Below are positions 1 through 64,000 of a DNA stretch of 64,000 nucleotides, piece by piece (within the stretch, counting starts at the first letter, position 1; each line of letters begins with the position of its first letter). The translations under genes were made by a program, and so were the position numbers. The notes beneath the pieces are model-generated. The model saw only the letters and a program-made list of their open reading frames with translations. It ran no database searches and had not been told where the DNA came from. This DNA comes from Squalus acanthias (lineage: Eukaryota), in the NCBI GenBank assembly GCA_030390025.1, contig CM059447.1, forward strand, positions 19,468,001 to 19,532,000, read 5' to 3'.

Positions 1-110
1 TGCACATTAACTCCCAGGTCCCTCTGTCCCTGCACACTCTTTAAAATTGTGCCATTAAGTGTATATTGCCTTTCCCTGTTCCTTCTGCCAAAATGCATCA
101 CCTCACACTT
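1..110 (-). mobile_element. CR1 LINE ORF2 fragment, cut by the window edge
   Basis: Minus strand translates as KCEVMHFGRRNRERQYTLNGTILKSVQGQRDLGVNV; nearly identical to the reverse complement of 61565-61625. Confidence 0.88.
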
Positions 111-111
111 C

Positions 112-290
112 TGTGTGTGGACATTGGGTGAGTGCAGAATTGGGCTCGGCAGTAATGCACAATGCAGTTGAACAACATGCTAACACTCATCGCCAATGCT
201 CACACACGAATAATGATCACTTGGCTGGGGTACCAGAGGGGACCCAGCACCCCTGCAATTGTACTCTAGCAAGGGGGAGGGGAGGAGGAA
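112..290 (+). mobile_element. AmnSINE2-like ancient SINE, 3' part
   Basis: Similar to the copies at 52260-52560 and (reverse) 58985-59300; family name from recalled consensus. Confidence 0.5.
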
Positions 291-741
291 AAAAATTAGC
301 GAGCTTTTTTCTAAATATCAAAAAAGATGCAACAATGAGTTTTTTTGTACAATTCCCTTTCCTTTCATATTTCGGATGAATTCTTGTGCAGTCATAAGAT
401 TTGATCTTTGGCATCAATGGGTGATTTTTGCAGAAGCTGTCAGCTCAGTCACCCTGTGTGCTCCAACAATGAGTTTTTATGGTAGATCGCTTGAAGGAAG
501 TTGTTACTGGTGTGATTCAACCATATGATGAGCTAAATAATTAAAGTGGTGTTGAAGAATTGCTAGAAAAGATTCTGAAATATTGAGAAACAATAATTGG
601 TATAACAAAATACTGGCATTTTGAAAACACTGAGAATTGACAGCCCTGACATCAAGTTTGATTTCTAGCACTTGTTACTCAAAATGATTTTGGAAAAATT
701 AAAAATTACATATGTGATTGAACAAGGTGTAATATTTTAAT

Positions 742-858
742 AATAAATAAAAACAGAAAATGCTGGAAATACTCAGCAAGTCAGGCAGCATCTGTGGAGA
801 GAGAAACAAAGTTAACGTTTTAGGTCGATGACCCTTCGTCAGAACTGGGTATTTATTT
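742..858 (-). mobile_element. Penelope-like element 3' terminus, short insert with 12-bp TSD taatattttaat (730-741 / 859-870)
   Basis: Nearly identical to 62655-62752, which continues into a GIY-YIG coding fragment. Confidence 0.8.
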
Positions 859-1039
859 TAATATTTTAATGGTTGAATTGCTTTGGAATTGTGTATCTGA
901 TTCCCAGTAGTAACAGCAGTGACTGTAAACAGCAGCATGCCTAATTTCACAGAAAGTACAAGCGGAAGGTAGAACTTGCAGAGGTCATCGCACCAATTTC
1001 TCTTTCAACCTGTTTTTATAGTTAAAATTCAAGAATGGG

Positions 1040-1420
1040 GAATTGGGCGGACTTGCACTTTTGGAACCTGGGTTCAAATCCAGCCAGACTGCTGGGATAC
1101 TCTGACTACTGTTGTAAACGGCCCATGTGAAATGAGTTTGGGCAGTCGCAGTCTAGGTGCTAGTGGGCATGGGCCTACAGCACAGAACTGTCGCTAATTC
1201 AGTGCTAATTGGCAATGTCACTCTGATAGGTCTAAAGGTGGTTGGTGAGAAATGGAAAAATTCCACACTGATGCAACAGGGGCGCTGTACTGGGGTTTAT
1301 ACAGAGTCTGGGGAGCTTTATTCTGCATCTGGCTGAGCTTGATACCAACACTGGGTAAAAATAAAAAGTGTCCATTCCTCAGCACTAGCATTCCTCTCCT
1401 TGATGACCACAAATATATAC
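1040..1420 (+). mobile_element. LF-SINE-like ancient tRNA-derived SINE
   Basis: B-box GGGTTCAAATCCAGCC, then ggcccatgtgaaatgagtt, ctagtgggca and gtgctaattggca, collinear with the recalled LF-SINE consensus. Confidence 0.65.
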
Positions 1421-2463
1421 ATGAATGTGGGTACAAAGAACTAATCACACCTTATTTATATGTCCTTGCGCATTTCCATTAAATCTATCATTTAAAAAAT
1501 AGAATTAATTTTATATCTAATAACTATATGACAAGAAGGAAGCATAGACAGTACTTTATCAGAATTGATTTCTTATAACTTTTAGCATTAATAAGTATGC
1601 TTGTATAATGCAATATGTATGAATTTTAGATGTAGAACATATTATTGGTCTGTTTATTACAAACAATATACATTTTTAGTACAATTTCTTAGAAAAATAT
1701 TTACATTAAAAGGAACTCTATAAATAAAATCATACATCCCATAACTGAGAAACAAGTCTATCATTATTAATATTACAATGAATAATGTGCTAGTGTAGTT
1801 GATACAAACACCTCAGCTCCCTCTTCTACAATAAGTCTCTTTGAAATGCAAGTCTTGAAAGGACAAAGTTCAAGCAACTTGGTTCACTTTTAAGTCTGTT
1901 TGTTTGTTCCTGCATCCAGGGCTTTGTTTCAGTTGTGAATTGAATTATGCTGAGGTTAAAATGAACCCACCAATCATTCCACAAGATTAACGGTTGTTTA
2001 CTGTTACCATGACACTGTCACTCTTATATTAGCATTTGTACTTTGTACTGCTGTCTTTGGGCACTGTTTCCAGAACCATTTAATTGGCACGTTTACTTTA
2101 TCTTCTGAATGCCAATGGGTGCGGAAATAATGAAAAATGCAGTACAAAGAAATGAGGATTTTCCATTGAAAGACAATCCATTATCACTGATAATTTAAAA
2201 TATGTAGATTATCAACGTCCTTCTGAACTACCCCAAAATAACAGTGTTAGCCAAGAACCTGTACACATGACACTATGGCTTGAGCAGTAGTAACTGCTTC
2301 TTCAAAAACTAATAAGAATACATTTCCTATCATGGACTTTGTGTTTTGCAGTCATCTTGCTATAAGGACGATATTGTTATTACTTAGCTGAATTGTTAGA
2401 TTGGAAATTGCTTTCACAAACTTCTGGGCCTCACACAAGTCCCTTCATTAACTGTGGAATAAA

Positions 2464-2790
2464 AAGAAAGACAGACTTGCATTTCTATAGCGCCTTTCAC
2501 AACCACCGGACGTCCCAAAGTGCTTTACAGCCAATGAAGTACTTTTTGAAGTGTAGTCACTGTTGTAATGTAGGAAACGCGGCAGCCAATTTGCACACAG
2601 CAAGCTCCCACAAACAACAATGTGATAATGACCAGATAATCTGTTTTAGTGATGTTGATTGAGGGATAAATATTGGCCAGGACACCGGGGATAACTCCCC
2701 TACTCTTCTTCGAAATAGTGCCATGGGATCTTTTACATCCACCTGAGAGAGCAGACGGGGCCTCGGTTTAACGTCTCACCCGAAAGATGG
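2464..2790 (-). mobile_element. Deu-domain SINE (SacSINE1-like) with L2-type tail, 5' truncated
   Basis: Deu core gtaaaagatcccatggcactatttcgaagaagag in reverse orientation; tail aggcgctatagaaatgcaagtc; multicopy in this window. Confidence 0.85.
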
Positions 2791-3103
2791 GTAGAGACAA
2801 CGTGCAGCACCACCACCAACTGGGAGAACAAAGGTCTAGCCTGCTGTTCCCACTCAGAGAGTTCCTAATTTTGGTTATATTGTTGGGAGGTCAGCAACCT
2901 GTCCCTTGGAAGGGGGAGCGGTAAGACAGGTGAAACTAGTGGTCAAAATAATCATTCCAGGCAAACTTCCTGCAAGAGCAGCACTGGCTGAGTTTTACAA
3001 GAATGTGCCTTCTCACCCTTACGGTGAGGTGTATGGTCTAATGGGAACTAAAGGAATGCTTAAAAAGAAAGTTAAAATGCTCCAACTCAAACAGAAGCCT
3101 TCA

Positions 3104-3234
3104 TCTGAGTCACACAGACCAGGAAGCTGCAGGGTCCATCCCATGTCTGTGCTGAGTTCGCAGATCTGAGGTGGGACAATGATAGGAGCACGTTATCCCT
3201 AGATTAGGACAGGTAGAAAAAATATCTCCTCGTG
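3104..3234 (+). mobile_element. AmnSINE2-like SINE, 5' half (continues at 4952)
   Basis: ctgagtcacacagaccaggaag...tctgtgctgagtt...gatct; aligns with the 5' part of the copies at 52260 and 58985-59300. Confidence 0.6.
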
Positions 3235-3344
3235 CAGGGGTTCTCAAACTTTTTGCTTCCGAGGCCCCCGTCCCGTTTTAAAAATTCCACGGATCCCCTG
3301 TAACACAACACAAGTATTTTTTCTGTATAAAAATGATTGAGTAA

Positions 3345-3470
3345 GGGGTTTTCTCCTGAGGTTGGGGAGGACAAGCGGGCTTATTGTTATACTGTGTCTG
3401 ACTAGGGAGTGTTCAATAGTTCATTTCTCCAGTCCTAATATCCCTCTCCTTAACATGCATAAAAATTCAT
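3345..3470 (+). mobile_element. LF-SINE-like 3' fragment
   Basis: Resembles the 3' ends of 1280-1415 and 12190-12335. Confidence 0.45.
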
Positions 3471-3770
3471 CAATAATATATGTATTTTTGTATTTAAAAT
3501 AAAAGATAGGAAAAATGCAAAGTTACTGTATGGGTATGAGTTACCAGCCAAGGCTGGCTACATTAATTTGTGTTCACACCATCAAGTCTGGGCATGATTA
3601 GAATGCAGAAGCAATGTGCTAACCCGCAGGACCTGGACTGCATTGTCACCCCTGCCCAGGAAGAGGGGCAGGTGGCAAATCAGGCTCTTTTGTCGGCCAT
3701 CTAGGCCCACAACAGCAAAATAATTGAACTGCCAACAGGTGTAACATTCCAGTTAACATTCCCGTTAATT

Positions 3771-4246
3771 TGTGTCAGCCAGTGACTCAGTGGGTAGCAC
3801 TCTCGCCTCTGAGTCAGAAAGTTGTTTGTTCAAGTCCCATTCCAGAGACTTGAGCACAAAAATCTAGGCCGACACTCCAGTGCAGCACTGAGAGAGTGCT
3901 GCACTGTCGGAGGATGCTACCTTTCGGATGAGAAGTTAAACCGAGACTTTGTCTGCTCTCTCAGGTGGACGTAAAAGATCCCATGGCACTATTTCGAAGA
4001 AGAGCAAGGGGGTTCTCCCCGGTGACCTGGCCAATATTTATCCTTCAATCAACATCACTAAAAAACAGATTATCAGGTCATTATCACATTGCTGTTTGTG
4101 GGAGCTTGCTGTGCGCAAATTTGCTGCCATCTTTCCTACATTACAACAGTGACTACACTTCAAGAAAGTATTTCATTGGCTGTAAAGTGCTTTGGGACGT
4201 TCGGTGGGCGTGAAAGGCGCTATATAAATGCAAGTCTTTCTTTTTT
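3771..4246 (+). mobile_element. Near full-length Deu-domain SINE (SacSINE1-like)
   Basis: tRNA-like head (gactcagtgggtagcac...gttcaagtcc), Deu core and L2-type tail gaaaggcgctatataaatgcaagtctttctttt. Confidence 0.88.
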
Positions 4247-5007
4247 TAATTCAGACTCAATCAACCAGAGATCTTACCGAGTTTGGACTGTATCCGCAAA
4301 CGAGCCTCCCCCCCAAAAAAAACATCCGCTGGTCGATTTCAGTTTATGAAACTGATGAGAATTCCCATTTGAAAAGTGTTTTTAAAGGAGCTCTATATGC
4401 AAGAGCTTGCCTGGGTGTCAGTGCTGTGTCAGTACCTCGCTCCCAACCGGTTCTCCATCTCTTCCCTCTGCTTTGCCGCTCGGAGCCTGGACGACTCATG
4501 GATTCGATGTGCTGCAACTCCACCCGGAAAAAGCCGACAGTCTCAGTCTCAGCCACCCAGAAGAACCTTGCTGTCCCGAACTTTTCGCTGCTCCTATCCT
4601 GTCAAATTTCAAATCCAAACTTTGCTCATGTCAACCATTCCCGCTTCCGACTACACTCCGCTTTCCTTTTCAAATTTTTAAGAAATCATAAGAACTTTTT
4701 TTGTTTGCTTTTCCTGCTTCCAACTCGATTTCTTCAGTTCTTAGTTGTTTTTTAAAAAATTATTTGGAGTCGGTGGGGTCAGTCACTTCCCTGCTACAGG
4801 ATACATCTCATCTTCGTGTGTTACTAATTATAAATTGCTCAGATGGGACTCCACAGGGGAAAGTATTGCTCAGAGCTTGTTTTTGGGAGGACCCCTTGAA
4901 ACCCCCTCGCACGCCCCTGGGGGGCCGCGGACCCCTGGTTAAGAATCCCTGACCTAGAGCTCCTACTTCTGATTGCTATACGGTGACCTCTACTGGAAAT
5001 CCTTATG

Positions 5008-5204
5008 ATGTGGAGATGCCGGTGTTGGACTGGGGCGGACAAATGTGAGAAGTCGCACAACACCAGGTTATAGTCCAACAGTTTTATTTGAAATCACAAG
5101 CTTTCGGAGCTGCTGCTCCTTCGTCAGGTGAAATCTTCACCTGACGAAGGAGCAGTGCTCCGAAAGCTTGTGATTTCAAATAAAACTGTTGGACTATAAC
5201 CTGG
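5008..5204. mobile_element. Penelope-like fold-back insert (arms about 5063-5132 and 5136-5204), 13-bp TSD ggaaat(c/g)cttatg
   Basis: Inverted repeat read directly; same family as 59510-59747; TSD at 4995-5007 and 5205-5217. Confidence 0.8.
5137..5173 (+). ncRNA. Minimal hammerhead ribozyme motif (second copy on the minus strand at 5094-5131)
   Basis: tcac CTGACGA a GGAGC agt GCTCC GAAA GCTT gtga: conserved core, stem II, palindromic stem III (AAGCTT), stem I tcac/gtga. Confidence 0.7.
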
Positions 5205-5639
5205 GGAAATGCTTATGTGTGACAGCAGATGAAGACATGAGGTTGAAGCCCTTCATTATCACATAGCCTGTCAGTGCTCACTGTCAAAACTCGCATCTAA
5301 ATTTTACTAAATATCTGGCATCCTCTTCATTGACACCTTCTATGTAAATATTTCCATTGGGAATTCCAATGTTAAAATGTCAACATTAATCTTTTACTTC
5401 CCGGTAACCATTACCTGCCACCCCACCAAGTGGTAACTCCATTGGGCATTTCAAGGCTCAATGAGAATACTGACCTGTCACTAATATCCATCATGCCACT
5501 AAGTGGTACTGTAATTTTTTTCCCCCCACAATCATTGAAAATGCTTTTTAAAATCATCTGCCATTTATTCCTCAATAACTGAACTTTCTATTGTCCAAAA
5601 TATACTTTTAAACAAAATTAAAAAGGCATATTTCTCAAT

Positions 5640-5815
5640 ATTTTATATAGCGCCTTTAATGTAAAGAATACATCCCAAGGTGCTTCACAGGAGTGTATAA
5701 AACAAAATTTGACACTGAGCCACATAAGGAGATATTAGAGCAGATGACCGAAAGCTTGGCCAAAGAGGTAGGTTTTAAGGAGCGTCTTAAAGGAAGAGAG
5801 GTCAAGAGAGGTAGA
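5640..5815 (-). mobile_element. L2-type LINE 3' end
   Basis: Reverse complement of the tail at 17250-17403; also matches 50153-50330. Confidence 0.8.
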
Positions 5816-6174
5816 TAACATGTAATTCATCCATTGAATTTTTTTGTCTCTTTCAATACCTTCGTTAGTCTCAAAAGCCCAGGCTTCGACTAGATACTGT
5901 TACAACAGTTAAGAGAGCTTTCAATCATGTCTTTACGTCCTCGGCATATACATCCACAGAATTTCCCAGCATGTAATCTGCATCACCAGATGTTGAAGGG
6001 TACGCCTTCCCATCTAGTGAGAATTTGAGAGTTTCTTTGCTTTTTCCAAAACACTTAGAAAGAAACTGGAGATTAAATTCTTAAAGCATTTATTTCAGGC
6101 AATTGAACAAAGTTTATATAAAATGGCTTTTTGCTATGAATTCCTTACAAATACCACCTGTATATCTAATACTA

Positions 6175-6475
6175 CCAGGAGAACTGGTACAACTGGGCAT
6201 AGATTTAAAGTAATTGGTAGAAGGATTAGAGGGGAATTGAGAACTTTTTTCACCCAGAGGGTGGTGGGGGTCTGGAACTCACTGCCTGAAAGGGTGGTAA
6301 AGGCAGAAACCCTCATCGCATTTAAAAAGTAGCTAGATGTGCACTTGAAGTGCCGTAACCTACAGGGCTGCGGACCAAGAGCTGGAAAGTGGGATTAGGC
6401 TGGATGGCTCTTTTTTGGCCGGCACAAACATGGGCCGAATGGCCTCCTTCTGTGCCGTAAATTTCTGATTCTACA
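6175..6475 (+). mobile_element. CR1 LINE 3' end
   Basis: Encodes TTGHRFKVIGRRIRGELRTFFTQRVVGVWNSLPERVVKAETLIAFKK; tail gggccgaatggcctccttctgtgccgtaa. Confidence 0.9.
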
Positions 6476-7250
6476 ACACCCCTGTTCTTGTAAAATCTCT
6501 GACTCAGTCAGCAAAGCAACAGCAGATCTACCAGTATGAATTATGGACACAATTGAAATACTAAAGGATGACTGGCATCTACGGAACTATACCCAGTGAC
6601 AGAGTGAATGTCAGGATAGAAAAGGAGGGAAGAATATTGAAAAAGGGAAAATCATTTTGATTACTCAACTTTTAAGTAAAAGATCATTCGTTGAAGCCAT
6701 ACTTCACAATCTTTAGGCAATTATGTCTCTGACTAGTAGAAATTGTACCACTTACTCCTTTTTAAAAAAAACTGATGAAAGTTAGAATACACTTTCTGAA
6801 CAACAAGCAGTTACATTTTTGCATGGAAAGGTAACATTTTAAGTTAGTGACTACTGTTCATGAAAAAAATGTTTTGTGCCCCAAGATATAAATCCCAAAT
6901 TAGCCTGACTGTTTTAAATCTTTGGATTATTCTTGTCCCCTTCCTGCAAAAGCAGTCGCTTCAGCAGGGGTATCAATTTTAAGTCTAATTTTTCATAAAT
7001 GCAAGAACATTTACAATATGGAGCAGAGTTTTGGAACTAGATCACATGGATACTTAAAAAAAAGTATACCACCAAATCAAATGTTGTTACAAGTTAGATT
7101 TGAAACACATGGAAATGTGTGCACTATTTGCAAAAAAAAATTGGAGACAGTTAAAAGAAGGGAGGATGACAAAGTGTGGTGTATAGAGTATAAAAAATGT
7201 TGAGTGGTCTTGGGTAGCTACCTTGATCGTAAAAGGAACCACTTGAGAAC

Positions 7251-7656
7251 TAGGTGTCAGCCTGTAAGTCAGAAGTCTGAAGTTCCACTCCAATCACAAT
7301 CTTGGCTGACACTTCAGTGCAGTGCTGAGTGCTGCACTATCAGAGGTGCTGCTTTTCAGATGAGATGTTAAATTGAGGCTCTGTCTGCCTGTTCAGGTGA
7401 ATATAAAAGATCCCATGGTACTACTCAAAGAGGAGCAGGAGTGTTCCCCTCGTGACCTGATCACCACTTATTCCTCAATCAACATTGCCAAAAAAAATTA
7501 TCTGGCCATTTATCTCAATGCTGTTTGTGGGAACTTGCTGTGCAAATTGGCTGCTACATTTCCATTACAACCATGGCTACACTTCAAAAGTAGTTCATTG
7601 TGAAGTGCTTCGAGATGTGGTGAAAGGTGCAATACAAATGTAAGGTTTTCCTTCTT
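7251..7656 (+). mobile_element. Deu-domain SINE, diverged
   Basis: Core taaaagatcccatggtactact; collinear with 3771-4246. Confidence 0.8.
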
Positions 7657-9768
7657 TACAAAGGCTTGAAATAAGCACAGCACAAAATATTTTGGCAGCA
7701 AAGTAATACTTTACAAATGTCATCTAATCCAGCATATGCAAAATGGTAATCCCTATTGAGGATTCTTCTCCATCCTCATAAATGGAGCGTTTGTTGAAGG
7801 AAACTTGTTGAGAACTATTGAAAGATGCTCAAAGCAGTAGCCGTGTTTGCATTAACTGTAAAAGATGGGATTAAAGCTGCAATTTCTGGATTAGTATTGA
7901 TTAAGCAATTTGTGGACAATTTGTAGGCATTTCTCTTATAGAAGGAAAAGTTATGGTTTAAATCAGTCATTATTTGTGAGGATTCTAATATCGCAATTTT
8001 ACACATTAAAAAAATATCACAAGGTCAAATCACAAGGTTTGCTCCAACAGCACCATTATTCTATATGTGGACAGACTGAGAAGGCCACAGTTGCTGATTC
8101 CTGTCCATTTGTAGCCTGGCTCCATTTCCCCACAGGCAGTGTGTTTTAGTGTTCATTAATTCATTGGACTGAATACAAACATGTGACCGTTCAGAGGTAA
8201 ACGTTCCCTTTTCCCAGTTTGAATGAACATCCCGATCAACAAAGCAGTGTTACACTTTTGTAGAAAATGGCAACCATGGCCTAAGCACTACGGATAACCA
8301 GCAGATATAAAGGCAGGTTGATAGCTTCTGCATTATTGCAAAAAGATATAGCTTAGGAATGTCTGTATGCTTAGTTATCTTGAAGAAAAAATGCTATGTG
8401 GTAAGATTAGTGTGCCCCCAGGGAGGAGTATATTCCAGGTATATTTAGGTTTGTTTAGTTTATATTCTGCACCTTAGGCTAATTGAGTTGCACGAAGGCA
8501 AAAGACATTGTAAAGATTAGGTGTGGACTTCAACCAGGGAGTAGAGTACTAACTGAACTATATCAAAATCACAGAAATAAAAGGAGGTAGTTAACAAGAA
8601 TGGATTTAAATCATTTTAATCTACCAGTCAGTATCTGGTATTTACTGTTTCTTAGAAGAGTTCATGTAACTTGCTTTGATTAGATACAAGTCTTCCACCT
8701 TGCTGTAATTAAGTTAGCTATCTTAATATACAGCAGACCTCGAAAGATATGAGCATCTTGTGCTGGGAGGTGTTCATACATCAAATAGCCGACAAGTCTT
8801 AGCAATGATTAACCAAGGATTTAATTTGTGGTCAGTGTTTCAATTTACTATAAACATACTATAAATGTTACACTACAATGTAGATCACTGAAGAGCAATA
8901 ATGCTTACGTACAACACGGTAATCTGATCAGTTTGTAACTTTGAAGTTTCTACTTTACTGTTAATCTTAAGGTTTTTCTAATCAGTAAATTTACCTTTGT
9001 AAACTGGTATGTCTTTTATTATTTAATTGTGACAGACATTTTAATATTGCTGCTAGATACTGATTAGCAAACGTGTACATGATTACACGAATAAACTTGT
9101 TAAATGCATTAAAATGTAAAGAAACTTGAAATTGCCTTTTTAAAGAAAAAATCTATGAAAATGATTAGCACAATACAGAAATCCTATATACAGGAGACAA
9201 TTGTCACTAATCAAACAGCAGCTATCTTGTGGGGCTAGGCTGACTCAAATTAGACAGTTGACTCCACAATACACTCTGGCCAGAGAAAACAGATCATCAG
9301 CATCCAAATGTTAGTTAAATTATGTTAAATAATGGGGCGATTTTTTTTGTATATTAAAAAGCTGAAAACCAGTTTAAAATTATGGTCCCTCACCAATTGC
9401 TTGATAACTAATACCCACTTTTAAGTGGAAATTTTTCCACATCAATCTGCTTTTTATCATGCAGATGAAATGTTAATCTAGGTGTTGGGAGATGTGTTCT
9501 GTATATTGAATAACCATTTGGAGGCTGGACTTTTCCTTGAGATTGAATAAAACTGTTCAAAGTTCCAATTATAAATTTATCCACGATTCCAATAAAACCT
9601 GATTAAACTAGACAATTCTTTAGAGAATGCAAAGGACTTGAGGCTATAATTGCAAGGGGCTTATATAGTACACACTCCATTTGTTTCCAAACTTCAACGG
9701 AATTACAAAGATGCCCCCAACTTTGAATTTTAGAGCAAGACAGAGAACCCATTACAAGTCATTATGAA

Positions 9769-9774
9769 TTTATT
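9769..9774 (-). terminator. Candidate distal polyadenylation signal AATAAA
   Basis: Minus strand reads ...gtactttaaaaatgtaAATAAAttcataatg with upstream UGUA elements. Confidence 0.55.
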
Positions 9775-10971
9775 TACATTTTTAAAGTACACAAATACAG
9801 CTGCAATACAAATAGGTTACCAGTATTCTGTTACCATTACACAGGATATACACAGACATTCTACAGAGGGGGAAAAAAAAACAGCCACCCAAGGTCACGG
9901 TGGTTCATTTGTGTGAAAGAAAAATTGGAAGAGTCCGATGTCTTGGAGGCACCATCAGTTAGACAAATTGGTTGCAGGAAGGAAACATTGATTCTCAAGT
10001 TTCTCCCAATACAAACCTTATGGGAAATATTAATTTAACCACAGACATTACAAAAAAACCCCACAGGACTGTTGAAATGAAGGGAAGAATGCAGTAACGC
10101 CAGTTCTAGCTGTGCTCCTGTTCAACATGTCAGTGCGCATGCGTCAACAGTAAGGCTTTTCTGACATTTAGCCAGATACCCTTTCATGCTGCCCACCCAA
10201 GAAGCTGATGTGAAATACAAGTATGGCTGCTACAAAAAAGGAAATGGGCTGTGCATTTGATGAAACAGACACACATCTACGAGTTAGGCCGTAGTTCTTC
10301 CATTCCCTCAGTGTGCTACCTGGAAGCTATATTTATAGCATGTTATAATATTCCATTTTAGGCGGAATCCCAGTTAGCTTTCAAAAAACCTTCAAGCTGG
10401 ATTCACTACCGCCACGTGTAAACATTTTGAAAACCAAGAATATGTATTGAAGCATGCGCATTGGAATGTAAAAATTCATCAGCCCCTAAGCGCTAATGGC
10501 AGAATTCACATTTTTTACTGTACAAGTCCTTCACAGCTCTTTGTTTGAAAAGCTTTTCTACACCTAAGTGATTAATGGAGATGCTATAACTCCTTAGGCC
10601 AGGGAACCCCAAGAGTAAACTCTGTACCAACACTAATCAGACACTATTTTTAAAAATAACGGTCACCAAAACACAGCTTTACCTTTACTTTTTACTTTAT
10701 TCTTCCACATTTTGATTTTTAAGGTCACATTTTTTGTTCGGCCTTGGCACTGCCATTTTATTCCACATTGCTTCTGCCAGATAAGTTGGCACTTGGCAGC
10801 TCTTCCATAAGATACAAAATGGTCACTGGCACCAATGATCATTCTGCTTTTAGTATGATAAAAAATAAAATGTGGAAGTTAAAAGTCTTGCAAACAACCT
10901 AGATACTAAACCAAAAACAATTAACTGATACAGTGTGCTACCAAAAAAAAGGGAACATTTTTAAACTCAAG

Positions 10972-10977
10972 TTTAAT
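10972..10977 (-). terminator. Candidate proximal polyadenylation signal ATTAAA
   Basis: Minus strand tgtATTAAAc, followed by U-rich and GU-rich tracts (ccctttttttt, tgtttttggttt). Confidence 0.4.
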
Positions 10978-11567
10978 ACAAAAAGACTGGAGAAAGCTTT
11001 AAATAAAATCAGCTGCTTTTAAATTCACAAACACTCACTGCCAACCCTATGTGTTACAGGATTTTTCAAGTCAATCAGTCAATCTCCATTTCAGATTCTC
11101 AAACCTATAGAGCATCACAGACATAAAAGCAGGACAACATTCTACTTATCTACATAGATGCTGCTTTCAATTTTAGCAGGGCGATACAAAATATTTAAAC
11201 CAGGTAAAGGTCTACAGTTGTACAGTAGAGTAATAAAAGGCTACATAATGCCAATCATGGAAGGAGAAGGGATGGCGATATCTATTCTATTTGCGGTCAA
11301 TTCTGTAAACCGTCTTTAGAGCCCCTGCTACGGAGGCAGTGGGCGCAATCTTTTAACTTGTATTTTATACTGCAGTCAGGCAAAAGGTCTCCTTGCGAAG
11401 GTGTTCTTAAAAAAACATTTTTTTTTTTTTTAAGTTTTCCTTCCGCATTTTAGTTAAAGGCATCGAGAGCTTCATTTTGTCGGTTTGCTTTGTAGGGGGG
11501 GTCACGAGTTTCAAGGTTAGAATGGGACATCAGCCATGCATTGTCCGCCCTCCATGGTGAGTTATTT

Positions 11568-11618
11568 TCATCGAGGAACAGCGGAATGGACGCCGCTGGA
11601 AGTCACCCGGGCTGGGAT
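11568..11618 (-). CDS. CSNK1D: CSNK1D terminal exon, delta1 tail [16 protein letters not shown]
   Basis: Acceptor ttgcttctttggacag; homologous to the human delta1 tail IPGRVASSGLQSVVHR*; TGA at 11570-11568. Confidence 0.96.
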   Translation of the reverse strand: MPARVTSSGVHSAVPR

Positions 11619-14600
11619 CTGTCCAAAGAAGCAAACAAAAAATAAATTAGTCCCTTACAAGTGTCAGATACCACTGCATTTCTCACAATGTTAATGGCTA
11701 ACCACCGACATACACTGCTAGGGAAATGTGGGATACAAATGCAAACACAAAAAAGCTGCATAAAGTGGGATACGGCCCAAAAAATATTTGCTTAAATGCT
11801 TTCCACCAATTCTACGTTACAAGCAGGGGATATTCAAATTTTTAAAATGCATCTTAAAAAAAAAATTCTATTTCAGAAAATTTGGGGACTGGATAGAGCA
11901 GTGGGCAAAAGCACAACCTCTTCACTTCTCTGACCTGTGTGTGAATCCAGCCCAGACTGATGGGATGACAGTCTCCCCACTATCTGGTTTGTAAGCGAGA
12001 TGAATCGAGGCACCATAACCCAATTCTTAGTGGGCAACAGTCAAAACAAAAACTTACCCTCCGATAATTCTGCAAATATTGGTGCAAAATTTGCAAACGA
12101 ATTCAGAAACCACAAAGATACTGGCGTAAAAAAAAGGGAAATATTCACACCGGTATTGTATGTAGCAGGGTGCTATTAAATCATGAGTTAAGGCATGCTA
12201 CTGGGATTGGTAGCGGAAGCTTCAATCTGCATTTCACCCACTGTATCACTGACCTGGCAATATTTGACATGCCAAAAAGTATAAACTATCCCAATCTCCA
12301 GGATCAATAGCGCTCATCTTAACAAGCACGAAAATAAACCCTTAGAAACTGATGAAAGTTCAAACAGGAGCTGCCTGTCCCATAGGACTTCCTTCAAACA
12401 GGAGAGATCACCAGCCATTTTATTACTTGTGTGAATACCGATCATTGATTATACAGGAAGTGCGCTTTTGCTGGATCACCGTTTGCACTGAAAGGATGGC
12501 CACTCCTAAAGGTGAATAAGGCGGACCTTTATCTACCAGAGAAGCTCTAAATAACACCAATATTATTTGCTCAAAGCCAGGATCATTTACAAAGCAGCTG
12601 TACTTTAAACTAGCTCCCTAAAAGAAAAAAGCTTGAGGGAACTACAGTACTTTGAACAGAAAATACTCATTGCAAATTCCCTCTCAGCTTTTTAATGAAG
12701 GTACCTTTCTAAAGTACTAGGTTATTATGCTGAAATTGATTTCAGTAACTCCACTCGTGATTTAAAAAGCCACATTACACTATTTTATGTACCAATATAG
12801 TTCATTGCATGGGTCTACATGCAATATACATTTACAACAGGAGTATAATAATAAAACCGATGAATCTGGTCACAGCTGAACAGACCAAATTCCACTCAGA
12901 GACTGGATTTGGAGCATTTCAAATTCAACTAATGATGAACTGGCTACACTTTAACTTGACTTTGAATTTTCAACTGAATATTTTACATTGAAATTACAAG
13001 CAGCTTCATGTTTTTTGAATTTAAAGTAACATAACTGTTTGAAGTTATGGCTATTTAAATGTCACCATCTAAGAAAATGCTGTCATTGTTAATACGTGAA
13101 GACCTTTAAATACAGTATTAAAAAAACTACCGATTCCCCAAAGGTATAAACACGAATTCTCCAAATTTATTGAAGATTCACACCTTTAAGACAAGACAAT
13201 GTATTTTCAACTTTATAATTACTGTATCGAGATACATTAAATTTAGGGGTTTTCAGGGTGTCACATGTATGCATCTAATATGTATTGCAGCAAAACCATT
13301 AACAGACTACCTATTGCAATATCCTTCAGCCTTGAAGCATGAATAAATACGTAAATGCAGACCCGTAGGAAAATGCAATGACATTTTCCCCTTTACCTTT
13401 GACAAAAAGGCATTTCAGTCTTTGACGAGCATTTACCGTTTCCTGTGGCATAAAGTAATTTGGGACAACCATAACAATGCAATGATTAGCCAAAATGTCT
13501 AGTCATCTCAACGAAAACTATATGAAGCAGTGCCTTGGCCACACATCTTACCATTGTGTCAGCATGTTACTTTGCAGAATCGGAGGTGAAATATTAAACT
13601 TGAACTTGCTTCACTTTGCAAAAAAGGTTATCCATTAAAATATTTAGTTTATTCAGCAACACTCATTTTGTAATGATCAAACCTTAATGTAATGTTTTCA
13701 GTTTTGTTCAGTATTTTAAGTATACTAAGAAAAACATACAAGAGTTTTTATTTTAGCAAACTGTACATACAAATTTGGAATTGCCAAAATGTTACAGATG
13801 TAGAGGGTGGCCCCAGTTTCACTGGTATATTTGGTCATTATGATCCTAAGCCTGCAACATAGATTTGTCTATACTCAGACTCATTTGCAGATTTTTTAAA
13901 GCAGACCGAGTGTTAACTTGCAACTTAAAGTGCAACTGAATTGGTAGATATACACCAATACACTGCTAGCACTGTAATGATGACAATATGATTTAAAAAA
14001 ATGAAAGGGAGCAGTGTTGACAAATATTTTCACTCCGTTATATAGGCGAAAGATGTTTTTGTCGTCTAGCTTGAGCAGTTCATAGAGAAGAACTCAAGTA
14101 AAAATTAACGCTCCAAACATGAAACGCAGCTTTGCGCGTTGACTCATGCTGGACATAGGTGCCACCAACACACAATACCAGCTGCTACCACCCCCTTCTT
14201 TTCCATTAGTTTGTTTAATGGCTTTAAACATTAGACCATGATCTATCACAACAGTATGCTACAGATCCTTTAAAGATCAATTCACTGACTGAACCAGTGC
14301 AACAAATGGTAGCACAAGAATCTGTTTAAGTAACATATCTCCTCTTCCTCCAATTTCCTTTTAAAAGCAAAATTGTTGCAACACTGCAAAACACACCCAT
14401 GCAGAAAGTGAAGTGTTGAACTACGCAGTAGTATTATCAAAGCAGGAAACCGTGCAGCAAGACTTCACAAGCAGATTAAACGGAAATCAAGCCAAAACTC
14501 TCAAAGATCAAGTATCATTGCAGAAGTGGTCTACACTAACAAACTGGAAAATGCAAATTAAGGTTCCAAAGAACTACAGCAGCCAGGATGCAATCTGGGG

Positions 14601-17600
14601 GGGGGGGCAAAGAGAGATTACAAGCAGGGTGAAGAACTGCAGCAAGTGATTTGGGGCGGGGGGGGGGGGGGGGGAGAGAGAGAGAAACACCAGGCAATAT
14701 AAAGATAAAAATCCACCTGATCTTCCATTTTTAGTATGGAAACGTTGAACTACTTTCAATATCCATGCTGAGGTTTTTTCTTAAACACAGACCTGTAATG
14801 TAAAAGTGAAGCAAAGCCTTGCCCTATTTTCTAACCCCCAAAGTTTCACTTCTTATGCTGTTTTGTATGTGCATACATATTATTAATCTAAATATCCAGC
14901 AATTTATATTGATTTCTCAGCCTGCAGTCATACTGGTGCCATCTGATGCTGCATCCACACTGGTACAATGGCATACACTACACTCTTATTGTGCTGGATA
15001 ATATACGCTCACATGTATTCCAAAGCTTGCTGTGCTGAATGTGATTGAGAATTAATTATAAAGTAGGTTAAGTTTAACCACTCTCGCACTGTCTTATAAA
15101 GTGTGACATGCCCTGCAGTATATTTTGGGGAAGTAGTGTGGAATAGACGGTTTACACAAGTCTATCAATGTCCAGTTGCTGCAGAGCTAGTTCTGAATTG
15201 GCTTTGAGTGGTTACATTTTTGAAGCCGTTGTAAATTCAGAACCAATGTTTAACATACAGCTTCACTATAAAAGGAGCTGAAGACTCCAATATAGTCAGT
15301 CAGTGCTGTCCTCCTTTCTTGGGCACTGTGAATACAAATTTATATTGATCCAGACTGTACAGGATGGAATGTAGTACACAAGCAGAGTACCTTTACACAA
15401 AGGCTGAGACATTAATATTTACCTGAAACAAAAAGAATCACGAGAAGGATCTTGCATGTGGAATGTGATTAATAGTGGGGATTTCATGGCACTTTATAGT
15501 ACGGATTAGATATTTGATCCCTACACAATGTGCTTTAAACCCTACCATCCTCAGTCTCTTCTACTTCAATGAGATGGGATTGAGATAAACTCACCCAGTG
15601 CTGCCTTCAATGCGTGTGGACCAGCTACATGCCATGATGCTCGAAGGGGAGGCTATTCTGAGGTGGGGGAAAAGACAACCATTTGTAATCTGTGCCACTA
15701 CCCACACAAAACCATCGTTAACAATGAGTTGTAACACTCAAGTAATGATCTGTACAGCTAAATTAGCAAGTTGGACATAATAGAGCTTGAAATTGGACAT
15801 CACCCAGAATTTATTGGAACAACAGGTTCCATCTTTTAGTCTGCACTTCAATGAACCAATAGGTCAGCAAGAGCTTGGACAACGGTCCATGCCCAAAGAA
15901 GTGCAAATTGGTATCTAGAAGGATTCAAGCCATGTGTTAGCACAGGACTCAAGAACAATCCACCTGAGCGTTGGTAACGGCAGCAATCTAATTGTGACCG
16001 CAGGGCTGAAATTTCAGAATTCAACTGTTTTTCATATACTAAATAAAGCTGGTCACTTCAAGAGCATCTTCTCTGGTCATCTCTTTGGTGGTAAAAGGAT
16101 CAGTGAATATTAAAAAGCTGTACACATTTTCTACTCATGGATGCCATGCACATAAAATTTATATTTCAACTCCCATTACATTCTCAAGCACAATTCCACA
16201 CAACTTATTTCAAATTACTTTGCTAGCAGTTTATAACTTCCTTTACAGCACCTTAAATCAAGTATATATCAAGACCACAACAGCTTACTGCAGCACAAGT
16301 AGTAACCTGCTGTGAACCTTTCATTACCTCACAAATTGAAAAAAAGACTATGAAAATCCACTCCCCACCTGGCAGTATAGCCAGGAGGTTACCAGAGTCC
16401 AGATCAGCTGGTGCAGATATTCAAATCATAACCATAAAGAGATGTGAAGACTTTTAAAAGTTACATTTGGCTCCCTCCTATTTCTCATCTACGTGCTGTC
16501 CCTCAGCGACATAATCCGAAAACATGTCAGGTTCCACATGTACACCAACGACACCCAGCTCTCTCACCACCACCTCTCTCGACCCCTCCACGGCCTGTGC
16601 TATCCGGCTGCTTGTCCGACATCCAGTACCAAGATGAGCAGTAATTTCCTCCAATTAAACATTGGGAAGACCAAACCATTGTCTACGGCCTCTGCCACAA
16701 ACTCTGTTCCTTAGCCACCAAATTCGTTCCCCTCCCTTGCCACGGTCTCAGGCTGAACCAGATAGTTCACAATCTCGGCATCCTACTTGACCCTTAACTG
16801 AACATCCATATCCTCTCCATCACCAAGACCGCCTACTTCCACCTCTGTAATATTGCCCGTCTCCACCCCTGCCTTAGCCTAACTGCTGCTGAAACCCTCA
16901 TCTATACTTTTATTACCTCCAAACTCATCTATTCCAATGCTTGCCTGGCCGGCCTCCCATCTTCCACCCTCCAACAGTGAGCTCACCTAAAACTCTGCTG
17001 CCCGTATTCTAACTCACACCAAGTCTCTTTCACCCTTCACCCCAGTGCTCGCTGACCACATTAGCTCCTGGTCCACTAATGCCTCAAATTTAAAATTCTC
17101 AGCCTTGTGTTAAATCCCTCCATATCTCTAACCTCCTCCAGCCCTACAACCCTCCAAGAACTCAATCATTGGAGGCTGTGCCTTGAGCGGTCTAGACCTC
17201 AAGCTCTGGAATTCCCTCCCTAACCCCCCGCCCCCCCCTCCCCCCAATCCTTAAAACCTACCTCTCTGGCCAATCTTTTGGTCACCTGTCCTAATGTCTC
17301 CTTCTTTGGCCTGGTGTCAACTCTTTTTGTTTGGTTACACTCCTGTGACGCGCCCTGGGACGTTTTACTACATTAAAGGCACTATATAAATGCAACTTGT
17401 TGTTGTACACTACAGGACCTAGAGCAGTCCAAAACATCTTAAATGTACTCCATATAATTTGGCATTGCCCAAAGCTTGGAAGTTTGGTGTTAATAGGAAG
17501 AAAATAAAAGGAAATGAAGTTATAAAAAAGTGAAAAAAGGAACAACAATGCATCAGATTAGATAACTGGGTAACTCAAAGTAGAAGGATTTGAGGAGCGG

Positions 17601-20600
17601 TAACAGGAACAAGACAATACTACAGAATTATTAACACAGTGGTAAATAAACATCTGTAAATTACTTTAATTTTATTCAAGTAAAACTTCAACGTCATGTG
17701 GAGCTCAACAGTGAAGACTATATAAACTGTCCAGGAGGAAAGTCCAACACTGAAGTGCAAGATATGGTACTGCAGTATCATAGGATCACCTCAAGTTGTT
17801 TGATAAATGTATTCTTCTGTTACCACATTGCCATTGGAAGTCTGCAAGAAGCATATTCTAAAAGGTTCTGCCTTCAATTTTATATAGCGATGAAAACAAT
17901 GTCGGGTTGCACAGGTGCCATGATTTTATTTATGGAATTATTCCTTTGAGAACAATCTCTCAAGGAACAATATTATCTGATAAATGAAGCCATTTAATTT
18001 CTGCCAGAATGTCTCGATAAACTGTTTTCAACCACATTAGATTTAAACATTTAATACTTGAGCTTTGGCGTGCTGAAACGCAAACTGTTGGGAGTAGGAA
18101 AGAGTAAAAATAGCCTGACATTAGCAATATTCAGCGAGTTAGTAATTTCAATTCAAACTGTTAAGTCTTTTAAATAGGCCTTGAAAAATATTTCCCAACA
18201 CGTACAAGCCAAGTAACAGCAAACTGTTTACGGAATGCAAATGAATCTCACTTTACACTAAGCGGACAACGTAAGCCACAGTCTGAGCTAATTCCATCTG
18301 CAACTATAAACAAAACACTCATTTTGTTTTGAATTACGTGCCATGTTTACTTACATTCAGAAACCTGTTTCAGCATTGCACAATATGAATGCTGCAAGCA
18401 GACTCGACTCTTACTGAAGCACAGACCACTAGCAGATTCGACTCTTACTGAAGCACAGATCACCAGCCTACACACATACAGAGCACGCTACAATTATACC
18501 ACAAGCCAAACCAGCCCGTCTAAGGCAAATCTAGAATTGCTGCAATGCAACTTTTCTATTTTCAGCAAAATAATCCAGACACTGCAAGGCGAAAACCCTC
18601 AGGTGTTTCTCAGGTTTGAAGTGTAAGGTAAGATGCAGCCTGCTCCTCCACAACAGTGACCGGCACACAGTTGGGGAGGGAAACAAGAAAATTGTGTTCT
18701 TCAGGGAAAGACTTAGTGTAAAATTATTTTTGTATTCAACTTTATTCCAAATACAGTTGGTGACTTTTGAGTCTTTACATTAAAGTTTGCTTTTAACAGT
18801 ATTTTCTGGGCCTGTTCATTTAATAAATAAGTCCCCTTGAAAAGAGAACAGTTGAGGTATTATCTCAATACAAAACAAGCAATTGCCTGAAATTACTAGG
18901 AAGGTGTGACGTGCATCACACTAGAAAATGTCAGGATAGGTGTGGATTATTTTATTAAAATTACTATTTTTGGAGCCAGTGGGCGATAATCTCACTTTTA
19001 CAATGACCAGGAATGCATCCTCACAACCTCCATCGCAATTCATCCAGAAACATCTGTAAAGGAAAACCAGATGATACACAATTTCTATTTACTTCCATCA
19101 CTCAAACCTGTAAATACAAGTTACATTTGAGATTTATTTTTGATGTGGTGGTGTGTGGGGGCGGTTGGGAAAATAGCTCCTACGTCTCATCATGTCTTCC
19201 TAGCTGGGAGAGTTGGCAACATTTAGTACATTCTCCTCTGCCACAGGCAGCAAAAGAACACATCCATATAAACAGTTCCTTCCCATCATTTCCCCCCCCC
19301 CCCACCCCCCAACACATTCATAAATATGTCAGAAGTGACACCCTGTAACTTTTAACCAAAGTACACCGTCACTACCCAGGGAAAGCTGCACAATTCAGTC
19401 TAACAATGCTTAAAACCATTAATGTTCTTGTTTTGAAGAGTATTGCTGCAGTTTGTAGAAGGGCTACAAAGCAAGTCTGATTTTTGTTTTGATGCTTCAC
19501 AGTGAATCCATTAGCAGCCCAGGTTTCCCTCCCCCCAACCAGGTGTCGCACAACACGGAAAATTCAACACACTCATTACCAATGTCAGCTGAGATCTCAA
19601 ACCACATCCGTGCTTAGAATTAGTGATGTGGGCTTTTGGAGGAATGGTGGGTGTACAGCCTTTCCTCATCCTTGACGTTTCTTGTGTTTAACCACTTCCT
19701 GCTTTAAAAAGGGGTTTGGTTGTAAAGGGAGTACGCAGGAAGAAAGGAACTGAAGGAATGATTTAAGAAACTTTCTACACAGATAAGCCAACTTCCCCAT
19801 TATTAAACTGCATGTACAATCATCAACTTACCACTTCCTTATTAATACTTAGGCAAACACCTTTTGTCTCAATAGCTTAGTTTTGAAAATTATATCTCCA
19901 ACATAAAACCAACGGTTCACCAAAAATAAAGTATTTTTCTCTCTAATCTTAGTAATTTGCCTATTGAGGGCTGTGAACACTTGCATCCAAGTTGCACATT
20001 GCCCAAGTACTTTGAGGATGTATAGGATGACTGAGTAAGGAGTGCTGAATATGGGCAATTTTTCAAAGTATGAAATTCTGACAAAACTGTTGACTGCTGC
20101 AGGTGCAAGCGAGTTATATGGATCTGATACACAAGTGAAAGGTCTTACAATTAGGCACTCTCCAGTGTGTTATTCTTTTTAACTCTAGTTATTAAATTAG
20201 TACCAATACTGCTAGTACAGGTGCAAGGATAGCTGTTCAATTCAGTCTAAACAAAGGTAGGGACCCTTCAGAAAAGATGAAGGTTCACAAATGATGAAAT
20301 ATATTTCTTTTTAAATTAAGGCTAAAAGCTCTACACAAAGAGGTAATTGGAGCAATAGAATCCATGTATACACAATTTAAAACTAATGGTTACCTCTAAG
20401 GTTTGATATTTCACACATTAACTTGTCTGAAGCTATCCACAGTCACCACAACAAAGCTAACAAATGATTAAAGAACATAATAAATGCACTGGAAAGGTCA
20501 ATAGGGGCTGATGTGACAACCTTTTTGTTGCTTTGATAAACCTTTCACAATGTGTTACTGCAATACCCATCAGATGATTTTAAAAACAATTAAGGGGTTT

Positions 20601-23600
20601 TAAAATAGCCTGCCACAGCTTGTCCAATCATGGGAGATCAATAGTTAAAATGAGAGAGAGAATACACATAATTCAACAAAATCCATACTTGAGCTGAAAG
20701 TTTAGAGGAAGAATTAAGACAGAAAGGGCAATTAAATGGGCAGTGTGCATTTCCTTGATGGTCAAGAGAATGATCAATTAATAGAACATAACCAAACTCC
20801 TGATTTCAGTACACCAAAGATTTAAATATCGGTCCAGTATTAACAGTCAAACTGCAGGTAGGAATCATGAAGGTACGATTTCAGTTGCACGTTGTGGAAG
20901 CTTTATTTGGCCATGGGGAAAGGTTTAAAAATAAATATGCATCTACTGAATATTGCAAGAGCAATGGGATTATTGTTACATTTTATCGTAACATTCTTAG
21001 ACCTGATCTCAGTTAATCTTTTTTTGTAGTTCTAATCTGAATGGAATCAAATAATTAACATGTATATCTGACAACCTGCCCCTTTAGGAACTAGCTATTT
21101 AGTTTTTGCCATTCCTGACAAACAATTCATAATATAAGAACACCTAATACAATGAAAAGGTCAACCAATGGCATTGTTTTTCTTAATCTAGCCATAAGGC
21201 TTCAAATATTTATCAAATATTTTCGATAACTGATGGTCACCAGAGAGGAAGGATAGAAAACCAAAGGAGTAATGTAACAGGGATCGAATAGTGTGCTGAA
21301 AGTATCAGCTAAAAGCTTCAACAGCTCTTTCCCATTGATCTGTTGGTTACTTTCAGCCAGTTTCGCCTCCTGGTCACGATCCAGAGGACCCATATTGGAA
21401 GCTAACCTTTCTTCCAAGTAATGGCATACGCAGGGGAGATAAGTTTGACCATCACCACCTTGGCTCACAAAAGAATGGCAACTTGAGAATGACAATAGAG
21501 AGCTGCCACAACCCATGAAACTACACCTCAATATGAGCAGTCACTACCTGGGGGGTGGGGGGAAATCGAAGATTGCTGGAACAAATAAAAAACCATAAAA
21601 AAAAGGCATCATTAAGACTCCAAATAGATTTGCATCAAGTTTTACTCAACTCAGGATGTGGGTGTCACTGGCAAGGCCAGCATTTATCGCCCATCCCTAG
21701 TTGCCCTGCACAACTGAGTGACTTGCTAGGCTACTTCAAAGGGTAGTTAAGAGTCAACTGCGCTGCTGCGAGACTGGCATCACATATAGGCCAGACTAGG
21801 TAAGGACGGCAGGTTCCCTTCTCGAAAAGACATTCGTGAACCAGTTGGGTTTTTACGACAATCTGACAGCTGCATGGTCACTTTTACTGATACCAACATT
21901 TTATTTCTCGTTTTTGCAGGAAGTTGGCTAAAACCTGGTTTAAAACCCCCAAAATCATTAAAAACATTCTCTACATTGCATCAAATTTAGGAAATACACC
22001 CATGCGGAGTTTAATGTTTTGTACTGATTATACCTGTGATGTTGACATTCGTGATGTGTCCTGACGTCCGGTTAAATCTGTCGAGGAAACATTAACAGGA
22101 GCGCCACGATGTAACCTCATGCTCACTTTCCGCTCCCGTTCCATGCCAGAGACAGGGCGTGGAGACGTATTAGCTGAAGAATAAATATGAAAGTCAGGTT
22201 AAACCAGCCCCACCGCACAATCATGGAAAAATATCCAATGAGTAATTTGAATATTCATTTTGTTTAGTGACTGTGTTAAAGCGTGTCACCACCAAGAGCC
22301 ACGTTTATTATGCGGAAGTGTTTATGGTAGTGAACCAGGGAGGTTTACAGGTAAGGAGAAAGCTTTGGTTTCAAAATTAATTTCCAGCCCTGCTGTCCAG
22401 CTGTGGATTAAACTGCATTCATAACCATTTTGAAAACTTCCCATTTTCAAAATGCTCCACATATGCACCCATGCTTTCACAAGAAACAATATGTTAAACA
22501 TTTCCATTCCTACCATAAAGATATTCAAGTTTTTACACAGATCACTCCTGAATTATGGGACTGGATACATACATGGCTGACCCCAGGTTGCAAATGGTGA
22601 ACAAAGGCAAAACTTTGCAGATTAAGCTGCACCATCTTGGCAATGGATGACTTTCTTTTTAAGCCTCTAATTTTACACTGGAACCAAATTTTAAACTATG
22701 AAGCAGTGTACCTACCATTAACAGTCAAGAATGCAGTGGTGATGATACATCGTAATGCAATTACTTACTTTTAAAAAATATATACTAGAATTGGATTTAA
22801 ACTGATTTATCAAATTAAACCCATAAATAATATATGGTCATTTACTTTGTGAACTTACTGAACCATGGCCCTAATCATTTACCATAAATTTAAAATTTGT
22901 TTCTTGTGAAAAGATGGGTGCATATGTGGAGCATTTTGAAAATGGGAAGTTTTCAAAATGGCTATTAATACAGTTTAATACACAACTGGACAATGAATAA
23001 TGTAAAACCCTCTTCACAATTTAATCTGAACGTATAATTTTAAAAATGGAGCCAAAAGTTGCAATTTCTTAACAATGTCCACTGTAGCAAGCCCCCATGG
23101 TAGGGCTATGAATTAATTCCATCAACAGGAGTTCCCATTTTCAGTCACAGCTGAGTGGTGACCAGTTGCTTTTTGGTAGAGTTGTAAGCGGCTGTTACTA
23201 GTGGCTGCTTGGACAGCACAAGACAGGCCCAAAAACAGATCCCCTGCTCGCCCTTTTGAAACCAAGGATAAGAACTTCAGGTTTTTAAAAAAAATGTTTC
23301 TTAAGCAATTTTCTCCTCCTCTAAAATGGTTAACTCTTTTCCAGTGTATGGCCCCAGAGACACCCTCCTGTACTTAATCCAGGTGGTCATCACTCACGTG
23401 TGAACCTTGACAGTAAGTATTGGTGGGCGGTTTAACCACAGTGGGTATTACAGTGAAGCCCCATCTTGTTCTCGCTCAACATCCACGCATGCACTTTTCC
23501 AACAGGGGCTCCCCCAATTACCATTAAATCTCCTGCAGTACTTTTTATAAAACCTAAACTCACCACTCCACCAAATTACTCAACAAGGCCCACAGCTCTA

Positions 23601-26600
23601 ATTGTACTGACTACCTCATCACTCGTAACCTAATCATCAGTCTGTACTCGTGTTCTGCATTACTCAATGTACTTTCTACATCACCTAATTTGGGTAAACT
23701 TGTAATTCAATCTGCACTGGCAACATCAATAAGGCTGAAATTATATTAGCTTTATGCCTAATAAATTATGCAATTAGCCCTCTCCCCAAGTGAGTCTGCC
23801 CCATCTCAGTGAGCCCAGTAAGCAGATCAAGATCACATCTCACATCATATCTAGTTTCACAGTCCAAGGCGTAAAGCCTTTGCTGAAGAGCTAGCCACTT
23901 TATTGCTCAACTTTTTAAAACTGGTGTCTCTTTCACCACTCCTCTGACAAACTACAAGTCTGTAACTATTATTTCAGGTATTTTAATGTAGCTGGTAACT
24001 TCGTTTTTACAGCACAGAAACAGGCCATTTGGCCCAACAGGTTTATACCGGTGTTTATGCTCCACACGAGCCTCCTCCCACCTTACATCATCCTACTTTA
24101 TCAATATATCCTTCTATTCCCTTCTCCCTCATGTACTTATCTAGCCTCCCCTTAAATGTTCCTCTGCTATTCGCCTCAACCACTCCATGTGGTAGTTTAC
24201 CTTCACTGTGGTAAGCAGTGCTTTAAACTGTAAATTCCACAAAACTTTCTTCAAAGTCTCAGTAACGCATAAAGAACGGTCTTGAAGAGCATCACAATCA
24301 AGGAATCCAGATTCCATCGTATCCTTAGGATTGAAGGGCCATGAAGAAGCAGAAATGCATACCTGAAGTCCTCTGTCTCAGCTAGCACTCCAAGATGGCT
24401 CTTCACTTGCAGGAAGACATCTTAAAATGCTTATTAGGATGACAGAACAGTGGACAGTGATTATGAAAAGAAGAATAGTGTGTGTTAACCAGGAGGGCGA
24501 GGGAACAAAAGATGCAGGGTTTTAAAAGCAGGGAGGGATATGGCAAGGTGGAAGGAACTGGCTCGGAGGAAAAGCCATTGGAGGCAATGTAGTATGTATT
24601 GTGACAGATACGAACGGAACCAGGCAAGAGCATCGTCATGAACGTGGATTTCAAAGGAGATGTGAACAGCATGGATTGGTCAATGCTGTCGAAAGCTCCA
24701 ATGACATTTGAGAGGACGAGGATAAAGTTACGGTTGCAAGGCGCACATGATTCATCGGTGACCTTTGCCAATGGGATTTCAGGACTGTGAGCGAGGTAGA
24801 AGCTAAATCTATAAGAGTAGTGGGAGAGGTGAGACGGTAGCAAGGCAATGCGTCCCACTTCAAAAAGTATGACTTTGATTTTGGACAGGAGCTCCTCACA
24901 TTAAGAGTCTGAGGTGAGAATGAGGGGTATGAAAGGAAAAGATCTAATGACCTCTGCAGAAGAGGAGTTTGGAGTTGTTTTTGCTCTCAATGATGATCTT
25001 GGAGTAGTAAACAGTTTTGTCCAAGAAAAGGAAGCAATGGTACTGGTTTGAGAGAGAGTCAGATCTGGTTGAGGACAGCTAGGCCAGTATTTGAGCCATG
25101 GCTAAAATCTAGGAGTAAGTTTAATGTGTATTAAAAAATTTGTATCTGCACACATGCTCAACTTTTTCCATTAGAAATTCCTATACCCATTGATGACAAC
25201 ATTTCCTACGTAAACTTGTAATTACAGTTTCCTGCCAGTGGTGGCACATAATGGTAGGCAAGATGCACCAATTGGAGGTAAATATCTGGCATTTACCAGT
25301 ACTGGGGAGGAGGAATTGGGTTTAGCGGCTCTTGGGTGCAGTCCTGTGCTTTGGTAGCACTGGGGGATGGTCCTGGGGTTTGACAACTGGAATGGGGCTC
25401 CTGGAGGTTGACAGCATAAACGTTCTTTCATCTGGCATTACTGTGAAGAGGAAACCTAGGGTTTGGTGGGACTGTGGAAGGCAAAGCTGAGGTTTGCCTC
25501 AACTGGGGGGGGGGGGGGGGGGGGGGGGGGTGGGTGATTCAATCGGAGGTGTAGTTCACTTGTGGACTCCAGGCATCAGCAATGAAGGGAGAGACAGGGC
25601 AGGACTAGTTGAGGAGGGAGGATTCCCACATGTGGCAGCACTGTTTTGCGACTTTCTAAGGGATCTCTGTTAGCACATAAATTTTGCTTTTTTGCGATTG
25701 ATTCCTGGATATGTATCTCTATCTTTCTCACACTTAAGAAAATGTCACCATTCTGATTATGATCAACAAAACACAGGAGGTTATCAGAGCTTTCAAAATA
25801 GAAGCTGTGCATCTGTTAACAATTAGAATATTTATATATTTTAACTAAGCATAAACGGTGATAATCAGACTGTTCTAACTATTAAAAGACAGGAGATAAT
25901 TAGGGGAGATAATTAAAGGTTGCTTGAAAAGAAAGCTTACATTTATGTAGCACCCATCACAACCTCAGGATGTCCCAAAGTGCTTTACAGCGAATGGAAG
26001 TACTTTTGTTTCTGCTACATGCTTCCCTGATCTCCATATTTACATATCCCCTCACTATGAGGAGGTCTCTAAACAACTCTTGCCACAGTCTTGCATCCTT
26101 TGCTGTTCCTTAGTACCCTGTATGCTGAATACGTGCTTCAGATACAAGATCAGATCAGCCATGATCTCATTAAATGGCAGAGCAGGCTCGAGGGGCCAAA
26201 TGGCCTACTCCTGCTCCTGTTTCTTATGTTCTAACTCATTTGTTTTATTTATGATGGAAACTCAAGTAGGAATGATATGAACTGAAAGCACTGCTACCAC
26301 AAACTTTAGTTTATTTTCTTAAAAAAATAGTAAAATTGAACTGGACAAAAACAAACTCAAGCTCATGTCCTGCCATATCATACAGATCAGAACAGAACAG
26401 ACATTCTGAGAATACCTGTTCTGTTAAGTAACTTCAGTTAAGAGCTATATTTTACCAGTGTGGGACGTGGGTGTGAGAGGTGTCTGTGGCGCCACTTCTT
26501 GATTTCCTCTCAGCCTTCCAGAAGCAGTTGAGGGTAATCCACGTGCTGCTGGATTTCGACCGTGCCTCATTCTTTCCTCCCGTTCTCTCCGCTCGCGATC

Positions 26601-29600
26601 ATCATCTGCTGCTCTGCTGGCCCCCTGAAATGATCAGAGGGGAAAAACCTTCATTGAGGCACATTTCTTCAAAAACGGTCAATCATTTTCTTTAACTGAA
26701 ATCAACTGTAAACCACTAAATATTCTGAGGGACGACTTGTTCGGCATTATCCCGATGTTACTGGTCAAGATACTGAAGATATTTAACGGAGAACATACAA
26801 AGATATGATGGGGATGATTTTTCAGTCTCCCTTATAAACAAACAGTTCAGGGGATGTTCTGTGATGCCATTCATAGGTATGTCAGGCTTAAATCAAAGAG
26901 AGTCAGGGTTGAGACACTAATTCAGCAATGACAAACCAATGCAAAACACAAGGCATGCCACAACTGACAGTCAAACTGTTCATCTTAAGATAAGATAACA
27001 AATGCCTTCCATTCTGCATATACCCTCATCATGGCTGGGTCTAAATAACATTGGAAAAGGGCATCCCATCAGGTGGGAGAAGCACGTGTTACCAGTCATC
27101 TACAAACTAAATAGGGATAAAATGTGCCTTCTGGAACCACCAGGTCAAGGAAGTTGCCAAAACTATCTGGGAAACAGTTTGATTTTGGAAGGCTAATGAT
27201 TGATAAGTTCAACTGTAATGTGAAGGGCCTCATGAAAATCTAGTTCCTCGAACCACTGGCTAGTGCCAACAGTTCCATGATCTGTAAGCATTGTTCTGCT
27301 GAAATCCTGTGCCCTCTGTTACAGTGAAGAGATTTTTCTGAATGTTCCTAGATGAGCTGCTGGTAGTACAAACTGCACTCGGGACATGTGAAATTGAACA
27401 CCTTTGAATCACAAATTTTGCAAAAGCTGCAGATGAGATTTCTCAAATTGAAAAATTGGTGCTTTTTCACTGGAACAGAAAAGGTTGAGAGATTCAGTAA
27501 AGATCTTCATAATAAAAGATTTTGAGAGGGTAAATAATGAAATATGGTTTCTACTGGTTGTTGAATATGTAACGGGGACATAAACTCAGGATTATCAAAA
27601 AGAGAATGAAAGGGGGATGTTTAAAACTGTTTCCCCACAGAGGGTTATTAGAGCATGGAATTCTTATTGCCAACACAGACTAAGATAATTTAAGAGAATT
27701 AGATAATTGAAGAGGAATATAAAAGGATGAGGAAAGGGGATTAAGAGTAGGTAGCTCAGTTAAAGAGGTACCACTAGCACAAGTGGCTGAATGGCCTTCT
27801 TCTGTGCTGTAATGTCTACAATTCTATGACTTACGCAGGCAAAAATGGCATTTATTCGCTGCCGAGCAAGCACCCACAAACAATGACGACCAGGATACCA
27901 GAACACACTGCTCTTCTTTCAGTAGTGCCAAGGGATCTTTAAAATTCATCTGAACCACAAGAGGGCAAGGCTCTCTGTTCTGGTGGTTCAGGTGAACATT
28001 ACTTCTGATAAGGTAGCACTCCCTCAGCATTTCACTGGAGATTGTACGTTGAAATTCTGGGGTGGGGCTCAACCCACAACTTTTGACCCAGAGATCAGAG
28101 TGCTACTAATGAGCCAGGCCTGACATGAATAATCTTGAACAATTTTAAGTTATTTGAAGAATCAACCCCGATAGGGATTACAATATTTGGCAAACAGGTT
28201 ATTAACAAGCACTGAAGTACATTTCAGTTTTATTTTGCCATTAGAACTTTAAATTTATACGATATATACAGAACACTCTTCTGTCACATCAGCATTGAAC
28301 ACAAAATAAACGTACAAATTTGAGCATGTTCCAGTCAAAGACATAGTCATAAGAGAAGCCTTGTCGGTGGAAGAGGTTACGAAACAATTGCCTCAAGTAG
28401 GAGTAGTCTGGTTTGTCATCAAAACGCAGAGAGCGGCAGAAGTTCAAGTATGTGGCAAACTCAGCTGTGGGGAACGAGGAAAAAAAGGACAGTAAATTAC
28501 TTGTATGTTCAAACTCGGTTGTGCTACATGCTACCCCCTCATCCACAGAAGGATTCGAGAATTAACTTCCATAGTAAATGTGGTCTGAAAAGCTCAAGAT
28601 AACCAAACGGAGTGAAATCTGTATTACCTGTAAGTGGTTACTTTCAAATCTAGACAAAGCAGGCCAAATCTAGTTGAAACATGTAGTGCTTTAGCACCTG
28701 TAAACACTTCATGCCTAATTAATCTTGCGCAAGGATTTTTCACAAATTCTGTTTAATTTTGCCCATTTATACAACCTCCAGAGTTCATGAAACTAACCCA
28801 CCCCCCCAAAGAAAACGTGGGATGTACCATAATGTGGTGGGGCACTAAAGGGAAGGTGTTTAAAGAAAGCCAAACATTTTAGTATGAGGATTACAAATTG
28901 CTGCACTATTTTTCTTTGAAACAGGAATTCAAAATTTGAATGACCTCTCTCCTTTCCCCCCCACCCCACCCTACCCCCATATGACAATGGGGGTCAGGAT
29001 CACAAATCTGTAAACTTCAGCTCTAAATAATTTTGCTCTGTTACAGTCCTGCAAATTGAATCAGTAAGCTTTGAGCTAGGTCAGTTTTCGAATGTAATAC
29101 CTTGCAGGACACTACGCAGGAGCCTGGCTGAGTACTAATAGAAATTCACCTCACCAAGGAAAATGAGTTTCATGTGATAAACAGCCCTCGGGCATCTTTC
29201 ACAACCGTCAAATTTTGGGAACCAACTCTACCAGTTAGTATGTTGTAATTCTGAAGTCACTTAGGCTCATTTCCCACAATTTAATACCACAAATTTGGAA
29301 CAGATTGCTACAAGACAAAACATCACGACAGATGGCCACATGACCCTGGATCAAGAGCATAGCTCTCCATATCGTTGTCAGGAAGACAATACATTAACAC
29401 TTTGGGTTTTACATAATCTTTATACGTACACGAGTAACCTTTGCAGAGCACTTCAATGGGCGTCGACATTTTCTTTTCACTAATGCGCTCGTACTTCTGC
29501 CTCTTTGTTGCTGCCTTCAGACCTTGCCAAGGCAATGATCCCAAGTTGAAGTACATCAGAACATAGCCCAAGGACTCCAGATCATCACGGCGGCTTTGTT

Positions 29601-32600
29601 CTGGAAGAGAGATGAGCACACTAGTTTGGGACACCATTACACAACAATCCAAGTTGAAACCAATTCTTAATTCAGCACTGGAAATTTACAGTAAAATCCG
29701 GTTTTCAAATGTGTATAAAGTTGTAAAAGATTAGTGTAGAAACTTCATAGTTACCAAACTATTAAATGTGAATTAGCCACACCGCTTTACTACAGTACAC
29801 ACACTTTAGAATAATTGCAGATTTTACTTGCCAAAGCCCAGTTAATCCTAAAATTGAATGAATATATAATTTTTCAGAAACAAGAACAGACAGACACGTA
29901 TTTATATACAGTGCCTTATCATGTCTCTTGGACATCTCAAAATACTTCATATAATGAATTGCTTTGAAATGTAGTGACAGTGTTGTAGACAAACAAAGCC
30001 ACTCTGCAAAATCCCACAAACAGCAGTGAGATGAATTACCATTCAATCTGGCACTGGTTGTGTTGGCTGAAGAAAAATAACATGCTTGTGGATTTGAGGT
30101 TTTTTTTTTAACCAATCTAACATGATGTGCGTGATGTAAAGAATAATAATTACCATAAACCCAAGTGTTTCTAACACACAAGGTAATTCAGGAGAGCTCC
30201 TCTGCCTACCTATTCCCAAATGTGTATTGATCGAGGCATATCGAGCTGTTCCCGTGAGGTTCTTATTTTCACGGTACGGTATATGCTGGTGTGTTCGTGC
30301 ATCTCGGTACTTTTTTGCTAGCCCGAAGTCAATAATGTAGACCAGGTTGCCTTTCTTTCCCAACCCCATTAGGAAGTTGTCAGGTTTCACATCACGATGG
30401 ATGAAATTCTTCGAATGAATGTACTCAATTCTGCTGATCTAAATGCAAAAAGGAAAAACAGCTTTTGTTTGTGTGAAAAGTCAGAGCCCATCTGGATTAC
30501 TTTTTTTTTAATATAAAGTTGAATCATCAACCCTTGCATCCAACCTGCCCATAGCTGGGAGAATGGGGCAGCCCACCTTTCAAGCTCCAGGAATCCTGCT
30601 TTGACTATCCAGGGTGAATTCTTGAATGATACAGGATTAGTAATCTCTTCCCCGCTAATCATGTAAAAGGTAACTTGGGGACAAAACAAGATTTAACTCT
30701 GGATTCTAGTTGGGAGTCAAAGCTCCAGTCATGAACCTACTGAAATGAGCTATTTACATATTACAAAATAGGTTAAAATTCACAATCCAACATGCAATTA
30801 TTTATATTGGAATTGTTTTAAACCAAAACTACTGGATGAAACAATAGCTATTCATTTATAATGTTATACTTATCAACCCTTACCACTCTTCCCCCTCCCC
30901 ATCTCATCCAAGTCTCTTTCTAGAAGGGTAATTTCCCCCCCTTTACCGCTTTAGTCGCCTTGCACCATATCTAGCTATACTTTCCTGGTCTCCATCACGC
31001 TAACTTGACAATAATGCTGCAATTATACTGTATCTACCAGTATCAGACTGTATCTGTGGAGTGAAATGTAAAAGGGCAGAACACAATCATCGTGCTGACA
31101 GCATGGCCCTTCAAGTCACATTGAAGCCAGCTACAAAAGTCCTGAATTGTTCATTTTTGATGTTAGGGGAGCGCAACTGGAGTGTCTGCTTTCGCATCAC
31201 AATGGGCCCCACGCTGCATGTCCTTAGTGTACATGGGAACCAGACTGGGATTAGGCTCCCCAGATATACTGGCACTTTTGCATCAATGTGTGCCCGAAAC
31301 TTTTTGCATTGATGCAAAAAGTGGTAGTATAACTACACCTGTGTGGTCAATCGAGAGCCAGATGGGGTTCGTGGAGAGGGGTCCTGCCATCCTCGCTCCT
31401 TCTCTCGTGGTCGAGAAGCACCTAGTTTCCAATTAGTACCTTGCCACAACTGGAACCAGGAACACAGATGGGAAACAGTGATCACAAACCCATCTTTTAC
31501 ACTTGAAGCCCGAAAGCACTACATCGCTCCACTCCCTTTTTCACAAATCTCTTCAATTCGTGATATATTGACATTTGCTGGAAAGAAAGGCACACATTAG
31601 ATCAGGATACTGTTAGTGGGTGCAAACCGGGAAGGAGAAAAGAATATATAGGGTTTATCCTTTAGCTGGTCATTTCACAAACAACACACACAAAAATAGT
31701 GATGCAAAAGAATATTTCCTACCATCTGATCAGCGAGGAGGAGGACGGTCTTAAGGCTGAATTTACGAGAACAGAAGTTAAAGAGATCCTCGAGACTTGG
31801 TCCAAGCAGCTCCATTACCATCACGTTGTAATCTCCCTCTGCACCACACCACTTGATAGTGGGGATGCCAACTACACAAGAAACAGACTTAAGATAGGTG
31901 GATACAAAGAAAGCATAACACAGTTGTGAACTTGCATTTCTGCTAACTTCGAGGTTTAGGATCAGAGGTCTTACTTAAAGCTGGGTTCCAAGGTTACATT
32001 TTATCTGTTGCGTGTGTTTGTGAACATATAAATCTGGTCTTCAAAGAAGAGACCATTTCAAACTACAGACCACAACTCTGATTGATGGCCATTGGAGATG
32101 TCAAAGTGCAGACAAATATCTTCCACCGATGCTAAATATTGGAAATATTTCAAAGCTGATTTTCAGCTGGTTATACATAGCAACATCCAAAATGGTACAA
32201 AAGTATATTCTCTCATGGTTATTCCACGCTAGGTCACTTGATCTCTGATAACAAATTATCCAAGTTTGGTTGGAATAAACCAGCTTAAACATAGAAACAT
32301 AGAAACTAGGAGCAGGAGTAGGCCATTCGGCCCATCGAGCCTGCTCCACCATTCAATACGATCATGGCTGATCATCCAAATCCAGTACCCTGTCCCTGCT
32401 TTCTCACACAGAATCCCCATCGAGCCTGCACCGACACATATCCCACCCTATCCCTGTAACCCCACGTATTTAATTCCCCCTAACATATCCCATCCTATCC
32501 CTGTAACCCCACATATTTAATCCCCCCTAACACTAAGGGTCAATTTATCATAGCCAAAGGTCCAAAACAGCCCTTTCTCACTTTATGTGACAACTTAGTG

Positions 32601-35600
32601 ATCATGATGAGAAAGCTTAGCGGCTGAATACCAAGCAGAACCAGTGGCACTTTGCAGCAATTAAATAATTTTATTAATTCATTACCACAATCTGTGATGC
32701 AAGCCAACAGTCCACACCCATCAACTTCTCTTTGAAGATGATGTGATGTAAACCAATGGCCTTAGAAGTTCTGTAGAATAAAATGGACTGGGTCTGGTGT
32801 TGGCTTACAGTGCCACCTTCTGTCCAACAAAACACTGCAACAGCAAAGGAAATGGTGGCCACATTTTCTGCAGGAAATACAGTAGCTAGAAAGAAAATTT
32901 GCATAATGTTGCAACACTCTTTCCACAAAACCATAAACAAGTTAACAATGCCCAGGGAAGCAGATAATTACACTAAATGTTTTGAAAACTCCAGCTAGTT
33001 TAATTTTGGACCACAGCTGGATGACGACAAAAAATTCTTAAAATGGTGAATCTGCCTGGCCTTTTGCTCACCACATGGTAAATTTACAGGGTTCAACCTA
33101 CAAATTTAGGAGCAAGATCAAATAGCTTGTTTAATAGAGAATCAGAACATCTAAACTCCCACTGGATAAAATAATAAAATTAAAAACCTTTTGTGCAGAG
33201 AAGCAAGTGATCAGGGTACCATGGAATTAAAATAAAATAAGTACCTCCCTAGTTTGCGATCCTGCCAATTGTATACAAGGGCAATTTCAACAACTAGCAG
33301 GAAAACAGGCGAGACTTGTATTGTAAATTTGACATTGCGTATATGGACCCAGTAGAAATTGAGCAAATCTGGTTTTTGAAAGCGGATATGAAAAACTTAA
33401 ATTTTAATCAGAAGGCAAATGCAACTTTTATTGAAACCTTCCGTAGAAAAAGCCATCACCATTCTTTAAGAAATTAAAATGAAAAAGCCTCAATTGTCAT
33501 TTTTTAAACACGACCATGAACACTCCTCACATTTTCCAGAGACACTTTTTTAAAGCTGCTTTTATACTGCACTAAGACCTGTGCTGGTGGTGTCAACTTC
33601 TGACATCCAGGTCTCGTACACTTGGCTGCAACCAGAAAGTGAACTTGAAGAAAGAGTTGAAACGATCCGGTAAATGGTCTTACACAGTATAAAAGCAGTT
33701 TAAGATACTGAAATAATGAGTGGGAGCTGGATCATTGAAGTTAAAAATCAATACCCGGTTGGCTCAACTTCTTCAGAGGGAACCACTCCCCATGAAAAGG
33801 AAAATACAGTCATACCCATTTATCTGCAACTTGCTTAATTGCAATTTCCATTTTAAAACAACCATTTCTAATGCCTAGTTTTGTTATTTTAAACCTATAC
33901 TTCCAATTGTGAAAAGTTTATTTTATTAAACTTGAATTTATTACAATACCCACAATGTGTGTATGTGCAACATTTTATAAATTATATTTATATTATCCAA
34001 GAATAACTGGCAGCTACAACAAATCTGCCACTTTTCCCAAGTCACACCTCAGAACTCATTCGATTCTCACCCAAATGGACACTTCATTTCGATTTTTTTT
34101 TAATGGATTTCTTGCATGTTTGTTATTTGAAGAGCCATGCCCAACAATAGCAGATGGAGCTGACAATATAAGGTTCCCAAGGTTTGTGGCTACAGATATT
34201 GTTTTTCATTATATTTGGCCAGTCCATGACCTAAAAGGATAGTAATTCAAATCAATCCCATACTGTACCAAAGAATGAACATTCACAACCTGTTCAAACA
34301 CAGCAGAGGATGAAACCATTTACTGATCTGGGGTTGGGCCCTACAGCAAGGACCCAATGAGGGAAAAACAGCCTAAATTCTGACAGTGGAAACATAAAAC
34401 CTCCACTGTCAGTGGAAGTGTTGCACTGCTTCTTTACCATTGTAGGCTATTAGGCCATTATATTAAATTAGAAAAAAGGAAGGGGAAGAAAAAAAAACCC
34501 ATTAATCAGGGTTTCCTTCCTAATCCTGACCATTACATTCTGCCGAAAGCACACGGGTGGCTATTGGGTGAGAATCAGGTTCAGCATGACTGCCCCACTC
34601 GAATGGCCTGATGACATTCACTTAAATAATGGCCATTGAAAAAAGTACGAGAGAGAATCTGGCTTCCAATGAATCATACCCTATCAAGAAGTCATGTCTA
34701 GGAGAGGAGTGGAAGAGAGAAATTGGTGATAAATACTTGAAAGAAAGACTTACATTTATATAGCGCCTTTCACGACCACCGGACGTCTCAAAACTCTTTA
34801 CAGCCAATGAAGTACTTTTGAAGTGTAATCACTGTTGTAATGTGGGAAACGCAGCAGCCAATTTACGCACAGCAAGCTCCCACAGACAGCAATGTGATAA
34901 TGACCAGATAATCTGTTTTGTTATGTTGATTGACGGATAACTATTGGCCAGGACACAGGGATAACTCCCCAGCTCTTCTTTGAAACAGAAATACTGATGG
35001 AAGCAGTGGAGAGACAAGTATTGAATGAGGAAACACATACTTGGTATGAAATCCATCTTCAAAAATAGCCACTATACAAAGCCAGATTAGCTACCATAGG
35101 TATGCACTTCCTCCTATATGAAAGCAGTTAGATTCCATATGGAAATAGGGAGATTAATGTCAAGGAGAAAACAAATGTCACTAACTCTTCCACTCCCAAA
35201 AACAGAAAGAACGATCACAAACTGCCTCGAGGGAGTGCTGCACTGTCGGAGGTGCCACCTTGTGGATGAGTTGTTAAAGAGTCTGCTCTCTCAGGGGAAC
35301 ATAAAAGATCTCATGGCACTATTTCACAGAAGAGTAGGGGAGTTATCCCCAGTGTCCTGACCAATATTTATCCCTCAAACAACATAAAAACAGATTATCT
35401 GATCATTATCACATTGCTGTTTGTGGGAGCTTGCTGTGCGTAAATTGGCTGCTGCGTTTCCCACATTACAACAGTGATTACACTTCAAAAGTACTTCATT
35501 GGCTGTAAAGCGCATCGAGACGCCCGGTGGTCATGAAAGGCGCTATATAAATGCAAGTTTTTCTTTTTAATGAGTATTGTGAGCGTGACAAAAGGTAAGG

Positions 35601-38600
35601 AAAATGCAACCAAACAATTTCACCATGAACTTGTTTCCCCATCAAGCATTTGGTACTGTAACTATCTAGCAGTAACTTCAAATCCAACCACAAGACACTG
35701 AATATAGAACGCTGAATGAAGTGGGTCGGACAAATGAGGTGAAGGAAAACCTTACCTCCTCCTTGCATCATCTTGTAGATCTTGCTCTCAATGTGTAGCT
35801 GTGGGTGTTTGGTTTTCACACATTCCAGCTTGATGGCCACCTCCTCTCCTGCAGCAATGTCAGTTCCTGTGAGAAAACAAGTGAATGCTTATTTCTGTCA
35901 ATGAAAGAACTGTACAGATCTGAACAAGGTACTGCGTCACCTATTAAGTCAAGGTTGCCATTTTTCCCCCCCCCACAAAATTGAAAAAAAAGCACACTTC
36001 AGCATTCTACTACAAGGCAACTGACCAATGCAATACATCCCCCCTTGAAAGCCAAGAGTTAGCCAATTATACAGCAAATTTATCACTGAAGGAACTGTTG
36101 AAATCAGCAGCAAACTTGCAAAATGAAAGCTCCAGTGTACTAGGGATCAGAGGCAGCCGAGACTACCTCCAATGCCAGCTGGCCACAAAGATGAGATGAG
36201 ACTTCGGCAGCAAAGATGACAAACGTGACCAATTCCAGGCTGGGGTTCCAAATCCCCCGCTTCCCTCGACAAAAGCGAGGCACTTTAACTGCTCACTTGT
36301 ACAGAGCTTACCCAAGTCACATGGAAGTCACAGGAGCAAAGAAAACAGCTGTATACGTGTGTCTCTTTTTTTTTGAAAAGAAGAAATGCTATGTCAAAGC
36401 AGTTGTAAAAGAAATGAGCCAGTAACAGGAGGAATAGCAACCATTTCCCGCTCTGCCACTTTGCTTCCACTCTGTTGTAGCCAGCCTTGCAATCTGGTGC
36501 AGGAAACAGTGTTACATATAGAAATCACCATCCCTCTCACGAGGCAGCGCTTTCTACCTGCACGTCACATTCCAGTTGCTTAGGAGGCTGTTGAATAAAT
36601 TCAGACAAAATCATTTCTAGAAGTTCTGGTGACAAATCTGCTCTGCCAAATGGTCTGCACCCTGTGGGAAGGAAACTCTTATAACTGGAGAATGGGGCAC
36701 CAGTCAGATTCCACAGAACAAAATCAGTATCAAAGAGTTACTTTACCATGCTGATATTTTACTCCAAACCACTGTTATTCATTATAGAATGAGGCAAAAT
36801 GTACACTGGATATGATCTGTACAATTTTAAATGAATCCCCCCCCCCCCCAACAAGGCAAAGCCAGTCATTAACTTTCATGTCAAAATGCAACATACGCAT
36901 TTCAATTTGCAATTTAATGACTAGCAAAGCAGACCAGCAGATACAGTACTAGTCATTTATAAAACTTCCCATTTTCAAAATTCGAGCATGTCTATAGTTA
37001 CATATATTGCATGAACACCTGTTGATGCTGCTGTACTGTAATTTCTGTGATTGAGTACATGACACAATTAGAATCTAAAAGGCATTTTCTCAAATACTGA
37101 ATTTTCTCCAACAGGAGGGGCGAAAAAAAGTGATTGGAGCAAAAGGAGACGCGAGAGTAGCTGCCCTGAACATCAAGGCAGCATTCAACTAATGTTTGCT
37201 CCAAGTAAGTCCGAGTAAAACTGAGATCAATCGGGATCAAGAAGAAAACCCTCCAGTAGCTGGTGTCACACACAAAAAGATAGATGGTTATCGTTACCGA
37301 AGGCCAATCACCACAGCCCAGGATATTGCTGCAGGAGTTCCTCGGGGAAGTATTCTTGATGCAACCATCATTAATCATTTCTACTAGTCAACTGACCTGG
37401 GGCTGTTTTATTACAATTCTAGTGACAAGGTCCATTCACAACTCCTCCAATAATGCAGCAGCCCATTCCAGCCTACAGCAGCACCATGACAACATCCATA
37501 CTCGGGCTAAGCGACAGGTAAGCATTCACACTATACAAGTGCCAGGTAATGACCATTTCCAACACGGTCCAAGCACTTCCCCATGATCTTCAAAAACACC
37601 AGCATAAAGTCCCTCACCATCAAAATCCCAGGGGCCACCACTGACCAGAAGCTTAACTGGACTAGCCAGATCAACAATGTGAATACAAAAAGCAAGGCAG
37701 AGATTGGGTGCTCTGCGACAGATGGTTCACCTCCTGACCCCTCAAAGCTGCTCCACATCTACAAGGCTGAAGTCAGCAGCGTGAGGGAATACTCACCACT
37801 CGCCTGGATGGTGCAGCTGAAACACTCAGGAGGCTCAACACCATCCAGGAGAGAATAGTCTGCTTTATTGGTGCCCCTGCCAAAAACTCAATATCCTCCT
37901 CCACCACCAGATTGTGGCTGCAGTATGTACTATCTACAAGATGCAGTATGGCAACTCACCGAGCTTACTTTGACAAAACCTCCCAACCCTGTAACTTCTA
38001 CCACCAAGAAGATGGGAGCAGTATCACCTCCGCCAAGTCACACACACCATCCTGACTTGGGCATACTTTGCTGTTCCTCGGTCAAAATCCTAATGCAGCA
38101 CTAATTGGCAATTTTACTCCGAGGCCCTACACAATGGCTGATACAGAAAATCGACATGTTACATTGGTGCAATAAGGATGCTCTTGAGGTTGGAAGAGTA
38201 CAGAGAGCTTTGCTCTTCATTTAAAATCATACAGCACCTGCTCAGGAGTACCAAGGTACCTTAAATAGGAAATGTTGCTTCCCATCCATCACCTTGATGA
38301 GCATAAAAGCTCAATTAAGAAAATGACACACTCGACATTTTACAATATCTTCAACAGTATATATCCCTGTATCAAATGTTTTAAGGAAACACAGATCTAC
38401 AAACAGCATGAGTGGTGGAGGCTGCAAAGGAAATTGTGGGTTACATTACACTTAGAGCAGCTGTCATCAAAAATGATAAACAGTCATGGTAATGTGACCT
38501 TTAAAAAGAGAACACATTTAATGTTACAGGTTGAATCTTTTTATTCCAAAATATACATTCACATTGGAAAACAAGTAAACAAATGAATTTTAGATCAAGA

Positions 38601-41600
38601 GAAGGCTTGTAATGTCACACAGCAGTGCTGTCACTAGTATGGTGGGTGTGTGATGTTTATGCTATGTTCACTTGAACTGCAAAAAACTGCCAGAAGGCCA
38701 ATTACAGACTACTCTTCCAAACTGTGGTAGACTCCAGAGAAAGCATTTGGAGCCTATGACATTGGGAAGGTGGTTCTGGTATTTATGGATGTGTTGCTGG
38801 TAGTGATCGTGGGAGCAGTTTGAGATGAATAGTAATTGTACAAAAAGCAATTATACAACATTAAAACGTATTTGCTCAAGTGTATGCCTTCCTGTAACAA
38901 TATATTAAATAAGCCTAGTGGGGACACTGCGCAGTATACACCCCAATGTAACCGGACAATGCAATTACTTAATCACAAATTGCCTAAAACTACCCATGAC
39001 ACAAACTTTAAAAATACCTTTCTGATTAACTTATGCCCAACAACCCTGATTAGGACAATAAGCTGAATACACAGCATGCAGCAACCTATAAACACCAGCC
39101 AGCAACATTTGAAAAGTAGAATAAAGTAGAGATTAGATAAATACAGTTACCTTCATAGCAAATGCAACATTAACAATGCTAGCTTGTTGACAACAGTCTA
39201 CTTTGTACATTGTTTAGACAGCACACAACTAACATGCGATAGAAAGACAACACTAATTGTCAATGTGGAAGTGGGTAAAAGCAAAATGGAGAAAAGTAGC
39301 TGCAGCATTAAATTTAGGGACATGCCACAATAGACAGCATTGAGTCAATTCTGCTCAAACTGAAATCTGTTTTGGTTTACACTGAAGCAAGACAACATAC
39401 TTGGGAAAGAGACAAGATAAAGTGATCCGATCCTCTGGAACTCTATTTGGAGTTCAAACACAAGAACGAGGGAACATTAAAAACATGTCTCTTTTTAACC
39501 TGTCAGTATCTTCTACTATTGTGCTTCTGCAGGAATCATGCAACATGCTGGGCAATTGTTTTTTGATTCCCTAACTGTATAAAAAGGGTGACGGTGACAC
39601 TGCAGCCACGAGCACTGCAGTGTGCAGCAGAAAAACAAAGTCATAATAAAAGCCTCAAAGGAAATTCATACATCATGCTGACTCCTACATGGGAAGTTTG
39701 CAATCTCATCAGAGGCCAGGTGTTTCCCTGCTGGGAGGGACAGAAAATCAGAGGGCACGTCACCAGATCTTCTCTTGTGCACCCCCCTAAGATCTGGTCT
39801 CAGGAGTTGCATTATTGGATGGCTGGGAGCCAATGGTATGTGATTTGAGACGACTCAGAAGGGGGAAAATATAAAAGGGAAATGATTCATATGAGGAAAT
39901 GATACTTCAGCTTAAATCAAACAACAAGAGCTGGCTGTCAGCTAGAAATGTAAATAATACTAAACTTGATGCAGTGTGGTAAAACCTCTCAAAACAAATG
40001 AAAGGTGAATTGAGAATTTTTGGTTAACCCTCTCCAAAGGAACTACCTATAGTTACTTAAAGCATATTACTCTGGCTCACCTCAAGAACCATGCAGAAAC
40101 TTGCACTTTGCCTGCACATTAATATGTAACATTTAGGTTATTAGTAGACTAACTGTGCTTTAATATTCTGATGCACAATTCAATTTTGGAAAGTATTTTA
40201 ATGCTCTGGTTTCTCCAAAAAATCAATATACATATATCAGGAAGCAAATTTTATTTTTAAACATACCTACTTTACTTAATAGAATGAGTTAACTACAATT
40301 TAATGCATAATTTGCAACACAAACTGTCAAATGTGATCACTTGTTTCTACTCTCAGTCCCTTAATAGTCCATCATGAAAGCCAGATGTGCCATTTAACAA
40401 TTTTACAAAACCAATAAAATGTTATCAACCCCATCTCATTGTTTTTAGAAACTTAAAAAGGAACAAATCATGTACCCACCTAAACCACATATTAAATCTT
40501 TGTCACATGAAAAACAACAGCTACATGTGCATTTTATGGACTTCACAGTCCCAATATCCAATTAGCTCGCAGTCACCAAAATTACATTTCTGGAATTAAT
40601 TCTATACTTTACATAAAAGTGGGTTATGAAGAGGAGTATGATAAACAAATGGTAAGTGACTCATCAAAAGCTTGAAAAAAAGTCAGTTCCAAATTTTCTC
40701 TTCCCGTAAACTTATTTTTCCGAAGTAGGAGTTGTTCTTGAAGGCTGGGACACACCTAATCAGGGATGAATCTGGAGACAGTAATGATTCAGGAGAATGT
40801 GACTCAATTTAATTCTCAGATATAAAATGTTGTCTTACAGTTTGAATTGAGAAATCTTCACATGCTTTCTTAGAGTGGATAATTTAACCAAACACAATTA
40901 ATGCACAGAAAAAGTTTTTTTAAATCTAAAGAATGGAAACATTCAATATTGAAATTTGCTGATGACATCAAATTGGGGGCGAGAGGGAGAAGCGCTGTGA
41001 CAAATTGTGATGAAAATTGTGAAAGACTGCAAGAGGACATAGATAAGATAGGCAGAGAGGTTGTAAATACTGTTTAAAGTAAAAGATGTGGAATAATGCA
41101 TTTTGGAAATAAGAGAGAAGGATAATGTTGACTTTGTACAAGACTGTAGTTAGGTTACAGTTGGAGTACTCTGTAGTTTTAGGCACCCGATTACAGGAAG
41201 GATATAAAAGCAATAGAAAATGTGCAGCATAGATTCACTAGGATTTTACCATGGATGAGGGGTTACAGTTATGAAGAGAGACTGGAGAAGCTAAAGGTTT
41301 CTTCACTAGAGCCGAGTTGGTTACAGATGAACTGATTGAGGTCTTCAAGATGACGAAGGGTTATGATAAAGGTAGAGATGGATTACTTACGCCGGTCACC
41401 AAGACAGTAATGAGAAGGCCCAAATCTAAGATAATCATGAAAAGAATTAAAGGGGAGGCTAGAAAAAATCATTACACACAAAATGGAATTCTCTGCCAGA
41501 AACCATTGAAGTATAGTTCATAAATTCCCTTTAAAGGGAATTAAATGCTTGAAACATGTACAGGGAACGAGAACCTGTGCAAACTTGCAATTGCCTGTTC

Positions 41601-44600
41601 CTGTGCTGATATTTTACAATTCTGGTTGGCATGAACTCACCTGGATTACCAATCCTAGGCTGACTTACTATGAGCAGTGCAGTGAACTAATATTTAGGAC
41701 ACATATTCATGACAATAAAAAGACATAGCCTCACACATGGTTTTTCTATGGTGGTGTTGCAATTTCCTTCTCTATGCTGAGCCCAGAATTAAGGAAGAGA
41801 GCTACAAAAAGCTTGTTCAGACAGGTTCATGTTAAATAAAGCTATGAACAACTGGCCTTCTTTGTAGCCTCTAGAAAACAGATTGCAAACTGTATGGGCT
41901 TGGAGTATAAAATTCACTCTCTATGCTTTTTTTAAACCAATCAACCCAGTGAGGAATGAATTGGACAGAACACGGCATGGCATTAGAATGATTCTAATTG
42001 ATTAGAAAAATTCCAAAATGTTTACATTTTATTTTAAAAGTGCAATTGCCAATGATAAATTGATTTAAATAAAACTGCTGGAAAGCTCCAGCTTCGAGCT
42101 GCCAATTTCACTTCCTTCCTAGCTTGTATGCAAAGAACAGATAGCTCAATGCCTCAGTCTGTCGACCTGAATATTGAACAGTGACACCTTAGGGGCAGAA
42201 CGGTTTTAAGGCCATTTTTATCTTACCGAAAAATAAAAGCATCTTACAACTTGAATGAAATTCCTTTCAGCATTATTAACGCCTCTCACAAAAAAAACAA
42301 CAGGTAATTGTATGCCATTTTGTTCCTCAATCTTTGATGTTTACCGAAGTACAACAAAACAGTCGGCAATTTGTTTCCCTCCCCAATCACAGCTGCTTTT
42401 AAACGAACTGGCAAGTCCTCCTGAAACGTTACTCCCAAAAATCGCAATTAAAAAAAAAACCAAACAGATTCTGTGGAGAACTTTAGAAGAGAGTTAAAAA
42501 AAACAAAGTGGACTGTGACAGAAATTGGAGCCGACGGTTGCGAGTCCAAGGGTGAGGCAGAGGAAAATGAAGATCCATTAAGTCGGCCGCATTGATTTTG
42601 TAAATCACTGCTAAAAAAAGCATTACAGAATTGAGTCCCAAGTGCCAGCCTCCAAAAGCAAATGGACAGGCCAGATCCCACTGATGTAGATGTAAAGAAG
42701 TGTGGCTTACTGCCAGTGATTACTCAAAATAAATTACAACTGGGGTGAGGGTTGTAATATAATATATGACTGAATATGGATGACATCAGCACACTATGTA
42801 TCCCTGTGTGAGGGAGCAAGAACTACTGCTGAAATTGTTGTATAGACTGAACTATTATAGCCTCCCTTTTGCAAAAAATGTTTTACAGTTCAATTGTCTA
42901 GTGATTTTATATTTTGAAAATTTAATACAAGCTTGTGGTTATTTGGTCTCCTAGATGGCTTTGAAATTGAGGGAGTGATAAAAAAATACATGCACTGTTT
43001 GAGACAATCAAGCAGGTGACCCATGTGCTGTCCCTTTATGAACAATATCTAGACCAATACATAAATTAAATCATCTCCCCCTGCTCCCCACACCATCCAT
43101 GGTCAAGACACAGAGGTCAAATCATTTCTCCCATGTCTCTGGCAACACTATTTAGTAAAAATTCACTGTGATTTGCATAAAATCGACATCACCGGGTTTC
43201 CAACCACCCCTGCTAAAGTGGCTTATTTTAATGCTGAACTTGCCTCCGTTGCTGGCGGTCAGGATCTACATTTTCCCCACGCTGTGGTACAGCAGGTTGG
43301 TAACATAGTGCAAACTAATCTTCTCTGTAACCAGGAATATTTTATTTACTTGCTACCGTTAAGCATTTCAAAGACATGATAATCATATATACACAGCATT
43401 ACTGCTTGTCCCGCACCACACACGATCTTGGTAGACATGGAAGCCAGGGCTTTCTGCTTCAATGCTTGCCAGTGAAGTGAATGGGCGGAAAATCACAGAC
43501 TGGCAAAGCAGAAGGTTTTTAAATTAATGCCCAGCTTGTCAAAAATACTGAATGTAATCGGCTGAGTAGAAAGCGTTTTCGGAAAGGTATTTAATAAATC
43601 AATTTCCCTGTAGTGTTTTACTGCAAGTACTGCACTCTTATTTTAACTAGTACGAGTTCCTAAATGCTTTGAGAGAGAGAGAGTTGGGGCAAGGCAGCCC
43701 AGGATATTCAAGTACTAATGCACTGTGCCAGGGAATAGTAAAACACAGCATCACGAACGCAACCTTTAATCCCTGCCATGCCTTCAGGGGAAGCAGATAA
43801 GAATCCAGGAACTCTCCTCTCCCCTGCTCCCAAAATGAGCAGAACACAGCCACACTAGTTATCTAGGGCCACTCACACAACCGACCAGCTGAGCAGCAAT
43901 GCTTGACATGGGACCAAGACACTGGCTTACCCCTCCGGCCGGGAATGGCCTGGACTATTTTCCTCTCCAGTTCATGAGTAAGATTGTCCGTCATTTCTTA
44001 ACAGGTTAAGTTCCAAAACCAAACACTCCACATTGCGTTTTCAATACAAGTTTCTCTTAACAAGTTTCATTGAGGGTGGCCTCAAACACAAACTAGTTTT
44101 ATATTGTATATCTCTATTAGATGTTCTATAGCATACTTGTATTTAATGTTTGAGTGAACTGCACACAAACTTCCTATTGAAGTCCATTTAAGTACAAACA
44201 TGTTTCATGTCATTCTTCCTTAGTGGTGTCTCAAAACAGCAATTTAAAGTTAATTCTCCTTGCTGATGGCAAACATGTTGCATTTCCTGTTCCCATACAA
44301 GTTGTGTATCGGGCAAGAACACAATCGTAAAAACACACTCTCACCACTGTCATTTCCTATGTGAGAAAAACACAAAACTGAAAATGTTATAACTAACTTA
44401 AAATGTTTATTTCTCAACAGGATGTATGCCAACAGAACAATTTGTTTTGAGAAATAGTTTACTTTTTAAACTGTCAGCACATTTAAATGTGACCAGATAA
44501 AACACATCTTTGAATGGAGGACCAAGTGTTGGACTTGCTGTTAATTAAGCCAGAGAGCAGTCAATAAACAGAAAGGACTTTAAAAAAAAAAGGCATGTAC

Positions 44601-47600
44601 TATTTAAATCTATTGCCGTTTAACCATTAAACTATTTTACCTGGTTGTTCCAGATTCCAGGACAAACTAATGGATTTATGGCATTTCATCAGTGAAATTT
44701 TATACAGAAAGTTCACAGAGCAGGCGTATGTTATAGTTCTGTAATAACTCGGTGCTTACATGATGTCAAACTGCAAGCAGGAAGTTGCATTAGAATAGAA
44801 ATTCTTCAGAACCCTTTACAGCCGTTAAGAGCTCCAATATTTTATATCAACTAATACCTGGCAATCTTTTTGGTTGCTGCTTGAACAAGTGTGAGCCACC
44901 CATAGACACTTGGAGGAGTAGCCTCTACACTTATTCAATGAGGGAACTTTATTGGGAAATAAATGCACACTCCTTTTTTGCATGAAATACAAAAAAAAAG
45001 ATAAAAGCAATGACATTTCTCCCTCCGTCCTATCGATAGCTGCGTCAATTTATAGTGCAGCATTTATTTGAAGAAAGTGTTTAAGTGTTGCAGTTTCAGG
45101 GGAGGCTTTGTTGTTTCCCCTCCCCCCAAAAGGACCCCGAATGCCAGGCGTCCTTTTCCCAATATTGAATCCTGCTTTGTGTCTGTGTTAAATGACTTCA
45201 GTGGACATGCCAGAGCCAGAGCTTCACACACTATTGTTCTCCAAACAGGAAATCAGGGAATTTGAAGGTGTCAATCAAAACACATCTGATCAGAGAACAA
45301 ACAACCAGCTCCCAGTACAAACAATCACACAGAACATTTCACACGGCGGCTTTGCGGGACAAACAATCTGACTCACTGGAAACTCAAATAACAATATTTA
45401 AAATAGCATTTCCTTCACATTTGCTGCACTAGCTCAGTTGCTCTCAGGAAATAATTTAGCTGGCTCCTGGTGCCGGAGCTCTATTTCAGACCAGGCTATT
45501 CGGAATCCTCTGTAAAGTGAAGCCGTCGTCTTTTCAGCTGACTTTTTACAAAAGGTCACGATCAGAGGACTGGAGCGTTTCAGGAGGTTACAGATTAGCA
45601 AGGGACAAGGCCATAACAAGACAAGGGCGAGAATTTAAAATTTTAGATGCTGGTGGCCTGGGATCCAATAACCCCAGAATTACAATTGTCGAGGAAACAT
45701 CAAACTCCAGCGCAACACTAAGGATGCAAAATTCATATACTGGTAAAACAAAGGGAGGCCATCTGCCACAACTTTGCCTCTTGAACCACTGGAGTCGTGC
45801 CAAAGGGTTGTGGTAAAGCACCTGGTAACTGCTGAAACAAGTCCAAGATGAAAATGAAGAGACGGCAAACCTTCCTAGACGAGGTACAAGACCCGAATCA
45901 TCTAGTCCTCGGACTTCCACAGCAACTTGTATCTAAAACTGATTAATGGGGCTGAATAGATGCAAGTCTGTTTGAGGAAATCTCCCAACACCCTAGAACG
46001 AGGGACCAAGCTTACTGAGGTCGTGTAATGTACAATTCCACTGATTCTATTAAACAAAAAAAAAGACACAGGTGCATCAAAACGGCATCACACCCATATT
46101 GAGCACATATTTTGGCTGATCAATTTTACTTAAAAATCAGGCACGACAGCTTTTAAGCATCAAGGTGGCCCCTTTCCTGCCCAGTTGAACCCTGCAGATT
46201 TTCGCTAGCCCCTCTTTATGCAAGACGTCACAACCAGAAACAAAGATAAAAGCTTACACACTTTGCTTTCATTCTTTTGTACCCAAGCTGCCCATCATTT
46301 TATTTATTGCAGATAAAAGAAACATTTAATCTGAAGAACGTATAATTTTTTATAAAAAGTTGGGAATAAAATCCATTAATGGCCAGCTGGTACAGACTGT
46401 CAATCACATTCAAATGCTATTACAAAGTGCTGCAGCATCAGCTGGACTGGAGTTCGGAATTTAAATAGAACTAGCGGCATACTTCTGCTTTTGAGGTCAA
46501 TTTCCCAAATACAACATTTTTTTCTTGAAAACAATTAAGAAAACTGAAAATAAAACACAACAATAAAGCATATTGGTGATGGAGTTCTCAGTTAGCGATC
46601 AAACCAAGGACTAAGCAGGTTTTAAAAAGATTTTTATGTCCAAAAACTGCTGTACTGTTTGTGCGTCATCTAAAGCCATCTGAAGTGTTTTATAAAACAA
46701 ATTATACAATACAGCTCCAGGACAAAGAAACAAAGGAATCAAGGCCTTGAGGGGGAGGGGAAGTGACAGGCAAGACACAAGTCACGACAAAAAAAAAGAG
46801 AATCTAACCAAAAACCATATTGAAAATTGATTCCTAAAACTACACTTTTTAAAGTGTGTTTTGGCAATGGGACACTCAATTTCACCAAGGAATTCTAAAG
46901 AGGATTTTGACTAAAGAAATTTAGGAATGATTTCGGTCTGCCATTTAAAAAAGGTGGAGATTTTTTCCCCACTGTAAGACTAAGATTGTAGAATTTGTTC
47001 ACACGGATATATTGGAGGAAAAATACATATATATATATATATATCCTTTGCAAAGGGTGTGGGTGGGGGAGAAACATAGCAAAACACAGTATACAATAGT
47101 GAACATGGTCATAATCAGGCCCCAAAATACTAAACAGAAATCAAGATCAAATCATTGGAAACTTTAAAAAGGAGTAGACAGTGCACCAAACATCCCTAAA
47201 TATGACTAATAAAATTAACATATCTGAATTCTCCACTATTATTGAAGGATAAATGGCTTCTGCAATATAATCTAGAGTCTGTTCACCAAACACATATTGA
47301 CCTGGGGCACATGTGTAATGGTGCATGATTCATTTCCTGAAACATTGCAAACCGTAACATTTCTCATTGTTCATAAACAGGAACTAGTCAACACTTCGAA
47401 AGGTTCCAATGTGAATTTTGAAAGAGACATGCAGTAGGGCAAAAGGAAATCAGAGACAATATAGAAATCTGGTGTTCTGCAATATCCACCTCCCATCCCC
47501 TCCCCCATCCCCATTTACAATGCAGGGCAGATTTCAGAGCACTGACAGCAGCAGAAAAACTGCGGACAAAGTGATTCAAAAGTCACACTCGATCAGAAAG

Positions 47601-49416
47601 AGAGCTTGCAGCAGTGGCACTGCTGTCTTCAGAGAAGCTTTGGAAAACTACTACACCCGAGGCTGTTCTTCAAGGCAATACTACCACAAATGCATTTATA
47701 TTACAGCAGTGTCACTGAAGTCAAGGCTGGCATCAGGAACAGCATCCTGTGGGAGGAGATGCTTTCTGCATCAACAAGTTTCTCAACTTATTTTAGAATA
47801 TGTAAAATCTATTACAGATTTTTTTCTCCAAAGGTCGATATAAATTCTGCCAATTTTGAAATCTGAAAAACATTCAGTACTTCGAGTCAACACTCATTGT
47901 AGAATAGCAACTGACAAAACACTGATCAAATAATTTTGTTACTGTTGAAAATAGCCAACTGTTGTTCTATTATGCATGCTGTCAGAGGTTAAACTCTGGT
48001 TCCTCTACTGATGAGATCCAAAACAATTGTTTCAATTATCACTAATGGCTTATTGGATATCAGTTAGTGCAGTTCTGTTGGCGAGCTGCAGCTGATCGGT
48101 TCAACACAAAGGTCAGGCTCTCCCATACTGCATCTACACCGAGTTACAGTTACTATTTTAAACAACATTAAAATAAAACAAACTACAATTAGATGGTATC
48201 TGTCTTTCTTGTTCTCATATTTAACTTTCACTATGCTCTATTCCGGTGCTACAGCACAGCATATGCACTCAGAGAGGTCAATCAGATCCAAGCAGAAATC
48301 AGACATTAAACCTAACAACAAAAGTTTTATCAGTATTTGTTTAATACTCAGAGTTACTGTTTAGTTCACCTCAACAAATATCTGGACAAGGGGTTAACTC
48401 CATGTCTAACGCTGATGACACTGAAAAGGTGAGATTTTGACAATGAACAATGTACACTATGGAAAAGCTAGGCTAATTTTGGGTATTCCAAGATGACACT
48501 GGCAGGCCTGCATGCTAAACCCCCAGCATAATAAACTCTGTTACAAAACTGCTCGGACTCGTGTCCAGGTAACTGCCACCTAGATGTTCAATATTTACAT
48601 TATTCATAACAGGTTTTTAGATCAATAACATTCTTTGACCTAAACCAAACTGCAACCATTCTCACATGTATAAAAACTGATATTCTTGGCTGATGTTGGA
48701 TGTTATGGTCCTCACCAGGAAACAAATTTGATTATTCAGTCCTCCCATAATCCACTTCTTTCACACAAACAAAACAATTACTTTGAAACACTCCTTTAGA
48801 AAACAGCAATATTACAGACCTCAACTGCTGACAATTTCTGCTTTACATTCATATTACAGGGACATACAAAAGATTATTTCAACCTCTTCCTCTCATAAAT
48901 TCCCACAGCTAGTATCCCCAGGAGTATTACTTCATAGATCAGCTGGGGTTTTTTTTTTAAAAGCAGCTATGTTTTGTTACACTCCCTTTAGTGATTTCTT
49001 TGTTGCTCAGCTGAAATATATGTCTGATATTCTATCCTTTGACTGATGGATTATTGGAACAGTCCATCTGTTGTGGTGAAATGATCCCTGGATATTATCG
49101 AATAGTCAGCTCCTTCTATATGTGATCCCTGGGATTCATAATCTTCCCAGGAGCAGATTTGTGAATATGGAGATTGACTCTGTGAATGACAGTTTTTCTT
49201 TCTTGACTATTACCATGTCCTTTCCCCTCTGGGCCAGTGACACGGGACTAGATATTACACACACTGTTTTTAGCCGTGTTATTATTAGGAGTGCTGTTCT
49301 CGCTCTTGTCTTCCTCCCAATATCCACTCTCAGTTCTTACCCAGGTAAATGTCTCCGAAGGACCCGCTGCCGATTTTCCTGCCGAGCCGGTACCTGTTTC
49401 CCACTCTCAGTTCCAT
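11568..49416 (-). CDS. CSNK1D: Casein kinase I delta, whole coding span (delta1 = 9 exons, 1245 nt, 414 aa; delta2 = exons 1-8 plus cassette exon, 408 aa)
   Basis: Exons were read by hand and splice in frame with GT-AG at every junction. The protein runs [26 protein letters not shown]...HRDVKPDN...IIDFGLAK...SRRDDLE. The C-tail (GASRAADD...[13 protein letters not shown]...[25 protein letters not shown]...TSRMSTSQ) is diagnostic of delta rather than epsilon. Confidence 0.98.
11884..12338 (+). mobile_element. LF-SINE-like element, near full length, in the last CSNK1D intron (antisense to the gene)
   Basis: Starts GGGGACTGGATAGAGCAGTGG, then gtgaatccagcccagact and ttcttagtgggca; ends tctccaggatcaatagcgctcatcttaacaagcacgaaaat. 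Confidence 0.65.
15625..15657 (-). CDS. CSNK1D: CSNK1D delta2 cassette exon, coding part [10 protein letters not shown] (whole exon 15595-15657, 63 nt)
   Basis: Acceptor cttttcccccacctcag, donor TGG|gtgagt. Peptide matches the mammalian delta2 tail NSIPFEHHGK*, and the post-stop GAAGGCAGCACTG resembles the human exon. Confidence 0.93.
   Translation of the reverse strand, partial: NSLPFEHHGM
16468..17403 (+). mobile_element. L2 LINE 3' fragment (degenerate RT C-terminus plus tail)
   Basis: [29 protein letters not shown] (degenerate YADD region); L2 tail ggcactatataaatgcaacttgttgttg. Confidence 0.9.
18397..18464. repeat. Tandem duplication, 2 x 34 bp
   Basis: agcagactcgactcttactgaagcacagaccact / agcagattcgactcttactgaagcacagatcacc. 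Confidence 0.9.
21648..21905 (-). mobile_element. SINE-like repeat with a CR1-family 3' tail
   Basis: Reverse complement ends gcaactagggatgggcgataaatgctggccttgccagtgacacccacatcc, a tail I recognise as common in elasmobranch retroposons. Confidence 0.6.
22034..22173 (-). CDS. CSNK1D: CSNK1D exon 8 (140 nt): [47 protein letters not shown]
   Basis: Acceptor ttattcttcag, phase-0 donor CAG|gtataa; near-identical to the mammalian CK1delta tail. Confidence 0.97.
22394..22992. mobile_element. MITE-like element with about 96-bp inverted repeats (22394-22489 and 22897-22992)
   Basis: Arms about 90% complementary, including an exact ccattttgaaaacttcccattttcaaaatgctccacatatgcacccat block; related fragment at about 36955-36981. 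Confidence 0.7.
23335..23512 (-). mobile_element. AmnSINE2-like SINE, 3' part
   Basis: Reverse complement aligns with 112-290 and 52390-52545. Confidence 0.5.
24008..24213 (-). mobile_element. CR1 LINE 3' end
   Basis: tacagcacagaaacaggccatttggcccaac is the reverse complement of the CR1 tail; similar to 52600-52790. Confidence 0.8.
24400..25110 (-). mobile_element. Old L2 LINE RT fragment
   Basis: ORF 24403..24858 contains [19 protein letters not shown], a degenerate L2 motif (LLDLSAAFDTVDH). Confidence 0.7.
25505..25530 (+). repeat. G26 homopolymer
   Basis: Read directly. Confidence 0.9.
26140..26233 (+). mobile_element. CR1 3' tail fragment
   Basis: gatcagccatgatctcattaaatggcagagcaggctcgaggggccaaatggcctactcctgctcc; matches 59840-59920. 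Confidence 0.8.
26456..26624 (-). CDS. CSNK1D: CSNK1D exon 7 (169 nt): [56 protein letters not shown]
   Basis: Acceptor tgatcatttcag, donor CTG|gtaaaa; one codon shorter than the human exon as recalled. Confidence 0.97.
27450..27827 (+). mobile_element. Degenerate CR1 3' end
   Basis: ttttcactggaacagaaaaggttgagag...acagagggttattagagcatggaattc...ggctgaatggccttcttctgtgctgtaa...attctatga. Confidence 0.75.
27832..28123 (-). mobile_element. Degenerate Deu-domain SINE
   Basis: ctgctcttctttcagtagtgccaagggatcttt (Deu core) and head-region similarity. Confidence 0.65.
28316..28464 (-). CDS. CSNK1D: CSNK1D exon 6 (149 nt): [50 protein letters not shown]
   Basis: Acceptor ttccccacag, donor TTT|gtacgt; overlaps ORF 28289..28546. 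Confidence 0.98.
29430..29600 (-). CDS. CSNK1D: CSNK1D exon 5 (171 nt): [57 protein letters not shown]
   Basis: Acceptor tctcttccag, donor CGT|gtacgt; SRRDD and LPWQGLKA motifs; overlaps ORF 29323..29652. Confidence 0.97.
29890..30070 (-). mobile_element. Degenerate Deu-domain SINE, 3' part
   Basis: tttatatacagtgccttatc...ctcaaaatacttcat...cccacaaacagcagtgag resembles the SINE tail. Confidence 0.55.
30210..30438 (-). CDS. CSNK1D: CSNK1D exon 4 (229 nt): [22 protein letters not shown]...[12 protein letters not shown]...[16 protein letters not shown]
   Basis: Acceptor ttttgcatttag, donor TAG|gtaggc; HRD and DFG motifs and the CK1-specific SIN motif; overlaps ORF 30043..30390. Confidence 0.99.
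31723..31871 (-). CDS. CSNK1D: CSNK1D exon 3 (149 nt): [50 protein letters not shown]
   Basis: Acceptor tttcttgtgtag, donor ATG|gtagga; CK1 signature [10 protein letters not shown]. Confidence 0.98.
32288..32556 (-). mobile_element. CR1 3' tail fused to a SINE-like fragment with an internal 2 x 47-bp tandem (32436-32529)
   Basis: (acatagaa)2 terminal repeat and ggagcaggagtaggccattcggccc; tandem acatatccca(c/t)cctatccctgtaacccca read directly. Confidence 0.75.
34475..34640 (+). mobile_element. AmnSINE2-like fragment
   Basis: atcagggtttccttcctaatcc...ttgggtgagaatcagg...gaatggcctgatgacattcac; similar to the other copies. Confidence 0.45.
34740..34985 (-). mobile_element. Deu-domain SINE, 3' part
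   Basis: High identity to 2464-2715. Confidence 0.85.
35229..35568 (+). mobile_element. Deu-domain SINE, 5' truncated
   Basis: High identity to 3890-4246. Confidence 0.85.
35756..35866 (-). CDS. CSNK1D: CSNK1D exon 2 (111 nt): [36 protein letters not shown]
   Basis: Acceptor ttgttttctcacag, donor GAG|gtaagg; contains the VAIK catalytic lysine. Confidence 0.98.
37270..38090 (+). mobile_element. CR1-like LINE RT fragment, degenerate
   Basis: [17 protein letters not shown] is a degenerate GVPQGS motif; downstream [19 protein letters not shown]...[17 protein letters not shown] is typical of a LINE RT C-terminus. Confidence 0.85.
38095..38310 (+). mobile_element. LF-SINE-like 3' part
   Basis: gcactaattggcaatt...gagagctttgctct...caccttgatgagcataaaa matches 1200-1415. 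Confidence 0.55.
40950..41605 (+). mobile_element. Degenerate CR1 ORF2 3' fragment
   Basis: aaatttgctgatgacatcaaattggg (KFADD); gttaggttacagttggagtactct; [14 protein letters not shown]. Confidence 0.85.
49341..49416 (-). CDS. CSNK1D: CSNK1D coding exon 1 (76 nt): [26 protein letters not shown]
   Basis: Strong Kozak context ccaaccATGG, glycine-rich loop GSGSFG, donor CTGG|gtaaga. Confidence 0.98.
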
Positions 49417-49714
49417 GGTTGGGTTTCGCCTGGTGCCCACTGAATGTGTTTGATTTTAACCCAGTGACTGAGGGAAACTCTCTCTCTCTCTGTCTATTTC
49501 TCCCTCTCTCTCTGTGTCCCAGTCTTTCTCACAGAACGATTTTCACCATCACTTTTCTCGCTCCTTTCCAAATGCACCCCGACAATATCTGCACCAGACG
49601 ACACGTTATTCGTTGTAGATTATGCTCCACCAAGTTTTATTGTCATCCTGTCCACTCGCACGCAGGATGGCATCGGATTCTAGTCACTGTCTCTCCCTCT
49701 CCTTCCTCGGCTCT

Positions 49715-49810
49715 ACTTCGCCATTACTGTACTGAGAACTGCCTGACGTCACATCCGCCGTCTGACGTCACTCGATAGGGCGGGGTGAACACTGGTGACG
49801 TCATATATAT
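49715..49810 (-). promoter_or_regulatory. CSNK1D proximal promoter: 3 CRE palindromes TGACGTCA (49744-49751, 49763-49770, 49796-49803), GC box (49778-49785), YY1-like ATGGCG (about 49719-49724)
   Basis: Motifs read directly; locally CpG-rich; about 300-390 bp upstream of the ATG. Confidence 0.8.
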
Positions 49811-50152
49811 CGCTAATATGTTACGACTGTAGCGCAGCCATCATAAATATGTGAGAAATAAATGTTTTAATATTGCCCACTACCCGACATCAACAGCCAA
49901 TAGTTTTCAGTGGGTGAAGTTACCAACCAGTATGACAGACAATTGCCCGTTGTGTTGTCACAAAGCAATTGCCTTGGCAAAGCAGATGTTAAATATTGAA
50001 GTTTCAGATACATTTTGTCCAATGGCATATAAAAAAAAGTAGAAGTGACCATCTGATAGAAAAACCTTTTGTGCAGTTTTGACATTTTATATTTTGTCAT
50101 TTGTGAATTTTATTCTGCACCCTACATGGACTCACACCCTGCATGCCAATAA

Positions 50153-50330
50153 ACAACTTGTATTTATATAGCGCCTTTAACACAGTAAAACATCCCAAGG
50201 CGCTTCACAGGAGCGTTATCAAACAAAATTTGACACCGAGCCGCATAAGGGGATATTGGGGCAGATGACCAAAAGCTCGGTCAAAGAGGTAGGTTTTAAG
50301 CAGTGTCTTAAAAGGAGAAAAGAGAGGTAA
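50153..50330 (-). mobile_element. L2 LINE 3' end
   Basis: Same family as 5640-5815; peptide fragment FKTLLKTYLFDRAF. Confidence 0.85.
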
Positions 50331-50619
50331 AGAAACCATACAACCAAGTACAATAGTTTTAGAAGCTATTAGCATAAGACCATAAGAAAGCTTGGAATAT
50401 GAACTGGCCATTCCTTCCTGCTTAATTTAAAAAACTCTGACTATACCTTCTTGTTCTATCAAAGTATTCTCCCGGGCAAAGGTTTAGCAAAGTTTCCTTT
50501 TAGCTCAGTTTCTATCGGTAAGTCAAGCAAAACTTAATATCCACCTAACCATTCAATCTACATTATTCACCCTTGATCAGTTGCCTTCTTGGCATTAGAC
50601 TATATCAACTTATTCTTAT

Positions 50620-50920
50620 AACCCTGCATTGCATTGCATTCCATTCTATTCCATTCTTAACCAGATAATCATCCAGCTCTTTTTAAAAGGTATTAATTAG
50701 CACAGCATTAACTGTCTCAGTTGACTCAGTCCACAAATCCACTGCTCTGTGGGGGGAAAAAAATCTTTTTCATCTGAAGTTTTGCCTCAGATTTGTTAAT
50801 TTTATACCCATGTCTTCTAATTCTGTGCTTGCATTCAAATGGAAAAACCTGCTTGCATCTACATTCCTCTCAGAATGTTAACAACCTGGGTCCTGGTCCC
50901 CTCCCATCTACTTTTCTCTG
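50620..50920 (-). mobile_element. Very degenerate CR1 3' end
   Basis: ccacaaatccactgctctgtgg...aaaaatctttt...ttatacccatgtcttcta resembles antisense CR1. Confidence 0.5.
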
Positions 50921-51454
50921 ATTAGCATGGTTTTGTGAGTCTCCTGGACTTGTTTCATGGATTTACTATTATTTTATGTGGTCATTAGTAAAAATAGATG
51001 AAGATAGAACATCATATTCAAAAGAATAATACATACAATAAACAATAAAGTGGAGTATTGTTGAGCCATCTTCTATTATTTCTGGTGTTTCAAATCTCTC
51101 AGTTACAAATGATAAATTGTGCGGAAGAATCTGGTCATTAAAGGTGCACCATTTTCATTCAAATTTAGGATTTTGTTTTGTTTGAGGAAGAAGAAGAATC
51201 ACAAAAGATGTGCATTCATTTTGCTACAATGTGATGACAAAGGACAATACAATGCATTTTATTGCAATTTATGTTTGTGCATTTGAAAAAAAGTTTATCA
51301 AGAAGAGAGGTTGGAAAACGGAAAGGAAATAAGATACAATTAAATTAATGAAGCCAGTACATGATGAATTTATTAAAGTTTAGAATTTATTAAAAATGGC
51401 CATGGGTTCAGGTGCATCCAAGACCAGGAGATATCCTCCAACCAATGTTCTCCC

Positions 51455-51720
51455 TAATTTTTTTTGGTTGCGCGGTCCCTTTAACGGGGTGTGGGCCCAT
51501 TCAAAATTTCGCGCATGTGCAAAATCTCCCATTCAAAAACCGGTAAGCGGCCTGCTCGGGACCCCCAGACAGCTGCGCGGCCACGCAGCTTGGCGAGAAC
51601 GTTGCCTCCACACCCACTCCTTTCAAGACCAGAACCTTTCCAGTCCAGGCCCAACAACTCTCGCCTGTTGTCCTCCCAAACCTCTCCTTCCTATCCCAGG
51701 CTCCAGCCCCAGTTTCTCTC
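51455..51720. mobile_element. GC-rich non-autonomous repeat, MITE-like, family unassigned
   Basis: Abrupt CpG-rich block (ccctttaacggggtgtgg...cgcgcatgtgc...gcgcggccacgcagc) within AT-rich flanks. Confidence 0.4.
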
Positions 51721-52254
51721 TCACCTATGCACGTTGTAGGAGCTCCTGGAATGGTCTCTTCTCACCTGTTCCTTTCCTCTCCTGCTCTGGCTAAGTTATG
51801 CACCTCCGACCTGTTATATATCACCTACCATGTTGCTATGTTCCCTATTTAAAAAATAAAATTAAAAGGTGCATAATTAGTGAATCATTATAAGAATATG
51901 AATGAAAGGCACACAGAGACAGTAGGAGACATAGAGGAGACAAAGAGACAGAATAACTATTACATAGAAAGACAAAGAGCAAAGGAGTGAGGAAAAAGAC
52001 AGAGATGACAATGGGAGAAGAGATATACAGAGAGAGACACACACACAACATGCAGAAAGACAAAAAGAGAAAGTCAGAAGGACTCAGAGAGTGGAAGAGA
52101 AGGTAAAACAGAGAGAAGGGTCACATTTTTATTTTTGATGGTAAGTACAAAGTACTGCCATACTGGATCTCTGCCCAGTTTTCTGATTGGATTCACTTGA
52201 TTTACAGGTATAACTCAGGTGAATCTGATCAGGAAATGTACTCTATTGTATAAC

Positions 52255-52560
52255 CTAGTCATAGAGACCAGAAGAGCCATTGTTTGATTCCTAGTTTGTG
52301 CTGAATTATCTCAGCAGCAAGTGCTGTCAGGGCACCACAACTGGCTCTAACCTAGGGTGGGAAAACAGGGTGCAGCCTCCTGATTGCCAGTCAGTAATCC
52401 TGCTGGAAAGTACACATGTTTGGGTGCTGAGCAAGGACAGGATGAAGCTCAGATGTGATGCTCCTCACAGTGGAATAGCCTGTTGATATAGTGTCTAGAC
52501 TCACAAGTGAGTTATGGCAGATGATCAGGAGAACCCCTGTGGAGAATTCAACCCTAAAGT
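52255..52560 (+). mobile_element. AmnSINE2-like SINE, near full length
   Basis: agaccagaagag...gtttgattcctagtttgtgctgaatt...ctcctgattgcc...cctgctggaaagt...gaatagcctg. Confidence 0.6.
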
Positions 52561-52584
52561 TTACCACTTTAGTTGACATCTTGC

Positions 52585-53125
52585 ATAGAATGACATATAA
52601 TTCACAGCATAGAAACAGGCCATTCAGCCCAATAAGTCTATGCCGGTGTTTATGCTCCTCATATCTTAGTTCATCTCATCCTATCAATATATCCTTCTAT
52701 TCCTTTTTCCCTCATGTCGTTATCTAGCTTCCCCTTAAACGCAGCTATGCTATTCACCTCAACCGCTCCATGTGCTAATGAGTTCCACAGTCTCACCAAT
52801 CTCCAATTAAAGAAGTTTCTCCTGAATTCCTTATTGGATTTATTAGTGACTGTCTTATATTTATGGCCCCTAGTTTTGGACTCCCCCACAAGTGGAAAAA
52901 CCTTCTCTACATCTACCCTATCGAAAACTTCATCATTTTAAAGATCTCGATCACCTCTCAGTCTTTTTTCGAGAGAAAAGAGCCCCGGCCTGTTCAGTCT
53001 TTCTTGGTAGTTGTACCCCCTCAGTTCTGGTATCATCCTTGTAAATCTTCTTTGCACTTTCTCCAGAGCTTCTATATTTTTTTGTAATATGGAGACCAGA
53101 ACTGTGCACAGTACTCTTTAAGTGT
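52585..53125 (-). mobile_element. CR1 LINE 3' fragment
   Basis: ORF 52671..52889 GESKTRGHKYK...RRNFFNWRLVRLWNSL. Confidence 0.9.
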
Positions 53126-53996
53126 GATTTTCATTTTCTGTATTTTAAAAATACCAGAGCATTAAAAGTCAGGCTCATTTGTAAAGATTAGGTGGCTTGG
53201 TCCTTTTGTTACACCGATAAATTTACATCATTTCAAGTTTTATTTTGGTTGACAGCATTGACAGCTTAAATACCACAAAAAGTGTGTTTCCACCCACTGT
53301 TTTAAAAATAGGCAGAAAAGTCAGTCATAGATACTATTTAATCTGATATGCTGCTTAATTTAAATACATTTCTGACTGAGCAAAAACAAAAATAAAAAGA
53401 TACAGGAATGCACAGCATTACACATATATTATAGAATTTTACATTTATGACATCTTGCGACTTACAACAAATATTATATCACATATCACTTGATACCAAC
53501 ATTTTACTACATTGAAATCTAACATTACACTGTGAACCGGGTTATAATACTTTGTTACTAAGGTTATAAGGCTTGTGTAATTACACATGCCATTTATAGA
53601 CTAGTCAATGACGTCGCAGTTATAATTCAAAGTCACTTTTCCTTCAATGATATTTAGATTATCTCCTAAAGATAAGGATTGATGTTTTGTGCAATTTTGC
53701 ATTTAAAGTCCTGAAGTATGAGTGTTCACTAGTTGAAGTGCGCCCTAACAGTTATGCGTCTCTTTGGAGTGTCAGGGAACATTAATGCATCTTTTCCACT
53801 ACATTGCTGGGAATAACTTGACTTATTTTCACCTCTACACCACCAGGAGCGAATGCAGTTACTTCTGCTGCTTTGACTGATCAGCCCCCTTATACTGTTG
53901 GAGAAACAATTGCATACACATTACTAGGGTGATGGGGAGAATGGATATACGAGACTCCCAGATCGAAAGCAGCGTGTGTCTAGAAATTTGGAGTAG

Positions 53997-54690
53997 GCGG
54001 GGGTGAAATTGGATCTTGTTGTGTCCATTTCTTGGGCAGAAAACAAGTGCAAAGAGATCCAATTTAGGGGGCCAACCTCCCGCACTGAAACTGCTGGAAA
54101 CATTAAAGGCCATATTGGTTTGTAAGCTGTAGAGGTGTCCCGAGCGGCCGCCTAAAGCAGACATAAGGCCTCCTGAATATACTAAGAGGTCTAATGCCTG
54201 CTTCGGAAATTGGTTACCCTGAATGTAGGCAGCGCCAGGCCTTCTGCTTTTAGGATTACCTGGTCTGCACGCAGCCCAACCAGTGGTGCTTAAAAGGACC
54301 GCTCGTGGCTGCTACCAATAAGGTAAGTTTTAAACTAAAAAATCCTTAATAAGGAGCCAGCAGGAGCAGGAGTGCTCCTATCGGCTCCACATTAAAACTG
54401 CGGACTGCTGCTGGCCACCGCTCACCCCTCACCCCCACCTCCCCGATTGCCTGCCCCCGCTCCCAGGCTCACATTAGGCCCTCGGCCGGCGTCTCAGCCA
54501 GCTGATCTTGGCGCCCCCCACACATGACTAGCAAGCTGCCTCTGGGGCCGCGACTGGTGCCCGAAGCTCGTCGGTACGATACTGATGAGGTCGGCGGACC
54601 AATTTGTCGTGGTCCTGCCGTGTCCTCATTAGGCGGGTGCAGCATGAACTGCACTGGGATCGCCGCCCGATTCAGGTTCGAGGCCCGTCT
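53997..54690. mobile_element. GC-rich non-autonomous element (GGGGTGAAATTG terminus; PIF/Harbinger-like MITE suspected)
   Basis: CpG-rich block with a sharp left boundary and an internal inverted repeat aaattggatct...agatccaattt. Confidence 0.45.
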
Positions 54691-55459
54691 TTCTGTATAT
54701 TTTTTTTATCATTTCCTGTGTCATTTGTTTTATGAGTCTTGTAGTATAATATTAAATTTTGTCCTATGCTACCTTTATAAACTGTTGCCCAGTTTCTTCA
54801 GATGTTTAATAGCTCTGGTTTTCTTGTAGTTTGTCTTGTCAGAAGTCATTAGTATTAACATTATATTGAAGCTCGTTTTGTATCTATGTTTATATCACCT
54901 CGTTGTTCGGGTTCTTTAATTGTCTGCGTCTTGTGGTAAAGTGTCGTTTCTGCTTCTGTTCAATGGTGATTCTATAAAGTCCTTGACATCTCATTAATGA
55001 AGTGTTTTTCTGTCTCAGGGAGCTTGACACTTGTATGTAAATTTGCTTTTATTTTCTCTGTGTATTTCTTTTTCTGTCTGTTTACGCTTTTTTGTTGTAG
55101 TGTTTATTGTCTGATGACCTGATTGTGGATTATATGTGGTGTGCTTACTGGATGTTCGGCTGTTGCCATGGTAGCAGCCAGAGGAGGTGCTGTGCATTGT
55201 GGGTTGGGTTTGAATGCATTGGAGCAGCTGCTAGATGTTTCTGTCAGGAAAGGGTTTAACGAACCTTGCAGAAGCTATTTTCATATCCGGTATGATCGTA
55301 ATCCCATTAAATACATCCAATGGATACTGTGTAATTGGGCCAGAAATGCAAATCCGTGTGTAAACGTAGAGCGAAGACAGAAACATATAGGAGATCAATC
55401 AACATCGGAAAGAGAGGTCGTTGCCAGTTGTATAAAAGGGGCTTCTGCAATCTCACCTG

Positions 55460-55540
55460 GCAATGAAGATTTACACCTGAAATATGAATCTATCTTTCTC
55501 TTTTGGATGCTCATCAACTCGCTGTGTTTTCCCAATATAA
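55460..55540 (+). mobile_element. Degenerate Penelope-like terminus
   Basis: tgaagatttacacctgaaatatgaatctatctttctc...gatgct...cgctgtgttttcccaatat resembles the reverse complement of 62660-62750. Confidence 0.45.
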
Positions 55541-56012
55541 TGGGGTCAATGTTTGCGTGTAGCATGGCTCAGACGGGCAATAGATGGGGAGACCACATTC
55601 TTTACTCGATGCAGTCGGTGGGAGGCCAGAGCCATTTTCGTGGCTGGGCCTCATTTAAATGTAATCAGTGAGCTGCTAGTGCTAATTGCAGCCCTTATAG
55701 GCAGCTGGCCAATTGGATGCTAATTAAAGGCATCCTGAAACCCCTTAAAGGGGAGGTGCATTTTTCAATGGTGGGTAGTGGAAAGTGATTTTCTGAAGCA
55801 GCTGGCAGCGTAGGTTCAGCCAGGGCCTTCAGGTTCACTGATGCAGTCATAGAGGTGCTCATTTAGCAAGTGAGCTGCAGAAAGGAGGTCCTTTCTTTCC
55901 TCCTCTTGCCAGAGTGGAATCGCCTTAAGAGTTTAAAATATTCTACAGCCACGACAATTACTTTGAGCAGCCAAAAACCACAGTGTAATTCAAACAAAAT
56001 GTCTCCCAAATT

Positions 56013-56440
56013 TTACTTCCACCACCATAATATCGCCCGTCTCTGCCCCTGCCTCAGATTATCTGCTGCTGAAACCCTCATCTATGCTTTTGTTACCTTC
56101 AGACTTGATTATTCCAATGCTCTCCCAGCCAGTCTCCCATCTTCCACCCTGCATAAACTTGAGCTCATCCAACACTTCTCTGCTCGTATCCTAAACCGTT
56201 CACCCATAACCCCTGTGCTCGCTCATCTACATTTGCCCCCAGTCCACCAACGCCTTGATTTTAAAATTCTCATCCTTCTGTTTATATCCTGCCATGACCT
56301 TGCCCCTCTCTATCTATGTAACCTCCTCCCTCTCTATCTATGTAACCTCCTCCAGCCCTACAACCCTCTAAGAACTCTGCATGCCTCCAACTCTGGCCTC
56401 TTGCGCATCCCCCCCACTCCTTTCACCCCACCATTGTCTT
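56013..56440 (+). mobile_element. L2 LINE 3' fragment
   Basis: ORF 55870..56442 contains YFHHHNIARLCPCL...AETLIYAFVTFRLDYSNAL...ITPVLAHLHLPPVHQRLDFKIL. Confidence 0.9.
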
Positions 56441-56923
56441 GACAGCATCATTTGACCCCGATTCGAATATATTCATTAGGCCCTGCCTGATTCCAGTGGG
56501 AGCTCCAGCCACCTCAACTGAGGTTCGCCCGAAAATCAAAATGAGAGGACACCCAGCGTCAGTCTTTCTCATGTCCTGTTTTTAAGTGTAAGCAGGGCGG
56601 TAACCGGAGGAATTCATTGGCTGTGATGCACTTTGGGCTGTCATGGGAAAGTGATAGATACCACATAAATGCAAGTTCTTTCTTCTTTCTTGCTGGAGCA
56701 TCAATACTGACCTGGAAACCTATAGACTTGGGTGGTCAGCCAGTGGATCCTTATGCTTGTAATATTCCTATCTGATCAAAATATCCACTTACGATTGTTT
56801 AAAGTGGTTCACAGTGGTGTAATGATGATTTTTTACTTATTTATTAATGCTAACTGAAAAATACATATCAGTGAGAAACAGTCCTTGCTGTTTAACACGG
56901 ATTAGTCGGCTTTTGTTAAATAA

Positions 56924-57610
56924 TGGTCTGGAATTTGAGTTCAGCGGCGAAGCAAAGGCGTCTTCCACTGGCCCTGAAGAAACCTGCCCTCGGTGGCGAG
57001 AAGTTTGCCTTTTTCAACGCGTAAGTGATTTCCGCACTCTATAGTGGGGATTCCCTAGCGCGATCTGCTGTGACGTCAACAAGCTGTCTGAGCAGCCAAT
57101 CGCATTGCAGAATTCTCACAGACAGGGAAGCAGGAAATGAGAAGCTGCTTTTATCCCAACTTTTAAAAAATGTTACAGAGAGCAAAACAAAGATTGGGGC
57201 TCTCACATGGGGATAAGATAAACCTGAAATAAATATGTAAAAACTTTTTAAAAATACAATTTTTAAAAAAGTTTCTTAGAAATTGTAATTTTTATCATAA
57301 CGGAGAAATTTGACACTCCACAAAATTAAAATTAGTTTTTCAGAGCCATAACGTTTGTTTAGCAGTCCATACGCTGTTAAAACCCCAGTTACACTTAATC
57401 CAACAAGGTCTAACTTTTAAGGGGTATTTAACAGCGATAATACTGCGGAAAAGCCCCAAGTTTTCATCAGTTTCACTGATTACACTGATTGCTGGCTATG
57501 GGGTTGGGGTCCACAGCGCAGCCAGTGTCTGAGCAGTGAATGGCTGACCGCAACTTCAGAATGTCTGCGTTTAGATGCGCAGTTCCCGATGGAGCTGGAG
57601 ACCCTGACGG
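56924..57610. mobile_element. Non-autonomous GC/AT-mosaic repeat (GGTCTGGAATTT terminus), MITE-like
   Basis: CpG-rich ends around an AT-rich core; terminus resembles 63801 and 53997. Confidence 0.4.
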
Positions 57611-58984
57611 ACTTGTTGCTTTTCCTTGTTTCCTTCACCAACTGTTGGACATTGCACGGTTAGAATTTGCTCTTGAACTCCTGCTGCGAAGTTTGAGCAC
57701 GCCTCTCTGGTAGTTCAGACAATATATGGTGTCACGGTGCATGAGACGTTTATTTAAAACAAGACTCTAATATCATGCCGTGTCACAATTATTCAGTTCA
57801 TGCTGCTGAAGGAAATTGTTTTTTTTTAGTGCCAAGTAGCTCAGCGCTGACATGCCAACTCTCCAATCTTGGCCAAGCTCTCAGGGGTGCAGCCGACAGA
57901 GGCAGACTGTCTCCCCCACAGGGAGGGAGGAAAGGATAATTACAGGATGCATCACCCTGCACAGCTCTTGTACTCATTCTGGCAGCTGCCTCAAGTGCAG
58001 CATTACTAAAGGACTGGAGGAGAGGGGAGCAGGGGGGCAGATTGGCTGACGAACAGTGAATAACACTGAGGATGGAAAAGAGAAAAGTGAGCGGTGGCGG
58101 CCCGTGGTTTTAACGTGGAGCCGGTAAAGCACTTCTGTACCTCCCCGCTCTACGTTCAGGTAACTATTTTTCTTTGAAAAATGTACCTTTTCAGAGGCGG
58201 CCTGCAGCTGTCGCTTTAAGGACCGCTGGTTAGGCCGCATGTGGACCTGGTTTTCCTGAGCGCAGTGGGCCTGATTGGATAAAGGATTTTCCTCACCCCA
58301 CTTCCTTCTGGCCCGCCTCACTCCCCTTCCTTGCCTGCCCCTTCCCTCCTCCTCCTCTCCCTTCTCCTTCGCTTTCCTCCTCCTGCCCCCTACATTGGTT
58401 CCATTATGCTCCACACTCCTAACCCTGATTGTCCTGAAAAATTCAAATTGGTCTTTCAAGCTGAGGTACATCAGCGTTGCTACTCTATGACAAGTGGTGA
58501 GACACAGTCTGCAGTCCCTCACGTAAGGAGTCCTTGATCATAGCCGTACCATCGGCAGGAGGTGCTGAATAGGGTAAAAAAGAATTTGATATGAATTGAC
58601 TGATTATGACAGCATAATTTATGAGTTTAAATGATTTACTGCCTCTAATTGGTCTGATATTGGTCGGGGGGAATGGAAGAAGGGGTAAGCTTGAAATGAC
58701 TGCTTGATGCTGAACCCTTTAACTTTTGGTAGTTTACCTTAGCCAGTTATTCATCTAGATTGTTTTGTGCTCAATGTGCTGGTCTACTGAAAGTAGTAAA
58801 ATGCACCACCATTCTTTGTCTGCTTACCTGCAGTTTGCTGTCCGGTGAGGATTAATTGCCATTCTTCACAAATTTGCAGATATTATTCCAGTAAACATTC
58901 TGTTTTTACGATGAGTACCATTTCTTGTCAATTATTCCCCCCACTTGTCCCCCTTTTCCTCTTCTCCTGAAGCCATTGACTCCT

Positions 58985-59300
58985 TACTGCATTACATTTC
59001 CACGGGCACCAGTCACCATTGGGCACCTCGCCCCATTAGTCACATGCCAGCCATGCGAGTGGGTGTTGGTGTGGCACACGCCCGCGAGGGGACCATCGCC
59101 ATTGAGCTCCATCCTGTCCTCATCCAGTGCGCGCACACGCATATGTGTCCCGCAGAGGTCGCTGGATAACGAGTAAGAGCTGAAACCCAAGCCAATTTCT
59201 CCTCCCACCCTAGGGCTCCAAGGTCAATTATAGTGCTCTTGCCACCACATGGCTGAGATCTGCGAAGCCAGCACTGACTGGGAATTGAACCTGGGATCTC
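58985..59300 (-). mobile_element. AmnSINE2-like SINE
   Basis: Reverse complement begins ggagatcccaggttcaattcccagtcagtgctggc (B-box) and aligns with 52270-52545. Confidence 0.6.
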
Positions 59301-59509
59301 CCTTACAATTCTTAGAGGCTTGACAGGGTAGATGCTGAGAGGCTGTTTCCCCTCGCTGGAGAGTCAAGAACTAGAGGTTATAGTCTCAGGATAAAGGGCC
59401 GGTCATTTAGGACAGAGTTAAGGAGAAATTTCTTCTCTCAGAGGTTTGTGAATCTTTGCAATTCTCTAACCCAAAGGGCTGTGGAGGCTCAGTCATTGAG
59501 TATATTCAA

Positions 59510-59747
59510 AAATGAGAAGTCGCACAACACCAGGTTATAGTCCAACAGATTTATTTAAAATTACAAGCTTTCGGAGCTATCCTGCCCCTTCTTCAGGTAA
59601 AGTTACACTGAGTGTAACTTTACCTGAAGAAGGGGCAGGATAGCTCCGAAAGCTTGTAATTTTAAATAAATCTGTTGGACTATAACCTGGTGTTGTGCGA
59701 CTTCTCATTTTTGTCCACCCCAGTCCAACGCCGGCATCTCCGCATCA
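59510..59747. mobile_element. Penelope-like fold-back insert; perfect 103-bp arms (59507-59609 and 59611-59713); 13-bp TSD tgagtatattcaa
   Basis: Palindrome checked base by base; TSD at 59497-59509 and 59748-59760. Confidence 0.85.
59620..59659 (+). ncRNA. Minimal hammerhead ribozyme motif (identical copy on the minus strand at 59561-59600)
   Basis: ttac CTGAAGA a GGGGC aggata GCTCC GAAA GCTT gtaa. Confidence 0.7.
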
Positions 59748-60339
59748 TGAGTATATTCAAGGCAGAGATCGATGGATTTTTGGGCACTAAGGGAATCAAG
59801 GGATGTGGGGATAGGGCGGGAAAGTGGAGATGAGGTAGAAGATCAGCCATGATCTTACTGAATGGCGGAGCAGGCTCGAGGAGCTGTATGGCCTCCTCCT
59901 GCTCCTATTTCTTATGTTCTCAGGACAGTTTATCAGATAGTGTCACTGTAGATTTTAAATTGTTGCTTTTTGCACTAGTTTACATTTAAGTGATGATAAA
60001 CGATTACTTATAAAACTTTTAACAAATGATAGTTTTGCACTATTTAGCAAAATTACACAATCACATTGTTTGCATAGGATTTTTGTCTGGAGAGGCAATT
60101 TATTTTCTGACAATGCACAGAAAGAAACACGGAAAACATTTCACAGGAAAACACAGGAACTTTTTGCTAAACAGCAGATGAGGATCTGGGAGCACTCGAT
60201 TGTATTTTCTTTCCTTCCTATTCTCCCTCTTCCCCTATGTTCCGATTTGATATTTCCCTTTCATTTAACAATTAAATCAATATATTTTTTTGCGTATTTT
60301 CCTTTTTTTAAATTGGATTCTTAAGAATGTATTTTCGAA

Positions 60340-60530
60340 GTCATAAGGTGTACATGCATACATATATTTTATGAAGCTATTATAGATATAGGTGTACATT
60401 CATGTACATTTTATGAAGCCATTGTACGATTAAGGGTACATCCGCAAAGATATTTTGTGAGCTCATTTTATACTTAGATGTACAATCACACACATTAAGT
60501 ACATTCCCATACATAGTTTATGAAGTCACT
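60340..60530. repeat. Degenerate minisatellite, unit about 43 bp
   Basis: Recurring aggtgtacat...attttatgaagc units. Confidence 0.55.
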
Positions 60531-61104
60531 GTGCATCCTGACTCCACGGTGTCTGCAGGATGAATGCACCACCACATCAGGCCGCTTGCAGCGGGAGCAG
60601 TGCAGGCTGAGGGGCGGAGGCAGCTGGTTTGGGGCCGGGGTTCTGCGGTTAGTTAGGGCAGGGGAGGGGTCCTGAATACTGGTGGTCACCTCGATTGGGT
60701 TTCGTGCCTCTCATGGCCGATGCGTGGTTTGCTGCAAAGACAGAGTAGTTGGTGTTGAATGGGTCTCCAGTAATAGGCCCCAGGCTGACTGGTATTTCTC
60801 AGCTGTTGGATTTTATCAATGAATATTTCACAGCTACAGATTTAGTTATGAAAAGGGAATCTTGAGCAGTTGTTGTAAACTGTGTATCTGACCTGAGAGG
60901 ACACTACTTCAGTTCAACCTGAGGTGCTCGATTTATTTTTATGTGCTAAAATTCATTCATAATATTCAGCATACAAGGAAAAATCCGTCTTTAAGGATTA
61001 ACAACGCAAACTGAAAGACCAACAGGAATTTTTCATTTGTGTAGGAGGACATCACCACCTGCTGTACAAAGAGATGTACTGCATAAGGTTAATCTGCAAA
61101 CTGA

Positions 61105-61555
61105 AAAGAAAGAAAGACTTGTGTATATATATAGCGCCTTTCACGACCACCGACATCCCAAAGTGCTTTACGGCCAATGAAGTTATTTTGAAGAGTGTTG
61201 TAATGTAGGAAACACAGCAGCCAATTTGCACACAGCAAGGTCCCACTAACAGCAATGTGATGATGACCAGATCATCTGTTTTAGGGATGAATATTGGCCA
61301 GGACACCGGGGATAACTCCCCTGCTCTTCTTCAAATAGTGCCATGGGATCTTTTACATCCACCTGAGAGAGCAGACGGGGCCTCAGTTTAACGTCTCATC
61401 CGAAAGACGGTACCTCCGACAGTGCAGCACTCCCTCAGCACTGCACTGGAGTGTTAACCTAGATTTTTGTGGTTAATTCTCTGGAGTGGGACTTGAACCC
61501 ACAACCTTCCAGACTCAGAAGGTAATGGTACTACCAACTGAGCCACAGCTGACAC
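61105..61555 (-). mobile_element. Full-length Deu-domain SINE
   Basis: Reverse complement of the 3771-4246 family, including the tRNA-like head (gtggctcagttggtagt...gggttcaagtccc). Confidence 0.88.
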
Positions 61556-61561
61556 ACATAA

Positions 61562-62312
61562 AAGACTTAATGGCACAGTTTTAAAGAGTGTGCAGGGACA
61601 GAGGGACCTGGGAGTTAATGTGCATAGGTCCCTGAAGGTGGCAGGACATATTGAGAGAGTGCTTAGCAAAGCATATGGGATCTTGGGCTTCATAAATCGA
61701 GGTATTGAGTACAAAAGTAGAGAAGTTATGCTGAACCTTTATAAAGCGCTGGTTAGGCCACAACTGGAGTATTGCGTCCAGTTCGGGTCACCACACTTTA
61801 GGAAGGATGTGAAGGCCCTTGAGAGGGTGCAGAGTAGATTTGCCAGAATGGTTCTGGGGATGGGGAATCTTGGCTACAAGGACAGGTTGGAGAAGCTGGA
61901 TTTGTTTTCATTAGAGCAAAGGAAGTTGAGGGGTGATTTGATAGAGGTGTACAAGATTATGACGGGTTTGGATAGGCTAGACGGGGAAAGGCTGTTCCCA
62001 CTAGTTGATGGTACAAGGACTAGGGGACACAGATTTAAGGTTTTGGACAAGAGATACGGGGTGGGGGGGATGTGAGGAAAAACTTTTTTACACAGCGAGT
62101 GGTGAGGACCTGGAACTCGCTGCCGACGGAAGTGGTGGAAGCGGAGACACTCAATGTTTTCAAGGGGACACTGGATAGGCACTTGAGGGAAATAAACTTG
62201 CAAGGCTACGGGGATAGAGCGGGGGAATGGGACTGACTGGATTGCTCTGCAGAGAGCTGGCACGGACTCGCTGGGCTGAATGGCCTCCTTCTGAGCCGTA
62301 TGACTCTATGAC
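61562..62312 (+). mobile_element. CR1 LINE 3' fragment, relatively young
   Basis: ORF 61590..62075 QRDLGVNVH...LYKALVRPQLEYCVQF...LERVQ...RGDLIEVYKIM...TRGHRFK; CR1 tail. Confidence 0.93.
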
Positions 62313-62650
62313 ACTATGACAGGCCTGTCCTGCCTGCTGCACTTCATTATTTGGTAGCAGTAAAACATTGGGGGTGAGGTTCCTCGCAATCTAAGGCAGT
62401 TACACCTTTGTCATACCATTATTGCACTGAAAAAGATCGCGGAAAATGGTGCTCAGCGCAGTACTATATTGCATTAAACGCAAATTTCCTCAATCTTATT
62501 AACAGTGCAAATCTTACGCCACTCAAAATCCCTCAGGGCTCATTTGCATAAGCTGCACTTTTGAAGTAAACTGAAGTTTCCTGGGTTTACACTGCTACAT
62601 TGGGGTAACTTTACACCCTAAAGAAACCGATCTAACAGCTCCTTTTAGCA

Positions 62651-63190
62651 ATAAGAACAGAAAATGCTGGAAACACTCAGCAGGTCAGGCAGCATCTGTG
62701 GAGAGAGAAACAGAGTTAACGTTTCAGGTCGATGACCTTTCGTCAGAACTGGAAAAAGTTAGAGATGTAACAGGTTTTAAGCAAGTGTAGGGTCAGGGAA
62801 AGGCGGGAGGGGAGGAAAGAACAAAAGGGAAGGTCTGTGATAGGGTGGACGGCAGGAGAGATTAAATGACAAAAGGTATAATAGTACAAAACAAAAGGAG
62901 ATGGTAACGGGACAAGCAAAGAAACAGAAGATGTGTTTAGAAGAGATGTAAATGGGAATGACGGAATCATCAACCGCTGTCATGTGAAAAAATAAGGGCA
63001 GAGGTTATGGTCTGAAATTGTTGAATTCGATGTTGAGTCCAGAGGGCTGTAAAGTGCCTAATCGAAAGATGAGGTGCTGTTCCTCGAGCTTACGTTGAGC
63101 TTCGTTGGAACAGTGTTAGAGGCCGAGGACGGTGAGGTCAGAGTGGGAGTGGAGCGGAGAATTAAAGTGACAGGCGACCGGAAGCTTGGG
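62651..63190 (-). mobile_element. Penelope-like element 3' fragment (GIY-YIG endonuclease C-terminus plus terminal region)
   Basis: Minus strand translates PVACHFNSPLHSHSDLTVLGL*HCSNEAQRKLEEQHLIFRLGTLQPSGLNIEF, the HF...E...I..L.TL.P.GLN pattern of Penelope endonucleases. Confidence 0.88.
62714..62750 (-). ncRNA. Minimal hammerhead ribozyme motif in the Penelope terminal region
   Basis: agtt CTGACGA a AGGTC atc GACCT GAAA CGTT aact. Confidence 0.7.
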
Positions 63191-63800
63191 ATAGAATTAT
63201 AGAATGGCTACAGCACAGAAGGAGACTATTTGGCCCGTCGAGTCCATGTCGGCTCTCTGCAAGAGCACCTCAGCTAGTCCCACTCCCCCGCCCTTTCCCC
63301 GTAGCCCTGCAAATTTTTTTCCTTCAGGTACTTATCTAATTCCCTTTTGAAAGCCACAATTGAATCGGCCTCCACCACCCTTTCAGGCGGTGAATTCAGA
63401 TCCTAACCACTCGCTGCGTAAAAGAGTTTTTCCTCATGTCACCTTTGGTTCTTCTGCCAATCACCTTAAATCTGTGTACTCTGGTTCTCGACCCTTCCGC
63501 TAGTGGGAACAGTTTCTCTCTATCTACTCTGTCTAGACCCCTCATGATTTTGAACACCTCTACCAAATCTCCTCTCAACCTTCTCTGCTCTAAGGAGAAC
63601 AACCCCAGCTTCTCTAGTCTATCCATGTAACTGAAGTCTCTCATCCCTGGAACCATTCTTGTAAATCTTTTCTGCACCCTCTCTAAGGCCTTCACATCCT
63701 TCCTAAAGTGCAGTGCCCAGAATTGGACACAATACTCCAGTTGAGACCAAACCAATGTTTTATAAAGGTTCATCATAACTTCCTTGCTTTTGTACTCTAT
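63191..63800 (-). mobile_element. CR1 LINE 3' fragment
   Basis: ORF 63396..63776 LYKTLVWSQLEYCVQFW...LERVQKRFTRM...RGDLVEVFKIM. Confidence 0.93.
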
Positions 63801-64000
63801 GGGCTGGATTTTGAATGACCCGTGGAGTCGGGTTTGGAGTTGGTGGGGGGGTTAAAGTTGCAGATTCGGGGGTCCCGACCCCATCCCGACTCCAACCCGC
63901 CTCCATGCCAGTTTCTCTGGCGGCGGGTACCCGACCTGGTCTGAGACCCGACTCCCTGAGGCGGGAAGGGATTAGTGACAATTAACTGCCTGTTAACAGA
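63801..64000. mobile_element. GC-rich element starting GGGCTGGATTTT, apparently inserted into CR1 (cut by the window edge)
   Basis: Abrupt switch from CR1 coding sequence to CpG-rich sequence with internal short inverted repeats. Confidence 0.45.

Follow-up and report, generated by a model that had tools for sequence, protein, structure and literature searches.

A long-dead hAT transposon insertion nested in an older SINE of Squalus acanthias, a candidate for capture of genomic DNA

Analysis of a 64,000-nt stretch of the Squalus acanthias genome (the window) revealed that the unit at 3235..4951 is a genuine, long-dead cut-and-paste transposon insertion within an older repeat. The locus is a series of nested insertions: an old SINE received a hAT element, the hAT element received a young SINE, and the same old SINE received a second insertion. 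Capture of a gene region by the unit is possible and is treated here as a candidate. The reading that we tentatively prefer, with a probability of about 0.4, is that the unit represents a non-autonomous hAT subfamily of 1,236 nt, the founder of which took in old genomic DNA and then spread. An earlier sequence-only reading had described a non-autonomous hAT element inside an old SINE. Its matching ends, target site duplication, rejoined SINE and missing transposase were confirmed; the unique interior, the inner SINE as cargo and the rarity that it assumed for vertebrates were not.

Results

Copy numbers were derived from public contigs of 4 of 24 listed runs, placed on the region at 80% likeness. 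Run X1 is from the same species, X9 and X13 are from two further species, and X17 is from organism F. The listed contig pieces number 32 of 507,547; 27 of them were tabulated, and five X17 pieces inside the inner SINE were left out.

Ends and transposon class

The unit and its terminal features are as follows.

3235..4951, hAT unit; composite interior, nested inside an older SINE
3235..3249, plus strand, left TIR; 12/15 to the right TIR, first 20 nt exact in at least 120 metagenome loci
3250..3337, plus strand, left subterminal hAT sequence; also present in a family that is abundant in organisms A, D and E
4861..4936, minus strand, right subterminal hAT sequence; inner border uncertain, end positions 16-30 with the partner majority letter at 11/15
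4937..4951, minus strand, right TIR; 12/15 to the left TIR

The unit, whose hAT type we take to be the one named Charlie, is bounded by the TIRs described in the sequence-only reading, and a 12/15 likeness to the left TIR occurs at a single other place in the 64-kb window. At position 4941 of the right TIR, ten X1 contigs carry a letter that gives 13/15. The two ends diverge directly after the TIR.

Exact matches to the first 20 nt of the unit in the metagenome loci (109 distinct) served as a comparison set. In the 8 nt preceding the terminus, T is present at position 4 in 106/109 elements and A at position 5 in 100/109. A partner end and a TSD of at least 7/8 were found for 28 of the 109 elements, which are non-independent and comprise fewer than 28 families. 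The right end of the unit has the majority letter of these partner ends at 22 of 30 positions, with one tie. At positions 16 to 30, which were unused in partner selection, the right end agrees with the partner majority at 11 of 15 positions and the left end at 3 of 15. Asymmetric subtermini are the rule in the 28 TSD-confirmed elements, and the ends of the unit are therefore an ordinary asymmetric pair. Judged by this likeness, they are a normal Charlie/Buster-type hAT pair of one family, which answers the objection that they might come from different hAT families. The unit thus has the short TIRs, 8-bp TSD, central-TA target and ends of one family that characterize Charlie/Buster-type hAT elements, for which a TIR length range of 10-25 bp is given in the accessible text of PMC3942097.

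Half of the TSD-confirmed elements with the terminus of the unit (14/28) are 167-198 nt long. In metagenome locus L026, the same terminus is positioned 552 nt ahead of a 493-aa transposase-like ORF, for which Pfam returned DUF4371 at E 0.002, under the cut-off, and which presumably carries Buster-type motifs. This ORF is on the minus strand and open at 2-1480, and MITEs elsewhere (e.g., L043) are deletion derivatives of the L026 element. Organisms A, D and E have the left subterminal piece at 3256-3331 in very high abundance, whereas it is nearly uncovered in organism F, which may date a burst of MITEs. A subterminal motif apparently shared by the two ends (3 of 4 window matches at the ends, 0.63 expected) was discounted because it had been picked after viewing both ends.

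Target site and interrupted SINE

The unit is flanked by the following features.

3108..3226, plus strand, 5' part of the old host SINE; profile of other window copies, positions from 6 on
3227..3234, left TSD copy, 8 bp, decayed; 5/8 to the right copy, weak target-matrix score
4952..4959, right TSD copy, 8 bp; central TA, a good Charlie/Buster-type target
4960..4994, plus strand, middle part of the old host SINE; profile of other window copies
5008..5204, second insertion in the old SINE, a high-copy hairpin element; 13-bp TSD 4995-5007 / 5205-5217, 12/13
5218..5302, plus strand, 3' continuation of the old host SINE; profile of other window copies

The TSD pair TCCTCGTG (left) and ACCTAGAG (right) matches at 5/8 positions, with a p value of about 0.03 taken alone. 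Scoring with a target-site matrix from the 109 elements placed the right copy in the top 0.09% of window 8-mers and the left copy in the top 22%. The right copy fits the central TA, and the left copy has T4 only. The degenerate 8-bp TSD noted previously is thus borne out.

A host-SINE profile was generated from five other window copies, and by its match to this profile the host SINE, putatively AmnSINE2-like in the sequence-only reading, appears to be a member of a dispersed family of the window. Removal of the unit gave an empty site that aligned collinearly in one piece over profile positions 6-262 (38.3 bits, E 2e-11), as had been claimed for the two SINE halves, versus 10.5, 3.9 and 7.5 bits for the pieces aligned separately. 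In the controls, 40 shuffles reached at most 2.7 bits, and swapping the order left the alignment fragmented. The rejoined host SINE accommodates one 8-nt TSD copy.

The hairpin insertion at 5008-5204, which the sequence-only reading had overlooked, is unrelated to the hAT unit. A second copy of the hairpin element, at 59510-59747, has its own 13-bp TSD and perfect 103-nt arms; we take both copies to be Penelope-like. On its minus strand (about 11570-35900), the window also contains exons of a gene that, judging by its motifs, is casein kinase 1 delta-like; its last coding exon exists in two alternative forms, near 15660 and 11600. Its last stop codon is near 11,600, and the hAT unit is positioned approximately 6.6 kb downstream.

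Inner SINE

Three features define the inner SINE.

3765..3770, left TSD copy (TTAATT), 6 bp
3771..4245, plus strand, inner SINE, full-length, high-copy, tRNA-type; 81-91% to five other window copies
4246..4251, right TSD copy

Four of the listed contig pieces end at 3768-3771, and four begin at 4245-4249. In organism F, a single contig (X17 record 18) has both 3395-3625 and 4245-4546, separated by 151 nt; the expected spacing is 138 nt without the inner SINE and 619 nt with it. Because the inner SINE is flanked by a separate 6-bp TSD and is missing from this contig, which joins both sides, it is a later insertion and not the cargo that the sequence-only reading had supposed. These results indicate that the inner SINE was inserted into the unit afterwards.

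The inner SINE (475 nt) is very abundant in all four contig runs, and may be SacSINE1/Deu-like. Its length and abundance would fit SacSINE1; for this Deu-SINE of cartilaginous fishes, whale shark copies of up to 463 bp are given in the accessible text of PMC5499810. Inverted pairs of the high-copy inner-type SINE with short spacing are present at 34740-34988 / 35229-35568 and at 2457-2786 / 3921-4252.

Interior sequence and copy number

The interior consists of 481 nt of nested SINE, 126 nt of a repeat relic and a remainder of low-copy repeat without a coding match.

3346..3471, plus strand, decayed relic from the 3' part of an old dispersed repeat (the LF-SINE-like piece of the sequence-only reading); 21 bits, E 2.7e-6
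3472..3764, CpG-poor low-copy interior; up to 10 X1 contigs with another letter
4252..4860, CpG-richer low-copy interior block; up to 11 X1 contigs with another letter, no coding match

In each run, a single long contig covers the flank. Within the interior, the number of contigs with another letter at single positions rises to 11 (X1), 13 (X9) and 9 (X13); at position 4941 in the right TIR, it is 10, 4 and 2, respectively. The variant letter is often identical in all species, and many differences are therefore private to the window copy. The 18 listed non-orthologous interior pieces from X1, X9 and X13 are 10.8-16.5% different, and the closest of them, among the 32 of 507,547 pieces listed, are 84-89% identical. 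The X1 contigs of the locus itself differ by 0.4 and 0.9%, and orthologue-like pieces differ by 4.3 and 6.9% (X9) and by 7.0 and 9.5% (X13). The summed depth in X1 relative to the flank is 6-20x over 3332-3711 and 4320-4547, about 3x over 4548-4775 and 6-10x over 4776-4927, and that of bin 3256-3331 is about 500-1350x in X1, X9 and X13 and 0.2x in X17; summed depth is no copy number, and the number of distinct contigs is the firmer indicator. These results indicate that the interior is a low-copy repeat that is multi-copy in three species. The earlier description of "unique-looking" sequence was thus mistaken, and a single-copy interior, which had been named as an argument against capture, was not what was found. 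Within the 64-kb window, no second interior copy was detected besides the relic family.

Analysis of the contig borders revealed that depth falls steeply beyond bin 3256-3331, at the place where the relic starts. In X1, X9 and X13, the pieces that carry the other letter at 3369 have their left border 30-32 nt upstream of it, and the homology of other interior copies may stop near 3337-3339, i.e., the left end may be absent there. Comparable sharp breaks are positioned inside the interior, at 4544-4546 and 4651-4652. Among the listed pieces (32 of 507,547), none links the interior to a TIR except the contigs of the locus itself; the inner SINE dominated the joint and loose-end contig tables.

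In X9, record 24 extends from the flank into the left TIR by 10 nt, and record 25 enters the inner SINE by 30 nt; in X13, record 14 enters the inner SINE by about 10 nt. Since contigs of these runs enter both elements, the hAT and inner-SINE insertions predate the split of organisms A and D and probably also that of organisms A and E. Organism F is represented by one 1,832-nt contig (X17 record 18) with the middle of the unit, which is uncounted at 3369, 3387, 4591, 4644 and 4941 and is 14% different, compared to 13% for the flank of organism F. Its sequence may fit a TIR-free donor or a decayed copy of the unit, and it is a candidate only. An empty site in organism F was also considered, for which the missing X17 cover at the ends of the unit is insufficient.

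The relic was detected with a profile from three other window copies (control: reversed window, at most 1.4 bits), so that the old-repeat fragment noted previously is a dispersed repeat relic. Its pairwise identity to the window copies, 57-68%, is at shuffle level (mean 56, maximum 72), as is that of the free genomic window copies to each other, and the evidence is therefore limited to the profile match. X1 record 2, X13 records 10-13 and X9 record 26 span the relic and the middle jointly. The relic is decayed like its free copies and the interior copies are 84-89% alike, which indicates that the relic was already old at amplification. The distance from the terminus to its start is only about 110 nt.

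The CpG observed/expected ratio is 0.23 in 3472-3764, 0.21 in the relic plus middle, near the window median (0.34), and 0.71 in the 4252-4860 block, a value reached by 6 of 211 window segments. The contrast between the block and the relic plus middle has a Fisher p of 0.02. Of the promoter/exon-like block in the sequence-only reading, the CpG enrichment was confirmed and the exon was not, the block having no coding match. On the grounds of its CpG content, the block may be regarded as putatively promoter-like. No RNA run was among those listed as containing the region, which speaks neither for nor against a promoter.

Coding searches

No trace of a transposase or other coding sequence was found in the unit by searches that covered some frames of decayed sequence and are weak negatives. 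The absence of transposase coding stated in the sequence-only reading held in the Pfam, protein-set and L026-protein searches. Pfam analysis of 12 frames gave one match, at E 0.2, below the cut-off. Word-seeded protein searches with three frames returned 0/146, 0/98 and 0/13 candidates at E 10 or better, which is weak evidence, and phmmer found no match for one frame versus 1.84 billion representatives. Two open stretches gave nothing usable in the ESM Atlas (best, 0.80), and a 167-codon plus-strand stretch had no match among PDB sequences. In a tblastn search of the unit with the L026 protein, the best E value was 0.46. The three Rfam matches were sub-threshold and all in the right flank.

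On the plus strand, a frame across 3711-3770 and 4252-4755 is open for 189 codons once the inner SINE is removed. This frame was rejected as a gene because the letter at 4410 in most other contigs makes a stop codon; it is probably due to chance. The searches gave no support to transposase-like words that visual inspection had suggested in minus-strand frames.

Discussion

The preferred history, capture followed by spread, would begin with the decay of the old SINE at its locus, which is seen. Elsewhere, a hAT founder would have joined its own termini to some 1 kb of non-coding DNA, and at least part of this cargo would have been old host genomic DNA with the already decayed relic; the relic is seen, and the capture is deduced. 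A transposase acting in trans would then have spread the subfamily to the order of ten copies above 80% identity, a step in which the multi-copy interior is seen and TIR-flanked copies are presumed. One copy would have inserted, with the 8-bp TSD that is seen, in the old SINE approximately 6.6 kb past the stop codon of the CK1-delta-like gene, and the high-copy SINE, also seen, would then have retrotransposed into the unit. We infer that other interior copies carry TIRs and that the interior is host-derived. No function is implied for the unit.

Matched ends and a fitting target site argue for this history, as do the similar numbers of distinct contigs for interior and right end in three species. 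A relic as decayed as its free copies within unit copies that are 84-89% alike, a CpG-poor relic plus middle (0.21) next to the block (0.71) and the fall in depth at the relic start point in the same direction. The 1,832-nt X17 contig, with the middle and uncounted at five end-side positions, is also consistent with it; against this stands the contig's divergence of 14%, like that of the organism F flank (13%), by which it may be a decayed copy. Further points against capture then spread are the sharp break near 3337-3339 in three runs, a left end far commoner than the interior, the listed pieces, which yielded no donor and none of which links interior to TIR apart from the locus's own contigs, and the precedent of MER6, where entry of an old SINE piece into a MITE by insertion has been proposed (PMC6887750, accessible text). 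The break, the listed pieces and the left end, hundreds of times commoner than the interior, would suit uptake in place, in which a short MITE of about 170-190 nt inserted first and then took in a low-copy repeat or multi-copy region by insertion or gap filling, the other interior copies lacking hAT ends. Half of the TSD-confirmed elements with this terminus are near that size (167-198 nt), 168 nt would remain without the stretch bounded by a 7-nt direct repeat (3312 and 4861), and gap filling is the main origin of single-copy Pack-TIRs in the accessible text of PMC8277862. Uptake in place is nevertheless somewhat unlikely: the right end lacks the abundance of the left (10 contigs at 4941; 6-10x the flank in X1), other contigs cover 4700-4927, equally sharp breaks occur inside the interior, and 15% of random sequence pairs of this size share a 7-mer. 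Of the two capture routes proposed earlier, capture before moving fits best; for gap filling, a unique donor is at odds with the data, and a multi-copy donor is possible. It is unlikely that the unit is an old multicopy shark Pack-hAT that captured some 1 kb of host DNA, with a promoter-like, CpG-rich piece in it, and spread it to no fewer than ten sites before several lineages diverged, organism F still keeping the TIR-free donor.

A subfamily without host capture is quite unlikely. It would be a deletion derivative of an autonomous hAT element, with an interior of the element's own decayed non-coding sequence, the CpG-richer block as hAT promoter region and the relic as a SINE inserted long ago in the element's lineage. 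The L026 terminus ahead of a transposase-like ORF, with MITEs elsewhere as its deletion derivatives, agrees with such an origin, as do Buster UTRs of 500 and 339 bp (PMC12637253, accessible text) and a SINE piece in MER6 that is 39% diverged from its source (PMC6887750, accessible text). It requires, on the other side, a non-autonomous lineage lasting from the age of the relic to the later amplification. The relic begins only about 110 nt from the terminus, and no coding trace came from Pfam (12 frames), from four frames versus large protein sets or from the L026 protein (best E 0.46). Capture of unique host DNA, including the inner SINE, as one block in a single-copy Pack-TIR is very improbable; no transposase and no second interior copy in the window besides the relic family accord with it, and it is largely refuted by the multi-copy interior in three species and by an inner SINE with its own TSD that is absent from the contig joining both sides. 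Unrelated or chance-matched ends, suggested by a TSD of just 5/8 and by the difference right past the TIR, are hardly credible and are refuted by the asymmetry that is the rule in the 28 TSD-confirmed elements and by flanks that rejoin one SINE.

Among related sharks, the presence or absence of each nested insertion is usable as a marker. Should the unit prove to have captured DNA and spread as a whole, the locus would add another rare multicopy vertebrate Pack-TIR and a route for spreading promoter-like DNA. If the reading with a donor in organism F is true, it provides a datable capture with donor, derivatives and outgroup in a lineage without Tan et al. cases. So far, no gene, exon or function is tied to the unit.

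Comparison with known systems

A search of the literature for the unit's hAT family, with most subscription journals outside its range, found no paper on it and no relevant case in sharks; the family may already be catalogued in Repbase or Dfam. The accessible text of Tan et al. 2021 (PMC8277862) reports 370 Pack-TIRs, 208 of them hAT, in 55 of 100 animal genomes, and "Charlie" appears 17 times in its case table. It gives just 4 multicopy Pack-TIRs (1.4%) and, for the elephant shark, 0. Capture by hAT elements in vertebrates is thus already documented there, contrary to the earlier statement that it is rarely documented, and a multicopy shark case is a modest addition. The same text defines a Pack-TIR as a stretch of 100-5,000 nt bounded by both ends of one TIR element, an arrangement that is present in the unit; its further marks there are an interior of non-TE host sequence, a unique parental copy of at least 90% identity that is free of TIR ends, and microhomology with the donor at the breakpoints. 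The unit is older than the pipeline of Tan et al. admits, by that account, and is without an identified exon or UTR. Like the multicopy Pack-TIRs described there (e.g., frog Pack-hAT-N8_XT), it has hAT ends around a non-coding multi-copy interior of 100-5,000 nt; in those elements, every copy has a TSD of its own and a unique parental copy matches at 90% or more, neither of which was seen for the unit.

With Charlie/Buster hAT elements (features from the accessible text of PMC3942097 and PMC12637253), the unit shares 15-bp TIRs starting with CAG, an 8-bp TSD with central TA, asymmetric subtermini and the lack of a transposase. It differs from them in its interior, which holds an old repeat relic, and in its 1,236 nt, which is longer than any of the 28 comparison elements (167-819 nt; the length of flank retrieved favours short ones). 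MER6, according to the accessible text of PMC6887750, is a Tc1/Mariner element with hundreds of copies and an identified parent, whereas the unit is a low-copy hAT element. In both MER6/MER6A and, on the preferred reading, the unit, a non-autonomous DNA transposon was amplified with a fragment of an old SINE inside.

Follow-up and report, generated by a model that had tools for sequence, protein, structure and literature searches.

We analysed a window of 64,000 nucleotides from Squalus acanthias in which a short palindromic insert interrupts a LINE fragment, and which also holds a gene that is presumably CSNK1D/E-like, judging from its peptides. The features at this locus are as follows, with positions counted along the window.

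28348-49416, minus strand: coding exons of a gene that presumably resembles casein kinase 1 delta/epsilon, the first coding exon lying near 49416
59316-59920, plus strand: host LINE fragment, end approximate, its frame continuous over the TSD
59497-59509, plus strand: left TSD copy, 13 bp, its last 3 nt common to the end of the inverted arm (microhomology)
59507-59609, minus strand: inverted PLE terminal repeat (pLTR) copy, without the tail
59610, no strand: palindrome centre, 1 nt, 13 nt upstream of either hammerhead core
59611-59713, plus strand: direct pLTR copy
59714-59747, plus strand: one-sided tail, 34 nt, A or C at 24/34 positions, ending 92 nt past the predicted cut site
59748-59760, plus strand: right TSD copy, 13 bp

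We found that the two arms (59507-59609 and 59611-59713) are complementary at 103/103 positions around the single centre base G59610, which bears out the original prediction of a 207-bp palindrome with mismatch-free 103-bp arms and a 1-nt centre; the longest other perfect arms in the window measure 20 nt (in a related copy at 4995-5217) and then 12 nt. The insert consists of this palindrome and a 34-nt unpaired, one-sided tail (59714-59747), of which the original prediction makes no mention, and the predicted 13-bp TSD does flank it (59497-59509 = 59748-59760, 13/13 identical), at a site of 77% AT vs. 59% across the window and with a junction overlap of 3 nt on the left and 1-2 nt on the right. 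The host is a LINE that we take, from its motifs, to be of the CR1 type. Its fragment shares 62-71% identity with nine proteins (PF00078 annotated in one of the nine), and its reading frame reaches the left TSD and picks up in register at the right TSD, as expected of a real insertion and not of a read artefact. The claim that the insert sits in a CR1 tail held for the LINE host, but the site lies in the C-terminal coding end of the LINE and not in its non-coding tail alone. A motif scan of the window for an empty CR1 target site found none. Formation of the inversion at insertion was supported, while arm-to-arm conversion, offered earlier as the alternative, is not required: 0/103 differences (59507-59713) only bounds arm divergence to <2.9%, and the TSD is likewise perfect.

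Each arm carries a minimal hammerhead motif, laid out as follows.

59561-59600, minus strand: minimal type I hammerhead carried by the inverted arm, the mirror image, with C3 at 59596
59620-59659, plus strand: minimal type I hammerhead of the direct arm, predicted cut after 59655
59620-59623/59656-59659, plus strand: stem I, with the core at 59624-59630 and an extra A at 59631
59632-59636/59643-59647, plus strand: stem II, with GAAA at 59648-59651; stem III is palindromic and loopless

The cores start at 59624 (plus) and, in the mirror, at 59596 (minus), and the CUU at 59653-59655 ends where the cleavage site had been placed. The 'twin' motifs of the original prediction are indeed two, but not two on one RNA, since each strand carries one. 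Our descriptor search returned five minimal type I hammerhead motifs in the window (one per strand at the palindrome, one per strand at 4995-5217 and one at 62746) vs. a mean of 0.01 per dinucleotide shuffle (200 shuffles, two of them with one motif). No hammerhead family was matched in Rfam searches of the window (E≤1) and of 59590-59760 (E≤10), so the hammerhead call rests on our own descriptor and the consensus of PMC4209133. A miRNA reading was rejected, as Rfam returned only chance snoRNA and miRNA-hairpin matches, far under their gathering scores. The core CUGANGA ... GAAA ... UH is intact in four of the five aligned motifs, the copy at 810-846 carrying G12A. All four hallmarks by which PMC4209133 characterises PLE minimal hammerheads are present (an extra base at 9/10.1, G10.1-C11.1, a palindromic 15.2-16.2 and a 4-bp helix I), and this match upholds the predicted Penelope-type assignment. 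The likeness to the metazoan PLE minimal hammerheads of Cervera and De la Pena (2014) takes in the core, these bases and helix I, the loopless palindromic helix III and the opposite-strand pairing, such pairs 100-700 bp apart having already been noted in S. mansoni (PMC4209133); helix II, however, measures 7-8 bp in S. mansoni and 5 bp here. We found no shark example of a PLE minimal hammerhead in the accessible text of PMC4209133. The activity that the original prediction called probable is no more than putative: such motifs are described as inactive monomers that cleave weakly as dimers (PMC4209133), and as cleaving only together with the element protein (PMC11167929). Two side observations concern the stems: in family B (below) stem II is closed by A-U (G-U in the short copy) and not by the usual G10.1-C11.1 (region 62737-62738/62724-62725, minus strand), and 59614-59623 (plus), just upstream of stem I, is complementary to the insert's own stem I variant, possibly because the source element had once folded back and kept a trace of it, though this complementarity may be chance.

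Three further insertions in the window carry the motif, one related to the insert itself (family A) and two of a second family (family B).

4995-5217, minus strand: related family-A insertion, laid out like 59497-59760, with TSD 4995-5007/5205-5217 (12/13)
Parts of 4995-5217: tailed arm to 5132 on the minus strand, 3-nt centre, inverted arm 5136-5204, 58-nt unpaired end
62650-63190, minus strand: family-B copy of ~540 nt, with a GIY-YIG-protein C-terminus (63190-63008), 3' UTR and hammerhead (62750-62714)
746-848, minus strand: short family-B copy, pLTR only, core broken at 821, where G12 is replaced by A; its 5' end lies 6 nt ahead of C3

Both family-A copies (2/2) show the order TSD, inverted arm, direct arm, tail, TSD, with an inverted 5'-truncated pLTR beside a direct one, and the family ends 92-93 nt past its own cut site. 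At 4995-5217 the 3' end is the same as in the 59497-59760 copy, the inverted arm ends 35 nt past the cut site, the TSD is 62% AT and the arms differ in loop II; the earlier statement that both arms carry identical variants is thus right for 59507-59713 and wrong for this relative. Family-A copies are non-coding: no protein homologue was found for the pLTR frame, and tblastn of 152 PLE-related proteins against both copies gave nothing at E≤0.001. Family B is not, and its member at 62714, which had been counted among non-coding inserts of 200-240 nt, turned out to be ~540 nt long and to include the C-terminus of a GIY-YIG protein, read as a 61-codon frame with one stop (63190-63008) upstream of the hammerhead. 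Pfam gave no match in this 61-aa fragment, which matches 449 proteins at E≤0.001. Among 12 relatives picked for length from 150 listed matches, GIY-YIG was found in 9 (above the curated cut-off in 2/12), RVT_1 in 6 and both in 5, in the order RT then EN, and another homologue set gave a weak GIY-YIG match in 1/7. Judged from these similarities, 62650-63190 is a 5'-truncated autonomous PLE, with no convincing TSD found around it, and because family B carries a PLE protein end it places this type of motif in a PLE context within the window. RT sequence of either family was not found in the window. The short copy at 746-848, not named in the original prediction, escaped our hammerhead descriptor and has a candidate 12-bp, AT-only TSD (730-741/859-870), its G12-to-A break being as expected of a decaying copy.

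Other repeats and annotations were seen beside these copies. The PLE C-terminal peptide of family B also closes several unrelated gene models, among them P0018, a predicted 7TM receptor; in these models it is probably a gene-prediction read-in of PLE fragments. LINE 3' fragments at 61542-62200 (plus) and 63396-63851 (minus) face each other round the family-B copy and form a 351-nt inverted pair at 77%. A repeat family with inverted arms of 80-180 nt (87-94%) and spacers of 400-1600 nt, found at 2463-4247, 34740-35566, 61196-61509 and 22394-22992, is MITE- or DNA-transposon-like. For the insert itself a MITE or DNA transposon was rejected: its repeats stand head to head without a spacer, the tail makes it asymmetric and the arms of the related copy end unequally.

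Compared with 4995-5217, the hammerhead of the insert changes C-G to U-A in stem I, A-U to G-U in stem II and C to A at N7, and has a longer loop II, so that the compensatory stem I change, the stem II wobble and the core-base and loop differences are as first described. The two family-A copies differ by 12 substitutions in 124 ungapped columns, none of them (0/14) in the core, stem III and position-17 columns. When substitutions were placed at random in 200,000 trials, an intact motif together with at least one compensatory pair arose in 0.55% (a post hoc figure from two copies), an intact motif alone in 6.9% and a compensatory pair alone in 4.7%. Across five related rows from the two families, in a count that is descriptive only, helices I and II were paired in 45/45 cells with two-sided change at 7/9 pairs, vs. 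10-41% paired in slid controls. Because both arms of the insert have the same variants, the stem changes predate the insertion; as far as sequence goes, they point to selection in the source lineage and not on the 59497-59760 copy. The idea that these are selected ribozymes therefore stands in part, with structure-preserving changes present (P ~0.006, two copies) and selection on this copy itself falling away.

In folding, the hammerhead stem had a pair probability of 0.76-0.92 in a single arm and of 0.0 in the whole insert on both strands, because the full transcript makes one 103-bp hairpin (-188.5 and -193.5 kcal/mol). As the two motifs lie on opposite strands, the same-strand dimer that such ribozymes are thought to require (PMC6765202) is impossible. 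By this folding model, a read-through transcript of the 59497-59760 insert should not self-cleave, and the motif could fold solely in an RNA that starts at the palindrome centre. A dimer-active fold is stereochemically drawable (-15.7 vs. -22.1 kcal/mol for the dimer minimum), and when two monomers were cofolded unconstrained, the complete active dimer did not come out. Single-arm folding z-scores were ordinary (0.64, -0.37, 0.62 and -0.87; family B -1.83), and fold stability is therefore no evidence. A tail stem-loop like that of Anolis Poseidon was also considered and, with a folding z of 0.62, found unsupported. All four PLE-type inserts run through the cut site, and the template was therefore uncleaved at that point.

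We further found that three of the four PLE-type inserts end 5, 6 or 13 nt before hammerhead C3 (59611; 5132/5136; 848). Under exponential truncation with a mean of 100-800 nt, an assumed model applied post hoc to n=4, three of four ends falling within 9 nt has a P of 0.028-0.0005. This clustering suggests a fixed RNA 5' end or RT stop, or a non-autonomous family, and it argues against purely random truncation, the outcome that the original prediction had set against an independent family.

The predicted cut site also opens a stretch with splice-like signals.

59656-59723, plus strand: putative intron-like stretch, 68 nt, with a GTRA donor-like motif at the predicted cut site, a branch-like motif, a pyrimidine tract and a CAG acceptor-like end

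In family A the donor-like GTRA lies 45 nt after the palindrome centre; in D. virilis the intron is 75 bp long and begins 46 bp after the start (PMC2377424). Acceptor-like sites accompany the hammerheads of both families (59723, plus; 5030, 62696, 792 and 62749, minus), and by a simple pyrimidine/branch/YAG rule they rank in the top 0.1-0.9% of 8249 AG, the kinase gene's five acceptors falling at 0.1-3.1%. The intron 3' end abuts helix I in D. virilis, whereas in family A it is the cut site that coincides with a donor-like motif. For family B we observed that the downstream acceptor-like site is followed at once by ATG, that its branch-like motif overlaps the cut site and that a second acceptor-like site abuts stem I, as in D. 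virilis. Within the intron-like stretch, both family-A copies hold AATAAA (59665-59670, plus), which could be the polyadenylation signal of a downstream pLTR.

The layout of the insert has close parallels among EN+ Penelope-like retroelements (PLEs). Standard PLE features include a 5'-truncated copy in inverted orientation and a tail that extends one end by 30-40 bp (PMC8557442); in A. vaga the pLTRs are inverted, the tail measures 31 bp and the TSDs 8-10 bp, and inverted junctions show palindromes (PMC3846280), and D. virilis Penelope has inverted terminal repeats and a 34-bp repeat (PMC2377424). In Anolis Poseidon the element protein favours AT-rich DNA, where it cuts both strands of the target and extends both; its RT starts inside the RNA, 111-118 nt into the ORF, with the hammerhead cut at +26, and thus 85-92 nt after the cut site, the tail sits between two RT starts, and hammerhead cleavage is dispensable (PMC11167929). 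With D. virilis Penelope, A. vaga Pen2a and Anolis Poseidon PAc our insert shares the inverted 5'-truncated pLTR, the tail (34 nt here), the TSD, the AT-rich target, the hammerhead in the pLTR, an RT start ~90 nt past the cut site and an uncleaved template. It differs from them in consisting of a pLTR alone, with no ORF and no protein link found for family A, and in arms that meet at a 1-nt centre; in published figures inverted pLTRs stand beside longer elements. In addition, the TSD is 8-10 bp in Pen2a vs. 13 bp here, and the ORF of PAc begins inside the hammerhead, where the frames of family A are closed. Our literature search, which covered few subscription journals and repeat databases, found no pLTR-only perfect palindrome, and within the same scope it found nothing on shark PLE hammerheads or on twin priming in PLEs. 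On each feature testable in the window the insert belongs, by its sequence, with EN+ PLE insertions, family A being known without its parent ORF. It is an example of a known element and no new kind of catalytic RNA.

We are therefore largely confident in reading 59497-59760 as a pLTR-only insertion of an EN+ PLE, whose source element, by this analysis, was most likely of the Penelope/Poseidon type. In the sequence of steps that we propose, an RT-GIY-YIG protein would have bound uncleaved, unspliced element RNA and cut an AT-rich site with the strands 13 nt apart, as the Anolis enzyme suggests (PMC11167929). RT would have been primed at the tail end, 92 nt past the hammerhead cut site, where the junction is observed, and would have run ~137 nt before halting just upstream of the hammerhead. 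The second, inverted arm would have been made in the one integration event. It may have arisen when the other target strand primed from a second start, placed 34 nt inward of the first, and the cDNA ends were joined, to which we give not quite an even chance, or by fold-back copying of the first cDNA, a serious possibility that we rate somewhat lower; from the window alone the two cannot be told apart. In the twin priming that produces 5' inversions of L1, the RNA may be primed by the ends of both target strands, junctions show short microhomology, and the two cDNAs cover different segments, whereas both arms of 59507-59713 cover one segment, giving a palindrome. A third proposed route is self-priming on an antisense template (PMC3846280). 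Repair left the 13-bp TSD and the one-sided tail that we observe. The hammerhead would have travelled as cargo. Its shape would have been maintained by selection acting on the source elements, in which the ribozyme most likely cleaves element RNA either as a dimer or aided by the element protein; the 59497-59760 copy itself is most likely a young, neutral passenger. Some observations go against this explanation: neither family-A copy yielded a coding link to a PLE protein, the 13-bp TSD exceeds the 8-10 bp of PMC3846280, and the unpaired end of the related copy (58 nt) lies beyond the 30-40 norm and implies another second start site, so that the 34 vs. 58 nt of the two copies are evidence against a fixed one.

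A dedicated non-autonomous, SINE-like PLE derivative, with its own pLTR RNA of ~130-140 nt and a fixed 5' end, mobilised in trans, would share this integration chemistry and differ in the source of the RNA. Both family-A copies (2/2) are pLTR-only with a common 3' end and stops 5 and 13 nt before C3, the short family-B copy brings the insert ends within 9 nt of one another to 3/4, neither homologue search nor tblastn linked family A to an ORF, pLTRs suffice in trans (PMC3846280), and Chlamydomonas has non-autonomous PLEs (PMC8557442). Yet family B, which derives from an autonomous element, also gives a pLTR-only copy with a like stop (746-848), so a fixed stop needs no separate family; a like short product would also be expected if RT began internally, close to the 5' end of an ordinary PLE transcript, as can be argued from PMC11167929, and with only two copies to go by we consider a dedicated family unlikely. 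Much less probable is a non-LTR retrozyme as published, in which tandem hammerheads free a monomer that is circularised and reverse-transcribed by rolling circle; the original prediction had suggested a retrozyme-like family. The insert resembles metazoan non-LTR retrozymes (Cervera and De la Pena 2020; Li, Clavereau and Pollet 2026) in being short, non-coding, of comparable size, pLTR-related and equipped with a type I hammerhead, and retrozymes have been reported to be pLTR-derived and to be present in the one chondrichthyan sampled, 1/9 tested dimers having cleaved (bioRxiv preprint 10.64898/2026.07.22.740005). The definition, however, requires tandem same-strand units (PMC7229834), and head-to-tail repeats occur in 0/4 window inserts; no insert end lies at a cut site (ends fall 35-93 nt past it), the motif is minimal and not canonical type I, and the two motifs of 59507-59713 face apart on opposite strands, their stems sequestered in the full transcript. 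As far as the window reaches, the insert might still be a solo monomer of a tandem retrozyme family elsewhere in the genome.

The perfection of the arms invites two other accounts. It might have been maintained after insertion, by conversion or host selection, for a hairpin RNA or cruciform with a role, for example as a source of small RNA against the element or near the casein kinase 1 gene; the 103/103 arm identity, the position of the insert ~10 kb upstream of the first coding exon of the CSNK1D/E-like gene and the small-RNA responses that PLEs draw (PMC3846280) are compatible with this. We nevertheless think it very improbable, because the TSD is perfect too (13/13), so that recent insertion accounts for the arm identity, and at 4995-5217, where the TSD has a mismatch, the arms have mismatches too. 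A 1-nt centre between perfect arms is also what a fold-back chimera looks like, and assembler polishing could have erased small arm differences. PLE inversions are, moreover, known to trouble assemblies (PMC8557442). A sequencing or assembly artefact of this kind is the least probable account of all, as the mirror halts at the TSD, the LINE frame stays in register beyond it, which is evidence against a fold-back read, and the layout recurs in an independent copy whose arms are imperfect.

We return to the insertion of a PLE end and consider what its fixed stop might reflect. The insert could be a strong-stop-like PLE product, in which the transcript is neither spliced nor cleaved, RT starts internally on its 5' pLTR ~90 nt past the hammerhead and runs off where the RNA has a fixed 5' end, just upstream of the ribozyme, and priming on both cut strands gives the palindrome. 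In family A the cut site would then double as a 5' splice site, the 68-nt intron being retained. This extended reading is speculative and, taken whole, rather unlikely. The short pLTR form may also have become its own non-autonomous family. If the strong-stop reading is true, one model would serve for inverted pLTRs and their tails, and palindrome centres would map PLE transcription starts; if the cut site is a 5' splice site, a single RNA could be cleaved, spliced or used as RT template, each fate excluding the other two.

For annotation, these results mean that such palindromes are to be filed as PLE ends, and not as new ribozyme elements or assembly errors. The insert is valuable as a natural reaction product. 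PMC8557442 and PMC11167929 name the making of inverted repeats and tails by PLEs as a question still to be settled, and very short young inserts hold both junctions and the inversion point in one read. With many copies of this kind, dual priming could be distinguished from fold-back and from antisense self-priming, and they could also test the overlap of the hammerhead with a splice site.
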